DNA of 64,000 bases from Candidatus Aminicenantales bacterium (GTDB lineage Bacteria; Acidobacteriota; Aminicenantia; Aminicenantales; Saccharicenantaceae). The translations under genes were made by a program, and so were the position numbers. This document shows, piece after piece, positions 1 to 64,000 of the stretch. The notes under the pieces were generated by a model, which did no database searches, had not been told where the DNA came from, and worked only from the letters and a program-made list of their open reading frames with translations. Positions within the stretch are counted from its first letter, which is position 1. The number at the start of each line of letters is the position of its first letter. The DNA lies in contig JBEKXF010000006.1 of the NCBI GenBank assembly GCA_049512315.1, positions 1-64,000 on the forward strand, written 5' to 3'.

Positions 1-53
1 GCCTCCCGGAGCAGGGTGATGATCTGCTCCGGATTAAACCGTTTCCTGGCCAT
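1..53 (-). CDS. IS3-family transposase OrfA, N-terminal fragment (partial at window edge)
   Basis: Manual translation MARKRFNPEQIITLLREA matches the typical IS3 OrfA HTH start; ATG at 53. Confidence 0.8.
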   Translation of the reverse strand, partial: MARKRFNPEQIITLLRE

Positions 54-119
54 GTCCACCTCCCTCGATCCAGCAGAATCTTAGCACACGGGCTGGATCC
101 CTTTGAGGGGGGCAGGTCA
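1..119 (-). mobile_element. Left end of an IS3-family (IS407-group-like) insertion sequence, continuing beyond the window start
   Basis: Minus strand from 119 reads TGACCTGCCCCCCTCAAAGGGATCCAG, an IS407-type terminal IR. It is followed by a GGAGG RBS and an ORF starting MARKRFNPEQIITLLREA. Confidence 0.8.
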
Positions 120-309
120 CTAATGACTCAAATGTTAGCTCTCTATGGATAATGAAAATGGTCCACCTTCCCTCTTTGTGCCAGAACCCTAGGGCAACGT
201 CGTGATGTCCCGAAAGAATATGATCTTTGGCTATGTCTTCGACTTGGACTGCGATTTTTCCCCATCCCAGGATTTCCGCACAATCCTTGCAAAAAGCAAC
301 CCAGACCAT
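120..309 (-). pseudogene. Small CxxC/His-containing hypothetical protein, 3' end interrupted by the IS3 element
   Basis: AGGAGG RBS precedes MVWVAFCKDC...HILSGHH. The reading frame runs into the IS end at 119 (the ORF-track call 34..309 reads through it). Confidence 0.45.
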
Positions 310-717
310 TTTTTATCCTCCTGCTCCCTTATAAACCCGCCGGTCAGCCTATGGCGCATTTTCAATAAATAGGACTTTTCTTGATTTGGCCATCGACCTT
401 CATTTCCCCTATCGAGCAATCCCTCCACCTAGCTATCAGGGCCTGTCCCAATCAGGGGGAAACGCGGATTTCAGCCCCCGTCAGCCTTACTGACCTCCTT
501 CCCACATAATAGGTCCCGGCATTAAGTGAATAAGGATATCAGGAACGGGTCCAGCGCCCCGGAGGGCTTCAGGGAGGCCTATGACGTCACGGACCGGCCG
601 TAGAAGGCCTATTCTTGCCGCTCAGATGCACCTGGGGGGCTTTCTGCGGCGAAACGTAGTGGGGTCCGTATGGCGCGGGCAGGGGTAGGACGATGTGTTA
701 TTGAAGGAGGCTGTGGG

Positions 718-765
718 GAGGTTCTGCGAGCGAGGGCCCCTTTGGGAAAACTGCGGGTGGACTAT
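718..765. repeat. Degenerate copy 0 of conserved cassette element B
   Basis: GAGGTTCT..GAGGGCCCCTTTGGGAAAACTG..GGTGGACTAT aligns with the copies at 2552, 3668 and 6514. Confidence 0.55.
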
Positions 766-806
766 CTGTTCACGAAACTCTGATCAGTGCAGCTAATCCG
801 GCGGGG

Positions 807-1751
807 CTATCGCGCTCTGGGTGTAATGCCGACACTGCTGAGAAAGATTCGCACCGCCTCAAAGGCCCTCAACTCCTGATCCGCGGAAAAGTCTCCATGA
901 CCTCCGCCCGGGACTGTGACCAACTTATTGCGCACCCCAGCTTTAGTTAGCGCTTCGTGTAGCCGGACGGCGTGGGAGTACGGCACGATGTGATCGGCGT
1001 CGCCGTGAATTGTGAGAATGGGAGGCAAGCCCGCACGGACATAGTTGAGAGGCGATAAACGCCGCGCCAGCTCTTCGCGATTCGCCAAGCTGCCCAACCA
1101 AGCGACGGCGTACGAGCGCGTGTTCGGCGCGCCTTGCAGCATGTCGGCCACATCGGTTATGCCGAACCAGTTGATGACGGCGGCAACTTTGGGCCGCGCA
1201 TCGGTCCACGGCCCGTTCCAGTTCTCATCGTCTTCGTAAGCGCACCGGTTCTCGAAACCGGCCGACGGGGGGATCATAGAGGTCGTCAGGGCCAGGTGTC
1301 CTCCGGCCGAGCCGCCCGTCACGACCAATTTGTTCAGGTCGAAGTTGTATTTCTTGGCATTCCGTCCGATCCAGTGCAACGCGCATAGGCAGTCCTCGAC
1401 CGCGGCCGGTGCGAGCGATGTCTTGCCCAGACGATATTCCACGTTCACCACAGCGAAGCCCATCGCGAGATAAGGCAATGCACTGAGAGCCGCTTCTTCT
1501 TTTGTACCGGCGACCCAGCCACCCCCGTGAATCAGCATGACGACGGGAACCGGAGACTTGGCCTGGCTTGGGCGATACACATCGAGCTTCGCTTCGTAAC
1601 CGTTGGCGACCAAGTAGGTGATGTTGGGAGCGACCTCATAGTCATGCTCGATGAGTACAGCTGCCTTTTCAGCCTCAGACAGCTGGGCCCACATGGTCGA
1701 AGTCAAGGTTAACAAGGCGACAATCACCACCATGCAACGTAGTGTGCGCAT
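807..1751 (-). CDS. Exported alpha/beta hydrolase (HSL-like / BD-FAE esterase)
   Basis: HGGGW oxyanion motif, GGSAGG nucleophile elbow, HGDAD and GGGHG motifs. Signal peptide present; GGAGGA RBS before ATG 1751. Confidence 0.88.
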   Translation of the reverse strand: MRTLRCMVVIVALLTLTSTMWAQLSEAEKAAVLIEHDYEVAPNITYLVANGYEAKLDVYRPSQAKSPVPVVMLIHGGGWVAGTKEEAALSALPYLAMGFAVVNVEYRLGKTSLAPAAVEDCLCALHWIGRNAKKYNFDLNKLVVTGGSAGGHLALTTSMIPPSAGFENRCAYEDDENWNGPWTDARPKVAAVINWFGITDVADMLQGAPNTRSYAVAWLGSLANREELARRLSPLNYVRAGLPPILTIHGDADHIVPYSHAVRLHEALTKAGVRNKLVTVPGGGHGDFSADQELRAFEAVRIFLSSVGITPRAR

Positions 1752-1950
1752 CAAATCCTCCGGTTTTAGGTATAGGAATTTCATTTTTTGTGCCGTGCGC
1801 CTCCGCCGGCCATAAGGCTTGGACTAACGGCCCCCCACACGAAAGGACGATATCGCCGGCCTCGCGGCGATGTCAATGACATAAAGAACACCGCATCACG
1901 CCCATGTGGCAAAATCGTTCAGTCGCCGGGATGCTTGACGCAGACTGGGA

Positions 1951-2412
1951 CTATTTCTGTGCTATCGTCGAGGCATGAGTCGCCACGCACTGCCAAAGGC
2001 CGGCCTTTTTAATCCAAGTGTCAGTCCACCTTTCTTGGCCACTGACATCCTTGCCCTTATCCGTTCCTTTGAGCGTGTTGCGGCCAGTCACCACCGCCGC
2101 ATCTCCATAGACCCGTGCCTTCATGTCGTCGGCCACCATGGACGATATCACCAGCTCGCCGGACTTCAGGGACGCCAGGTCCTGGGCCTTAGTCGTGACG
2201 GACCCATCGATGTCCGTTATTACCCAGTCATCCGCCAAAATCCGGTTAAGGAAAGCCCAATCGGCTTTGACAAGAGCATTCGTCCACTCTTGCTCAAGTT
2301 TCAGCAGTTCCTGCTCCGCACTCCCGCTTTTTGGCTGGCCCTGCGTCTGGGCGATGATGGCGACTGCCAAGATCAAGACAACCACGCAGACTGCAATAGC
2401 AATGCGTTTCAT
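1951..2412 (-). CDS. Exported NTF2/SnoaL-like (DUF4440) protein
   Basis: Signal peptide and motifs LEQEW..A....D...L..ILADD, RVYGDAAVVTG and TDTWIK..G.WQCVA.H; AGGAGG RBS. Confidence 0.85.
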   Translation of the reverse strand: MKRIAIAVCVVVLILAVAIIAQTQGQPKSGSAEQELLKLEQEWTNALVKADWAFLNRILADDWVITDIDGSVTTKAQDLASLKSGELVISSMVADDMKARVYGDAAVVTGRNTLKGTDKGKDVSGQERWTDTWIKKAGLWQCVATHASTIAQK

Positions 2413-2511
2413 AGAACCCCTCCTTTAAAGTGATTCAGAGACACGGGGACGGCAAAGATGGATTTTGCGTGAAGGCTGACCTTCGACTTCCCCTTATCCC
2501 TTGCTGATTGC

Positions 2512-2540
2512 CTTATAACACCACACAGATGCGAAGTCAA
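2512..2540 (-). promoter_or_regulatory. Sigma70-type promoter for the DUF4440 gene
   Basis: TTGACT-17 bp-TATAAG with a TG extension, abutting repeat B copy 1. Confidence 0.6.
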
Positions 2541-2551
2541 CCGGGGCTGAG

Positions 2552-2638
2552 GGCAGAGACGAGGTTCTTTTCGGGGGGGGCCTTTAGGAAAGAATATGGT
2601 GGATAGTTTTAGAGATTACAGTATACCCGTCAGCGCAC
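2552..2638. repeat. Conserved cassette element B, copy 1
   Basis: GGCAGAGACGAGGTTCTT..GGGCCTTTAGGAAAGAATATGGTGGATAGTTTTAGAGATTAC..CCGTCAGCGCAC; homologous to 3668 and 6514. Confidence 0.9.
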
Positions 2639-2693
2639 CTAAGCACGCAAGCCCCATCCCCCCTCGCCCCCGGCCCCCTCGAAGGCCCACGGA

Positions 2694-2791
2694 CCGCGTC
2701 ACCCCCGCGTCACCTGTACGTCACCAAGGGTGCCTAAAATTGCCTAATCCTGCCTACTCGTGCTCAAAGGGACGCGTCGATCTATATGGGG
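2694..2791. repeat. att-arm-like element A, copy 1 (3x CGTCACC, 11-bp period; 4x TGCCTA-like, 10-bp period)
   Basis: Near-identical to 6649-6747 and lies next to a tRNA 3' fragment. Confidence 0.88.
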
Positions 2792-2797
2792 AAAACA

Positions 2798-2821
2798 GAG
2801 CGCGCCTGAGAGGATTCGAAC
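2798..2821 (-). repeat. tRNA-Arg-like 3' end fragment (att core-like direct repeat)
   Basis: Minus strand GTTCGAATCCTCTCAGGCGCGCTC; 11 bp (2798-2808) are identical to 6962-6972 at the tRNA-Arg 3' end. Confidence 0.75.
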
Positions 2822-2854
2822 TTCCTGAACCAAATCTCTTTCGGAAACGGCCGG

Positions 2855-3574
2855 CTATTTGGCTTTTTCCCAGATGATGTTCTTAACAGGCACGATCTCG
2901 TATTTGCAGGGCCTGGTGGACTTATCGAATTCGTTGCGAAAATTCTTTCCTATGGCATCGCAAGCACCGGTCACCAGATCGACGAACTCTTTTATCAATA
3001 TATATGTTCCCTTTTTAGCAGAAGATTCGTCCGCACGCCCGGGAAGTCCCTCATAGACATATACTTTCCCTCCCCGGAACTGGAATTCCTCGATTTTATC
3101 GGTCACATCCACTCTGCGATATCCCCATTCCCTCTCGTCGAGCCTGATCATCTCCGCGTTGCTGATCAAGTATAAAATGGCATTAATCCTGCCTTTCTTT
3201 TTTGGATGGATATTCAGTTCCGCAGTCCCGTTGAAAGGAACGCGTTCATTGCCACGTAAAAAGAAGGCCTCGGTCCTTTTGATGTCCGCCGAATTCGCTC
3301 GAGGATCATTGAATGGACGAACGCATATCCACTCTCTCTCATAACCCGTCAGATGGATCTGATTGATCGGACCCTGGTATTTATGCCCGAGCGTCTGTTC
3401 CATGCTCGGCAAAGAGATCAGGGAGCCGTAAGCGATCATCCCCGCCGAACCTTCCGGAATTTCCATGGTGCTTTTTCTTTTCACTCCAAAACTGGATGTG
3501 GAAGATAAAAAAAGAATCAGAACGGAAAGTGATATGCCTAAAAGTGACACGGTTAAAGAATCACTTTTCTTCAT
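2855..3574 (-). CDS. Exported hypothetical protein, gamma-glutamylcyclotransferase/ChaC-like fold
   Basis: Hydrophobic N-terminus; IAYGSL and LDEREWGYRRV motifs resemble GGCT-like proteins. Start is uncertain (3574 or 3613). Confidence 0.6.
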   Translation of the reverse strand: MKKSDSLTVSLLGISLSVLILFLSSTSSFGVKRKSTMEIPEGSAGMIAYGSLISLPSMEQTLGHKYQGPINQIHLTGYEREWICVRPFNDPRANSADIKRTEAFFLRGNERVPFNGTAELNIHPKKKGRINAILYLISNAEMIRLDEREWGYRRVDVTDKIEEFQFRGGKVYVYEGLPGRADESSAKKGTYILIKEFVDLVTGACDAIGKNFRNEFDKSTRPCKYEIVPVKNIIWEKAK

Positions 3575-3667
3575 GGAATCGCCCGCTTCGGGCTCGAAAC
3601 CGATGCCTCCCATCACGGAATGATGATATCCCCGGCCGCGGGCCCTAGTCAACATGACTCTCAGCGA

Positions 3668-3782
3668 CAGAGGCGAGGTTCTTCTCAGAGGAGCCCTTTA
3701 GGAAAAACTATTGTGGATATTTCTGGAGATCACGATTGACCCGTTAGCGCACGAACGAGGCATTGGTCCCATACCCCCCCGG
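3668..3782. repeat. Conserved cassette element B, copy 2
   Basis: CAGAGGCGAGGTTCTTCTCAGAGGAGCCCTTTAGGAAAAACTATTGTGGATATTTCTGGAGATCACGATTGACCCGTTAGCGCACGAAC..CCATACCCCCCCGG; aligns closely with 6514-6629. Confidence 0.9.
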
Positions 3783-3794
3783 TGGGCTGTGGAA

Positions 3795-3837
3795 CGTGGC
3801 CGGAGGGATTTGAACCTCCGACCTTTGGATTTGGAGG
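3795..3837 (-). pseudogene. Degenerate tRNA 3' half (identity uncertain; Arg/Trp-like)
   Basis: Minus strand CCTCCAAATCCAAAGGTCGGAGGTTCAAATCCCTCCGGCCACG has a T-loop GGTTCAAATCC and a 3' acceptor strand; no 5' half. Confidence 0.65.
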
Positions 3838-3927
3838 ATAGTCCATATACCCTGGCCCTTTTCGGTGAGTCGATTTAGCCATCACAGCAAACAGGGTCAG
3901 AGTTACATATCTTCATCCTGGCAATCT

Positions 3928-6441
3928 TCACTCCAAGCCCATCTTTTTTATAATTTCGCGAAACCGGGGCATCGTGCGCAGGCTGTCGACCTTGGGCTCC
4001 ACCTTGATAAAAACGAGGGCCCGAGACCGCTCCTCATAGGCTTTTTCAAGCCAATCGAGGGCGAGGTCCTGCTTCCCCAAGCTGGCATAGACTTCGGCTA
4101 TATCGTAGGCCGAGACATATTTCCTTTTCGACAGGTCGATCAATTGATTCAGCAGATTCTGCGCTTCAACGATTTGGCCGGACACCGCATAGGCATCGGC
4201 CAGCCCTGCCACCGTATAGGCACTTCCTTTGGATAGATTCATGGCCTTTTGAAATTCGAGGATCGCATCCGGAAAGCTTCCTTTGAACTGGTAGGCCTGG
4301 CCAAGCCAATAATGGGCCGGAACAAAATTCGGGTCGATCTCCAGCGCTTTTTTGATCTGTTCAATCGCTTGATCATACCTGTGGGCGAAGTAATCCATCC
4401 AACCGATCGTGGTGTTGATAATCATCGAGAGCGGGTCCAAATGGCTGGCCTCTTTCTTTTCTGCTATGGCTTCATCCAGCCGGCCCATGGCCGCGAGATA
4501 TTCTGCATACCAATGGGGAGTTGTCGGGTAAGAGGCATTGAGTTGCAGGGAGAGCCGAAATTCCCTTTCGGCGCCAGGCCAGTCCCAATCATAATACAAT
4601 TTTGTATAGGCCAATGACGTGTGTGCTTCCGCGAGTAATTGATCAATCTCCAGAGCTTTTAGGGCTGCTGCCTTGGCCTTGGGAAATGCCTCTTTGGGAG
4701 GTTGGACACCGTAGAATCCAAAGGCATTGTAACAATCAGCCAGTCCCGCATAGGCGGCCGCATAAGAGGGATCTTTTTCGATCGCCTGCTGGAAGCTCTC
4801 AATGCTTTTCTTCACTTCCTCTTCCGTCCGTTTGTTCCAGTAGAAACGTCCCTTGAGATAGAAATCATAGGCTTCAGGATTTTCTGTATAGCGCTTGATA
4901 ATCTGGACCTCTTTTTCCCCCAGTAGCTTGATCTTCAGAGCTTTGACAATTTCTTGGGCAATTTCATCCTGGATGGTAAATAGATCGGTCAGTTTCCTGT
5001 TATAAATAGCTGACCAGATCTGGCTGCCGTTCTTGACGTCGCTGAGTCGCGGGCTTATGCGGAGATTGTCGCCAATCACAAGGACGCTGCCTTCGAGCAC
5101 AGTTTCGACATTCAATTTCTGGCCAATGTCGCTGAGATTGTATTCTTTGCCCTTAAACGAAAACGCGGAGGCCCTGGCTGGAACCCAAAGACCTTCGATA
5201 TTATTGAGGGCGTTGATCAGCGTCTCCGGGATTCCTTCGCATAAATATTCATGCCCTTTCTCTGGGCTTAAATCCATAAATGGCAAGACGGCAATCGAGT
5301 GCAAGCCGGGAGGTCTGAAGAGGGCCCCGCGACGGGGAAGAAGTTGCCAAACAATGACCCCGGCAATGACGACAAGGAGAAAAATCAAAGCCGGCGCGAT
5401 GAGCTTCTTGAACCTGAATGTGACCGTGATCTCCTTAGAGGTGAGAGGCCGTCTCTTAGCCAGGACCCTCTCTGATGTGGGCATCCCTTTTTCGATTTTT
5501 ATCAATTCTGTCAGCACATCCTCGGCCCCGGGAAATCTTTTCTCCTTATCTTTTTCCAGACATTTCATGATCACTCGGCTTAAGTCCGGGGGCATCTGGG
5601 CATTGAATTCCATGGGGTCCCGGGGCTTTTCAGCCTTGTGTTTCATGGCGATGCTGAGCGGGGTGTCTCCTTCAAAAGGGATGCGTCCGGTCACCATCTC
5701 ATAAAGAATCACTCCCAACGAGTAAATGTCCGACCGCTTATCGACATCCTTCGCTTCCGCCTGCTCGGGCGACATGTATTCGGGCGTTCCAATCAGCACC
5801 CCGGCGCCCGTGATGCCTCTCCCCGAGAGTGAACGGGCGATTCCGAAGTCCATGATCTTGGCATCTCCGTCCTTGTCAATCATGATATTGCCGGGCTTCA
5901 GATCTCTATGAATAACCCCCAGCCTGTGTGCTTCCTCCAATCCCTCACACACTTGCTTGGCAATGGATATTGCAGTTCCTGTGCTGAGCTGTTTTGACCT
6001 ATGGATGAAGCTCCTCAGATCCTCTCCCGGCACGAACTCCATGGTGATGAAAGTCGAGCCCTCGGCCTTGCCCAGGTCGAACATCCGGCAGACATTCCTG
6101 TGGCTAATCCTGCGGGCGAGTTTCAATTCATTCGAGAACCGCTCGACCGTTTCCTTATCCAGGGTGATCTCGGGCCGAAGGAGCTTGAGGGCGACGTTCT
6201 CCTTGATGTCTATGTCGTGGACCTTGTAAACCTTGCCCATGCCACCGTGGCCCAGCTCTTCAATCACCTGGTAGCGGCCGGCGAAGGTGTAGCCCGTAGT
6301 TAGCTCGCGGACCGGTGTTTGGATGGTATCCGTTACGACAGGAGGATGGTTTTGGGGCGGAGGGAGCTGCGTGCCACACCCCCCGCAGAATCGTTGGGTC
6401 TCGGGATTGTCGGAATGGCAGGTCGGACATTTGTTGGCCAA
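3928..6441 (-). CDS. Hanks-type Ser/Thr protein kinase with N-terminal zinc ribbon, TM helix, TolB-N-like domain and TPR repeats
   Basis: CPTC..CGGC; LGHGGMGKVY, HRDLKPGN, DFG and GTPEYMSPE; TM segment; SIAVLPF.D motif; TPR C-terminus. TTG start with AAGGGG RBS. Confidence 0.93.
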   Translation of the reverse strand: MANKCPTCHSDNPETQRFCGGCGTQLPPPQNHPPVVTDTIQTPVRELTTGYTFAGRYQVIEELGHGGMGKVYKVHDIDIKENVALKLLRPEITLDKETVERFSNELKLARRISHRNVCRMFDLGKAEGSTFITMEFVPGEDLRSFIHRSKQLSTGTAISIAKQVCEGLEEAHRLGVIHRDLKPGNIMIDKDGDAKIMDFGIARSLSGRGITGAGVLIGTPEYMSPEQAEAKDVDKRSDIYSLGVILYEMVTGRIPFEGDTPLSIAMKHKAEKPRDPMEFNAQMPPDLSRVIMKCLEKDKEKRFPGAEDVLTELIKIEKGMPTSERVLAKRRPLTSKEITVTFRFKKLIAPALIFLLVVIAGVIVWQLLPRRGALFRPPGLHSIAVLPFMDLSPEKGHEYLCEGIPETLINALNNIEGLWVPARASAFSFKGKEYNLSDIGQKLNVETVLEGSVLVIGDNLRISPRLSDVKNGSQIWSAIYNRKLTDLFTIQDEIAQEIVKALKIKLLGEKEVQIIKRYTENPEAYDFYLKGRFYWNKRTEEEVKKSIESFQQAIEKDPSYAAAYAGLADCYNAFGFYGVQPPKEAFPKAKAAALKALEIDQLLAEAHTSLAYTKLYYDWDWPGAEREFRLSLQLNASYPTTPHWYAEYLAAMGRLDEAIAEKKEASHLDPLSMIINTTIGWMDYFAHRYDQAIEQIKKALEIDPNFVPAHYWLGQAYQFKGSFPDAILEFQKAMNLSKGSAYTVAGLADAYAVSGQIVEAQNLLNQLIDLSKRKYVSAYDIAEVYASLGKQDLALDWLEKAYEERSRALVFIKVEPKVDSLRTMPRFREIIKKMGLE

Positions 6442-6513
6442 GCGAGTTCCCCTTCTCTAGCTTGGTCTCAGATTAACAGAGGGATGTGCGGGAAGTCAAA
6501 CGTGGATTCGGGG

Positions 6514-6629
6514 GGCAGAGACGAGGTTCTTCTCTGAGGGCCCTTTAGTGAAAACTATGGTGGATATTTTTAGAGATCACAATTGATCCGTAAGCGCACG
6601 ATCGGGGTATTGGTTCCATACCCCCCCGG
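6514..6629. repeat. Conserved cassette element B, copy 3
   Basis: Aligns with 2552-2638 and 3668-3782; ends in a GGGGTAT..ATACCCC palindrome. Confidence 0.9.
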
Positions 6630-6648
6630 CGGCCCTAGCGCCTTCAGG

Positions 6649-6747
6649 CCGCGTCACCCCCGCGTCACCTGTGCGTCACCAAATGTGCCTAAAATTGCCT
6701 AATCCTGCCTACTCGTGCCTAAAGGGAATTGCCGGTTTATATGGGGA
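6649..6747. repeat. att-arm-like element A, copy 2
   Basis: GCGTCACC x3 (11-bp period) and TGCCTA x4 (10-bp period); near-identical to 2694-2791. Confidence 0.88.
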
Positions 6748-6751
6748 CAGG

Positions 6752-6807
6752 TGGCGGGGCCGACGAGACTCGAACTCGCGACCTCCGGCGTGACAGGCCG
6801 GCGTTCT
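6752..6807 (-). pseudogene. 5'-truncated tRNA-Asp(GTC)
   Basis: Minus strand AGAACGCCGGCCTGTCACGCCGGAGGTCGCGAGTTCGAGTCTCGTCGGCCCCGCCA has the anticodon arm, T arm and CCA, but lacks the 5' acceptor strand and D-arm start. Confidence 0.85.
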
Positions 6808-6835
6808 TCCTAGCCCTTCAACCCGGAAAGCCCAC

Positions 6836-6915
6836 AGTACCAAATGTGTGCTCAAATGTGTGCTCAACGGATGCCTAAAACGGTGTAAAGCTGTACAAAA
6901 TTGAGACAAATTTAG
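6836..6915. repeat. Arm-like tandem repeats downstream of tRNA-Arg
   Basis: CAAATGTGTGCT x2 (12-bp period) followed by roughly 10-bp periodic A-tract units; same position relative to a tRNA 3' end as element A. Confidence 0.6.
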
Positions 6916-6964
6916 GGTGCCGGGGATGATGACTAAATAGCAGATTTCTCGGGGAATATGGGAG

Positions 6965-7037
6965 CGCGCCTGGGGTGAATCGAACACCCGACCCGCTGCT
7001 TAGAAGGCAGCTGCTCTATCCCCTGAGCTACAGGCGC
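6965..7037 (-). tRNA. tRNA-Arg(TCT)
   Basis: GCGCCTG acceptor stem, TAGCTCAG D-arm start, anticodon arm GCTGC-CTTCTAA-GCAGC, T arm GGGTG-TTCGATT-CACCC. Confidence 0.95.
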
Positions 7038-7062
7038 GTCATGGATGATCAAGGCCGGGGCC

Positions 7063-7103
7063 GCGAAAGAGCGCCCGGCCGTTCCGGCCGGGCGCTCTTT
7101 CGC
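7063..7103. repeat. Perfect 19-bp-stem hairpin between tRNA-Pro and tRNA-Arg
   Basis: GCGAAAGAGCGCCCGGCCG-TTC-CGGCCGGGCGCTCTTTCGC. Confidence 0.8.
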
Positions 7104-7133
7104 AGGGCCGGTCGCTTTGCCGCGGGAAGCCAA

Positions 7134-7208
7134 TCGGGGAGAGCGGATTTGAACCGCCGACCTCCTGCTCCCAAGGCAGGCGCGCTAGCCAGGCTGCGCC
7201 ACTCCCCG
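7134..7208 (-). tRNA. tRNA-Pro(TGG)
   Basis: CGGGGAG acceptor stem, anticodon arm CCTGC-CTTGGGA-GCAGG, T loop GGTTCAAATCC. Confidence 0.95.
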
Positions 7209-7288
7209 TCCGTTCCGCACCCCTCGTCAGAAGCCCGTTCATCTTAGCAAATCGGACGGCCAGCTGTCAATTTGACCGGGGAGACGCG

Positions 7289-9037
7289 TCAGCGGCGCAT
7301 CCCCTTATCGATCTGGGACCTGCCGACCTTGACGACAATGGGCCGGCCGTGCGGGCAAAGGGCGGGCTGGGACGATTTGAAAAGCTCGTCCACGAGGTAG
7401 CCCATCTTTTCCCGGGTCAGCGGCTGACCTGCTTTGATGGCTGTTTTGCAGGCCAGGGTCGCCAGGAACTTCTCCCGCCTGTCCCGGACGCTTGCCTGGC
7501 CCGCCTCCTCGAGCAGGGCCAGGAAGACGTCCGCGGCCTCCTCGGCCCGGAAGACGCCCGGATACTCCTTGAGGGCGTAGGACCGGCCGCCCATGGCCTC
7601 GACCCGGAACCCGAGCTCCTCGAAAAGCACGGCGTTCTCCTCGAACGCGACGGCCTCGGACGGCGAAAGCTCCAGGAGGGCCGGGATGAGGAGCGTCTCC
7701 CGGGGCCAGAGCTTCCGGCGGTCGATCTCACGGAACTTGTCGAAAAGGACGCGTTCATGGGCGTTGTGCTGGTCGATGACCAGAAGCCCGTCCTCCGCGC
7801 TCGCGACGATGTAAAGGTTCTGGAACTGCCCGAGAACTTCAGGGCCGGTTCCGGCCTTCTCCGGCAGGCTGAAGGGAGGAGCGGCCGGGCCGGCTGCAAG
7901 ACCGGGCTCCCCGGCCGCCGGATCAGCTCCCTCTCCCGCCGTCCTCTCCCGCCGCCCGGGCTCAAGACCGGACAAAAGGACGGTCTCCTCTGCGACGCCC
8001 GGAGGGGTGGAGACCCCGGCCGCCGCCGGATAGATGTCTTTGACCGCGTGCTCCCTGAGCGTCCCGTGCTCCACGGCCCTGAGGACGAGCCGGAAGACGA
8101 GCTGGGAGTCCCTGAACCGGACCTCGGCCTTGGCCGGATGGACGTTGACGTCGACGTCTCCGCACGGAAGCGTGATGAAAAGGAACGCCTCGGCCGACCG
8201 GTTCCGTTCGAGGATCCCGGCGTAGGCCTGGTTGAGAGCGGCCTGGAGGATTCGGTCCTTGACCGGCCGGTTGTTGACGAAAAAATGCTGGACGGAGCGG
8301 TCCGCGCGTCCCTGAAGCGGCCGCGACGAATAGCCGGAGAGCCGGGCCTCCCCTTCCGCTCCGGCGACCTCCATCAAGCCGTCCACGACGTCTTTTCCGT
8401 AGAGCTGGAAGATCCGGTCCCTCAGCGCGCCGACGGGCGGGCAGTTGATCGTCTCCCGCGTCCCGTGGACGAGGACGAAGCGCACGCCCGGATGGGACAG
8501 GGCGGCCTGGGTCAGGTACTTGGCGATGAGGCCGAACTCGGAGGAACTCGACCGCAGGAACTTCCGCCGGGCCGGCAGGTTGAAGAAAAGGTCGCGGACC
8601 TCGACCGCCGTCCCCCGCGGGAAGGCGATGTCCGTGACGGCCAGGAGCTTTTCCCCCTCGCGCTCGATCAGGGTGCCGCGCTCCTCGGCCCCGTCGAACG
8701 TCCTCAGGGAGAGCCGCGAGACGGCCGAGATGCTGGCCAGGGCCTCGCCGCGGAAGCCGAGGGTCGAGATCCTCTCCAGGTCTTCCTCGGTCGCGATCTT
8801 GCTCGTCGAGTGGCGCCGGAAGCAGAGGGCGGCGTCCTCCCGGCTCATCCCCGACCCGTTGTCCTGGACCTTGATCGAGCGCTTCCCGCCGTCGAGGAGC
8901 TCGACCCGGATGTCCGTCGCGCCGGCGTCGAGGCAGTTTTCGACAAGCTCCTTGACGACGGACACGGGCCGCTCGATGACCTCGCCGGCCGCGATCTTCT
9001 GGGCGATTTCCGGTGCCAGGATGTGTATTTTCTTCAT
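7289..9037 (-). CDS. mutL: DNA mismatch repair protein MutL
   Basis: IAAGEVIERP..VVKELVEN, GFRGEAL, DVNVHP.K and endonuclease motifs DQHNAHER / CPHGRP. Confidence 0.97.
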   Translation of the reverse strand: MKKIHILAPEIAQKIAAGEVIERPVSVVKELVENCLDAGATDIRVELLDGGKRSIKVQDNGSGMSREDAALCFRRHSTSKIATEEDLERISTLGFRGEALASISAVSRLSLRTFDGAEERGTLIEREGEKLLAVTDIAFPRGTAVEVRDLFFNLPARRKFLRSSSSEFGLIAKYLTQAALSHPGVRFVLVHGTRETINCPPVGALRDRIFQLYGKDVVDGLMEVAGAEGEARLSGYSSRPLQGRADRSVQHFFVNNRPVKDRILQAALNQAYAGILERNRSAEAFLFITLPCGDVDVNVHPAKAEVRFRDSQLVFRLVLRAVEHGTLREHAVKDIYPAAAGVSTPPGVAEETVLLSGLEPGRRERTAGEGADPAAGEPGLAAGPAAPPFSLPEKAGTGPEVLGQFQNLYIVASAEDGLLVIDQHNAHERVLFDKFREIDRRKLWPRETLLIPALLELSPSEAVAFEENAVLFEELGFRVEAMGGRSYALKEYPGVFRAEEAADVFLALLEEAGQASVRDRREKFLATLACKTAIKAGQPLTREKMGYLVDELFKSSQPALCPHGRPIVVKVGRSQIDKGMRR

Positions 9038-10314
9038 GTGCTGACGACCTCACCTTCTGTCGAACACGGCGAAACGCGGGTGATGCGGACCCGGACGATC
9101 TCCCGCCGCAGCGCCAGGCATGACGGGACAAGGACCTTGATATAGTTGCCCGTCAACAGCTCCGTGAAATCCCGCCTCCCGATGACGACCGCTTCCAGCT
9201 CCCGCCCCAAAAAGGAGGCCCGGAACCGGAGATTTTTTTCCGCGGAGAGTTTCCGGAGAGCGAGCGACCGTTCCTTCTTGATCCGCTCCGGAATCTGGGG
9301 CCTCGCCGCCGCCGGCGTCTCCTCCCGCGGCGAATAGGAAAAAACGTGAAAATAAGTCAGCGGCGATCCCAGGAGGAACTCCTCGAGAAGGGCGAAGTCG
9401 TCGCCGGTCTCCCCAGGAAACCCGACGATGACATCGGCACCGAGAGAGGCCTCGGGCGACCGTCCCCTCAAGTCGGAAAGGATAGACTGGTAGACCTCCG
9501 GTCCGGCCGGCCGGCCCATCTTTTCGAGGACCCGCTCCGAGGCGTGTTGCAGCGAAAGATGGAAATGCTGGCAGACCTTGGGATTCCCGGCGATATGGGC
9601 CACGAGGGATCCGTCCGTGCGCCGGGGGTCCAGGGAGCTCAGCCTGACCCGGCCCAGGCCTTCGACTTCATCGATCACCCGGAGTAGCCCGAGGAGGGAG
9701 TCTCTCGGTTCCAGGTCCACGCCATAGGACGATAAGTGAATCCCGGCCAGGACGACCTCCCGGTACCCGGCCCGGACCAACTTCCGGACGCTGGCCAGGA
9801 CGTCGTCCTCGCCGCGGCTCACGCTTCTTCCCCTGACGTTCGGGATGATACAGAACGTACACCGGTTATCGCACCCGTCCTGGACCTTGAGAAGCGCCCG
9901 GGAGCGGAAAAACGGGACGCTGTCCGCCGGGCCGGCCATCCCCGGCTCCGCCCTTTTGTCAGACCCCGCCATTCCGACGAGAGCGAGCACCTTCTCCGGG
10001 AGGCCGCTTTTCTCGCTGTTACTGATGACAAGACGGACCTGGGGAAGTTTCCCGATCTCCGCCGGGGCCCGCTCGGCGTAGCAGCCTGTGACAACGAGCT
10101 TGGCCTCCGGGTTCTGGCGCGAGATCTTCTGGATGAACTTTCTGACGTCCCGGTCGGCCCGGCCGGTCAGGGTACAGGAGTTGACGAGGACGAGGTCGCT
10201 TCGGGCCGCGTCATCCTCCAGCCGGAGACCGCCTTTCCGGAAGGCTTCGGCCCAGGCGAAAGCCTCCGCCTGGTTGACGCGGCAGCCGAAGTTCTGGATG
10301 GAGAAGGAGGGCAT
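9034..10314 (-). CDS. mtaB: tRNA methylthiotransferase MtaB (radical SAM)
   Basis: FGCRVNQAE, NSCT, KVQDGCDNRCTFC, HVFSYSPR. Confidence 0.88.
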   Translation of the reverse strand: MPSFSIQNFGCRVNQAEAFAWAEAFRKGGLRLEDDAARSDLVLVNSCTLTGRADRDVRKFIQKISRQNPEAKLVVTGCYAERAPAEIGKLPQVRLVISNSEKSGLPEKVLALVGMAGSDKRAEPGMAGPADSVPFFRSRALLKVQDGCDNRCTFCIIPNVRGRSVSRGEDDVLASVRKLVRAGYREVVLAGIHLSSYGVDLEPRDSLLGLLRVIDEVEGLGRVRLSSLDPRRTDGSLVAHIAGNPKVCQHFHLSLQHASERVLEKMGRPAGPEVYQSILSDLRGRSPEASLGADVIVGFPGETGDDFALLEEFLLGSPLTYFHVFSYSPREETPAAARPQIPERIKKERSLALRKLSAEKNLRFRASFLGRELEAVVIGRRDFTELLTGNYIKVLVPSCLALRREIVRVRITRVSPCSTEGEVVST

Positions 10315-10323
10315 CGGGAAAGG

Positions 10324-10815
10324 TCAAGGCTTTTCTTGGATCTTTTTCGAGCTCGCCTCGACGCCGGCGGCCATCTTGGCCCGGTGCTCGATGAGCTTTT
10401 TCCTGAGTTCCTCGTTCTTCAGAGCGAGGATCTCGATCGCGAGCAGGGCCGCGTTCGCACCCCCATGCTTGCCCAGAGCCACGGTCGCCACGGGCACGCC
10501 CTTGGGCATCTGGACGGTCGACAACAGGGCGTCCAGCCCCGCCAGGGCGGCGCTCTCGACGGGGACGCCAATGACGGGCCGGACGGTTTGGGCGGCGACG
10601 ATCCCCGCCAGGTGGGCGGCCTTCCCTGCGACGGCGATAAACACCTCTGCCCCCCCCGCCTCCGCCTCTTTCACCAGACGGAGCGTACGCTCGGGCGACC
10701 GGTGGGCCGAGGTCACCTCGAGGCGGTAGGGAACACGGAATTCCTTCAGGAGCTTCAGGGCCTCCTCGATGACCTCAAAGTCCGATTCGCTGCCGAGAAG
10801 GATCATCACGTTCAT
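10324..10815 (-). CDS. purE: N5-CAIR mutase
   Basis: GSESD, SAHRSP, AGKAAHL, STVQMPKGVPVATV. Confidence 0.96.
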   Translation of the reverse strand: MNVMILLGSESDFEVIEEALKLLKEFRVPYRLEVTSAHRSPERTLRLVKEAEAGGAEVFIAVAGKAAHLAGIVAAQTVRPVIGVPVESAALAGLDALLSTVQMPKGVPVATVALGKHGGANAALLAIEILALKNEELRKKLIEHRAKMAAGVEASSKKIQEKP

Positions 10816-12092
10816 GGCTGCTCCTCCCTGACGGCGCCGATGTCGCGGCGGTAGTGCATGGCTTCGAAATAGATCCGGCCGACGGCGTCGTAGATCTTCT
10901 TCATCGTGTCTTCGAGCGTCGCTTCGGAGGCGCAGACCCCGAGGACGCGGCCCCCGCTTGTCGTGTAGGCGTTATTCTCGAACTTCGTCCCGGCATGAAA
11001 AACACTCACCCCGGGGATCTCCGCCGCGTCGGTCAGCCCCGAGATCGTCTTCCCCTTCTCGTAGTGGGCCGGGTATCCGCCCGAGGCCACAACGACGCAG
11101 CCGGAGGGGTTCTCCGACCAGCGGGCCTCGGTCTTGAGGATATTTTCGTCGATCGCGGCGGACAGGAGCTCGAGGAGATCGCTCTGGAGCCGGAGCATCT
11201 GGGGCTGGGTCTCGGGGTCGCCGAAGCGGCCGTTGAACTCGAGGACCTGCGGCCCCTTGTCCGTGACCATCAACCCGGCGTAGAGGACCCCTTTGAACTT
11301 CCGGCCTTCCTCGAGCATGCGGGTGACGGCCGGGTGGACGATGGTGTTCATGACCTCGTGGAAAAGCTTCTCGGTCATGAAGGGCGAGGGCGAGATGGCC
11401 CCCATTCCCCCCGTGTTGGGGCCCTTGTCGCCGTCGTAGGCCGCCTTGTGGTCCATGGCCGAGACCAGGGGCTGGACCCGGGTCCCGTCGGAGATGACGA
11501 TGAAGGAAACCTCCCGGCCCCGGAGGAATTCCTCGATGACGATCCTCCGGCCCGCCGCGCCGAACTTCTTCTTGACCAGCATCTCTGCCGCCGTCTCCTC
11601 GGCTTTTTTCTGGCCGTGGCAGACGACCGCACCCTTGCCGGCCGCCAGGCCGTCGGCCTTGATGACGACCGGGAAGCCGAACTCGCCCGAGCCGATGACC
11701 TTCCGGGCCTCGTCGAAGGCGTCGACGACCTTGAACCGGGCCGTCGGGATCTTGTGGCGCTCCATGAACTGCTTGGCGAAGACCTTGCTTCCTTCGATCT
11801 CGGCCGCCTTCTTCGACGGGCCGAAGATCCTGAGGCCGCGCTTTTCGAACTCGTCCGCGATCCCGAGCATAAGCGGGACTTCGGGGCCGACGACGGTCAG
11901 GTCGATCTTTTCACGGGACGCGAATTCGAGGAGCCCGTTGATGTCGGTTTCCTCGAGAGGGACGTTTTCCGCGACGAGCCGGGTGCCGCCGTTGCCGGGC
12001 GCGCAGTAGACCTTCTCGGCCTGTGGGCTCCGGGCGATCTTCCAGGCCAGGGCGTGCTCCCGCCCGCCGGAACCGACGATCAGGATCTTCAT
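10812..12092 (-). CDS. purD: Phosphoribosylamine-glycine ligase
   Basis: MKILIVGSGGREHAL, KADGLAAGKG, GPNTGGMG, RFGDPETQ. Confidence 0.97.
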   Translation of the reverse strand: MKILIVGSGGREHALAWKIARSPQAEKVYCAPGNGGTRLVAENVPLEETDINGLLEFASREKIDLTVVGPEVPLMLGIADEFEKRGLRIFGPSKKAAEIEGSKVFAKQFMERHKIPTARFKVVDAFDEARKVIGSGEFGFPVVIKADGLAAGKGAVVCHGQKKAEETAAEMLVKKKFGAAGRRIVIEEFLRGREVSFIVISDGTRVQPLVSAMDHKAAYDGDKGPNTGGMGAISPSPFMTEKLFHEVMNTIVHPAVTRMLEEGRKFKGVLYAGLMVTDKGPQVLEFNGRFGDPETQPQMLRLQSDLLELLSAAIDENILKTEARWSENPSGCVVVASGGYPAHYEKGKTISGLTDAAEIPGVSVFHAGTKFENNAYTTSGGRVLGVCASEATLEDTMKKIYDAVGRIYFEAMHYRRDIGAVREEQP

Positions 12093-12129
12093 GGTCTCAC
12101 CCTCCATTCCCGTGAGATTCGAGGCCCCC

Positions 12130-13572
12130 TCAGCCTGCGACGACCCGGCGCAGATTCTCGGCGAAAAGGCCGGCGTAGCCGGGGTCGGGGATGGAGCCGG
12201 TCACGATCCGGGCCGCCAGCGGCAGGGCCTCGTCCGGCGGCAGGCAGAATTTCATGGCCAGGAAATTCCGCCTGTACCGGGACACTTCGTCCTTGGCTTT
12301 CCGGCCCCGGACGATGACATCGGCCATGAGGCCGGAGAGTTCATCGAAGTCCTTCTCGGTCATGCCGAACCGCGTCATCTCCTGGACTCCGAGGCGGATG
12401 CCGCTCGATTCGAGGAACGTGGCGTCGTCCGGGAGAGCCTGGTAATTGGTCAGGATGTTGTTGTCCTCGAGGCGCCGGGCGATCTCCATGCCGGGCCCGA
12501 AAGGCTTGACGCGGATGATGACCTGGTGGGTCTCGGTGAAACCGTCCGCCTCGTCGCCCTCGACCGGGATGCCGTGGGACTTGAGGGCCCTGGCAAAGGC
12601 CCTGGCGTTGGCCCTGACCTGGGCCTGGAACGGCTCCTTGAACTCGTTCATCTCGTACGTGGCCATGAGGAGGCCGAGGAGCGTCCCGAGATGGTGGTTG
12701 CTCGTCGAGCCGGGGAAGGCCCGTCCCCGGATATCGAGCCAGAGGGGCCGGGTCGGCGAGTCCTTGGGGAAGTTGCCGGCCACGACGCCCCGCTGGGTCC
12801 CGAAAAAGGTCTTGTGCGTGCTCCCCGTGACGATGTCCGCCCCTTCGGCCAGGGGAGCCTGGAAGGCGCCGTACAGCCCGAGGACATGGGCCATGTCGAA
12901 CATGATCACGGGTTTTTCCTCCCAGCCCCGGACGATATCAGCCACGAACTTGACCGGCTCGCGATAGAGGAACATGCTCTTGCCGAAGATGATGAGCTCG
13001 GGCCGGTGGCTCTCGAGGAGCTCGCCGAGCTTCCGGACGTCGGGCTTGTAGGGATTCTCGCGAAGGACCGGGAAATTGAGGACCCGCTCCTTGCCCGTCT
13101 CAGGGTCCTCCTCCACGAAATTGAACAGGGCCCCCATGGGCTGGGAGCTGAGGTGCCCCCCGTAGATGAGCTCGTTGTTCATGACGAGCCGCATCCGTCG
13201 CGACGGCCGCGTTTCGGCCTTGCCCCGGTTGATGAACTTCACCATGCCCTTGAAAACGACCTCGTTGGCCATCTGACCGCTGATGGGCCGGAGCTCGACG
13301 TCGGTGCAGCCGAAGTACTTCTCGAGCTCGTGCCGGGCCTCGACCTCGACGTCCCGGATGAAGTCCGTCCCCTGGTAGAAATAGACCTCCTCGCCCTTCA
13401 TGGTCCGGTGCTCCGCGTACCGGCCGGAGGGGTCGGCGATCTCGCACATCTTCACGAGGAACGACGGCGTCGACTCCGAGGGGATGAGGTTGAAGCACTC
13501 CTTCTGGCGCCAGGCGCTGTTCTGTTCAACCCTGGCCGTCAGGCTCTGCGCTTTTTCGTAGAACGATGCCAT
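12130..13572 (-). CDS. glyA: Serine hydroxymethyltransferase (divergent, archaeal-like PLP motif)
   Basis: NLIPSE, GGHLS, DMAHVLGL, GSTHKTFFG, SGIRLG; adjacent to rpiB. Confidence 0.88.
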   Translation of the reverse strand: MASFYEKAQSLTARVEQNSAWRQKECFNLIPSESTPSFLVKMCEIADPSGRYAEHRTMKGEEVYFYQGTDFIRDVEVEARHELEKYFGCTDVELRPISGQMANEVVFKGMVKFINRGKAETRPSRRMRLVMNNELIYGGHLSSQPMGALFNFVEEDPETGKERVLNFPVLRENPYKPDVRKLGELLESHRPELIIFGKSMFLYREPVKFVADIVRGWEEKPVIMFDMAHVLGLYGAFQAPLAEGADIVTGSTHKTFFGTQRGVVAGNFPKDSPTRPLWLDIRGRAFPGSTSNHHLGTLLGLLMATYEMNEFKEPFQAQVRANARAFARALKSHGIPVEGDEADGFTETHQVIIRVKPFGPGMEIARRLEDNNILTNYQALPDDATFLESSGIRLGVQEMTRFGMTEKDFDELSGLMADVIVRGRKAKDEVSRYRRNFLAMKFCLPPDEALPLAARIVTGSIPDPGYAGLFAENLRRVVAG

Positions 13573-13600
13573 TCGATGACTCCTCAATGACCGTCCCGGC

Positions 13601-14050
13601 CTATTTAAAGTTCTCGGCCTCGATGTCCCGGATCTTCTGGACCCGCCGGGTGTGGCGGCCGCCTTCGAACTCCGTATCGAGCCAGATCCGGACGAGGCGG
13701 AGGGCCAGCTCGAGGGAATGGGTCCGGCCGCCCAGGGTCAGGCAGTTCGAGTCGTTGTGTCTCCGGCTCATCTCGGCCGCGTATTCGCTGGGGCAGGGTG
13801 TCGCCCGGATGCCCTTGAACTTGTTGGCCACGATGCCCATCCCCAGCCCCGTGCCGCAGATGAGGATGGCCCGGTCGCAGGCGCCTTCGATGACGGCCCG
13901 GGCCGCTCGGGCGCCGTAGTCCACGTAGTCCACGGATTCGCCGGCGCCGCAGCCGTAATCCTCGAAGGCAATCCCCTGGCCGCGCAGGTAATCCGCGAGG
14001 CCCGATTTGAGCTCGTACCCGGCATGGTCGGACGCAAGAGCGATTCTCAT
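13601..14050 (-). CDS. rpiB: Ribose-5-phosphate isomerase B
   Basis: ASDHAG, CGTGLGM, HNDSN, FEGGRH. Confidence 0.95.
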   Translation of the reverse strand: MRIALASDHAGYELKSGLADYLRGQGIAFEDYGCGAGESVDYVDYGARAARAVIEGACDRAILICGTGLGMGIVANKFKGIRATPCPSEYAAEMSRRHNDSNCLTLGGRTHSLELALRLVRIWLDTEFEGGRHTRRVQKIRDIEAENFK

Positions 14051-14130
14051 CCCGGACTCCTTTCTCTCCGGCGAGCCCGCCGAATGGCGTCCGCCCGGCC
14101 CGCCGTCCGACGCCGAAGGCCTGCCCCTGA

Positions 14131-15738
14131 TCAGCCCCGGCCGGGCCGGCGCTTGACCGAGACGGCCGTCTTCCCGTCGGTCATCCCGGCCGCCTCGGGC
14201 AGGACATCGAGCGCCTTGAGCACGACCGGATCGGACAGGCGGGAGACGCGGACCCCCCCTTCGAGGCCCCAGATGGTGCCGGCGATCTCCCGCTCGAGCT
14301 CCCTCCGGATCTCCTCCTCGGCGTCCTTGAACGCCTTTTCGTCGTCATCGACGTTGCGCGTCTTGAGGTACTTCCGGAAATCGTCGATGACGGCCGCGTT
14401 CACGGGGAAGGTCTTGCCGACGAGGATCTTCCCGGGGCCGGAGCTCTCCGGGCCTTTCGGGTCCTGGGGGAAGACGAGAGCCCGGCCGAGATCGGTCTGG
14501 TGCTGGACGAGCTTCCGGGCATAGGCGAAGAACGCCCCGTTCAGGCGCAGCCGGCCGGTATAGGGCTTCAGGAGAGAATCCACTTTGTAGTCGGGCGTAA
14601 TCCCGCCCTGGCCCAGGACCTTGCGGCCGCGGTCCGTGTACTTGACTTCGCGGCTGTCGTCGGGGGCCCGTTTGGCCAGGAGGAGGTAATCGTCGATCTG
14701 ACTGTAATCCCGCTGGATGGACCGTCCGCTCGGCGTCAGGTACCTGGCCACGGTCAGGGCCACCGCCGCGTCGGGGGCGAGGGGGAAGACCGTCTGGACG
14801 AGGCCCTTGCCCCAGGAGTCCTCGCCGACGATGAGGCCCCGGTCGTGGTCCATGACGGCCCCGCTGACGATCTCGGAAGCGCTGGCCGTCCCCTGGTCGA
14901 TGAGGATAACGAGCGGAAGCTTCTCGTATTGGCCGTCCCGGTCGGCCTTGAATTCCCGGTCATAGGTCGGGTTGCGGCCCTTCATGGAAACGATGAGCGT
15001 CCCGGACGGGAAGAACAGGTCCGCCACCTCGATGCACTGGACGAGAGGCCCGCCGGTATTCATCCGGAGGTCCAGGATGAGGCTCTTCATGCCCTGGCCT
15101 GTCAGTTTGGCCAGGGCGTCCTCGAGCTCCCGGGGGGTCTCCTTGGCGAAATTCCTGATGAACACATACCCGACCCCGTTGTCCAGGATGAAGGAGTAGG
15201 GCACGCTCAGGAGAGGGATCTCCTCCCGGGTGATGGTCAGCTCGAGGGGCTTGTCGAGCCCGTCGCGGACGATCGTGATCGTGACCTTGGTCCCCTTCTC
15301 CCCGCGGAGCTTCTGCATCGCCTCGTAGCTCGAGATGGGCACCGTGCTCTCGCCGTTGATATGGGAGATAACGTCACCGGACTGGATGCCGAGGCGCCAG
15401 GCCGGGGTCCCCTCGATCGGTGAGATGACCATGATCTTGTCGCCCTGCTTCTGGATCTGGATGCCGAGGCCGTAATACTTCCCCGTGTATTCCTCCCTCT
15501 GGCGGGACAAGCTGTCGGGGTCCAGGAAATAGGAATGGGGGTCGAGCGTATCCAGGGTCCCCCGGATCGAGGAATAGGCGAGCTGCTGCTCGTCGACGGG
15601 CTTGTAATAATCCGCCTCGAGGATCTGGGCCATGGCCCGGACCTTCTCCAGGGCCGCGGCCCACTGGTCCTGGTTACGGGACGGTACCTGGACGAGGAGA
15701 AGGGCGATGAGAGAGAAGAGAAAAAACCGCTTTTTCAT
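14131..15738 (-). CDS. S41 family C-terminal processing protease (PDZ)
   Basis: LDPHS, PDZ domain, LDLRMNTGG, TASASEI, GKGLVQ; signal peptide. Confidence 0.93.
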   Translation of the reverse strand: MKKRFFLFSLIALLLVQVPSRNQDQWAAALEKVRAMAQILEADYYKPVDEQQLAYSSIRGTLDTLDPHSYFLDPDSLSRQREEYTGKYYGLGIQIQKQGDKIMVISPIEGTPAWRLGIQSGDVISHINGESTVPISSYEAMQKLRGEKGTKVTITIVRDGLDKPLELTITREEIPLLSVPYSFILDNGVGYVFIRNFAKETPRELEDALAKLTGQGMKSLILDLRMNTGGPLVQCIEVADLFFPSGTLIVSMKGRNPTYDREFKADRDGQYEKLPLVILIDQGTASASEIVSGAVMDHDRGLIVGEDSWGKGLVQTVFPLAPDAAVALTVARYLTPSGRSIQRDYSQIDDYLLLAKRAPDDSREVKYTDRGRKVLGQGGITPDYKVDSLLKPYTGRLRLNGAFFAYARKLVQHQTDLGRALVFPQDPKGPESSGPGKILVGKTFPVNAAVIDDFRKYLKTRNVDDDEKAFKDAEEEIRRELEREIAGTIWGLEGGVRVSRLSDPVVLKALDVLPEAAGMTDGKTAVSVKRRPGRG

Positions 15739-15854
15739 GGCGATAATCGGCAATTCATCTTATCAAAGCCCTCGACTAAAGTAAAGATAAGGAGACTGGA
15801 CTCATCCCTATCGGGCGGCACGTCTCCCATGGTATAATGTTGGACGAGGCGATC

Positions 15855-16301
15855 ATGTTCGGAAGCGTCGGACCCACGGAGCTCATCCTCATCTTCATCG
15901 TCGCCCTGCTCGTTTTCGGGCCCAAGAAGCTCCCCGAGATCGGCAAGTCCGTCGGCAAGGCCATCCGGGAGTTCAAGAAGGCCTCGGAGGAGATCAAAGG
16001 AAGGATCGAAGACGAGATCAACGCCTCGGAGATCAAGGACATCGGCAAGGATCTCCAATCCGGGGTCAACACTTTCAAGGAAAGCATCCGGGGAATCGCC
16101 GACGCCACCGGAGTGACGGAGCTCAGGAACGAGATCAGGGGAGCCACGAACGCCCCGGCCGCTCCGAACCCATACGGCGGAGCGGACACGGGATCGGCGG
16201 CCGGTTCCGGGACGGCGGAGAGCCCGCCGGCCGAAGCCAAAGATATCAAAAAGGACGCGGTCGACAATGAGACTGGGGAAGGGCCCAAAATCTCCGGATG
16301 A
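15855..16301 (+). CDS. tatA: Twin-arginine translocase TatA/B
   Basis: MFGSVGPTELILIFIVALLVFGPKKLPEIGKSVGKAIREFKK. Confidence 0.9.
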   Translation: MFGSVGPTELILIFIVALLVFGPKKLPEIGKSVGKAIREFKKASEEIKGRIEDEINASEIKDIGKDLQSGVNTFKESIRGIADATGVTELRNEIRGATNAPAAPNPYGGADTGSAAGSGTAESPPAEAKDIKKDAVDNETGEGPKISG

Positions 16302-17043
16302 GATGACCTTCCTCGAGCATCTGGAGGACCTCCGGAAGCGGCTCTTCTACTCCGCCATCGCCGTCGTCGCGGGCTTCGTGCCCTGCTGGATCTTCGCCAA
16401 GCCCCTTTACGCCATCCTGGCCCGGCCCGTGACCCAGTATCTGCCGGCGGGGACCAAGCTTGCCTTCACGAGCCTGACCGCCCCCTTCATGTTGTACATG
16501 AAGACGGCTTTCATGGCCTCCATTTTCTTCACATCGCCCTTCATCTTCCTCCAGGTCTGGTATTTCGTGGCCCCGGGCCTCTACCAGAAAGAGAAAAAAT
16601 ACGTCGTTCCCTTCGTGGTCATGACGACGGTTTTTTTCAGCATCGGCGCGGTCTTCGGATATTTCATCGTCTTCCCCTTCGCCTGCCGCTTCTTCCTAAG
16701 TATGGGCAAGGACTTTCAGCCCGTCATCAAGATCGACGAGTATTTCGGCTTCGCCTTGAAAGTCCTCCTCGGCATCGCGGCCACGTTCGAGACCCCGACC
16801 CTGGTCTTCCTCCTGTCCAAGATGGGCATCATCACGGCCAAGTGGATGATCAAGAATTTCAAGTACGCCGTCCTGGTCATTTTCATCATCGCGGCCGTCA
16901 TCACCCCGACCCCGGACTGGGTCACCCAGAGCATCGTGGCCATCCCGATGCTGGCCCTCTACGGCCTCAGCATCCTGATCGCCCTCATCGTGGGACGTCA
17001 GAAAACGAAAGCCGCGGCTTCCGGGGACACGACGGCCGGATAA
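16267..17043 (+). CDS. tatC: Twin-arginine translocase TatC
   Basis: MTFLEHLEDLRKRL, FVAPGLY..EK, FETP, AAVITPTPD; six TM segments. Confidence 0.96.
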   Translation: MRLGKGPKSPDEMTFLEHLEDLRKRLFYSAIAVVAGFVPCWIFAKPLYAILARPVTQYLPAGTKLAFTSLTAPFMLYMKTAFMASIFFTSPFIFLQVWYFVAPGLYQKEKKYVVPFVVMTTVFFSIGAVFGYFIVFPFACRFFLSMGKDFQPVIKIDEYFGFALKVLLGIAATFETPTLVFLLSKMGIITAKWMIKNFKYAVLVIFIIAAVITPTPDWVTQSIVAIPMLALYGLSILIALIVGRQKTKAAASGDTTAG

Positions 17044-17137
17044 ATGAGCGGACACGGGGAAGGCCTCTCAGGAGCCGCCGGCTGCCGCCTCTCTTTTCCC
17101 CGGCGCCGGCCATCGGCCGAAGGAGGGTTCTGACGGG

Positions 17138-18781
17138 ATGGACGGACGGTTGATGATCCGGAACGAACGCCTGGAAACCCCGGAGAAGCTCGTTTCCGGG
17201 AACCCCGCCACCCTCGAGCCCGTCGGCGAAGCGAGCCTGGCCTCCCGGGCCCTCGGCGAAGAGGCCGTCCGGGCGGCGAAGGAGGCCTATCCTGTCTGGC
17301 GGGATATGCCCGCGGCCGAGAAACGGCGGATCCTCAGGCGCGCGGAATCCGTCCTCGAGCGCCGGAGCGGCGAGGCGGCCAGGCTTATCACCATGGAAAA
17401 AGGGTCCCCGTATCCCGAATCCCTGGCGGTCGAGGTCTACGGCGCCCTCGAAGCGCTCAATTATTACGCCGGCAACCAGGGGCGGCTCCTCCGGCCGGTA
17501 GCCGCGAGACACCACGTCCCCCTTTTCCATCATAAGAAGAGCGCGTTCCACTTCCATCCGCTGGGCCCGACGCTCATCATCTCACCCTGGAACTTTCCCT
17601 TCCTCATCCCCTTCTGTGACGTCCTGAGCGCCCTGACGGCCGGGAACACGGTCGTCCTCCGGCCATCGACGACGACACCGCTCGTCGCCCTCCTTATCGG
17701 CGAGATCTTCATCGAGGCCGGTCTGCCGCCGGGCGTCCTCAACGTCGTCGTCTGCCGCGTGCCCCAGGCCGAAGCCATGATCGTCCATCCCGGTATCCAG
17801 ACCGTGATGTTCACGGGGAGCGTGGAGGTCGGCAAGCGGATCATGGAGCTCGCCAGCCGGAACCTGACCAACCTGACCCTCGAGCTCGGCGGCAAGGACC
17901 CCATGATCGTCCTCAAGGACGCCGACCTCGAGAGGGCCGCCCGCGGGGCCGTCTGGACGTCCTTCATGAACTGCGGCCAGAGCTGCGGCTCCATCGAGCG
18001 GGTTTACGTGGCCAAAGAGGTCGCCGAAAAATTCACGGCCAGGGTCATCGATCTCGCGAGGCAGGTCAAGGTCGGAGATCCGCTGGAGCCCGGGGTGGAC
18101 ATGGGCCCGATGGCCAGCGCGGCGCAACTCAAGATCGTCGAGGAGCACATCGCCGACGCCCGGGCCAAAGGCGCCGCCGTCCCGGTCGGAGGGTCGAGGA
18201 TCGCGTCCCTCCCCGGCTATTTCATCGAACCCACGGTTCTCACCGGCGTCGACCACACGATGAAGGTCATGACCGAGGAGACGTTCGGCCCGACGCTGCC
18301 CATCATGGCCTTCGACCGTCCGGAGGAGGCCATGGCCCTGGCCAATGACAGTCTCTATGGACTGACGGCCTCGGTCTGGACGCGGAGCCGGAAGCAGGCC
18401 GAATGGTTCGCCGAGCGGCTCGAGGCCGGATCCGTCACCGTCAACGACCATATGTATTCCTTTGTCGAGCCCCGGGCCATCTGGGGCGGCATCAAGCAGA
18501 CGGGCATGGGGCGATCCCACGGCCCCTTCGGCCTCCAGGAGCTGGTCAACATCAAGTACGTGAGCCTGGACTTCCTCGGAAAGAAGTCTCAGACCTGGTG
18601 GTTCCCCTACGACCGGGGCCTGGAGCACATCCTCGAAAAGACGATCACCGTCTATCATGGGGAGAGCCTGCGGCGGAGGCTCGGGGCGGTTTTCTCGCTC
18701 TGTTCCGGGCTCGCGCGCATCCTGCGGACGAGCTCGGCGATGAACTACGTTAAAAGCCTGCCCAGGATTTTCAAGAGGTGA
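17138..18781 (+). CDS. Aldehyde dehydrogenase
   Basis: SPWNFP, FTGS, LELGGKDP, NCGQSC (catalytic Cys), EETFGP. Confidence 0.93.
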   Translation: MDGRLMIRNERLETPEKLVSGNPATLEPVGEASLASRALGEEAVRAAKEAYPVWRDMPAAEKRRILRRAESVLERRSGEAARLITMEKGSPYPESLAVEVYGALEALNYYAGNQGRLLRPVAARHHVPLFHHKKSAFHFHPLGPTLIISPWNFPFLIPFCDVLSALTAGNTVVLRPSTTTPLVALLIGEIFIEAGLPPGVLNVVVCRVPQAEAMIVHPGIQTVMFTGSVEVGKRIMELASRNLTNLTLELGGKDPMIVLKDADLERAARGAVWTSFMNCGQSCGSIERVYVAKEVAEKFTARVIDLARQVKVGDPLEPGVDMGPMASAAQLKIVEEHIADARAKGAAVPVGGSRIASLPGYFIEPTVLTGVDHTMKVMTEETFGPTLPIMAFDRPEEAMALANDSLYGLTASVWTRSRKQAEWFAERLEAGSVTVNDHMYSFVEPRAIWGGIKQTGMGRSHGPFGLQELVNIKYVSLDFLGKKSQTWWFPYDRGLEHILEKTITVYHGESLRRRLGAVFSLCSGLARILRTSSAMNYVKSLPRIFKR

Positions 18782-19317
18782 AAACACGGCCGCAGCTCAT
18801 CGGTCTCACCGGGACCAACGGGGCCGGCAAGGGAGAGGCCGCGGCCTTTTTCATGGTCCGAGGCTACGCCTATGCTTCGCTCTCGGACATCCTCCGCGAG
18901 GAGCTTCGGGAACGCGGCCTGGAGGTCACGCGGGACAGCCTGATCAGGATCGGGAACGAGCTCCGGGAAAGATTCGGGCCCGACGTCCTCGCCCGGCGGA
19001 CGATGGCGAAGGTGGCCGGGCCGACGGTCATCGACAGCATCCGGAACGCCCGGGAGGTCGCCACCTTGAGGGCCCATGGCGATTTCGTCCTGCTCGCCTT
19101 GGACGCGCCCATCGAGGTCCGGTTCGGCCGTGTCGCGGCCCGGGGCCGGAACGAGTCCGCGGCGACGCTCGCCGACTTCCGGAAAAAAGAGGACGAAGAA
19201 TGGTCCGGCGGCGAGTCAGCGCAGCAACTCTCGGCCTGCATGGCCGCCGCCGACCATCTCATCTGGAACGACGGGACGATCGAAGACCTGCACCGGAAAC
19301 TGGAGGAGCTGTTATGA
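18778..19317 (+). CDS. P-loop nucleotide-kinase-like protein (dephospho-CoA kinase/AAA_17-like)
   Basis: IGLTGTNGAGKG Walker A, IDSIRN..E, AD..I.NDGT; overlaps both neighbours. Confidence 0.75.
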   Translation: MKTRPQLIGLTGTNGAGKGEAAAFFMVRGYAYASLSDILREELRERGLEVTRDSLIRIGNELRERFGPDVLARRTMAKVAGPTVIDSIRNAREVATLRAHGDFVLLALDAPIEVRFGRVAARGRNESAATLADFRKKEDEEWSGGESAQQLSACMAAADHLIWNDGTIEDLHRKLEELL

Positions 19318-19832
19318 CGCCCAAACGCACATCCAAGGACCTTTATTACCTCGGCATCGCGAAAGAGGTGGCCAACCGGAGCACCTGCTTCCGCCGGGCC
19401 ATCGGGGCCATCATCGTCCGTGACGACCAGATCATCTCCACGGGGTACGTCGGTGCGCCCCGCAAGACCAAGGACAGCCTCGAGCACGGCTTCTGCCTCC
19501 GGGACAAGCTGGGCATCCCCCACGGCCAGCGGTACGAACTCTGCCGGAGCGTCCACGCCGAGCAGAACGCCATCATCAACGCCGCCCGGGCCGGGGTCAG
19601 CCTCCTCGGCGGGGACATATACATCTACGGGAGTGCGCCCGGCGTCGATACGCCGATCGACGCCTTCCCCTGCTATATCTGCAAGAAAATGATCATCAAC
19701 TCCGGCCTCAACCGGGTCGTCTGCTCGACCGAGGACGGCCAGACCAGAATTTTCCGTATCGAGGAGTGGATCCGGGACTGGCAGGAGCACGACATCCTCG
19801 ACGACGAACATCAGTACGGGAAAAAATCATGA
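19314..19832 (+). CDS. dCMP deaminase / ComEB-like
   Basis: RSTC..R.IGA, VHAEQNAI and PCYICKK zinc motifs. Confidence 0.9.
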   Translation: MTPKRTSKDLYYLGIAKEVANRSTCFRRAIGAIIVRDDQIISTGYVGAPRKTKDSLEHGFCLRDKLGIPHGQRYELCRSVHAEQNAIINAARAGVSLLGGDIYIYGSAPGVDTPIDAFPCYICKKMIINSGLNRVVCSTEDGQTRIFRIEEWIRDWQEHDILDDEHQYGKKS

Positions 19833-22048
19833 CGGCCAGGGGCGCGGCGGGGAGCGGCCTCCTCGTTCTGATGACGCTTGTTCTCCTCCTTTCCTTTCCA
19901 GGATCAACAGCCGCGCCCGTCCCCTCGGCCAAACATCCGGTGCAGGCCGGCCCGAGGCAGCAAACGCCGAGCCAACAAGGGGCGGCGGAGCTCCTGAAGC
20001 TTCTGGAGATTGAGCCGTCGCCCGAATCCGTCGACTATGTCCGGAACAAGACCCAATTCCAGCTCCACACTTTGCTCACAGAGCAGCGCCATCCGAAAAC
20101 GTGGGACCTGAGCGAACGGATCCAGAAGGATACGCTCGCCGGGCTCCGGATGCTGTCGGCGGTCGACGATGATATCCGAACGAAGCTCGAGGCCATGGCG
20201 GCTGATACGGAGGCCCTCGACCAGGCCGCGGCGGCCGTCGAGGCGGCGGTCCTGGCGAAGAGAAAAGTTTATGTTTATGGGTGCGGGGCCACGGGCCGGC
20301 TGGCCAAGCAGATGGAGAGCTCCTTCTGGCGCCCCTTCTGGCGGAAGGTCAGGACGGACGGCAAGATCTGGCCCAAGCTCGCCGGAAGCCTGTCAGGGAC
20401 GATCGAGGACGAGCTCATCGGCGAGATGACCGGCGCGGACCGGGCCCTCATCAGCTCCCTGGAGGGTTTCGAGGACCTCCAGCTCATCGGGCGCCTCCAG
20501 CTCGCGGACCGCGGGATCGCCAAGGGGGACGTCGTCATCTGCGTGACCGAGGGCGGAGAGACCTCCTCGGTCATCGGCACCATCCTGGGGGCCCACGAGC
20601 AGTGGACGGCGACGCCGGGATACGACCCGCAGGCCAGCCGGAAAAACCTCTATTTCGTCTACAACAACCCGGACGAAAAGCTCATTCCCTTCGAGAGGAG
20701 CCGGAAGGTCCTGGAAGAGCCCGGGATCACGAAGATCAACCTGACGACCGGGCCGCAGGCCATCACCGGTTCGACGCGGATGCAGGCCACGACGATCGAG
20801 ACGTACGTCGTCGGGACCGTCCTCGAGGCCGCGGCGGCGGGGGTGCTGCGGCGGTTCCTCTCGCCCGGGGAGATGGCCGGGCTGGGGTTCGGGGGACCGT
20901 TCGAGATCGGGGCGAAACTCAAGCAGTTCGCCGCAATCCTGGAGGCGGCGCGAGCGGCGATGCCCGATGTCGTAAGGCTCACGGACATCGAGACCAAGAC
21001 TTATGGCGACGGCCGTTTCTCCACTTATTTCGCGCAAAAAGGCCTGATCACAGTTTTTATCGACAGCACGGAGCGAAGCCCCACCTTCCGGCTCTATCCG
21101 CTCGACACCATCAATGAGCCACGGCGGAAATGCTGGATCCAGGTCTGGACGGGGGCGGAGACGCTCCGGGACGCCTGGCGGGCTTTCCTGGGAAGGCCGT
21201 TCCGGGGCCTCGCCGCGGAGTCTTACCGGGCTCCCTTCGAAGAGGAGATCGGCGACCCTTACCTCCGGCGGGCGGCCCTCGAGAGCCTGAAAAAGGCGGG
21301 GGACGACCAGCAGGACCTCTATGATTTCGCGTTCTCGGCGTCGAACCGGGAAAGCCGGGGGCCGAAGTCCGGCGACCTGGGAGTCCTCGTCGCCCTTTCG
21401 TCCGAGGTGATGGAATTCCAAAACAAAGGGTCCTATTTCCGGCGCTTCATGGACCTCTTTGGCGGGGACGGAATGAATTTGGCCGTCCTTCTTGTCACGG
21501 ACGGGGACTCCAAGAAGGCGGCCGCGGGGCTCGAAGAGCAGGTCCGGCGGGCTTACAAGGCCAAGCCGGACGCTCTCCGCGTCGTCCTCGTCCTCGTCCC
21601 GGCGTCCGCGGCCGGCGACCCTTTCGGCCTGAACGAGCAGGCCGCGGTCAAGATGATTCTCAACGCCCACTCGACGGCGGTCATGGCCAAGCTCGGCAAG
21701 GTCATCGGGAACACCATGACCAACGTCAGCCCGTCGAACCTCAAGCTCATCGGCCGCGCGACCTTCCTCATCCAGTCCCATGTCAATGACGTTCTGGGGC
21801 AGCCGTCAGGGGCCAAGGCCTCCGGCCGGCGGGAGCCTGTTTCGTACGGAGAGGCCAACGCGGTCCTGTTCGATTCGATCGCCTATCTCACGGACAAGCA
21901 GGAAGAAGCCGGCCAGACGGCCGAGGTCGCCTTCTCCATCATCCGGATCCTGGAATCGCTGAAGCAGCGACGGGCGATCAGCCACGACGAGGCGCTGGAG
22001 ATCGTCAGAACCACGGGTCTCGCCGCGTATCTGGCCGGCGCCAAGTAA
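19829..22048 (+). CDS. Large SIS-domain protein, MurQ/glucokinase-regulator-like, with N-terminal signal-like segment
   Basis: LLTEQRHPKT, YGCGATGRLA, EGFED, TGPQAITGSTRM and GKVIGNTMTNVSPSNLKL resemble MurQ motifs, with a long insertion. Confidence 0.7.
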   Translation: MTARGAAGSGLLVLMTLVLLLSFPGSTAAPVPSAKHPVQAGPRQQTPSQQGAAELLKLLEIEPSPESVDYVRNKTQFQLHTLLTEQRHPKTWDLSERIQKDTLAGLRMLSAVDDDIRTKLEAMAADTEALDQAAAAVEAAVLAKRKVYVYGCGATGRLAKQMESSFWRPFWRKVRTDGKIWPKLAGSLSGTIEDELIGEMTGADRALISSLEGFEDLQLIGRLQLADRGIAKGDVVICVTEGGETSSVIGTILGAHEQWTATPGYDPQASRKNLYFVYNNPDEKLIPFERSRKVLEEPGITKINLTTGPQAITGSTRMQATTIETYVVGTVLEAAAAGVLRRFLSPGEMAGLGFGGPFEIGAKLKQFAAILEAARAAMPDVVRLTDIETKTYGDGRFSTYFAQKGLITVFIDSTERSPTFRLYPLDTINEPRRKCWIQVWTGAETLRDAWRAFLGRPFRGLAAESYRAPFEEEIGDPYLRRAALESLKKAGDDQQDLYDFAFSASNRESRGPKSGDLGVLVALSSEVMEFQNKGSYFRRFMDLFGGDGMNLAVLLVTDGDSKKAAAGLEEQVRRAYKAKPDALRVVLVLVPASAAGDPFGLNEQAAVKMILNAHSTAVMAKLGKVIGNTMTNVSPSNLKLIGRATFLIQSHVNDVLGQPSGAKASGRREPVSYGEANAVLFDSIAYLTDKQEEAGQTAEVAFSIIRILESLKQRRAISHDEALEIVRTTGLAAYLAGAK

Positions 22049-22052
22049 AGTA

Positions 22053-22095
22053 GGGGTCAAATCTTCATTCTTGCACCTTTTTGAGACCTGACCCC
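22053..22095. repeat. REP-like left terminal repeat of the RAYT element
   Basis: GGGGTCAAATCTTCATTCTTGCACCTTTTTGAGACCTGACCCC; an inverted copy lies at 23259-23301. Confidence 0.88.
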
Positions 22096-22229
22096 AGGTT
22101 ATCTCTAATATTATCCGCCTGTTAACAAATCTTCCTCTTCAATTTTAACCTACGCCATATTCGCCTCCGAGAAACAGGACCGTTTTAAGCGTCCCCTTCT
22201 TTATGGGAAGCAAGCCCGGAGGATCGCCA

Positions 22230-23170
22230 ATGGCCCGGCAGCTGAGAATCGAGTATCCCGGGGCGTTCTACCATGTCACCTCCAGGGGGAATCAAAAGCA
22301 GCCGATCTTCCTCCAGGATGATGACCGCAGATATTTCCTTTCGCGGCTCGACGAAACTCACGAAAAAAAGGATGCCGTCATCCATGCCTATTGTCTTATG
22401 GAAAACCACTATCATCTAATTCTCGAGACACCTCGAGGCAATCTTTCAAAAATCATGCACTCCATCAATACGGCCTACACCATCTATTTCAACGGACGCC
22501 ACTCAAGATGCGGGCATCTGTTCCAGTGTTCCAGGGGCGTTTCAAAGCAATTCTTGTGGACGCCCAAACATACATGCAGGAGTTGTCCCGATACATCCAC
22601 CTGAATCCCGTCATCGCCGGGATCGTCCCAGCACCCGAGCGGTATCCTTGGTCAAGCTATCGGGATTTGCTAGGCCTCAGGGAACCGCCGCGCTGGTTAC
22701 AGGCGACATTCATCCTTCGCTTTTTCGGAGGACATCCCGATGCGGCCAGGAAACGTTTTGCCGACTTCGTCGTCGAGGGGATGAAGCAAGCGGTCCAAGA
22801 TCCGACCCTGAAGGCGGATCCCTCCTCAATTCTCGGCAGTGAAGGCTTCGTAGCTCGCATCAAGCGAACCTGCCTGGCCGATAAAGCCGTGGATTTCGAA
22901 GTCCCCGACCTGCGCCGCCTCAAGCTGAGGCCGAAATTGCGGCGGATTCAAAGCGAGGCGGAGAAAATGCTTGGCCCGAAAAACAGGTTTTCCAGAAACC
23001 TGGCGATCTTTCTCAGCCATAAGTGCACGGATTTTACCCTCAAAGAAATCGGCGATCATTTTGGACTGAGCGCGTCCTCAATATCTCAGATTTGCAGCAG
23101 AATGAAAACAGACGTCTCGTGGAACGGTGTCCTGGCGATGGCCGTTGATGAGATCGAATCGAAACTCTAG
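22230..23170 (+). pseudogene. REP-associated tyrosine (Y1 HUH) transposase with C-terminal HTH, frameshifted
   Basis: MARQLRIEYPGAFYHVTSRGN, HUH motif NHYHL and YIHLNP. The GHLFQ/GRFK motif is split by a TGTTCCAG tandem duplication at 22519-22534. Confidence 0.9.
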
Positions 23171-23258
23171 CCCGTCTTGTTGACGCCCCCACATGAAGCC
23201 TCAGACGAATTCTGCAAGCTGAGAGAATGCAACTGATTGCTAAATATAGTTTTAACCG

Positions 23259-23301
23259 GGGGCCAGGTCTATGGAAGGTGCAAGAATGATGATTTGACCC
23301 C
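23259..23301. repeat. REP-like right terminal repeat of the RAYT element
   Basis: Reverse complement is GGGGTCAAATCATCATTCTTGCACCTTCCATAGACCTGGCCCC. Confidence 0.88.
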
Positions 23302-23308
23302 GTCTTGA

Positions 23309-24418
23309 TTACGTCAGGGGCGGGCCGTCGAGTCCGTAGCACGGCGGGGAAGCCGACCGCGGCTTCCGCTTGGCCTTCGCCTTGGCCTGCGGGTAGACGA
23401 AGAGCTCGCCGGCGTAGTTCCGCATCACGACCTGCTCGTCGTTGATCGACTGGACGTAGTTCGGAATGAGGGGGATCTTCCCGCCGCCTCCCGGCGCGTC
23501 GATGCAGTAATACGGAACGGCCATGCCCGACGTCCAGCCTCTCAGGGCGTCCATGATCTCGAGCCCCTTCTCGACGGTCGTCCGGAGGTGCTCCGTCCCG
23601 CTCACGTAGTCCGCCTGGTAGATGTAATACGGCCGGACGCGGGCCGCGAGGAGCTTCTGCATCAGCCGCTTCATTGTCTGCGGATCGTCGTTGACGCCCT
23701 TGAGGAGGACGGTCTGGTTCCCGAGCGGGATACCCGCGTCGGCCAGCATGGCGAGGGCCTTCGTCGCTTCCGGCGTGATCTCGTCGGGATGGTTGAAGTG
23801 GACGTTGACATAGAGCGGGTGGTACTTCCTGAACATCGTCACGAGCTTTTCAGTGATCCGCTGCGGCAGGACGCACGGCACGCGGGTCCCGATGCGGATG
23901 ATCTCGACGTGGGGGATGGCCCGGACGGCCTTGAGGATGTTCTCGATCTTCCGGTCGCTGAGCATGAGCGGGTCGCCGCCCGAGATGATGACGTCCCGGA
24001 CCTCCGGGTGGGTCCGGATATACTCAATCCCGGCTTCGATGTAGCGCGGATGGATCTTCGACGGGTCCCCGACCTTCCTCTTCCTTGTGCAGAACCGGCA
24101 GTAAGAGGCGCAGCTGTGCGAGACGAGGAACAGGACCCGGTCGGGATAGCGGTGGACGATCCCGGGCACCGGCGAATCCTCGTCCTCGAGCAGGGGGTCC
24201 GCCTCCCCGGTGTTCTCCTTGAGCTCGGCCGGGTCGGGGACCATCTGACGCCACATGGCGTCTCCCCTCTCCTTGATCAAGCTGGCGTAATGGGGAGTGA
24301 TCTGGATCTTGAACACGCGGGCGATCCGCTTGACCTCTTCCAGATCGAGTCCGAAAACGCGGGCGATCTCCTCAGGCTTCCTGAGACTGCCCTGAAGCAA
24401 ACGCTGCCAGTCGTCCAT
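23309..24418 (-). CDS. kamA: KamA family radical SAM aminomutase (lysine 2,3-aminomutase-like)
   Basis: HRYPDRVL, CASYCRFCTRKR, SGGDPL, DAPGGGGKIP (PLP lysine). Confidence 0.9.
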   Translation of the reverse strand: MDDWQRLLQGSLRKPEEIARVFGLDLEEVKRIARVFKIQITPHYASLIKERGDAMWRQMVPDPAELKENTGEADPLLEDEDSPVPGIVHRYPDRVLFLVSHSCASYCRFCTRKRKVGDPSKIHPRYIEAGIEYIRTHPEVRDVIISGGDPLMLSDRKIENILKAVRAIPHVEIIRIGTRVPCVLPQRITEKLVTMFRKYHPLYVNVHFNHPDEITPEATKALAMLADAGIPLGNQTVLLKGVNDDPQTMKRLMQKLLAARVRPYYIYQADYVSGTEHLRTTVEKGLEIMDALRGWTSGMAVPYYCIDAPGGGGKIPLIPNYVQSINDEQVVMRNYAGELFVYPQAKAKAKRKPRSASPPCYGLDGPPLT

Positions 24419-24436
24419 CTCCTCAAGACTCCTTGC

Positions 24437-24910
24437 TCACCGGAAATATTTCGCGTAGATGACGCGATCGTCGCCCGCTTTGTAATAATCGGGAATCCGA
24501 GCGACTTCCTTGTAGTCCAGGTTGATATAGAACTGCCGCGTGGGGTGGTAGCTGGTCTGCGACGAGGTCTCGATGATGATCATCCGGCCGCCGACCTTCC
24601 GGACTTCGGCCTCGAGCCACCGGACGAGCGCCTTCCCGTGCCCCTTCCCCTGCTCCGCCGGCGAAACCGCCATCCAGTACAGGTCGTAGGCGTCTTCGGC
24701 GAGCGGGGTCGGCCCCCATGTTAAGTACCCGGCGACCCGCTTCCGCTCATTCTCGATGACGACGACGCGGTAATCCTTCTGTTCCGGGATGCCGAGATAG
24801 ATGTCGATGAGCTCCTCGGCCACGTCGACCTCGGCAGGCGTGAACATCCCCGTGGCCCGGATGAGGTCGAGGACCGGCATTTTATCTTGCGGCTGCAGGG
24901 GACGGATCAT
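24437..24910 (-). CDS. GNAT N-acetyltransferase
   Basis: LYWMAVSP..QGKGHGKAL acetyl-CoA motif; FY...Y. Confidence 0.9.
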   Translation of the reverse strand: MIRPLQPQDKMPVLDLIRATGMFTPAEVDVAEELIDIYLGIPEQKDYRVVVIENERKRVAGYLTWGPTPLAEDAYDLYWMAVSPAEQGKGHGKALVRWLEAEVRKVGGRMIIIETSSQTSYHPTRQFYINLDYKEVARIPDYYKAGDDRVIYAKYFR

Positions 24911-25916
24911 TCGTTTCTCTTCTCATCATGGCGTTCTGGAGCATCGTCTTCCAGAAGGCCGCGTATTCGATGCCCGCCGCCTTCAGGGCCCGGGCGTATC
25001 CGGCGTTGAGGCTGATGTCGGGGTTCGGGTTGACCTCGAGGATGAAGATCCGGCCCTTGGCGTCCATCCGGAAATCGACGCGGGCGTAATCCCGGCAGCC
25101 CATGGTCACGAACGCTTCGACCGCCGCGGCCTGGAGTTTCTGGCGAAGCTCGTCCTCAATGGGCGCGGGGCAGATCGGCGGCGTCTTCTGGTAGAGCGGA
25201 TGGTCTTCGAACCATTTCGCCTCGTAGCCGCAGATCTTGGGCATCCCCTTGGGCATCTGGGAAAAATCGATCTCGGAAACGGGCAGAGGCACGACCGAGG
25301 TGTTCTCCATCACCGAGACGTTGAACTCCCGGCCGTCAATGTACGGCTCGATGAGGGCCGGCTGATGGTAGTTCTCGAGCACGCGCTGGACCTGGCGGCG
25401 GAAGCTCTCCTCGTCGTGGACGACGGAGTCGGGGTAGATGCCGAGGCTCGCGTCCTCGGAATTCGGCTTGACGATGACCGGGAACTTGAGCTCGAGCGGC
25501 TGGCCGGCCGAGAGCATGAGCTGGGCCGACGCCGTCGGCAAGTTGCACGACCGGAGGATGGCCTTGGCCTTGTGCTTGTCCTGGCAGATGGCCAGCGTCT
25601 TCGCGTGGTTGCCGGTGAAGGCAATCCCCAGGAGTTCGAAGATGCCGGCGACGTTGGATTCCCACTGGGGCCGGCCGAAATAGCCCTCGCAGAGATTGAT
25701 GAGAACGTCGGGGTTCTCCTCTTTGACCCGGTTGAGGAAGTTGAGGAGGCTCCGCTGGAGCGGGATGAGGGTCGTCCTGTACCCCAGGGTCTTGACCGCC
25801 TCGTTGGCCTGCTGGGCCATCTCGGCCACGGACTCCTCGGACAGGCGCTCGCCCGGGCCCGTGGGTCTCGGTTCGAAGGCGTTGAAGACGATCCCGACGT
25901 GGGATGCAGGGTTCAT
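24882..25916 (-). CDS. D-Ala-D-Ala ligase-like ATP-grasp protein 2
   Basis: INLCEG, VIVKP.SEDASLGI, E.YIDGREF, RVDFR, EVNPNPD; lacks the GGxSxEH motif. Confidence 0.88.
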   Translation of the reverse strand: MNPASHVGIVFNAFEPRPTGPGERLSEESVAEMAQQANEAVKTLGYRTTLIPLQRSLLNFLNRVKEENPDVLINLCEGYFGRPQWESNVAGIFELLGIAFTGNHAKTLAICQDKHKAKAILRSCNLPTASAQLMLSAGQPLELKFPVIVKPNSEDASLGIYPDSVVHDEESFRRQVQRVLENYHQPALIEPYIDGREFNVSVMENTSVVPLPVSEIDFSQMPKGMPKICGYEAKWFEDHPLYQKTPPICPAPIEDELRQKLQAAAVEAFVTMGCRDYARVDFRMDAKGRIFILEVNPNPDISLNAGYARALKAAGIEYAAFWKTMLQNAMMRRETNDPSPAAAR

Positions 25917-27022
25917 GCTCGAGCTGCCTGGACCGCCGGCCTCTCGACGACCGTGGGCCGGACACGGGTCGTCCGGAGATCGCAGCGCTGCACGGCTTCA
26001 TCCACGACCCGGTGGATCAGGTCTGAATAGGAATACCCCGCCGTCCGGGCCGCCTTGGGAAGGCAGGAGTTGTCCTCGGGGTTCGGGAGGATGCCCGGCA
26101 GGGGGTTGACCTCAAGGATGTTGGGCTCCCCTTTCTCGTCGAGCCGGACGTCGATCCGGCACCAATCCCGGATGCGGAGGACGGCGCAGGTCCTGGTGAC
26201 GATCGTCTCGATCTTCCTTTTCAGGTCCGCGGACGTCTCGGCGGGGCACTTGAAGATATCGAGAGGCTTCGCGGGCGTGTCCCAGATCCACTTGGCTTCG
26301 TACGAATAGATCGGCGCCGCGCCGGCGGGGAGCTGGCCGTGGTCGATCTCGACAATGGGCAGGATCTCGTGGTTCGGATAGTTCCCGACGACACCGACGG
26401 TGAACTCCCGCCCGCCGATGAACCGCTCGACGATCGCGGGCTGCTTGTAGAGAGCCATGACCTCGTTGACGCGCTCATGGAGCTCCGCGGCCGTCCGGAC
26501 CAGGGAGTTGTTCTTGATGCCCTTGCTCGAGCCTTCGAAGAGCGGCTTGACGATCGCCGGGAGCCGGATGCCGCTTGGCATATCCCCGGGCGATTCGATG
26601 ATCCAGAACGGGGGGTTCGGGATCCGGTGGCAGGATAGGATCTCCTTGGCCCGCGATTTGTCGAGGCAGATGCCGAGGGTCAGCGGGTCCGAGCCCGTGT
26701 AGGGGATGTTCAGCATTTCGCAGACCGTGGGGATGTGCGACTCGCGGTTCGGCCCGAAAAGCCGCTCGGAGATGTTGAACACGAGGTGGGGCTTGAGCCG
26801 CTTCAAGCGGGCATAGGCCTTCTCGTCGGACTCGATGCGGAAGACCTGATATCGTTCCTGGAGGACCTGCTCAACGGCGGAGATGGTCTCGTCGGAATCG
26901 CATTCCGCGAGCAGGTCAGGTGGCGGTGGAGGCTCGTCCTCCTCGTCCCATCGTTCGTCGGGGCGACGAAAGAGCGTCGCTTCCATTCCCGATTTCGAGC
27001 TGCAAAGCAAAGCTACTTTCAT
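25913..27022 (-). CDS. D-Ala-D-Ala ligase-like ATP-grasp protein 1
   Basis: IPYTGSDP, IVKP.FEGSSKGI, GREFTVG, RIDVR, EVNPLPG. Confidence 0.88.
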   Translation of the reverse strand: MKVALLCSSKSGMEATLFRRPDERWDEEDEPPPPPDLLAECDSDETISAVEQVLQERYQVFRIESDEKAYARLKRLKPHLVFNISERLFGPNRESHIPTVCEMLNIPYTGSDPLTLGICLDKSRAKEILSCHRIPNPPFWIIESPGDMPSGIRLPAIVKPLFEGSSKGIKNNSLVRTAAELHERVNEVMALYKQPAIVERFIGGREFTVGVVGNYPNHEILPIVEIDHGQLPAGAAPIYSYEAKWIWDTPAKPLDIFKCPAETSADLKRKIETIVTRTCAVLRIRDWCRIDVRLDEKGEPNILEVNPLPGILPNPEDNSCLPKAARTAGYSYSDLIHRVVDEAVQRCDLRTTRVRPTVVERPAVQAARA

Positions 27023-27126
27023 CGCTCTTGATCCTTCAACTCAAATTCTCGTACGTTCCCTGCACTGTCACCATGGGAATGTCCTGAGGTTCCTTCTTCT
27101 GCGTTCTCCGAAATAAAAATTCATTC

Positions 27127-27156
27127 TATATATAGACCAATTCTACGAATTGTCAA
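27127..27156 (-). promoter_or_regulatory. Putative sigma70 promoter of the ATP-grasp/GNAT/kamA operon
   Basis: TTGACA at 27156-27151 followed 16-18 bp later by TATATA in AT-rich DNA. Confidence 0.5.
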
Positions 27157-27338
27157 GTTTTTTCTGCGAAGGAGCCACCTTTTTTTGTAGAGAAGAAGAA
27201 AACCGGCACCATTAGTGGTGTCAGATCCGTGCGTCCGCACGCCTCTCCAAAACCGGACGACCGGTGATGAACACGGATCGGCGCCGGCCCTGCCGGAATT
27301 TTATTTGCGGAAAAGCATCGCCAAGACCTCCGTTCGGA

Positions 27339-28586
27339 TCATCGGAAAAAAACGATCGTGACGAGAATGAAGAGCGGGATGAGGACCGCTCCCGAATAGG
27401 CCATGTAGCCGAAGAACGACGGCATTCTGTACTGATAGTTCTCCGCGATGCACTTGACCATGAAATTGGGGCCGTTCCCGATGTAGGAGTTGGCCCCCAT
27501 GAAAACGGCCCCGGCGCTGATAGCCTTGAGAACGAGCGGCGGGATCCCCGCCGGAACGCCGCCGAGCCCGAGCCCCTGGGCCAGGGCGAAAAACGCGAGA
27601 TACGTCGGGGTGTTGTCGAGGAACGACGAGAGCCCTCCCGTGGCCCAGAAAAACTGCCATGGCCTCGTCATCCCCAGCTCCGCGGCCCGGGTCTTAAGGA
27701 TGAGGAGAGCCGGGACCATGGTCACGAAGATCCCGGCGAAGAGGATGGCGACCTCCAGGATGGGGTCGTAGGTGAACCGGTTCTCCTTCCTCAGCGATCT
27801 TTTTGTCGTGGCGAGAGACAGTCCCGCCATGAGGATGAGGGCCCCTTCCCGGGCCGGGAACGGCAGGAACATCGCCCCGACGACCCCGCCGACCCAGGCG
27901 AAGTTCAAGGTCCCTTTCGAGCGGAGCGGCACGACCCGCTCCCGGTCGCGGATGAGGTCTTTCATCGTTTCCCGGTCGTATTGATAGTTGTCGAAGACAA
28001 AAAAGACGACGAGGACGGCCCCGACCGTGAGCGCCCAGACCGGCAGGAGGCGCAGCGTCCAGAAGAACGGGACGCCCTTGAGAAGGCCCATGAAAAGCGG
28101 CGGGTCGCCGAGCGGCGTCAAACAGCCGCCGATGTTCGAGACCAGGAAGATGAAAAATATCGGGATATGGACGGTCCGGTGCCGTTCGCGATTGGTCTGG
28201 AGCAGGGGCCGGATGAGGAGCATGCTGGCGCCGGTCGTCCCCACGAAGTTGGCCAGGACGGCGCCGATGAGGAGGAAGGTCGTGTTGACGAGGGGAGTCG
28301 CCCGGATATCGCCGCGGACGACGACCCCGCCGGAGATGACGAACAGGGCCGTGAGAAGGATCAGGAACGAGGCGTAATCCTTGATCGAGAGGAGGAGCTC
28401 GTGCGGCGCGCGGAGCAGGAACAGGACGGCGATGGGAAGGGACCAGAGGGCCGCGACCAGCGCCTTGTTGCGGTGCCGTTCCCAGAATCGCGGGGCCCGC
28501 AGGGGGAGCAGGGCGATGGACAGAAGAAGCCCCACGAAGGGGACGACGGTCCAAAGCGGCAGCGCGTGTCCGAAGTTATCGATCAT
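27339..28586 (-). CDS. IT-superfamily transporter (putative Na+/H+ antiporter / CitMHS-like)
   Basis: Polytopic membrane protein; GTTGASMLLIRP, NIGG.LTPLGDPPL, LDNTPTY, YIGNGPNFMVK. Confidence 0.82.
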   Translation of the reverse strand: MIDNFGHALPLWTVVPFVGLLLSIALLPLRAPRFWERHRNKALVAALWSLPIAVLFLLRAPHELLLSIKDYASFLILLTALFVISGGVVVRGDIRATPLVNTTFLLIGAVLANFVGTTGASMLLIRPLLQTNRERHRTVHIPIFFIFLVSNIGGCLTPLGDPPLFMGLLKGVPFFWTLRLLPVWALTVGAVLVVFFVFDNYQYDRETMKDLIRDRERVVPLRSKGTLNFAWVGGVVGAMFLPFPAREGALILMAGLSLATTKRSLRKENRFTYDPILEVAILFAGIFVTMVPALLILKTRAAELGMTRPWQFFWATGGLSSFLDNTPTYLAFFALAQGLGLGGVPAGIPPLVLKAISAGAVFMGANSYIGNGPNFMVKCIAENYQYRMPSFFGYMAYSGAVLIPLFILVTIVFFR

Positions 28587-28643
28587 GATCCATCTATTGT
28601 AGCGGAAGGCGCCGGTTTCGCGAAGAGGTTGGAAGGGCTCGCC

Positions 28644-29480
28644 CTACGGAAGGAACGCCGTGGAGAGATAGTAGGCCCGGACGGGGAGCTTCCTCCTGCG
28701 CGCTCTCTGCTCGACAGGCTTCTGGAGTGATTGGCGGTCGCTCGGCGGTGTCTGAAAGAGGAGGACGGCGCCGGCGTCGAACAAGCTTTCGAGGACGGGG
28801 AGCGGCAGGCCTATCTGCACGTACACGGCCGCCCGAGAGCCGGCCGCCCGCGCGGCCCGGATGACGCTTAGGCCGAGCTCGGTCGGCGCGCCGGCCTCGA
28901 GGCCCCGGTCCGAAAAATGGATCCAGGCGCCGCGCGAGGCGAGCTCCGTCAGGCCAGGGACCAAAGGGCCATGGTGATAAACGACGAAATAGCCGCGGCC
29001 GTCGGCCACGTCTTCCGCGAGCTCCGCCAGGGTGCCGAAGTCCCGGGCCTGGACCCGATTCGAGAGATGGACGTCCATCCCGGAGGAGGCGAGGCCCCGG
29101 AGCGCGGACAGGGAAAGTCTTTCCGGGCCGGAGTCAGATTCGATCGGACCGTTGTGGAGATAAGCGAGGAACGATCCGGAAGCCCGGCAGGCCTTCAGGA
29201 TCCTGGCGAGCTCCGCCTCGCTCGACCGGGCCTCGTCGGACGTGTAGCACCGGACCTTTTCCCGGATCAACCATTCGAGGTCGCTCATCTCGAACCGTCC
29301 CGTGTCGAGCAGGCTCATCCCGATCCCCTTCGACCGGGCGGTCCGGGCCACATCGAGCAGGGCTTCGCGCCCGAACTGGTCGTCGCGAATGACGATGCCG
29401 CGGCCGAGGCGGACCCGGTCGAGGAGCTCGTATGTCTTGACGACGTCCTCGATTCCTTGTTCGACGGGGTGCTTGTCCAT
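28644..29480 (-). CDS. Hypothetical protein with internal beta-alpha repeats
   Basis: Clean ORF with GC3-rich codons and about four degenerate internal repeats. Confidence 0.65.
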   Translation of the reverse strand: MDKHPVEQGIEDVVKTYELLDRVRLGRGIVIRDDQFGREALLDVARTARSKGIGMSLLDTGRFEMSDLEWLIREKVRCYTSDEARSSEAELARILKACRASGSFLAYLHNGPIESDSGPERLSLSALRGLASSGMDVHLSNRVQARDFGTLAELAEDVADGRGYFVVYHHGPLVPGLTELASRGAWIHFSDRGLEAGAPTELGLSVIRAARAAGSRAAVYVQIGLPLPVLESLFDAGAVLLFQTPPSDRQSLQKPVEQRARRRKLPVRAYYLSTAFLP

Positions 29481-29608
29481 GATTGGAAATTCAAGATATA
29501 CCATCCGAGCCGGCGAGTGTCAAATGGTCGGACGGATCCTGGCCCGGCAAAATCCGCGGCTTGAAAAAGGCGTGGTTGTCATCTATCATCGGGGCGGAGC
29601 CGAGAAAC

Positions 29609-30304
29609 GTGAAATCCTGCGCCGTCCTGTTTTCGGGGGGGATCGACTCGACGACCGCCCTCTACTGGGCGCTCGAGCGGTACGACAAGGTCTTTCCTCT
29701 GACCTTCGATTACGGCCAGCGGCACAGGGTGGAGATCCGGATGGCCGGCCGGCTCGTCCGGAAGCTCGGGCTGACGCGGACCCTCCTCAAGGTCGACCTG
29801 AGTCAGGTCGGCGGTTCGGCCTTGACCGATCCCGCAATCCCCGTCCCCCGGTTCAAATCGACCTCGCGGCTTCCGGCCGGGCCCCCGACGACTTATGTCC
29901 CCTTCCGCAACGGCATTTTCCTGGCCCTCGCGGCCGCTTGGGCAGAGGCCCGGCGTGTGCGGGACCTGGTCTGCGGGTTTCATGTCATCGACTCGCCCGA
30001 CTATCCGGACACCCGCAGGGAGTTCGTCCGGGCCATGGAAAGGGCCATCAACCTCGGAACAGCGGCCGCCTTCGGCGGCCCGAAGACGCGCGTTCTCGCG
30101 CCCTTCCTCGGCCTGAGCAAGGTCGAGATCATCCGGAGGGGCCTGGCGCTCAGAGCGGATTATTCGACCTCGGTCTCCTGCTACGCGGGCCGGGAAGTCC
30201 CGTGCCGGACGTGCTCGTCCTGCCTCCTGCGGGACGCCGCCTGGAAAGAGGTCGGCCGCAAGGACCCTCTCATCGCCAGGCTCCGAAAGGAAGGAAGATC
30301 ATGA
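29609..30304 (+). CDS. queC: 7-cyano-7-deazaguanine synthase
   Basis: LFSGGIDST, FDYGQRH, YVPFRN, YPDTR, SCY..C..C..C; GTG start. Confidence 0.95.
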   Translation: MKSCAVLFSGGIDSTTALYWALERYDKVFPLTFDYGQRHRVEIRMAGRLVRKLGLTRTLLKVDLSQVGGSALTDPAIPVPRFKSTSRLPAGPPTTYVPFRNGIFLALAAAWAEARRVRDLVCGFHVIDSPDYPDTRREFVRAMERAINLGTAAAFGGPKTRVLAPFLGLSKVEIIRRGLALRADYSTSVSCYAGREVPCRTCSSCLLRDAAWKEVGRKDPLIARLRKEGRS

Positions 30305-30648
30305 GCTGGACACTCAAAGTCAGGGACAGGTTCTCCGCCGCCCACTATCTCAAAGGATACAAGGGAAAGTGCGAGAAGGTCCATGGCCACACGTTCCAGG
30401 TCGAGGTCGAGATCAGGGTCGGCGAACTCGACGCCGCCGGGATCGGGGTTGATTTCACCGAGGTCAAGGAAAAGCTGGCTGCGGTCCTCCCCGATCACAC
30501 ACTTCTCAACGAGGCCTACCCCTTCAACCCTTCCGCCGAGAACCTGGCCCGTCACCTCTATGGCGAGCTCAAGAAATATTATCCCGTCCGGGCCGTGACG
30601 GTCTGGGAGTCCGAGGATGCGTCGGCCACCTACGCTGAAGACGATTGA
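30301..30648 (+). CDS. queD: 6-carboxytetrahydropterin synthase
   Basis: FSAAH, CEKVHGH, DH..LN, NPSAENLA, VWES. Confidence 0.95.
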   Translation: MSWTLKVRDRFSAAHYLKGYKGKCEKVHGHTFQVEVEIRVGELDAAGIGVDFTEVKEKLAAVLPDHTLLNEAYPFNPSAENLARHLYGELKKYYPVRAVTVWESEDASATYAEDD

Positions 30649-31246
30649 GGCGTTCGCCTCCGTCCAGGGTGAAGGGCTCCGCCAGGGGGAGCCGACCCTC
30701 TTTGTCCGCCTCGCCGGCTGCAATTTGAGATGCCCTTTTTGCGATACGAAACGTGCCTGGAGGGGCGGCCGCCCGAGGATGGTCGCCGAGATCACGGACG
30801 AGGTCCGCAAGCTCCGGCGAGGCTTTCCGGCCCGCTGGGTCTGCCTGACGGGCGGCGAGCCGTTGGCCCAGGACATCGGCCCTCTTGTCCGGGAGCTCCG
30901 GCGGCAAGGCCTCTTCGTCCAGGTCGAAACGAACGGCACGTTCGAGCCCGGCCCGTCCGCGGATTGGTACACGGTGTCCCCGAAACCCCCGGCTTATATG
31001 TTCCACCCCGGCTTCAGGAAAAAGGCGAGGGAAGTGAAGCTTGTCGTCAGCCGCGGCCTGGCCGCCGATACCATTCGCGTCGTCCGCCAGGCCTTCCCTC
31101 CCGCCGTCCCGGTCCTCCTTCAACCGCAGAGCAACGCCCCTTGGAGCAGGCGGAAGGCGATGAGGCTCCTGCAGGAGGCCTCGCGCCAGGGTCTCGAGAA
31201 CATCCGCGTCTCCGTTCAGCTCCACAAGATCTATAATCTAAAATAA
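30617..31246 (+). CDS. queE: 7-carboxy-7-deazaguanine synthase (radical SAM)
   Basis: SVQGEG, RLAGCNLRCPFCDT, TGGEP, ETNG, SVQLHK. Confidence 0.95.
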   Translation: MRRPPTLKTIEAFASVQGEGLRQGEPTLFVRLAGCNLRCPFCDTKRAWRGGRPRMVAEITDEVRKLRRGFPARWVCLTGGEPLAQDIGPLVRELRRQGLFVQVETNGTFEPGPSADWYTVSPKPPAYMFHPGFRKKAREVKLVVSRGLAADTIRVVRQAFPPAVPVLLQPQSNAPWSRRKAMRLLQEASRQGLENIRVSVQLHKIYNLK

Positions 31247-31368
31247 AAATAACGAGACCGGCGGCACGGTACCAATCCCTATGTCCGGGCGTTATTAAAA
31301 GGGGCAAGGGGAAAGGCCGGAACGTGATGAATCAGCTTAGCCTCCCCGAAGCGTTTTTAAATGAACCG

Positions 31369-31576
31369 GCGGACGCAGGGGGATGTCCCGGAGAAAACAT
31401 TGAGCGCGACCCGGGCACGGATGGGAAAAAGGGACAGTCCCTGGAACAAAATACTCAGAGACTCGTTTCAGATATTTACCAAAAGTGCGGCTCCGAGCCG
31501 CTCCGCCACACTTCTGCTGGTCGCTCCTCAGAATCCGCTCCCTGCCGGAGGGACTCCCCCCGAGTCCGCAACCTTC
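31369..31576 (+). repeat. ~208-bp structured repeat (MITE/REP-like or ncRNA), copy 1
   Basis: Nearly identical to the reverse complement of 35127-35335. Ends are self-complementary (GCGGAC..GGGGGA..TCCC / GGGA.TCCCCC..GTCCGC), with an internal AGGGAC-A-GTCCCT palindrome. Confidence 0.92.
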
Positions 31577-31594
31577 GAAAGACCGGCCGGAGGT

Positions 31595-32671
31595 CTAATA
31601 GCGTTTCCAGAGGGCGCCCCACTCCGTTTTCATGAACTTCCGGATGCGGCGCCGGCCGATCGTCGGGTACCATAGAAGGTCGTGATAGATGTTGCTGGCG
31701 AGCGGGGCCCAGAAGACGAGCGGCGAGTGGAGGAGGACTTTCTCCAATGATCTCAAGAACCCCTTGCGGATCATCTGATCGCCCCAGATGACGAAGCTCC
31801 GCCGGCTCCTGAAGCCGAAGTCGAGGCCGGAGGTGTCCTCGCCGGTGATCTCGATCTCCGCCGGGTCGCCGACGCCGAGCCCACGCTCGTGGGCCATCCG
31901 GATGAAAGGAATGCTCATGGGATCGAAGCCCATAATCCGGGCGGCGACCGCGTCGACGGCCAGCGAGTCGCCGCTCGCGAGGATCAGGTTCTTGACGCAG
32001 GGAACCATGGTCCGCGGGCCGGCGCCGTCGCCGCAGACCGTCCCGTCCATGACGCAGAAAAGTCCGGGGTGGAGCTCCCGCTGCATGGTGAGGAGGTCCA
32101 CCAGGACCTCGTGGATGTACTTGTGGGCGTAATGCCGGACCTCCTTGAGGAGTCCTCCGAAGGCGTTCTTGACCGCGCCCGTCGTCGTCGAGTGGCCGTG
32201 CGTCTTGACCGTGGGGAGATGGAGGATGCTCTTGCCGAGGAACATCTTCGGGATCTGGATCCCTTCCGGAAAGATCTCGTTCAGCTTGAGAAGGGGGTCG
32301 CGGAATTCGTGAACCGTCCACTCGACCTCGGGGAGCGGCGTGAACCCGAGCCCGTATCTTTCGAGGACGGGCAGCCACTTGTTGTTGCGGGCGCCCTTGC
32401 GGGGATTGGTCACGACCGTCTTGTTTTCGATCGGGAAGAGCCTATCCCTGGAATATCCGCTTTCGATGAGGGTCCGGACGACGCCCTCCACCTGCCACGG
32501 CTCGCTCGAGCAGGCCGGGAAATACTTCGTCCAGGAGAGGTTGAGCTTGATCAGAGTGTCGCGGTCCTTCGGCAGGAACCTCCGGTAATCGGCCAGCTCC
32601 ATCAGCCTTCGATAATCGTCGAGGACGGTCGCGGGGTTCGTTTTGAGGATGGCGACTTTGGCCCGGGTCAT
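31595..32671 (-). CDS. DUF362 domain protein
   Basis: LIKLNL, LPTVKTH..TTTGAVKN.FG, DG..CGDG.GP, D..AVD...A.IMG.DP. Confidence 0.85.
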   Translation of the reverse strand: MTRAKVAILKTNPATVLDDYRRLMELADYRRFLPKDRDTLIKLNLSWTKYFPACSSEPWQVEGVVRTLIESGYSRDRLFPIENKTVVTNPRKGARNNKWLPVLERYGLGFTPLPEVEWTVHEFRDPLLKLNEIFPEGIQIPKMFLGKSILHLPTVKTHGHSTTTGAVKNAFGGLLKEVRHYAHKYIHEVLVDLLTMQRELHPGLFCVMDGTVCGDGAGPRTMVPCVKNLILASGDSLAVDAVAARIMGFDPMSIPFIRMAHERGLGVGDPAEIEITGEDTSGLDFGFRSRRSFVIWGDQMIRKGFLRSLEKVLLHSPLVFWAPLASNIYHDLLWYPTIGRRRIRKFMKTEWGALWKRY

Positions 32672-32678
32672 TCTCGCC

Positions 32679-33551
32679 TCATTTGAAATGGAGGATCAGG
32701 GCCGCGGCCGCGATCCACAGGAAAATATCGAGGAGGAGCGGCTTGTCACGGATGATCAGGGCCTCGGGCGTCCCGCCCTCCGCCTTCTGGTGGATCAGGT
32801 AGAGGTAGCGGAAGATCCCGTAGAGGACGAAGGGGACGGTGAAGATGAGGTTCCGCGTCCCGAACTTGGCAACCGTCTCCGCGGAGATCGTATACAGGCA
32901 GTAGGCCAGCAGCGTCGAGGCCGTGACCACGGAGATCATCTGGTCCAGGAGATAGGTGTTGTATTCCTTGAGGATCGGCCGGTGGCTCGCCGCGTCCTTG
33001 TCGAGGAGGACGAGCTCGTATCGCCTCTTGCCCATGGCCAGGAAAAGCGCGAGGAGGATGGTGCAGATGAGGAGCCACGACGAGATCTCGACCTTGATGG
33101 CCAGCCCTCCGGCGACCACCCGGATGAGGAAGCCCGCCGCGACGACGAAGACGTCCAGGATGACGACGTGCTTGAGCCACATCGAATACGTGGTCTGGAG
33201 GACGAGATACCCGGCCGCGATGAGCAGGAACGGGACGTTGATCGCGGCGGCCAGGGCGAGCCCGGCGGCGCCGAAGACGAGGAGGGCGACGACCGCCGGC
33301 CCCTTCTGGAGCCGGCCTGAAGCCAGGGGCCGCTTCGATTTGACGGGGTGCCGCCGGTCCTCCTCGAGGTCGCGGAGATCATTGAAGATGTAATGGGCGC
33401 TCGAGATCAGACAGAACGCCGCGAAGGCCTCGATGGTCTTGACGAGGAGGGGACCGTTGAAGATGTTCCGGGAAAAAATGAGCGGGGCGAAGATGAAAAG
33501 ATTCTTGATCCATTGCTGGGGGCGCAGGGACTTAAAAATCTCGATAAGCAT
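32679..33551 (-). CDS. UbiA family prenyltransferase (decaprenyl-phosphate phosphoribosyltransferase-like)
   Basis: LRPQQWIKNLFIF, NDLRDLEEDRRHPVK..RPLASG, KRR.EL, YGIFRY. Confidence 0.9.
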   Translation of the reverse strand: MLIEIFKSLRPQQWIKNLFIFAPLIFSRNIFNGPLLVKTIEAFAAFCLISSAHYIFNDLRDLEEDRRHPVKSKRPLASGRLQKGPAVVALLVFGAAGLALAAAINVPFLLIAAGYLVLQTTYSMWLKHVVILDVFVVAAGFLIRVVAGGLAIKVEISSWLLICTILLALFLAMGKRRYELVLLDKDAASHRPILKEYNTYLLDQMISVVTASTLLAYCLYTISAETVAKFGTRNLIFTVPFVLYGIFRYLYLIHQKAEGGTPEALIIRDKPLLLDIFLWIAAAALILHFK

Positions 33552-33602
33552 CGTCCGTCTCGTCCCATTCTAAGAATTCGGGTCCGAAATATCAAACGAA
33601 AT

Positions 33603-34529
33603 CTAGGGGGCGGGTCGGCGCTCGAAGAACCGGTATCCGGAGCGCGTCAGATAAACCCCGGCGAGGACGACGGCCGAACCGACGGCTTCGCTCGTCGAGA
33701 ACCGCTCGCCGAGAAAGAAGCCCGCGAAGGCCACGGCGAAGATCGGGGTCAGGTTGCTGTAGATCCCCGTCTTGGAGCTCCCGACCTCCCGCAACGAGAC
33801 GTACCAGATGATGAAGCAGAAGACGATGGCGACGAGGCCCGAGTAGAGGATCGCCCCCCAGCCCGCCCAGGATATTTTGTGCCATTCGATCGCGGCCACC
33901 TCTTTCACCGTGAACGGAAGATAGAGGAGGGTCCCGGCCGCCGTGCCCACGGCCGCCAGCCCGACCGGAGAGCTCCTCTCGAGGACGGGCTTGGAAAAAA
34001 CCGTGTATCCGGCCCAGCAGATATTGGCGAGGATGATGAGGACCGCGCCGCGCGTCCCGTTCCCCTTGAAGATGGACCCGCCGTTCCCGCTGGCGATGAC
34101 CAGAAAGAAGCCGGCAAAAGAGATGAGGATCCCGACCCAGCCCGCCCAATGGATCCGCTCCTGACCCAGGGCCGTGCTGAGAAGGGCGATGAAAATGGGA
34201 CTCGTGGCCATGATCACCGACGCCGTCGAGGCGCTCGTCAAGCTGATGGCCTGGATGAAGAAGAGCTGGTAGGCGGTGATCCCCAGAACCCCCAGGCCGA
34301 CCGCCTTCCAGCCGTCGCCCCTGGCCAGGGCGGTCCGGCCCCGGCCGAAGGCGAGGAGGCCGAGGTAGACCAGGGAGGCGATCGTCAGTCGGATGGCGTT
34401 GAAGGCGTGCGGAGTGAGTTCCCGTAGGGCGATCTTGATCGCGGACAGGTTGACCGCCCAGAAGAGGACGGTCATGAGCATCAGGAGATCCGTCTTCCCG
34501 ATCTTCGTGCCGTTCTTCAATGCGATCAT
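33603..34529 (-). CDS. DMT/EamA family transporter
   Basis: About ten TM segments in two EamA halves; FWAVN..AIK and LGE motifs. Confidence 0.88.
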   Translation of the reverse strand: MIALKNGTKIGKTDLLMLMTVLFWAVNLSAIKIALRELTPHAFNAIRLTIASLVYLGLLAFGRGRTALARGDGWKAVGLGVLGITAYQLFFIQAISLTSASTASVIMATSPIFIALLSTALGQERIHWAGWVGILISFAGFFLVIASGNGGSIFKGNGTRGAVLIILANICWAGYTVFSKPVLERSSPVGLAAVGTAAGTLLYLPFTVKEVAAIEWHKISWAGWGAILYSGLVAIVFCFIIWYVSLREVGSSKTGIYSNLTPIFAVAFAGFFLGERFSTSEAVGSAVVLAGVYLTRSGYRFFERRPAP

Positions 34530-34585
34530 GCTGGGCGTTTTCTCTGGGCCGATGTTGTTGGTCCTGAGGGAAAAGACGGAGGTCC

Positions 34586-34996
34586 TCAGCGCTTCCGGGA
34601 GCCAAGACGCGGATAGCGGGCTTCGACGGAGGACTGGATCCCGCCCCTGGGGTTGAACTCGCCGGTCACGGAGGCGCTCTTCGGCCGGCAGGCCCGGACG
34701 ATGTCCTCGAGGATCCGGTTGACCACGTTTTCGTAAAAGATGCCGAGGTTCCGATAGGCCAGGAGGTATTCCTTCAACGATCGGAGCTCCAGGACCCTGC
34801 GGCCGGGGACGTAGCGGACGACGATCGTCCCGAAATCGGGGAGGCCCGTCTTGGGGCAGAGCGACGTGAACTCCGGGACCTCGATCGTGATCTCGTAATC
34901 CGGGAACTGGTTTTGGAACGTTTCGATCGCCGGGAGGTCGGCCCGGAGGCCGGATTTCGCTTCTTTGTCCGTGTACCTCGGCCTGGGTTTCCTCAT
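34586..34996 (-). CDS. queF: PreQ1 synthase (7-cyano-7-deazaguanine reductase)
   Basis: PEFTSLCPKTGLPDFGT, ELRSLKEYL, FNPRGGI. Confidence 0.94.
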   Translation of the reverse strand: MRKPRPRYTDKEAKSGLRADLPAIETFQNQFPDYEITIEVPEFTSLCPKTGLPDFGTIVVRYVPGRRVLELRSLKEYLLAYRNLGIFYENVVNRILEDIVRACRPKSASVTGEFNPRGGIQSSVEARYPRLGSRKR

Positions 34997-35028
34997 GAAT
35001 ATTCCTCATTAAGCCGTTGAATTTCCGT

Positions 35029-35057
35029 ATGATACACGAAATCCGTCAGGAGCGCAA
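35029..35057 (-). promoter_or_regulatory. Putative promoter of the queF block
   Basis: TTGCGC-17 bp-TATCAT upstream of queF. Confidence 0.5.
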
Positions 35058-35126
35058 TTCCGGGCCTCGGGGATGGCTTCCACTCCAGAGCTCGGTTATT
35101 CACGCCGTTCCCGCATCGTTTCATCT

Positions 35127-35335
35127 GAAGGGTGCGGACTCGGAGGGAGTCCCTCCGGCAGGGAGCGGATTCCGAGGAGCGACCAGCAGAAGTGTGGCGG
35201 AGCGGCTCGGAGCCGCACTTTTGGTAAATATTTGAAACGAGTCTCTGAGTATTTTGTTCCAGGGACAGTCCCTCTTTTCCATCCGTGCCCGCGTCGCGCT
35301 CAATGTTTTCTCCGGGACATCCCCCCTGCGTCCGC
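35127..35335 (-). repeat. ~208-bp structured repeat, copy 2 (inverted)
   Basis: Inverted copy of 31369-31576, with about nine differences by manual comparison. Confidence 0.92.
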
Positions 35336-35565
35336 TGCTTCTCCGTAAAAATTGGGAAGGCACACAAGCTTCAGCACGTCCCGGCCATTCCCGTTAGCGC
35401 TATTCATATGCCATGATTCTCTCGGCTTCCTCCGGGAATACCCCGCGCGCATTTTCCTTCTATCGCTTCAGCCCTCACCGAAGCTTCTGGCCGAAAATAG
35501 TATTCTCGTTTCAGGGCCGGCTCTCTTATAATAAGGAAGAATCCTTTATATAGAGAAGCCGACGC

Positions 35566-35769
35566 ATGAGAGAGTGCAACAGCAGGAAAAACCTGGCCCG
35601 CTGCAACTGCAGCTGGGAACCCTGCAGCCGCAAGGGGGTCTGCTGCGAGTGCCTGGCCTACCACTGGAGCCGCGAGGAGCTTCCGGCCTGCCTGTTCCCG
35701 GACGGGGTCGAGAAGACCTACGACCGTTCCCTCCGGATGTTCATCCAGACGTACAGGGACAGGATTTGA
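35566..35769 (+). CDS. Small Cys-rich protein (DUF6485-like)
   Basis: [36 protein letters not shown]. Confidence 0.75.
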
Positions 35770-35780
35770 GGAGGCCGGAG

Positions 35781-36731
35781 GTGCGGGCCGTCAGGAGAAA
35801 GGCCGAAAAACGCCGGTTCGTCTACGGCCCGGTCCCGTCCCGCCGGCTGGGGTTTTCCCTGGGCGTGGACATCCTGCCCTATAAGACATGCAGCCTCGAC
35901 TGCATTTATTGCCAGCTCGGTTCCGCCGGCCGGACGACAAGTCGGCGTCGGGCCTATTTTTCGGTCCGTGAAGTCCTGGCCCAGGTCCGGAAAGCGCTGG
36001 CCGCGTGCCCGATGGTGGACCACATCACTTTTTCCGGCTCCGGGGAGCCGACCCTGAACAGGAACCTGGGCCGGATCATCAGGGGCATCAAAAAAGCGAC
36101 CCGGGTCCCCGTGGCGGTCCTGACCAACGGCACGCTCCTCACCCGGCGGGACGTCCGTGCGGAGCTTCGCCCGGCCGATGTCGTGGTGCCGTCCTTGGAC
36201 GCCGCCACGGCCGCACTGTTCCGGAAGGTCAACCGTCCCCACCCCTCTCTCGAGGCGGCCAGGTTGATCAAAGGTCTCGCCCGCTTCCGGCGGGAGTTCA
36301 AGGGCCGGCTCTGGCTTGAGGTCATGCTGGTCAAGGGCGTCAACGATTCGTCGGCTCACATCCGGGCCCTGAAAAAGGCGATCGCCGCGATCGACCCGGA
36401 CCGGGTCCAGCTCAATACCGTCGTCCGGCCCCCCGCCGACGCGTCAGCCAAGCCCCTGACCGTCCGCGAACTCGAAAAAATCCGCCGGGCCCTGGGAGAG
36501 AAGGCGGAGATCGTCGCGGCCTTTGCCGGGCGGCGGCAATCCCGAAGGCCGGACGGTCTGGAAGCCGCGATCGTCGCCATCGTCAAGCGACGGCCGGTGA
36601 CGGTCGAAGACATTTCGGCCGCGCTCGGCAGACACCGGGACGACGTTCTCAAGGCTGCCGGGCGCCTTCTCGACTCCGGAAAGATCAGGTTCATCCGCCA
36701 CGGCCGAAAAGCGTTCTACGAGCCGGGATGA
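35781..36731 (+). CDS. Radical SAM protein (TYW1-like / COG0731)
   Basis: YGPVPSRRLG.SLG, CSLDCIYC, SGSGEPTL, LTNG; C-terminal wHTH-like region. Confidence 0.88.
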   Translation: MRAVRRKAEKRRFVYGPVPSRRLGFSLGVDILPYKTCSLDCIYCQLGSAGRTTSRRRAYFSVREVLAQVRKALAACPMVDHITFSGSGEPTLNRNLGRIIRGIKKATRVPVAVLTNGTLLTRRDVRAELRPADVVVPSLDAATAALFRKVNRPHPSLEAARLIKGLARFRREFKGRLWLEVMLVKGVNDSSAHIRALKKAIAAIDPDRVQLNTVVRPPADASAKPLTVRELEKIRRALGEKAEIVAAFAGRRQSRRPDGLEAAIVAIVKRRPVTVEDISAALGRHRDDVLKAAGRLLDSGKIRFIRHGRKAFYEPG

Positions 36732-36919
36732 CGCCCGCCTTTACTTCGATCGTGATATATGCTAGCATTCGTCCTTGAATAGGTCCCTGATTCATCTCAC
36801 AATTGACACATGAGGTCGTGCCTTCTTCACCTCTGAAGCGGTCCTCGGCGACAGGCGCGAAAGCCTTTTCCGATATTTCCCCGTCTTTATCCCATCCATC
36901 CGTCCTCAAGGAGTCCGCC

Positions 36920-37885
36920 ATGTATGACAACGCGAATTTCCCCAAAGCCGGAAAGTACTGGTTGAACGGCAAGTTCTATGACTGGTCGGAGGGCTTCATG
37001 CATCCGATGATGCACGCCCTCCACTACGGGACGTCCGTCTTCGAAGGCATCCGGGCCTATCCCACGGCTAAGGGCCCGGCCATTTTCCGCCTCCGCGAGC
37101 ATATCGACCGCTTCCTCTTGTCCGCCTCCGTGGCCAAGATGCAGTCTCCTTATTCGAAGGACGAGATCATCCGTTCCATCAAGATGACCCTCCGGGAAAA
37201 CCGCCTGGAGAGTTGCTATATCCGGCCCCTCCTGTTCTATTCGTATGGGAATCTTGGCCTGGTGCCCCGGGCCTGCCCGATCGAGCTCGTCATCGGCGCC
37301 TGGGAGTGGGCGGCCTACCTCGGCGAGAAGGCCGGCCAGGGGACCAGCGGCTACATCGGCCCCTGGCGCCGCGTCCACCATAGTCAGCTGAACATGGCCG
37401 CCAAGCTGGGCGGGATCTACGTCCAGTCCACGATCAACGGGCTCGAAGCCCGGGCCCAGGGATGCGATGAGGCCATCTTCCTGAACATCGAGGGCCGGGT
37501 CTCGGAAGGGCCCGGCGAGAATATCTTTCTCGTCAAGGACAAGGTCCTCCGCACGAACGACCGCAGCGAGTCCGTCCTCGAGGGCATCACCCGGACAAGC
37601 CTCCTCGAGATCGCCCGCGATGCCGGGTACAAAACCGCCGTGGGCCCGATGACCAAGGAGGAGCTCCTCAACGCTGACGAGGTCTTCTTCAGCGGGACCG
37701 CCGTCGAGGTCATCCCGATCGTCCGGGTGACCGACGCCTCCATTCCCGGCGGAGTCCGGACGGAACACTCCATCGGCGGCGGGAAGATCGGCCCGGTGAC
37801 CCAGGCGATGATCGCGGCCTTCAGGGCCGCCGTCACGGGGAAAACGCCCCGGTACGAAAAGTGGCTGACTCTCGTCAATGAATAA
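36920..37885 (+). CDS. ilvE: Branched-chain amino acid aminotransferase
   Basis: HALHYGTSVFEGIRAY, AAK..G.Y, EG.GENIF, LEGITR, GTAVEV.P. Confidence 0.94.
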   Translation: MYDNANFPKAGKYWLNGKFYDWSEGFMHPMMHALHYGTSVFEGIRAYPTAKGPAIFRLREHIDRFLLSASVAKMQSPYSKDEIIRSIKMTLRENRLESCYIRPLLFYSYGNLGLVPRACPIELVIGAWEWAAYLGEKAGQGTSGYIGPWRRVHHSQLNMAAKLGGIYVQSTINGLEARAQGCDEAIFLNIEGRVSEGPGENIFLVKDKVLRTNDRSESVLEGITRTSLLEIARDAGYKTAVGPMTKEELLNADEVFFSGTAVEVIPIVRVTDASIPGGVRTEHSIGGGKIGPVTQAMIAAFRAAVTGKTPRYEKWLTLVNE

Positions 37886-38381
37886 GGTCCGCCGCGGCCG
37901 GCCGGCCGCTCCGCCGGCGGGAGCCATCGTGCTCAGGCCGGTGGGCGTCGTCCGGTCTCCCTTCAAGAACCCCGAGGACCTGCCGCCCCCGGCTTTCGCG
38001 CCTCCCCGTTTTCTCGATCGTGCCGAGGGCGAGATTGTCGTCTTCGACAAGTTCGCCCCGGCCCTCGAGAGCCTGGAAGGCTTCTCCCACCTCATCGTCA
38101 TTTTCGCTTTCCACCGGGCCTCGGGCTTCAGGCTCAGGACCGTGCCCCCCGGAGAATCCCGGCCCCACGGGATTTTCGCGACGCGCTCACCTCACCGCCC
38201 CAACCCCCTGGGGATGAGTGTCGTCCGGCTGCTCGTGAGGGACGGGCCGGTCCTCAAGGTCTCGGGGCTCGACCTCGTCGACGGCACACCCGTCCTCGAC
38301 ATCAAGCCCTACACCCGCCGCGACCGGAAATCACGGATCAGGACCGGCTGGCTAAAGGATCGCCCGGCCCTCGCCCGATAG
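37878..38381 (+). CDS. tsaA: tRNA (t6A37)-N6-methyltransferase TrmO/TsaA
   Basis: L.GFSH, GIFATRSPHRPNPLG.S, LDLVDGTPVLDIKPY. Confidence 0.9.
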   Translation: MNKVRRGRPAAPPAGAIVLRPVGVVRSPFKNPEDLPPPAFAPPRFLDRAEGEIVVFDKFAPALESLEGFSHLIVIFAFHRASGFRLRTVPPGESRPHGIFATRSPHRPNPLGMSVVRLLVRDGPVLKVSGLDLVDGTPVLDIKPYTRRDRKSRIRTGWLKDRPALAR

Positions 38382-38427
38382 ACTCCCGCCGGGATTTTTT
38401 GGTATATTTCCTGAAAAGGATATAACC

Positions 38428-40518
38428 ATGCGAAACAGGCTGTTTTTGATCGACTCCCCTCTCCGGCCGTCCGTCCGCCTGACGTTCGGGCTTCTGGTCT
38501 TGGCCCTGTGTTCCCTGTCCGCCCTCGCGGGCCAGGACATGCTGGGCAAGCTCGGGGAGAAGGAGACCTACCGGAGCAAGAGGATCTCCTCCTATGACCG
38601 CACGGGCGGGAACCGGGATTCGATCTCGATCGAACCGGGGAAGACGGTCGTTCTGGCTGAGCTCAAGGGCCCGGCCGCCATCCACCACATCTGGGTGACC
38701 ATCGCCGGCGAGGCGTTTTACGGCCGGAAGATTGTCCTCCGGGTGTACTGGGACGGCGAGGACGTTCCTTCGGTCGAGGCCCCGATCGGCGATTTCTTTG
38801 GCGTCGGCCACGGCCTCAACCGGAACCTTTCCTCTCTTCCGATCGCCTGTTCGTCGGAAGGCCGGGCTCGGAACTGCTACTGGTACATGCCGTTCCGCTG
38901 GTCCTGCCGCGTCACGGTCACTAACGAGGGCACGAAATCCGTCGACGCCTTTTATTATTACATCGACTACCGGGAGCTCGACGGCCTCAGGCCGGATGCC
39001 CCCTACTTCCACGCCCAATACCGGCAGGATTTCCCCTGCACCGGGGACAAGAACTACGTCATCCTCGACGCCGCGGGGGCCGGCCATTACGTCGGCTGCA
39101 ACCTCAGCGTCCTCCAGAGGACCATGGGCTGGTGGGGCGAGGGCGACGACATGATCTATGTCGACGGGGAATCCGCCCCGTCCCTCCACGGCACGGGCTC
39201 GGAAGATTATTTCTCCGACGCCTGGGGCATGCGACAGGGCCAGAATCTTTTCTACGGCTGCCCCATCCAGGAAGAGGATTTCCAGCCCGGGTCGAAGGCC
39301 ACGGTCTACAGGTTCCACATTCCCGACCCTATCCCCTTTAAAAAGTCCATCCGGGTGACGATCGAGCACGGCCACGCCAACGACCGGTCGGACTATGACT
39401 CCTCGGTCGCCTACTGGTACCAGACCGAGCCCCACGTCCCCTTCCCGGCCCTCCCCGAACCCGAAAAGCGGCTCCCCTACGCCCTCGAATCCCCGGAGAA
39501 CTTCGTCTGCCCGAAATGGGAGGAGGTCAAGTCCGAAGGCCAGGCCGTCTTCGAGGACCGGGAAGCCCGGCTCCGGCTCTCGGCGCCCCGGCTGACGAGC
39601 TCGCTGACGTCCTATTACGACGCTTCGGGCACCCGCTACCCGCTCCTCAGGACGGACGGGGCCGTGGAGGGGACCAAGGCGGAGCTCCGGTTTTCCGCGG
39701 AGGTCCGCGACCTCTACTCGGCCAACCTCTACTTCCTCAAGGCGCCCGGTTCGGGCAACTTCCACATCCTCAAGAAGCGGGTGACGCCCGAAAACCTCGA
39801 AGGGACTTTCGAGGTCCTGGCGACATTCGAAGGCTACTCTAGGGAGGGTCAGCTCACCGCTCTGACCCTCAAGGACATCCTTCTCGAGGCCGGGCCGAAC
39901 TCCCTGTTCTTCGAGGCGGCCGGGAAGGACGAAAAGGCCGCCGGCATGGAGATCGCCTTCGTCGGCCTGAGCCTCAATCCCTCGGCCCGTCGGTTCCTCA
40001 TGGAATGGAACCTCGTCGGGCCGTTCCCTGCCGCGGACATGAATGACCTCCAGACCGTTTACCCTCCCGAAAAGGAGGCCGATCTCACGAAAAAGTACAA
40101 GGGGAAAAACGATGCCGAGGTCGGCTGGCGGACCGTTCAGGCGGGGCCGACCGGGTATGTCCGGCTCGATGAGCTCGTCCGGCCGAACGAACAGGTTCTC
40201 GCCTACGGGCTGGCTTATGTTTTTTCGCCGGACAATCGGCAGGCTTCGGTCCTTCTCGGGAGCGACGACGGGGTCCGGGTTTGGGTCAACGACGAGCTCG
40301 TCCACACGAACCCCGCCTACCGGCCGGCCGTGCCGGACCAGGACCGGTTTCCCGTGAACCTCAAGAAAGGCTGGAACAAGGTCCTGATCAAGGTCCTCCA
40401 GGGGGCCGGGGGATGGGGGTATTACTTCCGGTTCTCGGACCCCAGGGGTGAGCTCCGCTGGGGCCTGAGGTCGGAAGACCAGAAAAAGCCCGGCGAGATC
40501 CCGGCGGCCCTGTTCTGA
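38428..40518 (+). CDS. Exported DUF2961 / GH172-like glycoside hydrolase with C-terminal extension
   Basis: SSYDRTGGN.D, HIWVT, PIGDFFG.G, WWGEGD, GTGSEDYF, YWYQ.EPH; C-terminal GSDDGV.VWVN domain. Confidence 0.85.
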   Translation: MRNRLFLIDSPLRPSVRLTFGLLVLALCSLSALAGQDMLGKLGEKETYRSKRISSYDRTGGNRDSISIEPGKTVVLAELKGPAAIHHIWVTIAGEAFYGRKIVLRVYWDGEDVPSVEAPIGDFFGVGHGLNRNLSSLPIACSSEGRARNCYWYMPFRWSCRVTVTNEGTKSVDAFYYYIDYRELDGLRPDAPYFHAQYRQDFPCTGDKNYVILDAAGAGHYVGCNLSVLQRTMGWWGEGDDMIYVDGESAPSLHGTGSEDYFSDAWGMRQGQNLFYGCPIQEEDFQPGSKATVYRFHIPDPIPFKKSIRVTIEHGHANDRSDYDSSVAYWYQTEPHVPFPALPEPEKRLPYALESPENFVCPKWEEVKSEGQAVFEDREARLRLSAPRLTSSLTSYYDASGTRYPLLRTDGAVEGTKAELRFSAEVRDLYSANLYFLKAPGSGNFHILKKRVTPENLEGTFEVLATFEGYSREGQLTALTLKDILLEAGPNSLFFEAAGKDEKAAGMEIAFVGLSLNPSARRFLMEWNLVGPFPAADMNDLQTVYPPEKEADLTKKYKGKNDAEVGWRTVQAGPTGYVRLDELVRPNEQVLAYGLAYVFSPDNRQASVLLGSDDGVRVWVNDELVHTNPAYRPAVPDQDRFPVNLKKGWNKVLIKVLQGAGGWGYYFRFSDPRGELRWGLRSEDQKKPGEIPAALF

Positions 40519-40825
40519 TCAATATCCCCGCGGGAAGGTCTTTTCGGCGGAAGATTTCCTCAAATTCGTGGAAATATCGGCATTCCCGCCGCTGTATCGT
40601 TCCAGATGCCCCGAAAATCATCTCTTTTGGCCGTTTCCCCGTCGAAAAACCTTGTTTTCCCGTCTTGCCGGGCCTCTTGTCCGGTCCTTTTTTCAGGGGA
40701 AATCCCCCGTTAGGAGGACTATTTGAGTCCTGTTCGCCGAAAGCAGAAAGAAATCGCATTTTTGGTTAAAACGGACGGCAAAAAACCAGCTAAAAAAGAC
40801 TTTTTCTAAAATTCGAAAAAAAGTG

Positions 40826-40855
40826 TTGATTGGAACCCGCCAGCTGTGGTATAAT
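40826..40855 (+). promoter_or_regulatory. Strong sigma70 promoter with AT-rich UP-like region
   Basis: TTGATT-18 bp-TATAAT with a TGn extension; A/T tracts upstream. Confidence 0.7.
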
Positions 40856-41110
40856 ATTTAACAGTAGCAAAAGGGAATTCAGGAAAAATCAGAAAAACGG
40901 ATTTTCGCTCGTCCGCCTGATTACGTCTCGCTTTCATCCTTCCTTGGAAATGCAACGCTTTGGAGACTGTCGTTGTTTACGTACTGGAGTGCGACGATGA
41001 AGGCAAAAAACACCGAAATGAGGAAGCCGATGCACTCCGCTCTTTCAAGACCTCCTTTAAGCGGGAGGTTGATCCTATTCCCTGCTTCTTTCTCAATCCA
41101 CCCCCCCCTG

Positions 41111-41153
41111 GAGAGGCTGCCCTGATCCGAGGCCAAGATCAGGGCAGCCTCTC
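41111..41153 (+). terminator. 17-bp GC-rich hairpin (terminator-like)
   Basis: GAGAGGCTGCCCTGATC-9 nt-GATCAGGGCAGCCTCTC; the U-tract is weak. Confidence 0.55.
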
Positions 41154-41199
41154 TCATGCTAAGATGATGTTGACGGGCTGTCTTCCTTTTTATTAAAAT

Positions 41200-41345
41200 A
41201 CGGAACGGGTTTAATCGAAGGGAAGTCCGTGAGACGCGGACACAGCCCCCGCTACTGTAACCGGGGACGAATCCCAGACGATGCCACGGCCGGAGGGCCG
41301 GAAGGCCTGGGAGGAGGACGATCCGGGAGTCAGGAAACCTTCCTT
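41200..41345 (+). promoter_or_regulatory. Cobalamin riboswitch
   Basis: AGGGAA..GTG, CCCCCGCTACTGTAA, GCCAC.G..GGAAGGC and GAGTCAGGAAACCT B12-box elements, upstream of a TonB receptor. Confidence 0.9.
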
Positions 41346-41446
41346 AGGACCCGGGCAACCGGTCTTCGGGTGGAAGACGGGAGCTGTTTTTTTTACCTTT
41401 CATAACATCCGCAAAAAGCGGCGGGGGCTTTAGAGGAGTCCGATCC

Positions 41447-43432
41447 ATGAGAAGACGCATGGCCGCCGTCACTTTGATCGTGTTGTCCCTGGGATTGGTT
41501 TCGGGGACAAGTTTCGGATCGGGTCGCGAGGACCCGGCCCAAAGCCGGGATGAGCAGGATCGGGCCAAATCCGCTTCTTCCCTTCAGTATGACGTCGTCG
41601 TCACCGCCACCCGCGTGGAAACGCCCGTCAAGGAAGTGGCCAGCTCGATCAGCATCGTCACGGCGGATGAGATCGCCCGATCGAAAAAAACCACGGTTCT
41701 CGAAGTCCTTCAGGATCTCGTCGGCCTGTCCACGGTCCAAAGCGGGGGCACCGGAGCGGCGGCCTCGGTTCTTATCCGCGGAGCCAACAGCGAGCACACG
41801 CTCGTCCTCCTCGACGGCGTCGAACTCAACGATCCGATCAACCCCGCCCGGTCCTATGACCTGGCCCACCTCGTCCTGAGCCAGATCGAACGCATCGAAG
41901 TCCTGCGTGGTCCGCAGAGCCCCCTCTACGGTTCCGACGCCCTCGGCGGTGTCATCAACATCATCACGCGCAAGGGACAAGGAGCTCCCAGGCTGACGTT
42001 TTCGGGATCAGGCGGGAACTATGGGTCGTACATCGGAGACGCCGGCCTTTCCGGCTCGTCCGGCCGCGCGGACTATTCACTCGGTGTCTTCTGCACGAGG
42101 ACCTCAGGTGTATCCGCCGCTTCGACCCGATATGCCGGGAACAGCGAGCCCGACGGCTACCGGAACTTTTCCCTCTCCGGAAAGTTCGGCTACGCCCTGC
42201 GACAGAATCTGAGCCTCGATATCACGATCCGGACGGTCTGGGACCGCACCGATATCGACGACGCGGGAGGCGCCTACGGAGACGACCCGAACAACAGACA
42301 GAACTATGCTTCCACCTTCCTTTCGGCCCGCCTTAGGCATCTCGCCCTGGGCGGCCGCTGGGAGCAGAAGATGACGATGTCCTGGATCACGGCCGAGCGG
42401 AGGTATCTGAATCCCACCGACGACCTTCATCCCTACGACAGCGACTCCGGGAAATATAACAGCGACTCCCTCAAGTGGGATTGGCAGAACAACTTTTTCG
42501 TCAACGCGGCGAATACCCTGACGGCCGGTGCCGCGCTGGAAGACGAAAGAGGCCATTCTTTTTACGTCTCGGACAGCGAATACGGGATCTATGAAAGTTC
42601 CTTCCCTTCCGAAAACGCCTGGACCACGAGCCTCTACATCCAGGACCAATGGAAGATCATGAAGCACTTGAATATCGCCGCCGGAACCCGCTTCGATTCC
42701 CACACCCGCTCGGGGGCAGCGCTGACTTACCGGATCGCCCCCGCTTATGTCATCGAAAGCACGGACACGAAAATCAAGGCGACGCTCGGCACGGGGTTCA
42801 AGTCTCCGTCTCTCTACCAGCTCTTTGCCCCCGCCACGTCCTGGGGCCCGATCGGCAATATCCATCTCAAACCAGAACGCGCCACGGGCTGGGACGCTGG
42901 CATCGAACAGAATTTCTTCAGCCGCAAAGTGCGCCTGGGCCTGACCTATTTTCAGACGAACTTCCGCGATCTTATCGATTACGACTACAGTTCCGGCTAT
43001 ATCAATGTCGGCAGGGCGGAAACGAAAGGCCTGGAAACGTCCCTCGAATGGCGGCCTCTCGAGGCTCTCCAGCTCAGGACGAGCTATACACGCCTCAAAG
43101 CCGTCAACAAGGAGACGGACGCCGATCTTCCCCGCAGGCCGCGTGACAAATTCTCGGCGGACGTCCACGCGCGTTTCAGCAAGCACCTCGACACAACGCT
43201 GTCCCTTCTCTACGTCGGGAAGCGCACGGACACGAATTACAGCGCCTACCCCTACCAGGATGTCCGCCTCGCCGGTTATACCCTCCTCGGGGGCGCCGTC
43301 TCGACTTCGATCAACCCCGCGCTGGACCTTTACGTCCGGCTCGACAACATCCTCAACGCACGCTACGAAATGGTCTGGGGCTACGGAACGCCGGGCTTCA
43401 CCATCAACATCGGTTTCCGCCTGGCCCTTTGA
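41447..43432 (+). CDS. btuB: TonB-dependent receptor, BtuB-like
   Basis: TonB box VVVTATR, plug IRG..S.HTLVLLDG, IERIEVLRGPQS.LYGSDA.GGVINIIT; downstream of the B12 riboswitch. Confidence 0.85.
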   Translation: MRRRMAAVTLIVLSLGLVSGTSFGSGREDPAQSRDEQDRAKSASSLQYDVVVTATRVETPVKEVASSISIVTADEIARSKKTTVLEVLQDLVGLSTVQSGGTGAAASVLIRGANSEHTLVLLDGVELNDPINPARSYDLAHLVLSQIERIEVLRGPQSPLYGSDALGGVINIITRKGQGAPRLTFSGSGGNYGSYIGDAGLSGSSGRADYSLGVFCTRTSGVSAASTRYAGNSEPDGYRNFSLSGKFGYALRQNLSLDITIRTVWDRTDIDDAGGAYGDDPNNRQNYASTFLSARLRHLALGGRWEQKMTMSWITAERRYLNPTDDLHPYDSDSGKYNSDSLKWDWQNNFFVNAANTLTAGAALEDERGHSFYVSDSEYGIYESSFPSENAWTTSLYIQDQWKIMKHLNIAAGTRFDSHTRSGAALTYRIAPAYVIESTDTKIKATLGTGFKSPSLYQLFAPATSWGPIGNIHLKPERATGWDAGIEQNFFSRKVRLGLTYFQTNFRDLIDYDYSSGYINVGRAETKGLETSLEWRPLEALQLRTSYTRLKAVNKETDADLPRRPRDKFSADVHARFSKHLDTTLSLLYVGKRTDTNYSAYPYQDVRLAGYTLLGGAVSTSINPALDLYVRLDNILNARYEMVWGYGTPGFTINIGFRLAL

Positions 43433-43491
43433 CCGCGGCCGGGGCCGGGTCCTATTGAAAACGCGCCGGCCTTGGCGGACAATAGGATTTC

Positions 43492-46200
43492 ATGAGCGAT
43501 CCCAAGGAGACCCTGATGGACATTCCGGCACTTGATAGAATCTTCAAGCCGCAGAGGATCGCCCTCGTCGGCGTGACCCCGAACCCCAAGAGCGCCGGCG
43601 GCAAGGTCCTGAGCAACCTCGTCGGCGGCGGCTTTCGCGGCGTCGTCTACCCCGTCAACCCGACGAGCGAAGCCGTCCTGGGGATCCCCTGCTTCCCGGA
43701 CGTCCAGAGCCTCCCCCGGACGCCCGACCTCGGGATCATCTGCGCCCCCGCCGAGCAGGTGCCGGCTCTGGTCGATGATTGCGGCCGGGCCGGCATTCTC
43801 GGCCTGATCATCATCTCATCGGGGTTCAGGGAGGCCGGGCCGGAAGGCCGCGCCCTCGAGGACCGGGTCCTCGCCGAGGCCAAACGTTTTGAAGGCCTGC
43901 GCATCATCGGACCGAATTGCCTCGGGCTCATCTCGCCCGGCCGGCAGCTCAATGCGAGCTTCGCCGCCGCGATGCCCCAGGCGGGCCACGTCGCCTTCAT
44001 CTCCCAGTCCGGGGCCCTGTGCACGTCGGTCCTCGACTGGGCGATCGAGGAAAAGATCGGGTTCTCGCATCTCGTTTCGATCGGCAACATGCTCGATGTC
44101 GATTTCGGCGACCTCATCGACTACCTCGGCGAGGACGAAGAGACGCGGTCCATCATTCTCTACATCGAGTCCATCGGCCAGGCCCGGAAGTTCATGACGG
44201 CCGCCCGCGCCTTCGCCCGGACCAAGCCCATCGTCGCCTACAAGGCCGGCCGTTTCCCTGAGTCCGCGGCCGCTGCGGCGTCGCACACCGGCGCCCTGGC
44301 CAGCGAGGATACGGTCTACGACGCGGCGTTCCAGAGGATGGGCCTGGCCCGGGTCTTCGATATCGGCGAGATCTTCGACTGCGCCGAGCTCGTCGGCCGC
44401 CATAAGGTTCCGTGCGGCCCGCGCCTGGCCATCCTCACCAACGCCGGAGGGCCTGGGGTCATGGCGACGGACGCCCTCATCGGGGCCAGAGGCGTCCTGG
44501 CCCGGCTCTCCGACGAAACCATGCGGCAGCTCAACGACAGCCTGCCGCCCCAGTGGTCCCACAGGAACCCGGTCGACGTCCTCGGCGACGCCAAGTCGAA
44601 GCTCATCGCCAAGGCCGCCCAGGCGGTCCTCCAGGACCCCGGCGTGGACGCCCTGCTCATCATCGTGACGCCCCAGGCTATGACCAACCCGACGGCCATC
44701 GCCCGGGAGACGAGCGCCCTGGCGGCGGCGACTCCGAAACCCATCCTGGCGGCCTGGCTGGGCGGAGCCAGCATGCGCGACGGAATCCGGCTTCTGAACG
44801 ACGCCGGCGTCCCGACCTATCCGACGCCGGAGCGGGCCGTCAAGGCCTTCATGACCCTAGTGTCCTACGCCCGGAACCTGGAGATTCTCTATGAGACTCC
44901 CAAGGATGTCTCCGTCAATCTGCCGGCCGACCGAGCGGAGGTCCGGGCCAGGTTCACCGAGCTCTTCGGCCGTTCCGGGGACATCCTGCCCGAGAGCGTC
45001 TCCAAGGACCTGCTCGCCTCCTACGGCATCCCCGTGACGCGGCCCGAGCCCGCCCGGACGGCGGAGGAGGCGGTCTCGATCGCCCGGCGGATCGGCTACC
45101 CGGTCGTCCTCAAGATCCAGTCCCCGGACATCACCCACAAGACCGACGTCGGAGGGGTGGCCCTGGACCTCGGAGACGCGCCGATGGTGGCGGCGGCTTT
45201 CCAGGGGATGATGCACGCCGTCCGGGAGCGCGCGCCGCACGCCCGGGTCGAGGGCGCCACCGTCCAGAGAATGGTCCGGGCCCGGGACGGCGTCGAGATG
45301 ATCCTGGGGATCAAGAAGGACCCGACGTTCGGCACGGTCGTCATGACCGGGATGGGCGGGACGGCGGCCGACCTCTTCGGCGACAGGGCCCTCGGCTTTC
45401 CGCCGCTCAACGAGAGGCTGGCCCGCCGGATGCTCGAGGAGCTCAGGATCTGGCCGCTCCTCCAGGGCTACCGCGGCCGGCCGGCGGCGGACGTCGAATC
45501 TCTCGTCAAGATCCTGATCCGCCTCTCTTATCTGGCCGCCGATTTCCCGGAGATCGCCGAGCTCGATATCAACCCGCTCCTCGTAACGCCTGACGGCGCG
45601 GTCGCCCTGGACGCCAGGGCCGTCGTCGACCGGGAGACGCTCGGCAGGCCCCAAAAGCCGTTCGCCCACCTGGCCCTCCGGCCCTATCCCGAAGAATTCG
45701 TTGAGAGGGCGCGGATGAGGGACGGGACGGAGGTCCTCCTGCGGCCCATCAAGCCCGAGGACGAACCTCTCTGGCTGGCCCTCCTCGGGAGCTGTTCCCG
45801 GGAATCCATCTATTCCCGCTTCCGCTATTTTTTCTTCTGGCAGTCCCATGACATCGCCAGCCGCTACTGTTATATCGATTACGACCGGGAGCTGGCCATC
45901 GTCGCCGAGGTGGGCGAAGGCGAAACCCGGAGGCTCGTCGGCGTCGGACGCCTCATTTCCGAACCCGGCCGGGAGACGGCCGAGTACGCCGTCCTGGTTC
46001 AGGACGCCTGGCAAGACCGGGGGCTCGGCGGGATGCTGACGGATCGCTGCCTCGCCATCGCCCGGCAGTGGGGGGTCCGGAAGGTCTTGGCCATCACGAC
46101 GAGCGACAACCCGCGGATGGTCGCCGTTTTCGAGAAGCGCGGCTTCCGGATCGAAAAGGACCTCGAGAGCTCGCTCGTCGAAGTGTCCATAGAGTTTTAG
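43492..46200 (+). CDS. Acetate-CoA ligase (ADP-forming)-like / GNAT fusion (Pat-type protein lysine acetyltransferase)
   Basis: GPNCLG, SQSGA, SHTGAL, NPVD.LGDA, ATP-grasp HKTDVGGV / DINPL, C-terminal GNAT WQDRGLG. Confidence 0.9.
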   Translation: MSDPKETLMDIPALDRIFKPQRIALVGVTPNPKSAGGKVLSNLVGGGFRGVVYPVNPTSEAVLGIPCFPDVQSLPRTPDLGIICAPAEQVPALVDDCGRAGILGLIIISSGFREAGPEGRALEDRVLAEAKRFEGLRIIGPNCLGLISPGRQLNASFAAAMPQAGHVAFISQSGALCTSVLDWAIEEKIGFSHLVSIGNMLDVDFGDLIDYLGEDEETRSIILYIESIGQARKFMTAARAFARTKPIVAYKAGRFPESAAAAASHTGALASEDTVYDAAFQRMGLARVFDIGEIFDCAELVGRHKVPCGPRLAILTNAGGPGVMATDALIGARGVLARLSDETMRQLNDSLPPQWSHRNPVDVLGDAKSKLIAKAAQAVLQDPGVDALLIIVTPQAMTNPTAIARETSALAAATPKPILAAWLGGASMRDGIRLLNDAGVPTYPTPERAVKAFMTLVSYARNLEILYETPKDVSVNLPADRAEVRARFTELFGRSGDILPESVSKDLLASYGIPVTRPEPARTAEEAVSIARRIGYPVVLKIQSPDITHKTDVGGVALDLGDAPMVAAAFQGMMHAVRERAPHARVEGATVQRMVRARDGVEMILGIKKDPTFGTVVMTGMGGTAADLFGDRALGFPPLNERLARRMLEELRIWPLLQGYRGRPAADVESLVKILIRLSYLAADFPEIAELDINPLLVTPDGAVALDARAVVDRETLGRPQKPFAHLALRPYPEEFVERARMRDGTEVLLRPIKPEDEPLWLALLGSCSRESIYSRFRYFFFWQSHDIASRYCYIDYDRELAIVAEVGEGETRRLVGVGRLISEPGRETAEYAVLVQDAWQDRGLGGMLTDRCLAIARQWGVRKVLAITTSDNPRMVAVFEKRGFRIEKDLESSLVEVSIEF

Positions 46201-46236
46201 TTTCCTCGTTCCCGGCGCCCGGCTCTTCGGATGACC

Positions 46237-48042
46237 CTACTCGAGGCTCTTCACGCCGCGGACCGTCGCCGGCCTGAGCAGGTGGAGGTCGAAGACGATG
46301 ACCTCATTTCGCCCGGGCTTCAGGAAAGGCGCCGGGCAGTAGAGCCTCTTCTGCGGCCCGATCTCCCAGTAGCGGCCGAGGTTGTGGCCGTTAACCCAGA
46401 CGACGCCCTTCTTCCAGCCCGTCATGTCGAGATACGTGTCGCCCGTTTCTCCAAGCTCGAACGTCCCGCGGAAAAAGAGCCCCGGCTCTGCGGCCGGGAC
46501 GGTCCCGAACTTCAGCCCGGCGAGGTCGTCTTCCTCCATGGGAAAGCCGAAGACGTCCCAGTCCATAAGGGTCATGTTGTTCAGAGTCACGCGGTCGGTG
46601 ATGCCCTTCCGGTCGAGGAGGAGCTGCCCGAAGTTGATCCTCCCCATGGCCTCGGCGAGGATGTCCAGGGTCCTGTGAGGCGGGTCGGACTTCGGGATCT
46701 CGATCGTCGCATCCTTCCTGGCCCGGCTCATGGTGCCGAGGTATGTCCCGTCGACATAGATATTGGCGTAGTCATGGAGGTCGGCGATGGTCAGCTTGCC
46801 GCTCCGGTGCCCGACGAGCTTCGTCCGGTAGAGGATGAAGCCGTGGTTCTGCCCGAAGCTCTCCATGGGCCGCGGCTGCGCGCTCCGGACGGGGGGCGGA
46901 AGGTTGTCGAAAAGAGAGGCGGTCTCCGGGAAGGCGATCGCCGGGATGTCGATCGCCGGCAGGGGCTTGGGCAGGTCGGGAAGCATCGCGCCCTTCGGCT
47001 GGAAACGCCTGAGGACGTCCCGGATGGCGAAATACTTCGGCGTCGGCTGTCCCATTTCGTTGAGGGGAGCGTCATAATCGTAACTCGTGACGTCGGGCTC
47101 GTACTTGTCGCTGAAGTTCGCGCCAGCCCAGAACCCGAAATTCGTCCCGCCGTGGAACATATATAAATTGAAGGATTTCCCGTTGGCCAGAAGCCAGCGA
47201 AGGTCGGCCACGACGTCCTCGGTCTTGACGCGAGCCCACGGCTCTCCCCAATGCGTCAGCCAGCCGGGGTAAAGCTCGCTGCAAAAAACGGGGACATCGC
47301 CGCCGCGCTTCGCCGCTTCGGCATAATCCTTGTCGCTCGTCCCCGGGTCGAGCCCGATGGCCGCTCCATCAACCGTTCCGGCCTCCAGCATAGAGGGTGT
47401 CGCGCCGTCGGCCGTGTAGAACGGTACCTCGATCCCCGCCTCACCCCACATCCGCCTGAGAGCCGCCAGATATTCCCGGTCGTTGCCGTAGCTCCCGTAC
47501 TCGTTCTCGATCTGGACCATCAGGAGCGGGCCGCCGCGCTGGACCTGGAGGGCGCGGACTTCGCCCGCGATCTTCTGAATGTACGCTTCGCAGGCGGCCA
47601 GGTAGCGCGGGTCCGAGCAGCGGACCTTGATGTCCGGCGTCCGCAGGAGCCAGGCCGGCAGGCCGCCGAAATCCCATTCGGCGCAGGCGTAGGGCCCGGG
47701 CCTGAGGACGACCCAGAGCCCGGCCCGCGCCGCGGTCCGGATGAACGCGGCCAGGTCATTCGGACCGGAGAAATCCCATTGACCCGGCTCCGGCTCGAGG
47801 GCGTTCCAGAAGGCGTACGTGCAGACCGTGTTCAGGCCCGCAGCCCGGAGCTTGACCAGCCGGTCCGCCCAGTATTCACGGGGGATACGCTGGAAGTGGA
47901 TTTCGCCGGCCATGATCTGGAACGTGTTGCCGTTGAGAAGGAACTCCCGGCCCTTGAACCGGAAGCTCGGCGTTTTTTCCGCCAGGGCGGGAACGATGGA
48001 TAGGCAGAGAATGGCCAGGCCCGCCAGCGTCGATTTCTTCAT
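46237..48042 (-). CDS. Exported GH35 beta-galactosidase
   Basis: GEIHFQRIP, LRPGPY.CAEW..GG.P.WL, QIENEYG, SELYPGW, YMFHGGTNFG, TSYDYDAP. Confidence 0.94.
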   Translation of the reverse strand: MKKSTLAGLAILCLSIVPALAEKTPSFRFKGREFLLNGNTFQIMAGEIHFQRIPREYWADRLVKLRAAGLNTVCTYAFWNALEPEPGQWDFSGPNDLAAFIRTAARAGLWVVLRPGPYACAEWDFGGLPAWLLRTPDIKVRCSDPRYLAACEAYIQKIAGEVRALQVQRGGPLLMVQIENEYGSYGNDREYLAALRRMWGEAGIEVPFYTADGATPSMLEAGTVDGAAIGLDPGTSDKDYAEAAKRGGDVPVFCSELYPGWLTHWGEPWARVKTEDVVADLRWLLANGKSFNLYMFHGGTNFGFWAGANFSDKYEPDVTSYDYDAPLNEMGQPTPKYFAIRDVLRRFQPKGAMLPDLPKPLPAIDIPAIAFPETASLFDNLPPPVRSAQPRPMESFGQNHGFILYRTKLVGHRSGKLTIADLHDYANIYVDGTYLGTMSRARKDATIEIPKSDPPHRTLDILAEAMGRINFGQLLLDRKGITDRVTLNNMTLMDWDVFGFPMEEDDLAGLKFGTVPAAEPGLFFRGTFELGETGDTYLDMTGWKKGVVWVNGHNLGRYWEIGPQKRLYCPAPFLKPGRNEVIVFDLHLLRPATVRGVKSLE

Positions 48043-48153
48043 GCGTCTCTCCCGGGCGTTGAGATTCCTGCAGCGTCCGGATTGTAACACATCACCGGGC
48101 CGAGGTCGCGGGGGCTTTGACTTTCGCTTGCGGGCCAATATACACTCTCTCCG

Positions 48154-50544
48154 ATGGAAACGCAGTCTTCGTCATGCGCTACGGTACGGTCCTCCCTTCT
48201 CGTTGCGGCGGCACTCATTTTTCTGGCCGTCCCGGCGCTCCGGGCGGATGAGCGGAGCCCCGTTCTTCGGGCCTATCCCGAAAGGATCTCCCCCGATCTC
48301 ACGTTCGAAGCCGTCGTGGCGGGCCAGCCCTTCCCGCCGGTGAAGTATCCCGTCCCTGTCATCGGCTGGAAGGAGCATCCCGAGGAGATCCACGTGGCGC
48401 CGAACGGCGCCCTCGTTTTCCCCAAGACTCCTCTCCCCGGCGGTCTCTATCTTCTTCCCTTCCTCCAGATCGGGCCCGGCGCCGCGCCGGAGCTCCTCGA
48501 TCCGGACTCGGTCGTCCAGGAGCTCGTTGACGGCTACCTGCCCGGCGTCCGGAGCGGGTGGAAGGCGGGGGAGTTCAAGGTCCGCGAGCTCGCCTTCGCG
48601 ACCCTCCTCGAAGGGCCCGCGGTCCGGACCGGCCGGGAGACGCTCGTGGCCGTGGCCCGGTGGACCGTGAAAAACGAGTCCGGACGGGAGGGAGCCGTGC
48701 GTCTCGCGTTCAGGATCGGTGAGGCGCTCTCCGGGCAGAGCCTCTTCAAGGTCCCGCCGGCCTACCCGGCCCCGCTCGTTTTCAGGCCGCCCTTCATCGT
48801 CGAGACCGGGGGAAAGATCCTGATCCGGGTGAGCGCCTCGAAAGTCACCGTGGCCCTCAATCCCTCCTCGAAGGCCGGCGGTGCCCTGGAAATGTCTCCC
48901 GCGGGGACCGACCTCGCCATCGACTTCCGGCTGAAGCCGGGCGAGGACAAGACGGTCGATCTGTTCATCCCCTACTTCCCGGCCGGAGTCGAGAAGACCG
49001 GAGATATCGAGCGGCTGGCCGCCGGACCCCAGCTCGAGGTCTTCCGGGATTTTTGGACCCGCGAGCTCAACCGCCAGGCACAGTTCATCGTCCCCGAAAA
49101 AAGGGTCCGCGACTCATACCGGGCCGCGCTGGCCTATAACATGATCCTGGTCGATCGCGACCCGGAGGGCCATTCCCTTCTCCACCCGGACGCTACGGCT
49201 TACGAGCATGTCTGGGCCGGGGACAGCGCCTGCATCATCCACGCCGCGGACCGTCTCGGCTACCACCAGGACGCGGCGGCCTATCTGGATTATTTCCTGT
49301 CCCGGCAGGGCCGGCGTCCACCCGAGGGGGAGGTTTCCTCCCCCGACGGGTTCTTCTCCGGCGACGCTCCCGGCTTGCGCTGGATGGGAGAGAACGGGTT
49401 CATCCTCTGGGCCCTGGCCGAGCATTACAAGCTCACGGGCGATCAGGCCTGGTTGAGGAAGGTCGCGCCCAAGATGATCAAGTCCTGCGGCTGGATCATT
49501 CGGGAGAGGGCCCGGACGAAGGTGACGGCGGGCGGCGAGCGGCCCCGCCACTACGGGCTCCTCCCGAAAGGCCGGGCCTCGGACAACGCCGAACTGAATT
49601 ACTTTTACTGGACGGACACTTATTCCTATGGTGGCCTCCGGGGGACGGCCGACGCCCTGGCCGGGATCGGGATGGACCGGGAGGCGGCCCGGCTCCGGGC
49701 CGAAGCCGACGATTACAAAGCGTGTATCCTGGGGTCGGTCGAGCGCTCGATCCTCTGCGACACGGACCCGCCTTTCTTTCCTCAGGGTCCCTACATGAAC
49801 CAGCCGCCGACGGCCGAAAGGCTGGCCGCGAGCTGGTACAGCCTCTGCAGCCCGATCTATATGGTCGAGATGGGCCTTTTCTCGGCCGACGACCCGAAGG
49901 CGGCCTGGGTCAACCGGACCATCGAGAAATACGTCATGACCAGCGGCCTGCCGACCCTCGCCCGGCCGGGATACATCGACCCTCACTACGTGTACAATCA
50001 GGCGCTCACCCAGCTCCTCCGGGGCGAGACCGAGAAGTTCCTCTGGACTCTTTACAGCATTTTCGCCTACGGCCAGTCGCGGACGACCTACGCGACCCTC
50101 GAGTGCAACGACATCGTCACCGGGTCCTCGGGCGACGCCTGGGACGCGCTCAGGATGCCGCACATGCATTCCAACAGCCGGGTTCTGGCCCTTCTCCGGA
50201 TCGCCCTCGTCCTCGAGGAAGGCGACGCTCTCCATCTCCTCGCCGGGACGCCGCGGGGCTGGCTCGAACCGGGGAAAGCGGTCGAGGTCCGGCGGGCGCC
50301 GACGCTCTTCGGGAACGTGGACGTCCGGTCGGAGTCCCGCTCTTCTGGAAAGGAAATCGTGACCACGATCGACCCGCCTCACCGGAAGCCGGCCCGGGTC
50401 ATCCTCCACGTCCGCCCGCCTTCTGGATTCGGCCCCCCCGAGAGCGTGACGGTCGACGGAAGAGCGCGCGCGGATTTCAAAGGGGAGACCATCGACCTGG
50501 GGCGGATCGCGTCCCGGACGGTCATCGTCTGCCGATACCGATAA
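48154..50544 (+). CDS. Exported (alpha/alpha)6-barrel glycoside hydrolase-like protein
   Basis: Signal-like N-terminus; Y.HVW.GD, EHYKLTGD..WL, MPH, L..G.P..W, PT.FG C-terminal motifs. Confidence 0.72.
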   Translation: METQSSSCATVRSSLLVAAALIFLAVPALRADERSPVLRAYPERISPDLTFEAVVAGQPFPPVKYPVPVIGWKEHPEEIHVAPNGALVFPKTPLPGGLYLLPFLQIGPGAAPELLDPDSVVQELVDGYLPGVRSGWKAGEFKVRELAFATLLEGPAVRTGRETLVAVARWTVKNESGREGAVRLAFRIGEALSGQSLFKVPPAYPAPLVFRPPFIVETGGKILIRVSASKVTVALNPSSKAGGALEMSPAGTDLAIDFRLKPGEDKTVDLFIPYFPAGVEKTGDIERLAAGPQLEVFRDFWTRELNRQAQFIVPEKRVRDSYRAALAYNMILVDRDPEGHSLLHPDATAYEHVWAGDSACIIHAADRLGYHQDAAAYLDYFLSRQGRRPPEGEVSSPDGFFSGDAPGLRWMGENGFILWALAEHYKLTGDQAWLRKVAPKMIKSCGWIIRERARTKVTAGGERPRHYGLLPKGRASDNAELNYFYWTDTYSYGGLRGTADALAGIGMDREAARLRAEADDYKACILGSVERSILCDTDPPFFPQGPYMNQPPTAERLAASWYSLCSPIYMVEMGLFSADDPKAAWVNRTIEKYVMTSGLPTLARPGYIDPHYVYNQALTQLLRGETEKFLWTLYSIFAYGQSRTTYATLECNDIVTGSSGDAWDALRMPHMHSNSRVLALLRIALVLEEGDALHLLAGTPRGWLEPGKAVEVRRAPTLFGNVDVRSESRSSGKEIVTTIDPPHRKPARVILHVRPPSGFGPPESVTVDGRARADFKGETIDLGRIASRTVIVCRYR

Positions 50545-50576
50545 GGCTCGCCAACTTAGCTTGCCGGGAGGCCCTC

Positions 50577-51845
50577 ATGAAGCTCACGATAAAAGCTCTC
50601 ATCGCGCTATCGCTCGCCGTTCTCGCCGGGCCCGGCGTTTTCGGCCAGGCCGACAAGCCCTCCTCGTCGTTCGGGATCTCTCTGTCCGGCTACATTAAAA
50701 CCGACATCTTTTACGATTCGCGGCAGACCGTGAGCATCCGGGAGGGGCATTTCCTTCTCTATCCCAAGGAGCCGGCCCTCGATCCCCTGGGCAGGGATAT
50801 CAACGCCAAATCCAGCTTCAACATCCTCTCCATCCAGACCCGTCTCGCCGGCAAGATCACGGGCCCGGACGCCCTCGGCGCCAAGACGTCGGCCTACCTC
50901 GAAACCGAATTTTTCGGCACGTCGGATGCGGACCTCAACGGCTTCCGGCTCCGTCACGCCTATCTCAAGCTCAGCTGGAAAAAATCGGAGCTTCTGATCG
51001 GCCAGTTCTGGCACCCGATGTTCATCACCGAAAGCTACCCGGACGTCGTCTCCTTCAACACCGGCGCCCCGTTCCAGCCCTTCAACCGCAGCCCTCAGGT
51101 CCGCTTCATCCGGACGTTCGGCCGGATCAGCCTGATCGCGACGGCTCTGGCCCAGCGGGACTTCACCTCCAACGGGCCGCAGGGGCCGAGCTCCGTCTAT
51201 CTCCGGAATGCCGTCCTGCCGGAGCTCAACCTGAAGCTCCAGCACGCTTCGAAGAACGAGGCCGAGAAAACCGAGACCCTGGCCGGGGCGGGGCTGGATC
51301 TTTTGAAGCTCGTCCCGAGGCTCTCGACCGCCACGGGCTATCGAACGGACGTATCCGTAACCAGCCTCGCAGGCATGGCCTACTTCAAACAGAGATGGCC
51401 GAAATGGACGTTCAAAGCCGAGGGGATCTACGGCTCGAATCTTCACCATCTGACGATGCTCGGCGGCTATGCCGTCCGCAGCGACTCCATCCTTCCGGGC
51501 GATGAGACCCAGGACTGGACGTACGCGCCGACGAATATCCTGTCGCTCTGGAGCGAGGCCATGACCAACGGCGAACATTGGCAGACGGGCGTCTTCGCGG
51601 GCTGGTCCAAGAACCTCGGCGCCCGTCACGAGCTCACCGACGTCAATTTCGCCAGGGGTTTCAACATCGACTCCCTGTATCGCGTCTCCCCCCGCCTTCT
51701 TCTGAACGTCGGGAAGATGCGGTTCGCGGGCGAGGCGGAGTTCACGGCGGCGGCCTACGGGACACCGGACGCCTTCGGCAAGGTCCGCAACGCGAGGTTC
51801 GTCAGCAATATCCGCCTGCTCTTCGCGGCCTATTACTTCTTTTGA
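50577..51845 (+). CDS. Outer-membrane porin-like protein (DcaP-like)
   Basis: Signal peptide, SGYIKTD.FYD, RLRHAY, LIGQFWHP, R.PQVR; C-terminal YYFF. Confidence 0.75.
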   Translation: MKLTIKALIALSLAVLAGPGVFGQADKPSSSFGISLSGYIKTDIFYDSRQTVSIREGHFLLYPKEPALDPLGRDINAKSSFNILSIQTRLAGKITGPDALGAKTSAYLETEFFGTSDADLNGFRLRHAYLKLSWKKSELLIGQFWHPMFITESYPDVVSFNTGAPFQPFNRSPQVRFIRTFGRISLIATALAQRDFTSNGPQGPSSVYLRNAVLPELNLKLQHASKNEAEKTETLAGAGLDLLKLVPRLSTATGYRTDVSVTSLAGMAYFKQRWPKWTFKAEGIYGSNLHHLTMLGGYAVRSDSILPGDETQDWTYAPTNILSLWSEAMTNGEHWQTGVFAGWSKNLGARHELTDVNFARGFNIDSLYRVSPRLLLNVGKMRFAGEAEFTAAAYGTPDAFGKVRNARFVSNIRLLFAAYYFF

Positions 51846-51985
51846 AGGCCGGCGCCGGGGGCTTGTTTTCTGCGGGCCCCGCCGTTAAGATAATTCCGCC
51901 ATCGTGATGGACCGGATCGCGCCGTTCCTCCGGCTGACAGGGAGTCCCACGAAGCCGTCAAATCGTCACAAAGGAGCCGCCTGAG

Positions 51986-53875
51986 ATGTCCGTAAAACCC
52001 GTCAAACCGGTCCCGAGCGATATCGAGATCGCCCAGGCCACGGAGCTCCTCCCCATCGTCGAGGTCGCGGGGATGCTGGGGCTCGGCGAGGACGACCTCG
52101 ACCTCTACGGCAAGCACAAGGCCAAGATCCATCTCGACGTCCTCGGCCGGATCAAGGACGAGCCCCTTGGCCATTACGTGGACGTGACCGCCATCACCCC
52201 CACTCCGCTCGGCGAGGGCAAGACGACGACCACTGTGGGGCTGAGCCAGGCCCTCGGCGCCCACCTGGGCAAGAAGGCCATTACCGTCGTCCGGCAGCCC
52301 AGCATGGGCCCGACGTTCGGGATCAAGGGAGGGGCCGCGGGCGGGGGTTATTCCCAGATCGTTCCCATGGAGGACTTCAACCTGCATCTGACCGGGGACA
52401 TCCACGCCGTGACCGTCGCCAACGACCTCCTGGCCGCGGCCATCGATGCCCGCATCCTCCATGAATCGGCCCAGGACGACGAGAACCTCTTCAACGCCTT
52501 CTGCCCCGCCGACAAGAAGGGCCGGCGGCGGTTCTCGCCGCCGATGCTCCGCCGGCTTGAGAAGCTCGACATCGACAAGGCCGACCCCAACGACCTCACC
52601 GCCGAGGAGAAGCGCCGCGTCTTCCGGCTCGACATCGACCCGGCCAGCATCACCTGGAACCGGGTCATCGACATCAGCGACCGCTTCCTCCGCCGCGTCC
52701 AGATCGGGATGGGCCCCGAAGAGAAAGGCATGGTGCGGGTAACGGGCTTCGATATCTCGGTCGCCAGCGAGATCATGGCCATTCTGGCCCTGACGACAGG
52801 GATGGCCGACATGCGCGATCGGCTGGGCCGGATCGTCATCGGCACGAGCCGTTCCGGAGAGCCCGTCACGGCCGAGGACCTCGGCGCGGCCGGCGCCCTC
52901 ACGGTCCTGATGAAGGACGCGATCATGCCCAACCTCATGCAGACCGTCGAGAACACCCCGGCCATCGTCCACGCCGGGCCGTTCGCCAACATCGCCCACG
53001 GCAATTCCTCAGTCATCGCCGACCAGATCGCCCTCCGGCTGGTCGGCCGGAACGGCTATGTCATCACGGAATCCGGGTTCGGCGCCGACTGCGGCATGGA
53101 AAAGTTCATGAACATCAAGTGCCGGGCGAGCGGCCTCCAGCCCGGCTGTGTCGTCATCGTGGCCACGGTCCGGGCGCTCAAGATGCACGGCGGCGGCCCG
53201 AAGGTCGTGGCCGGAAAACCCCTGGCGCCCGAATATGCCGACGAGAACCTCGACCTCCTGGCCAAAGGCCTGGCCAACATGACCGCCCATATCCGCAACG
53301 CCATCCGCTTCGGCGTCCCCGTGGTCGTGGCCATCAACCGGTTCACCTCGGACACGGACGCCGAAGTCGACCTCATCCGCAAGGCAGCCATCGCCGTCGG
53401 AGCCGAGGACGCCGTCCCGTCCACCCACTGGTCGGACGGGGGCGCGGGGGCCGTCGCCCTGGCCAAGGCCGTCATGGCTGCCTGCGAGAAGCCGGCGGAC
53501 TTCCGCTTCCTTTATCCCCTCGAGTGGGACATCAAGAAAAAGATCGAGACCATCGCCACCGAGATCTACGGCGCCGACGGCGTCGAATACTCGCCCGAGG
53601 CGGAAGCCAAGGTCGAGCTTTACACCCGGCTCGGCTTCGGCCGGCTCCCCATCTGCATGGCCAAGACCCATCTCAGTCTGAGCCATAACCCCGAGTGGAA
53701 AGGGGTGCCGCGGAACTTCAAGCTCCCGGTCCGCGACATCCGGGCCAGCGTGGGAGCCGGTTTCCTTTATCCGCTCTGCGGGGAAATGCGAACCATGCCC
53801 GGGCTGCCAACGCGGCCGGTCTTCTATGACGTGGACCTGGACCTCGCGACCGGAAAAGTCGTAGGGCTATTTTGA
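51986..53875 (+). CDS. fhs: Formate-tetrahydrofolate ligase (long form)
   Basis: [53 protein letters not shown]. Confidence 0.96.
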
Positions 53876-53901
53876 CGAAACGCTCCGGGAAGGAAGGCCC
53901 C

Positions 53902-55173
53902 ATGCCGATACGCCATCGCCTGACCCGCAGGCAGTTCATCGGTCGCACTGTCACGGCCGCCGCCGCTTTGACTATCGTCCCGCGCCGGGTCCTGGGAGGG
54001 CAGGGTTACGTTCCCCCGAGCGATACTCTGACCAAGGCCGTCATCGGTGTCGGGGGCATGGGGCGGGCCCACCTGGGCTACCCCGGGGCCGTGCTCCTGG
54101 CCGTCTGCGACGTCGACGAAAAACACCTCCAGACCGCGCTCGAGATCTCCGGGCCCGCCGTCCGGGGCTACCGGGATTTCCGGGAGGTCCTCGAGCGGCC
54201 CGATATCGACATCGTCCATATCGCCACCCCTCCGCACTGGCACGCCCTCATCTCGATCGCGGCCGCCGAAGCCGGCAAGGATATCTGGTGCGAAAAGCCC
54301 ATGACCCGGACCATCGCCGAAGGCCAGGAGGTCGCTCGAGCCGTCGCGAGGAACGGACGGATCTTCCGGGTCAATACCTGGTTCCGGTTCGAGGACGAAT
54401 TCTATGGCTTCGGCTCCGATGTCAAGCCGGTCAAGAAAGTCGTCCAGAGCGGTATCCTCGGCTGGCCGCTCAAGGCCACGGTCAGTGCGACGACCGGATT
54501 CGACTGGAAATTCTACTGGAGCGGCCGGACCAACCTCAAGCCCGAGCCCGTGCCACCCGAACTCGACTACGACTTCTGGCTCGGTCCGGCGCCCTGGAAG
54601 CCCTATCATCCGCACCGCGTCCACGGAACTTTCCGCGGCTACTGGGACTATGACGGCGGCGGCCTGGGCGACATGGGGATGCACTACGTCGATCCCGTCC
54701 AGTACCTTCTCGAAAAGGACGGCACGAGCCCCGTCGAAGTCTCGGCCGACTGCCCGCAGCAGCACCCGGACGCCTGCGGTTCCTGGCGCCGGATCGAGAT
54801 GAAATACGCCGATGGCTGCACCATCGTCCTCGACGGGGAGGACCGGGACAAGAACGCGGCCTTCCTCGAAGGGCCGAAGGGGAAATTGTTCCGGGGGCTT
54901 GAATCCGACATCCCGAACCTCAAGGACATCATCGCCGGCCTTCCGGACCCCGACCCCCAGGTCACGGATTTCGCCGAGGCCGTCCGGACGCGGCGCCGGT
55001 TCGCCCTCAACGAGCGGAACGGACACCGCTCCTGCACTCTGGTCAACCTCGGGAAAACCGCCGTGCAGCTCGGCCGGCCCCTGCGCTTCGACCCCGAAAA
55101 GCAGCGGTTCATCGGGGACGATGAGGCCAACCGCCTGGCCGACCAGCCCATGCGGGCCCCCTGGCACCTCTGA
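53902..55173 (+). CDS. Tat-exported Gfo/Idh/MocA oxidoreductase
   Basis: TRRQFI twin-arginine signal, IGVGGMG, ATPPHWH, CEKP, WLGPAP, DMGMH..D. Confidence 0.92.
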   Translation: MPIRHRLTRRQFIGRTVTAAAALTIVPRRVLGGQGYVPPSDTLTKAVIGVGGMGRAHLGYPGAVLLAVCDVDEKHLQTALEISGPAVRGYRDFREVLERPDIDIVHIATPPHWHALISIAAAEAGKDIWCEKPMTRTIAEGQEVARAVARNGRIFRVNTWFRFEDEFYGFGSDVKPVKKVVQSGILGWPLKATVSATTGFDWKFYWSGRTNLKPEPVPPELDYDFWLGPAPWKPYHPHRVHGTFRGYWDYDGGGLGDMGMHYVDPVQYLLEKDGTSPVEVSADCPQQHPDACGSWRRIEMKYADGCTIVLDGEDRDKNAAFLEGPKGKLFRGLESDIPNLKDIIAGLPDPDPQVTDFAEAVRTRRRFALNERNGHRSCTLVNLGKTAVQLGRPLRFDPEKQRFIGDDEANRLADQPMRAPWHL

Positions 55174-55200
55174 ACGGAGCCCCGGGCGAGGAGATAAGTC

Positions 55201-58200
55201 ATGAGAAAGACCCAAGCCATTGTTCTGATCATATCCGCGATCTTGCTCTCGGCCTCTGCCGCCCGGGGGCTCGACAATTCCGCCGGCTTGAAGGCCCGGG
55301 TGATAGGTCTCCTCGGCCGGTTCCCGGCGGCCGACGCGGCGGGAAGGGATTCCCTCTCAGCCGACCTCCTCAAGCTGGGCCCGGGGGCCGTCGCGGAGAT
55401 CTGTGGACGCGTCCTCCCGCCGGGCCAGGGGGACGACAGCGCCGCCCGCTTCGCCCTTAACGGGCTCGCCGTCTACGTCACCCGGGCGGGGGCGGACACG
55501 GACCGGACCGTCTACGTCCGGGCCTTGCTCGAGGCGATAAAGAACGCCGCAGACAAAGACGTCAAGGCTTTCCTCATCTCCCAGGTCCAGTGGACGGGAG
55601 CGAAAGAATCCCTCAAGCCCCTGGCCGGCTACCTCACGGACGAGAAGCTGGCCGAGCCCGCGGCCCAGGCCCTCCTGGCCACCCGCCGACCCGAGGCGGC
55701 CGGACTTTTTCTCAAGGCCCTCGATTCCGCCCCGCCCGCGGCCAAAGTGACTATCGTCAAGGCGCTCGGAGAGATGAGGAGCCGCGAGGCCGTGAAGAAA
55801 ATACTGCCCTTTGCCGAAAGTGCCGACGAGAAGCTCCGGCAGACGGCCCTGTTCGCCCTGGCCAATATCGGCGACCCGCGGGCCGGGGCGGCCCTGGACC
55901 GGGCCCGGATCGCGGCCCCGCTTCATGAGAGGTCGCAGGCCCCGTCGCTCTACCTGTTTTATGCCCGCCGCCTCCTCGAAGCCGGGAAAGCGGCGGAAGG
56001 CCTGGCCATCTGCCGCGGCCTCCTCAAATATTATGCGACGCCGGCCGAAAGCCACATCGCCACGAACGCCCTCGGGCTCATCGTTGCCACGCTCAAGGAC
56101 AGGGCTCTGCCGGATCTCCTGGCCGTCGCGGACAGCCCTGACGGGAGATTCCGTGCCGCCGCCCTCGAAATGGCGACGTCGATCCCGGGGACCGAGGCCA
56201 CGGCCCGCTGGGTCGAAAAGGCCGCCTCCTCGCCCTCCGAAGTCCGGGCTGCGATCATCTCCATGCTCGGCCGCCGCGGGGACCCCGCCGCCCTGCCGGC
56301 CGTGCGCAACGCCCTCCGCGATTCGGACAGGACCGTCCGGCTAGCGGCCATCCCCGCCGCCGTCAGGCTCGGCGGGGCCGATGTCCTGCCCGGGATCTTC
56401 CCCTTCTTCGATTCCTCCGACGCCGGAGAGATCGCCGCGGCCAAGCAGGCCGTCCTCGGCTTCGAAGCCCGGCTCGTCGTTCCCGAAACGGTCCGCCGGA
56501 TGGACCAGGCGCCTGCCGCCGGCCGGGCGGCGCTCATCGAAATCCTGGCCGAGAAAGGGTCCCGCGACCGGGTCGACCTCGTCTTCGGTCAGGCCGCGAG
56601 CCCGGAGCCGGTCGTCCGGGCCGCGGCCATGGACGCCCTGGCCAAGCTGGCCGGTGAGAGGGACCTCGCCCGGCTTCTCGAGCTCCTGTTCGCGGCTGCG
56701 GACAGTGAGGAGACCGTCCGCCTCCAGAAAGCCCTCGCGGCGGCCGCCGGACGGAACCCCGACCCGGAACGAAGGGTCGATGAGCTCATCGGCCTGATGA
56801 CGAAGGCCCCGGCCGCCAGGAAAGCCGTCATTCTGAAGGTCCTGCCCCGGGTCGGCGGATCCGGAGCACTCCGGGCGGTCATCGATGAGACGCGCGACAA
56901 GGACCCGCAGGTCCAGGCCGCCGCCGTCTATGCCCTGTCGCAGTGGCCGGACTTCAAGGCCGCTGACGAGCTCCTCCGGATCGTCTCGACAACGACGAAT
57001 AAAAAATATCTCCTCCTCGCCCTCGAGGGTTATGCCCGGCTGGTCAACGGGTCCGATGATCCGAGATGGAAGAAGCTCGAGCTGCTCAGAAGCGCCCTCG
57101 GCCTGCCAAAGGACGACGCCGACAGGAAACCCGTCCTGCGCGCAGTCGCGGAACTCCGGGGGCCCGAGGCCTTCCGCCTTCTCTCCGAACAGCTCGGGAA
57201 TCCGGCCTTGAGGGCCACGGCCGTCCAGGGACTCCTGGACATGGCCTCAGAGCAATCGTCCGAGGAGAGATGGCTCTCCGGCCAGGAAGCGATCTCGATC
57301 CTCCGGCGGGTCGAGTCGTCGAGCGAAGACCCTGGCGAAAGGGACCTGGCCACGAAAGTCATCGCGGACCGCCTGAAACAGGGCGGGTTCGTCCCTCTCT
57401 TCAACGGCCTCGACCTCGATGGCTGGAAGGGCCTCGTCGCGGACCCGCCGAAGCGCGCCAAAATGACGGCCGACGAGCTGAAAAAAGCCCAGGCCGAAGC
57501 GGACGATATCATGCGGTCCCACTGGAGTGTCGCCGACGGTGTCCTCGCCTTCGATGGCAAGGGCGAAAGCCTCTGCACGGCCAGGGACTTCGCCGACTTC
57601 GAAATGCTCGTGGACTGGAAGATCGACAAGGGCGGGGACAGCGGCATCTACCTCCGGGGCTCGCCTCAGGTCCAGATATGGGACCCGACGGCCAACCCCG
57701 AGGGTTCCGGCGGCCTGTACAACAACCAGAAAGGGCCGAGCAAGCCACTCGAGAAGGCCGACCGGTCCGTCAGCGGGTGGAATAGCTTCCGGATCATCAT
57801 GATCGGCGAGCGGGTCACGGTCTACCTCAACGACCGGATGGTCGTGGACAACACGATCCTCGAGAACTATTGGGAGCGCGACAAGCCGATTTACTCAACC
57901 GGCCAGATCGAGCTCCAGGCCCACGGCAACCCACTCTGGTACAGGAACATCTACATCCGCGAGATCCCCCGGGACGGCGAGGCCCCGGGGCTGTCGGACG
58001 CCGAGAAGGACGATGGCTTCGTTCCCCTCTTCAACGGCCGCGACCTCAGCGGCTGGACGGGCGATACAAAGGGATATGCCGCCGAGAACGGGAAGATCGT
58101 CATCGACCCGGGCCGGGGCAGCGGCAACCTCTATACGGAGAAGGAATTCGCCGATTTCGTCCTCCGGTTCGAGTTCAAGCTGACCCCCGCGGCCAATAAC

Positions 58201-58587
58201 GGTATCGGCATCCGGGCCCCTCTCGAGGGCGACGCCGCCTACGCGGGAATGGAGATCCAGATCCTCGAGGACGGCTCCCCCGTCGATCATGACCTCCAGC
58301 CCTACCAGTTCCTCGGCTCGATCTACGGCGTCGTCCCGGCAAAGCGCGGCCTCCTGCGGCCTGTCGGCGAATGGAATGCGGAGGAGATCGTCGCCCGGGG
58401 CCGGCAGGTCACTGTCACGGTCAACGGGACGAGAATCGTCGACGCCGATATCGACCAGGCGAGCGCGGGCGGTACCATCGATCACCGGGACCACCCCGGC
58501 CTAAAGCGGGAAAACGGGCACATCGGCCTCCTCGGCCACGGCTCGACCGTCGAGTTCCGGAACCTCAGGATCAAGGAGACGAAGTGA
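55201..58587 (+). CDS. HEAT-repeat protein with two DUF1080 (3-keto-glycoside hydrolase) domains
   Basis: HEAT-like helical repeats followed by two LFNG.DL.GW..(D/N)(S/N)GI..G.I.L..HG..(Y/F)RN domains. Confidence 0.9.
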   Translation: MRKTQAIVLIISAILLSASAARGLDNSAGLKARVIGLLGRFPAADAAGRDSLSADLLKLGPGAVAEICGRVLPPGQGDDSAARFALNGLAVYVTRAGADTDRTVYVRALLEAIKNAADKDVKAFLISQVQWTGAKESLKPLAGYLTDEKLAEPAAQALLATRRPEAAGLFLKALDSAPPAAKVTIVKALGEMRSREAVKKILPFAESADEKLRQTALFALANIGDPRAGAALDRARIAAPLHERSQAPSLYLFYARRLLEAGKAAEGLAICRGLLKYYATPAESHIATNALGLIVATLKDRALPDLLAVADSPDGRFRAAALEMATSIPGTEATARWVEKAASSPSEVRAAIISMLGRRGDPAALPAVRNALRDSDRTVRLAAIPAAVRLGGADVLPGIFPFFDSSDAGEIAAAKQAVLGFEARLVVPETVRRMDQAPAAGRAALIEILAEKGSRDRVDLVFGQAASPEPVVRAAAMDALAKLAGERDLARLLELLFAAADSEETVRLQKALAAAAGRNPDPERRVDELIGLMTKAPAARKAVILKVLPRVGGSGALRAVIDETRDKDPQVQAAAVYALSQWPDFKAADELLRIVSTTTNKKYLLLALEGYARLVNGSDDPRWKKLELLRSALGLPKDDADRKPVLRAVAELRGPEAFRLLSEQLGNPALRATAVQGLLDMASEQSSEERWLSGQEAISILRRVESSSEDPGERDLATKVIADRLKQGGFVPLFNGLDLDGWKGLVADPPKRAKMTADELKKAQAEADDIMRSHWSVADGVLAFDGKGESLCTARDFADFEMLVDWKIDKGGDSGIYLRGSPQVQIWDPTANPEGSGGLYNNQKGPSKPLEKADRSVSGWNSFRIIMIGERVTVYLNDRMVVDNTILENYWERDKPIYSTGQIELQAHGNPLWYRNIYIREIPRDGEAPGLSDAEKDDGFVPLFNGRDLSGWTGDTKGYAAENGKIVIDPGRGSGNLYTEKEFADFVLRFEFKLTPAANNGIGIRAPLEGDAAYAGMEIQILEDGSPVDHDLQPYQFLGSIYGVVPAKRGLLRPVGEWNAEEIVARGRQVTVTVNGTRIVDADIDQASAGGTIDHRDHPGLKRENGHIGLLGHGSTVEFRNLRIKETK

Positions 58588-58681
58588 CCGGCCTGCCCCG
58601 AAAAAGGGCCGCGGAGAGATGCTTTCTCCCTTTTCGGACTTCGGGTAGAATGGCAGCAAGCTCTATTTATAGGAGGGACAG

Positions 58682-59290
58682 ATGTTCCATAAAACAGGCT
58701 TGAGTTCCGCGGCTCGGACATGTTTCGCCATCGCCCTGGTTCTGTCGTCCGCCATCGCGCTCCAGGCGCAAACGGCACAGGACCAACAGAAGGCCATGGA
58801 GATGTACATGCAGCTGGGCGCGGTCGGCGAGAACCACGCCTATCTCAAACAGTACGTGGGCAAATGGAAGGTCGAGGTGACGATGTGGACGTTCCCGGGC
58901 TCGCCCGCCACGGCGTCCGAAACCGCGGCCAAGGGGGAGCTCATCCTCGGCGGACGTTTCCTGAGGATGACATATTCCGGAACGATGATGGGTCAGCCGT
59001 TCGAGGGGGTCCAGACCCTGGGCTACGACAATCTCCAGAAAAAGTACGTTTCCCTCTGGATTGATAGCACGAGCACCGCGTTCTATCAGACGACGGGTAT
59101 CTTCGACGCGGCGGCCAAGACTATGACCGAGGCAGGACTTTGGCCCGACCCGATGTCCGGCGGGAAAGTCAAGGTCCGGAACGTGACAAAATGGCTCGGC
59201 CCGGACGCGTTCACCTATGAAACGTACATGACCCTGCCGAACGGCAAGGAATTCAAGTCCATGGAGGAGCGCGCCGTCCGGGTCAAGTGA
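58682..59290 (+). CDS. Exported DUF1579 protein
   Basis: H..L...VG.W, ILGGRFL, F.G....GYDN..K.Y...WIDS.ST. Confidence 0.85.
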   Translation: MFHKTGLSSAARTCFAIALVLSSAIALQAQTAQDQQKAMEMYMQLGAVGENHAYLKQYVGKWKVEVTMWTFPGSPATASETAAKGELILGGRFLRMTYSGTMMGQPFEGVQTLGYDNLQKKYVSLWIDSTSTAFYQTTGIFDAAAKTMTEAGLWPDPMSGGKVKVRNVTKWLGPDAFTYETYMTLPNGKEFKSMEERAVRVK

Positions 59291-59309
59291 TCCCGAGGCT
59301 CCGGGTCTT

Positions 59310-60959
59310 TTATTTCCGGGCCGCGTTCGGGGAGGGAGAAGGGTTTGCGGGCGCTCCGCCGTTCAGCACGACGGACATCTTCCCGCTCCCGAGCCCCAGG
59401 GCTTCGCGCATGGCCGCGTTAACCTGGGTGTTGTCGATGATGGGCCCCGGATACCAAGTTCCCGCGTACTTCAGGAATAACGGCGCGGCGCGGCCCGAGA
59501 CGGCGAGCGTCACGAGCTCGTTGGTGTGGCCGATGGTCGAGTAGCTCACCTCGCCGCCGGGGTAGATATACGGAGACTTAAAGGCCGACACCGCGGGGCG
59601 GGGTGGGACCGGATGCCGGCCGTTTCCGTTCGTTTGATCCGGCGCCGCCTCATCTTCCTTCGCCCGAACCAACTGCCGCGGCAGCTCGCCGGCACCCAGG
59701 GGTTTCGCCGGATTCAGGCGCAGGCCTCCCGTCGCGTGGTCGGCGGTCACCAGCAGGACGGTGTTCGTCCAGTCGATGTCGTCCCCGGGCCCGTCGACGA
59801 ACGCCACGGCCGCCCGGACCGCCTCTTCAAGGTCTCTCATCGTTGCGATCAGGCCGCTGAAATTGTTGTCGTGGTTGGCCCAGTCGATGTCACCCTGCTC
59901 CGCCATGAGGAAGAAACCGTTGGGGTTCCGGCCGAGGACCCGCAGGGCCGCCAGGGTGGCGTCCTTGAGGGTGAGGTCCTCCGCCGACTCCCGAGTGAGT
60001 CTGGGAGATCCCGGATGAGCCTCGGGAACGGGCAGGACGAAGCTCCCGTCGCTTCCGCCATAAAGCCCGAAGAGTTTTTTCCCCTGGGCCCGGGCCCGTT
60101 CCGCAGCCTCATGGAGAGTCCGGGCTCCCTCGGCGCCGGCCTGTCTCTCGGCGAAGACATATTCGGTCGACGACTTGAGCGCTCTGTAGAGGCCCTCCGA
60201 AATATACCCTTTTTTCGTGTCGAAGGTCGGGTTGTCGAACATGGGGTTCCCGCCGCCGATGACGACGTCGGGCTTCACCCGGAGGATGATCTCGTCGGCG
60301 ATGCCGAGCCCCTCGTATCCTTTGTATCCGGTGTAATAGTGGTTCCGGCTGGTGTTGTGGCTGACGAAGGCGGCCGGCGTCGCGTGGCTGAAGGGCACGG
60401 TCGTGATGACGCCGATCGCCCCTCCCCGCCGGCCTCGGAATTCCTCGGCGATCGTGGGCAGTCCGCCCCAGGGCTGTCCCCCGGGCCGCCAGGCGATATT
60501 GCCGCTGATCGTCTTCGCCCCTGTCGCCAGGGCCGTCGCCGCGGAGGCCGAATCCGTGGCCGGCTTGGCGAGCGATGCCCCCGCCCACAGGGAGCCCTCA
60601 TCAGGATACGGCCGGACGCCTTCCCGCCCGACGTCGTAGCCGAGCGACGGGGCGAAGGCCGAGTCCGAATACGCGGCCCGGTTCTCCTTCCTGGCGTTGC
60701 TATCATAGGCGGTGACATCCCAGGTCGCAACATAGGACGTTCCCGGAAAGGAATGCCAGGCCAGGGCCCGGTCCTTGCCGTAGAGGTAGCGGCTGGCGGC
60801 GACCTCGGATTCGACCGACATGCCGTCGCCGATAAACAGGATGACGTGCTTGAAGGACGGCTGCCGGCCGCAGCTTGGGCAAAAGAGAACGGTCAATGCG
60901 GACAGGGCCGCGCTCGCGATCCAAAAACGGGCGCCGGGCATGATCCCACGGTTTTTCAT
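59310..60959 (-). CDS. Alkaline phosphatase family protein
   Basis: VILFIGDGM, TDSASAATA (catalytic Ser), HATPA, E.G.IDWANH, TADH.TGG, HTNE.V. Confidence 0.92.
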   Translation of the reverse strand: MKNRGIMPGARFWIASAALSALTVLFCPSCGRQPSFKHVILFIGDGMSVESEVAASRYLYGKDRALAWHSFPGTSYVATWDVTAYDSNARKENRAAYSDSAFAPSLGYDVGREGVRPYPDEGSLWAGASLAKPATDSASAATALATGAKTISGNIAWRPGGQPWGGLPTIAEEFRGRRGGAIGVITTVPFSHATPAAFVSHNTSRNHYYTGYKGYEGLGIADEIILRVKPDVVIGGGNPMFDNPTFDTKKGYISEGLYRALKSSTEYVFAERQAGAEGARTLHEAAERARAQGKKLFGLYGGSDGSFVLPVPEAHPGSPRLTRESAEDLTLKDATLAALRVLGRNPNGFFLMAEQGDIDWANHDNNFSGLIATMRDLEEAVRAAVAFVDGPGDDIDWTNTVLLVTADHATGGLRLNPAKPLGAGELPRQLVRAKEDEAAPDQTNGNGRHPVPPRPAVSAFKSPYIYPGGEVSYSTIGHTNELVTLAVSGRAAPLFLKYAGTWYPGPIIDNTQVNAAMREALGLGSGKMSVVLNGGAPANPSPSPNAARK

Positions 60960-61034
60960 GTTAGCTATTTATTATAATCCTCAGTAAAAATGCTCCGATT
61001 CCTGAGATGAAAATTCCCGATATTTTCGCCCGAG

Positions 61035-61613
61035 TCAGGGTTTCTTGATCTCCCCGACGAGCAGGACTTCGCGGCCTCTGGCCTCGTTCAGGACCTCGGC
61101 CATGGCCAGGTAGATCGCGGACAGGCCGCAGGCGATGCCCTCGCAACCGGCGATCCTGCCGACGAGGACAGACCCGGTCCAGTCCCGGGCGGCGAGCAGC
61201 CAGAAGAGGACCGTCAGGCTTAAGAAGACAAACTGAATAGCGCGGTTCTTGCCGAAGGTCCCGATCCACATGAAGAACGTGAACAGGCCCCACAGGAACA
61301 GGTACCATCCCATGAAGGGGACAGGCGTCGCTCCGCCGTTGGGCGGGTTCAGCCCGGGAATGACCCAGGTCGCGACAAGAGTCAGCCAGAAAAAGCCGTA
61401 GGACGTGAAGGCGGTCGTGCCGAACGTGTTCCCCTTCTTGGATTCCATGATCCCGGCGATGATCTGGGCGATCCCGCCGTAGAAAATGCCCATGGCGAGG
61501 ACCATAGCGCTGACCGGGAAGAATCCTGCGTTGTGAATGTTGAGAAGGACCGTGGTCATCCCGAAGCCCATCAGGCCGAGGGGCGCGGGGTTGGCGAGCT
61601 TGTTGTTGTCCAT
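61035..61613 (-). CDS. satP: Acetate uptake transporter (GPR1/FUN34/YaaH)
   Basis: LANPAPLGLMGFGMTTVLLN, FYGG.AQ, GNTFG.TAF.SYG.FW. Confidence 0.92.
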   Translation of the reverse strand: MDNNKLANPAPLGLMGFGMTTVLLNIHNAGFFPVSAMVLAMGIFYGGIAQIIAGIMESKKGNTFGTTAFTSYGFFWLTLVATWVIPGLNPPNGGATPVPFMGWYLFLWGLFTFFMWIGTFGKNRAIQFVFLSLTVLFWLLAARDWTGSVLVGRIAGCEGIACGLSAIYLAMAEVLNEARGREVLLVGEIKKP

Positions 61614-61714
61614 CGAGGCCCTCCTTGAAGGCTCAAAAATGGCCCCTATGGTATACCTCGCCCTTCGCGAGTGTCAAGAAAAAGGGAGGGCGGCGCTGTC
61701 TCCAGATTGGGCCG

Positions 61715-62188
61715 TTACTTGAGTTCGACCTTGGCCTCGTTCATCCAGATCCCGTGGATGTTGCAGCGCTCGAAGGCCTGGAGATGAGCGGGGACCGACT
61801 TCAGCTCGAACGTCGCGATCGGGGCGGGATCGGTCGCCACGAAATCTTTCCTGCCGAGGACTTTCCCCATGCCGTCCTTCAGCATGATCCACATGATGTA
61901 ATGAGGCTTTTGGGGATCCATGGGGTGATTGTCGACCTTCACGGTGACCTTCAAGCCCATGTCCATCTTCTCATACGTGATCTCGGGAACGTGCTTGTCC
62001 TTTGCGGCGGCCCAAGGACCAGGGTTCTCCCGGGTATACGGCTTGTCCTGCTTGTATTCACTCTGAATCTGGGGCTTGCTCTGACCGTACCCGGCCTGGG
62101 CGCTTGGCGTTCCGGATCCCAGGGCGCTCAGCGTCAACGCCGCGGCCGCCAAAACGACTGGAATCAAAAGCAGACAATTCTTTTTCAT
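61715..62188 (-). CDS. Exported superoxide reductase/desulfoferrodoxin-like protein
   Basis: Signal peptide; DKHVP, HPM, HYIMWI and CNIHG iron ligands; AAGGAGG RBS. Confidence 0.8.
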   Translation of the reverse strand: MKKNCLLLIPVVLAAAALTLSALGSGTPSAQAGYGQSKPQIQSEYKQDKPYTRENPGPWAAAKDKHVPEITYEKMDMGLKVTVKVDNHPMDPQKPHYIMWIMLKDGMGKVLGRKDFVATDPAPIATFELKSVPAHLQAFERCNIHGIWMNEAKVELK

Positions 62189-62375
62189 ATGGCCCTCCTT
62201 TGATCCCGGGCGCCTCGCCCGGCTCGCTTCTAATATCCCAGAATCCGGCGGCAATATCAAGGCGAGGCGGGTATGGCTCGTCGCCCTTTGGGCGACGGGA
62301 GCGGGGCCGAGCAGCCGAGCGCGTTTTCCACGCCGGGGAAAACGGGCGGGAGTTCTAGCCGGATTCCCCGGACCT

Positions 62376-63623
62376 TCACATGCCATACTTGGCGATGATC
62401 TCCTGCTTGGTCTTGCCCAGGATGTCGAACTTCTTGCCCACCTTGGTGAAGACCGCGAGCGCCTTGTCGAGGTGGTGAATCTCGTGGCCGGCCGAGATCT
62501 GGGTCCGGATCCGGGCCTGGCCCTGGGGCACGACGGGGAAGAAAAAGCCGATGGCGTAGATCCCCTCGTCGTAAAGGCCCTGGGAGAAGTCCTGCGAGAG
62601 CTTGGCGTTGAAGAACATGACGGGCACGATCGGGGTATCCCCTTCCTTGAGGACGAAACCGGCCTCGGTCAGCCCCTTCCTCCAGTAGGCGGCGTTCCGC
62701 TCGAGCTTGTCGCGGCGCTCGGTCGACTTGGAGAGGATCTCCATGACCTTGAGGACGCCGGAGACGACGACCGGGGCGATGGTGTTCGAGAAGAGGTACG
62801 GCCTGGCCCGCTGCCGGCAGAGCTCGACCAGCTCGCGGCGCCCCGAAACGCAGCCCCCGGACGCGCCCCCGAGGGCCTTGCCGAAGGTCGTCGTGATGAC
62901 GTCGATCTTGCCCACGACGCCGCACCTCTCGTGGGTCCCGCGGCCGGTCCTGCCGATGAACCCCGTCGAGTGGGAATCGTCGACGAGGAGCATGGCGTCG
63001 TATTTCTCGCACAGGGCCACCATCTCATCGAGCTTGGCCGCGTCGCCGTCCATGGAGAAGACGCCGTCCGTGACGACGAGCTTGAAGCGCTTATCGGCGT
63101 GGAGCTGGAGCTTCTCCTCGAGGTGGGCCATGTCCGAATGCTTGATCGTGTCGTGCATGGCGCTGCAGAGCCGGATGCCGTCGACGAGCGAGGCGTGGAC
63201 GAGGCGGTCCGAGATGATGACGTCGTCCTTGGTCAGGATGGCTTCGAAGACGCCGGCGTTGGCGTCCATGCAGGAGGGGAAAAGGAGCGTGTCCTCTGTC
63301 CCCAGGAATTCGGTCAGGCGATGCTCGAGCTCGCGGTGGATGTCCTGGGTGCCGCAGATGAAGCGGACCGACGACATGCCGTAGCCGCGCGTCTCGAGCC
63401 CCTCGTGCGCCGCCTTGATGACGTCCGGGTGGCTCGAGAGCCCCAGGTAGTTGTTGGCGCACATATTGATGACTTTCTTGAGGGGCGAGCCGGCGGGGAA
63501 TTCGACCTCGATGTCGGCCGCCTGGGGCGAGTGGATGAACCGCTCCTGCTTAAAGAGGCCGGCGTCCTGGATGCCCTTGAGCTGACCCTGGTATGTCCCG
63601 CGGATCTTGTCGCTGTAAGCCAT
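62376..63623 (-). CDS. kbl: Glycine C-acetyltransferase (2-amino-3-ketobutyrate CoA ligase)
   Basis: CANNYLGL, SVRFICGTQD.H, DGVFSMDG, DDSH, TFGKALGGASGG, RPYLFSN. Confidence 0.92.
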   Translation of the reverse strand: MAYSDKIRGTYQGQLKGIQDAGLFKQERFIHSPQAADIEVEFPAGSPLKKVINMCANNYLGLSSHPDVIKAAHEGLETRGYGMSSVRFICGTQDIHRELEHRLTEFLGTEDTLLFPSCMDANAGVFEAILTKDDVIISDRLVHASLVDGIRLCSAMHDTIKHSDMAHLEEKLQLHADKRFKLVVTDGVFSMDGDAAKLDEMVALCEKYDAMLLVDDSHSTGFIGRTGRGTHERCGVVGKIDVITTTFGKALGGASGGCVSGRRELVELCRQRARPYLFSNTIAPVVVSGVLKVMEILSKSTERRDKLERNAAYWRKGLTEAGFVLKEGDTPIVPVMFFNAKLSQDFSQGLYDEGIYAIGFFFPVVPQGQARIRTQISAGHEIHHLDKALAVFTKVGKKFDILGKTKQEIIAKYGM

Positions 63624-63627
63624 GGCT

Positions 63628-63888
63628 TTATCCCTTCTTCGCGACGAATTCCTGGACGAGGGAGGCGATCTTGTTGACCGAGTCGAAGGCCTCGGGAGTC
63701 GCCTTGTCATCCGGGATCTGGATCGCGTACTTGTTCTCGAGGAACCTCTTCAGCGAGACCATCGAGAACGAGTCCACGATCCCGCCCGAGATGAGGGGCG
63801 TGTCGTAGGTTAGGGCCTCGCTGTCGTCCTCAAGGTATTCCTTGGTCACGTAATTCAGGACGATGTCTTTCAAACCTTCCAGGGCCAT
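63628..63888 (-). CDS. Acyl carrier protein
   Basis: Acidic 86-aa protein with the GIVDSF phosphopantetheine site; AGGAG RBS. Confidence 0.88.
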   Translation of the reverse strand: MALEGLKDIVLNYVTKEYLEDDSEALTYDTPLISGGIVDSFSMVSLKRFLENKYAIQIPDDKATPEAFDSVNKIASLVQEFVAKKG

Positions 63889-63918
63889 GGTATTTCTCCT
63901 TCTTATTCAGATTTTATG

Positions 63919-64000
63919 CTAATCGTTTTCAAGGGTGGAGGTGTCGCCGATCTCCTCGCCCCATTCTTTGGCGTGGAGGATGCGGCGCATGATCTTGCCG
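63919..64000 (-). CDS. C-terminus of an acetyl/acyl-CoA synthetase (partial)
   Basis: Manual translation GKIMRRILHAKEWGEEIGDTSTLEND* shows the A10 motif GKIMRR and a GD.STL tail. Confidence 0.85.
   Translation of the reverse strand, partial: GKIMRRILHAKEWGEEIGDTSTLEND

Follow-up and report, generated by a model that had tools for sequence, protein, structure and literature searches.

The gene array beside tRNA-Arg(tct) in the 64,000-nucleotide stretch of Candidatus Aminicenantales DNA analysed here (the window) is probably the tRNA-proximal part of an accretion island, formed from decayed satellites or IMEs in a CIME-like manner and with heads and cargo reshuffled between islands. Its features, read inwards from the tRNA, are as follows.

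7134-7208: tRNA-Pro(tgg), upstream of tRNA-Arg(tct), as is mutL
6964-7037, minus strand: intact tRNA-Arg(tct), the island anchor (attL)
6840-6963, minus strand: ARM1, putatively the inner arm (P'-type) for an integrase family that targets Arg(tct) and Thr(cgt), from its position and a repeat shared with the outer arm
6808-6830, minus strand: short scar, apparently like the final codons of long receptor-kinase genes
6752-6807, minus strand: tRNA-Asp(gtc) 3' fragment, nt 22-77, including the anticodon stem-loop; no outer arm before the fragment
6650-6750, minus strand: element A, copy 1, putative integrase arm
6536-6631, minus strand: element B, copy 1 (core); homology reaches ~6512
6442-6505, minus strand: kinase-family promoter-leader, with TTGACT at 6499-6494 and a weak -10 at 6475-6470, by eye
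3928-6441, minus strand: receptor-type Ser/Thr kinase (Zn ribbon, kinase, TM, TPR), 837 aa, one of 36 kinase paralogues
3795-3837, minus strand: degenerate 3' fragment of tRNA-Arg(ccg/tcg) type, with no arm
3690-3783, minus strand: element B, copy 2; homology reaches ~3664
3623-3652, minus strand: sigma70-like promoter TTGACT-18-TATCAT from a consensus scan, a second reused leader that is repeated elsewhere
2855-3574, minus strand: exported GGCT/ChaC-like protein; nearest ESM Atlas clusters GGACT/ChaC (0.95), a lead only
2798-2825, minus strand: short 3' fragment of a tRNA-Arg, limited to T arm and acceptor
2694-2797, minus strand: element A, copy 2, putative integrase arm
2575-2668, minus strand: element B, copy 3, 68% identical to copy 1
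2413-2545, minus strand: third reused promoter-leader, TTGACT-17-TATAAG by eye, typical of DUF4440 genes
1951-2412, minus strand: exported DUF4440 protein, 153 aa
807-1784, minus strand: exported BD-FAE-type esterase, 325 aa, with its own promoter at 1876-1847
508-791, minus strand: degenerate 3' part of B (733-791), then a conserved non-coding block also present on contigs C42, C32, C33 and C45
1-119, minus strand: left end of an IS3-type element, which breaks contig C6; family named by eye from the orfA start

A preliminary description of this DNA had set out stacked tRNA fragments, elements A and B and cargo genes, and this layout was confirmed, although the GGCT-like gene that it named has no Pfam match. 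All four cargo genes lie on the minus strand and carry an N-terminal hydrophobic segment or a central TM, in keeping with the co-oriented and exported or membrane-bound cargo described. The reported lack of an integrase also held: neither a tyrosine nor a large serine recombinase maps to the window's contig, C6, and integrase, replication and packaging-hijack genes are absent in the window and present in the presumed parents. The array is truncated by the contig end and extends beyond C6; a 91-aa ORF (34-309) runs into the IS end and is unlikely to be a gene. Across the source genome (G000) there are 68 tRNA fragments, with a median spacing of 1.8 kb. Among assembled contigs of four sequencing runs the same array is present in X3 and X4. 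In the X5 run there are pieces of the kinase and a closely related host, with 44 differences over 2343 nt of the mutL region; X5 is without cover at 635-2219 and 2854-3487, and X6 has little cover of the array, missing cover being no proof of absence.

The three tRNA fragments were borne out by comparison with intact tRNA genes. That at 6752-6807 agrees throughout (100% identity) with nt 22-77 of the tRNA-Asp that the host encodes on contig C30, and an ARAGORN 'tRNA-Asp' call at this position is spurious. The second (3795-3837) has an 87% match to tRNA-Arg(ccg) nt 33-71; the third, first noted at 2798-2821, runs to 2825 and corresponds to Arg(ccg) nt 50-75 with 24/26 identical, and in G014 the same fragment likewise trails the GGCT-like gene. 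ARM1 is composed of ~10-bp phased sites followed by GAGCACA repeats; six copies are present in G000, and in relatives it comes after intact Arg(tct) or Thr(cgt). At least three genera have ARM1 together with the Asp fragment, Arg(tct) and Thr(cgt) both serving as sites, and the scar between the two matches the tail of a kinase gene on C14 exactly over 14 nt, with the same spacer in six genomes. A rule that each fragment is directly followed by a -35 box was rejected, with TTGAC right after the fragment in 6/60 versus 4.8% and hence no enrichment.

Element A is present twice in the window (126 nt, 82% identical), copy 1 comprising four phased TTAGGCA-like sites and three GGTGACG repeats. Its 19 profile matches in G000 adjoin tRNAs or fragments, and it comes after intact tRNA-Asp, Leu, His and Glu. 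Integrase-bearing elements sharing A, whose absence would have spoken against the preliminary description, were found with A at their ends in G014 (tRNA-Asp, 6 kb, E=9e-4), G121 (E 2e-15) and G122 (4e-13). The TGTGAC repeat of A is encoded in the final codons of the C36 integrase, a family still present in G000, and 63 of 120 homologues have the same peptide motif as the tail of this integrase. Judged by sequence, A and ARM1 appear to be the integrase arms of small tRNA-targeting integrative elements. A supposed resemblance between A and the RP4 nic site was set aside, as other members of the A family do not have it.

The far end of the island is marked by an outer Arg(tct) arm, found in 22 of 246 genomes (reversed control, 0) and separated from the core by 60 nt in 23/25 cases and by 59 nt in 2/25. 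Translated, it resembles the C-terminal end of an integrase that stops immediately ahead of the fragment, an ending shared by 7 of 11 intact integrases; what is left at the locus is the final ~25 codons of an integrase since lost. At 12-62 nt upstream of this arm the DNA falls into 20 unrelated groups among 25, one upstream sequence being common to 6/25 outer-arm loci. BLASTP against a reference that included tyrosine integrases and left out serine recombinases gave no match to a tyrosine integrase, terminase or primase in 30/30 arm loci and 16/16 larger regions at this tRNA in relatives. Both Arg(tct) arm ends lie on one contig in G012, G160, G147, G166, G172, G173 and G181; in G000 they are split between C6 and C4 with an unassembled gap between them, and an exact fragment with both arms is present at C4:2045-2297. 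From synteny in relatives, the window is presumably joined to this far end on C4; a C6-C4 link via an IS target duplication was rejected as the duplications do not match. An ARM1-family integrase, sought by its C-terminal peptide, was not found in 246 genomes, the 32 strong matches all being in frames of 209 aa or less, nor among 120 integrase homologues; the Arg(tct) arm ends may therefore be inert today.

At the tRNA-Arg(tct) locus the cargo is different in every mapped relative, contrary to the invariance that would have spoken against the preliminary description, and the locus is occupied in G052 and G156 by autonomous elements, but with other arms. The GGCT-like gene is patchy in the family and has four different att heads (G000, G014, G006/G024 and G160); the esterase was not found in 7/7 congeners at E<=1e-40. 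The kinase-family leader, which the consensus scan did not list, is repeated before many kinase paralogues.

We propose that the island would have grown as follows. Satellite- or IME-like elements of 6-15 kb would integrate at tRNA 3' ends and leave junctions of fragment and arm, such junctions being present as sequence in relatives. Integrase and replication or packaging genes would then be lost by deletions stopping at arm-binding sites, a pattern that is seen and for which selection is presumed, and the products would be CIMEs consisting of att ends and self-promoted cargo. Newcomers may enter the tRNA or an internal fragment serving as a secondary landing site; entry at internal fragments would lead to nested att heads of different tRNA families, e.g. 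ARM1-Asp fragment-A-B. Cargo would also be exchanged among heads and islands, an outcome that is observed, by recombination in tRNA fragments, arms, B and promoter-leaders. Units in the window have left ends only, with inner arms alone in 1-7100 and flanking fragments that differ in tRNA type; as no matching opposite arm lies inside the window, they cannot be excised singly through att pairs of their own. Where a segment has Arg(tct) arms on either side, both of its ends are retained, and an integrase passing through could mobilise it. Recent decay, or descent from a small number of deletions, could account for part of the conservation of the arms. The likely benefit of the array is that genes for exported and receptor-type proteins are turned over. 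Assembled contigs showed neither an excised circle nor an empty site; joints from 6499 back to 3798 and from 621 to 6752 were considered as circles and rejected, being short and matching junctions at paralogous loci.

The preliminary description had offered two origins, and the findings fit its 'eroded remains of serially integrated related elements' well. Its other proposal, an integron-like array in which a single recombinase acting in trans would cut out each unit and put it back at tRNA fragments, much as IntI works on attC, now seems very unlikely. The modules are co-oriented, hold one or two genes and have a median of 1.8 kb between fragments, the same cargo occurs under swapped heads and several intact integrases are encoded elsewhere in G000; however, there is no integron integrase (TIGR02249 best 75 bits versus a cut-off of 265), no opposite arm in the window and no attC-like hairpin shared by B, A and ARM1, whose z-scores range from -3.2 to +3.1 with no common fold and only B1 beating shuffles. 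In addition, promoter-like sites precede each gene (scan and by eye), so the cassettes are not promoterless, and adjacent fragments derive from different tRNAs, one without the anticodon core. Mobilisation in trans, which had also been suggested, does not suit the single window units, although larger segments bounded by Arg(tct) arms could in principle be moved in this way. A simple local tandem duplication of a regulatory region before several genes has almost nothing to recommend it beyond the repetition of A and B within 4 kb: both occur at many tRNA loci, genome-wide and in relatives, contrary to the purely local occurrence that would have spoken against the preliminary description, and B copy 1 is 84% identical to copies on other contigs and in another genus, 83% to its neighbour and 68% to copy 3.

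We regard as unlikely, if less so, that the att pieces are inactive in site-specific recombination and persist as neutral debris, providing at most homology for RecA-type exchange. Several fragments are indeed degenerate (79-90% identity), a cognate integrase for ARM1 was not found in the 246 genomes and assembled contigs contained no circles. Against this stand the fixed 60-nt spacing, the 20 different upstream junctions ending at the arm, the exact fragments with both arms (C4:2045-2297) and an Asp fragment identical to the host gene among diverged neighbours. It is doubtful, too, that satellite ends domesticated by Aminicenantes constitute a gene shuttle, in which protein-free modules of tRNA landing site, arm, packaging site B and ready-made promoter would be integrated in trans by satellite integrases, host one another at nested foreign tRNA fragments and be moved between cells by satellite terminases, with whole islands laterally packaged as well.

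Element B is a conserved 95-bp non-coding cis site and, tentatively, a candidate packaging signal. Copies 1-3 score E 1e-20 to 1e-27 with a profile built from 16 sequences that include these three copies; a degenerate copy, first noted at 718, was placed at 733-791 (E=0.08 alone) and is followed by a ~240-bp block that also follows B on C42 and C33. B lies just inside the tRNA end, at 100-350 bp, at five tRNAs (Asp, Leu-caa, Thr-cgt, His and SeC). A structured RNA was rejected (5 pairs, 0 compensatory, -1.0 kcal/mol over 16 sequences; no Rfam match), and a supposed DnaA box within B was set aside, other members of the family being without it. That B is a pac/cos-like site of the parent satellites, retained at the head of every module, with the modules as hitchhikers packaged by helper terminases, is improbable on present evidence, and we hold the same of its extension to excised segments or the downstream island being packaged in situ in a lateral-transduction-like manner. 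B has a constant orientation, into the island, behind different arms; in G165 it terminates a complete 11-kb element that encodes TerS, helicase and integrase, in G008 it lies not far from TerS, and it shares contig C50 of G000, a genome with five TerL copies, with TerL and primase. The invariant 5' motif of B lies between or just beside terminase/portal genes in 6/16 independent viral clusters versus 0/11 in the permuted control (p=0.054), but this is a weak test of 15 nt only with mixed orientation, and pooling with a second variant gives 7/32 versus 0/11 (p=0.16). Full B, moreover, was found in 0/20 regions around TerL genes (C50 excepted) and 0/20 integrase loci; it is absent from the two closest TerS relatives, G041 and G081, where far ends may be missing, and from the viral sequence searched (IMG/VR patterns, INPHARED and 76 viral integrase loci). 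Packaging through B is compatible with accretion and would add a transfer route.

Accretion of decayed elements at tRNAs is a known mode of island growth, here unusually mixed and lineage-wide. In CIMEs and the accretion of ICESt1/ICESt3, as described, integration and transfer genes are lost, attL/attR are kept and tandem integration yields composite arrays (PMC5704250). The present array similarly keeps att ends without integration genes in a composite at a single target, but its parents are satellite- or IME-like (terminase or primase genes) rather than ICEs, its units are of 1-4 kb and a single island nests heads from several tRNA families. Dehalococcoides ssrA islands are reported to occur many in tandem, 15 of which lack an integration module and have been put forward as CIMEs, with rdhA as dominant cargo; one expanded family dominates in both systems (receptor kinases here), whereas the Dehalococcoides islands use a single target and a serine recombinase and those described here use many tRNA targets and, for the most part, tyrosine integrases, with fragments that are mixed (PMC3146451). 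Prochlorococcus tycheposons are PICI-like and cargo elements at tRNAs, with islands that keep partial tRNAs and decayed elements, the elements being rarer than islands; their tRNAs are island-specific, and the account cited does not, as far as it goes here, describe retained arms, a B-like internal site or reused promoter-leaders (10.1101/2020.12.28.424599). As in Islander-type islands, a tDNA is paired with a displaced 3' fragment, and fragment boundaries fit the anticodon-loop crossover class; Islander is described as discarding candidates without an integrase, which makes these arrays invisible to it (PMC4383910). Like integrons, the array is a row of small co-oriented accessory genes between repeated sites; unlike them it has no IntI and no attC hairpins, and it has its own promoters and double-strand att arms. 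For PICI/SaPI, satellite pac sites beside attB are reported to move downstream islands and cos/pac motifs to mark phage-mobilised hitchers; B, by comparison, is a candidate pac site and the modules are without a terminase gene (PMC12829572, PMC11389934).

Likely parents and an anatomy can be given for lineage-wide integrase-less islands that integrase-based finders skip by design. The analysis also provides handles, namely cognate pairs of integrase and arm that can be recognised in the integrase's own closing codons, a secondary landing site that is nested, and a candidate for a packaging signal acting in cis. Satellite-derived islands may explain the expansion in Aminicenantes of exported enzymes and of receptor kinases, of which G000 harbours 36 paralogues.

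The assembly of the genome under study (G000) comprises 3.55 Mb in 77 contigs, and contig C6 begins with the window. GC content is 48–61% in positions 1–7000, where the array lies, versus 61–69% in the core genes beyond. Every part listed in the preliminary description was confirmed in the sequence, the ARAGORN 'tRNA-Asp' call at 6752–6825 being merely the 3' 56 nt of a real gene on contig C30. Its observation that the window holds no integrase also stands: C6 has neither a tyrosine recombinase (13 matches genome-wide) nor a large serine recombinase (two genome-wide). Minor features around the array were as follows:

1–119, IS3-type element, inside which C6 breaks
34–309, ORF of 91 amino acids, its final third formed by the IS end; unlikely to be a gene
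508–750, conserved non-coding block of about 240 bp after element B (a 95-bp non-coding site), with five copies in the genome
7055–7111, inverted repeat of 27 bp (89%) between tRNA-Pro and tRNA-Arg

A search with 45 intact tRNA/tmRNA genes (five of 50 ARAGORN calls, being fragments or spurious, were dropped) gave 70 further matches at E < 1e-3; two belong to real genes truncated at contig ends, and the other 68 are tRNA fragments. Arg(ccg) accounts for 31 of the 68 and Arg(cct) for 10, and the median gap between fragments spaced within 15 kb is 1.8 kb (41 gaps). The Arg(ccg) pattern has 23 matches in G000, more than in any other of the 87 family genomes (10 in the runner-up), and none in the 26 genomes of genus g7. 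In the genome-wide search that had been proposed for A and B, iterated profiles gave 19 copies of element A and 10 of B; ARM1, the inner arm after tRNA-Arg(tct), has six copies. A and B are far from confined to the window.

The sequences of A and ARM1 identify them as predicted integrase arms. Reading away from the tRNA core, both consist of a spacer, four sites approximately one helical turn apart and then two to three direct repeats. The repeats are presumably arm-type and RDF/IHF sites, putative assignments named after the lambda-type att model. In G000, intact tRNA-Leu, His, Asp and Glu genes are each trailed by A and many Arg(ccg) fragments are preceded by inverted A; in relative G151, a single fragment is flanked by A on both sides. 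The intact integrase gene on contig C36 ends in TGTGAC repeats as in A, just ahead of a tRNA-His fragment, and a peptide motif matching these repeats lies within the last 45 residues of 63 of the 120 homologues listed for this integrase. An integrase-bearing element sharing A, which the preliminary description had put forward as a test, was found, with clear A matches at 4 of 20 C36-type integrase loci fetched out of 54 matches listed. Such elements include a complete 6-kb one at tRNA-Asp (G014) and 9-kb ones at tRNA-Arg (G121 and G122); A is therefore shared with integrase-bearing elements.

In relatives G003, G009, G012, G147 and G160 the island terminates at an Arg(tct) fragment ahead of pilB. 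The same terminal junction is present in G000 on contig C4 (9424–9471), which also holds a second exact Arg(tct) fragment with arms on both sides (C4:2045–2297). Synteny would link C6 to C4; the IS target duplications of the two contigs differ, which leaves room for intervening contigs. The motif of the outer arm, at the opposite island end, had 37 matches in 22 of 246 genomes (reversed control, 0), and the 30 loci examined comprised 25 outer and five inner arms. The distance from outer arm to anticodon stem was 60 nt in 23 of the 25 and 59 nt in the other two. In one frame the outer arms resemble an integrase C-terminus stopping just ahead of the fragment, an arrangement also seen in 7 of 11 intact integrases, and the 50 nt upstream of them fall into 20 unrelated groups. 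The simplest reading is that the integrase would have been lost repeatedly as far as its arm sites, which stayed behind. However, one group of six has common upstream sequence, and no integrase cognate to the outer arms was found among the 246 genomes.

The comparison between strains at tRNA-Arg(tct) that had been suggested showed gene content to differ in every relative mapped (G002, G003, G007, G009, G012, G018, G038, G147, G160, G166, G168, G171, G172, G173, G181 and G209), with up to seven fragment-bounded units within 40 kb in G171. Against a reference set without serine recombinases, none of 16 regions at this tRNA matched a tyrosine integrase, terminase or primase. Autonomous elements occupy the same site in G156 (serine recombinase and TerL) and G052 (tyrosine integrase, other arms). 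The esterase had no match at E ≤ 1e-40 in any of seven congeners (two < 65% complete), and the GGCT-like gene is present in 17 of 87 family genomes. At the 12 loci read, the head in front of the latter is an Arg fragment with B (G000), an Asp fragment with A (G014), an Arg fragment with a third arm (G006 and G024) or a Thr fragment with the same third arm (G160); no head was seen at the remainder. The same short Arg fragment trails the gene in both G000 and G014. Heads and cargo have therefore been exchanged. The long kinases have a common promoter and kinase domain and different sensor C-termini, and their orphan 3' tails lie behind unrelated genes (window 6808–6830; G000 contigs C4, C14, C26, C40, C55 and C73); tails and C-termini together suggest C-terminal replacement through recombination.

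An Asp fragment comes after ARM1 at Arg(tct) in G000, G002, G009, G012, G017 and G160, as it does in G006, G009 and G012 at Thr(cgt); one spacer, similar to the long kinases' last codons, is common to six genomes. The nested Asp fragment is followed by A in G000, G002 and G012 (at Thr) and by other DNA elsewhere, which fits a secondary landing site that may have been filled in some lineages. The window units consist of fragment, inner arm, B, promoter and gene; none has an outer arm, and neighbouring fragments are of different tRNAs, one without the anticodon core. The integron-like array first envisaged fails the integron tests. The alternative offered with it, eroded remains of integrated elements, agrees with the structure of the units, which are eroded left ends within a larger arm-bounded segment and not free cassettes. 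Comparable arrays lie at tRNA-Thr(cgt) in G014 (contig C5, L152–L153), G178 (C13, L151) and G147 (L161), where an intact satellite adjoins kinase modules with Thr fragments every 1–4 kb.

Judged by sequence, the accretion array of G000 is real, CIME-like and lineage-wide, and its att families are unusually mixed. Its pattern agrees with CIME accretion (PMC5704250), with the Dehalococcoides ssrA islands that lack an integrase (PMC3146451) and with tycheposon-built islands (10.1101/2020.12.28.424599), and arrays of this type are filtered out by Islander (PMC4383910). The concepts of lateral transduction and hitchers come from PMC12829572 and PMC11389934. The literature searched, mostly outside subscription journals, yielded no paper describing arrays of this kind from Aminicenantes. 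The analysis adds the tie between A and a resident integrase family, the retention of arms as integrase tails at fixed spacing, putative nested landing sites, the swapping of heads, and a candidate packaging site in B.

The packaging role of B is a lead. A sequence-only model built from 16 copies matched in 18 of 87 family genomes, the B pattern was found at 19 metagenome loci, and no covariation was detected. B lies 100–350 bp inside the tRNA end, always oriented inwards, and follows the arms of Asp, Leu(caa), Thr(cgt), His and SeC elements or stands free within arrays. In G165 it marks one end of a complete element that has TerS, helicase and integrase; it precedes an integrase in G163 and TerS in G008, and G000 contig C50 has it together with A, alongside TerL and primase. 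Of 16 viral clusters, six have its invariant 5' motif in an intergenic position beside terminase/portal genes (permuted control 0 of 11; p = 0.054), and one has a second variant there (p = 0.16 pooled with the first); B itself was undetected in 20 regions around TerL genes, 20 integrase loci and 76 viral loci. In three genomes (L072, L073 and L159) B runs straight into an integrase's last ~50 codons, a shared deletion scar, and at L141, L178, L179, L183 and L185 B, then a promoter-like site and a tRNA-Arg 5' half form the other class of att junction. In a family of 15 viral contigs the stretch separating terS from terL contains a G-rich 15-mer, which other viral contigs have next to terminase or portal genes (all L186–L217); it is possibly a general packaging-region motif.

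Five near-identical (85–91%) TerL genes are present in G000 on contigs C50, C5, C59, C2 and C43 (L061, L062, L099, L063 and L100). Their small element has a catalytic-domain-only tyrosine recombinase of 203 amino acids and no recognised capsid gene, and its relatives adjoin large serine recombinases at tRNA genes. Elements of 8–12 kb that are flanked by tRNA and encode an integrase, a helicase and TerL (L104–L115, L152) form a widespread family of satellites or small prophages, apparently undescribed so far; their TerL occurs in 45 of 246 genomes and some have a tape-measure-like gene.
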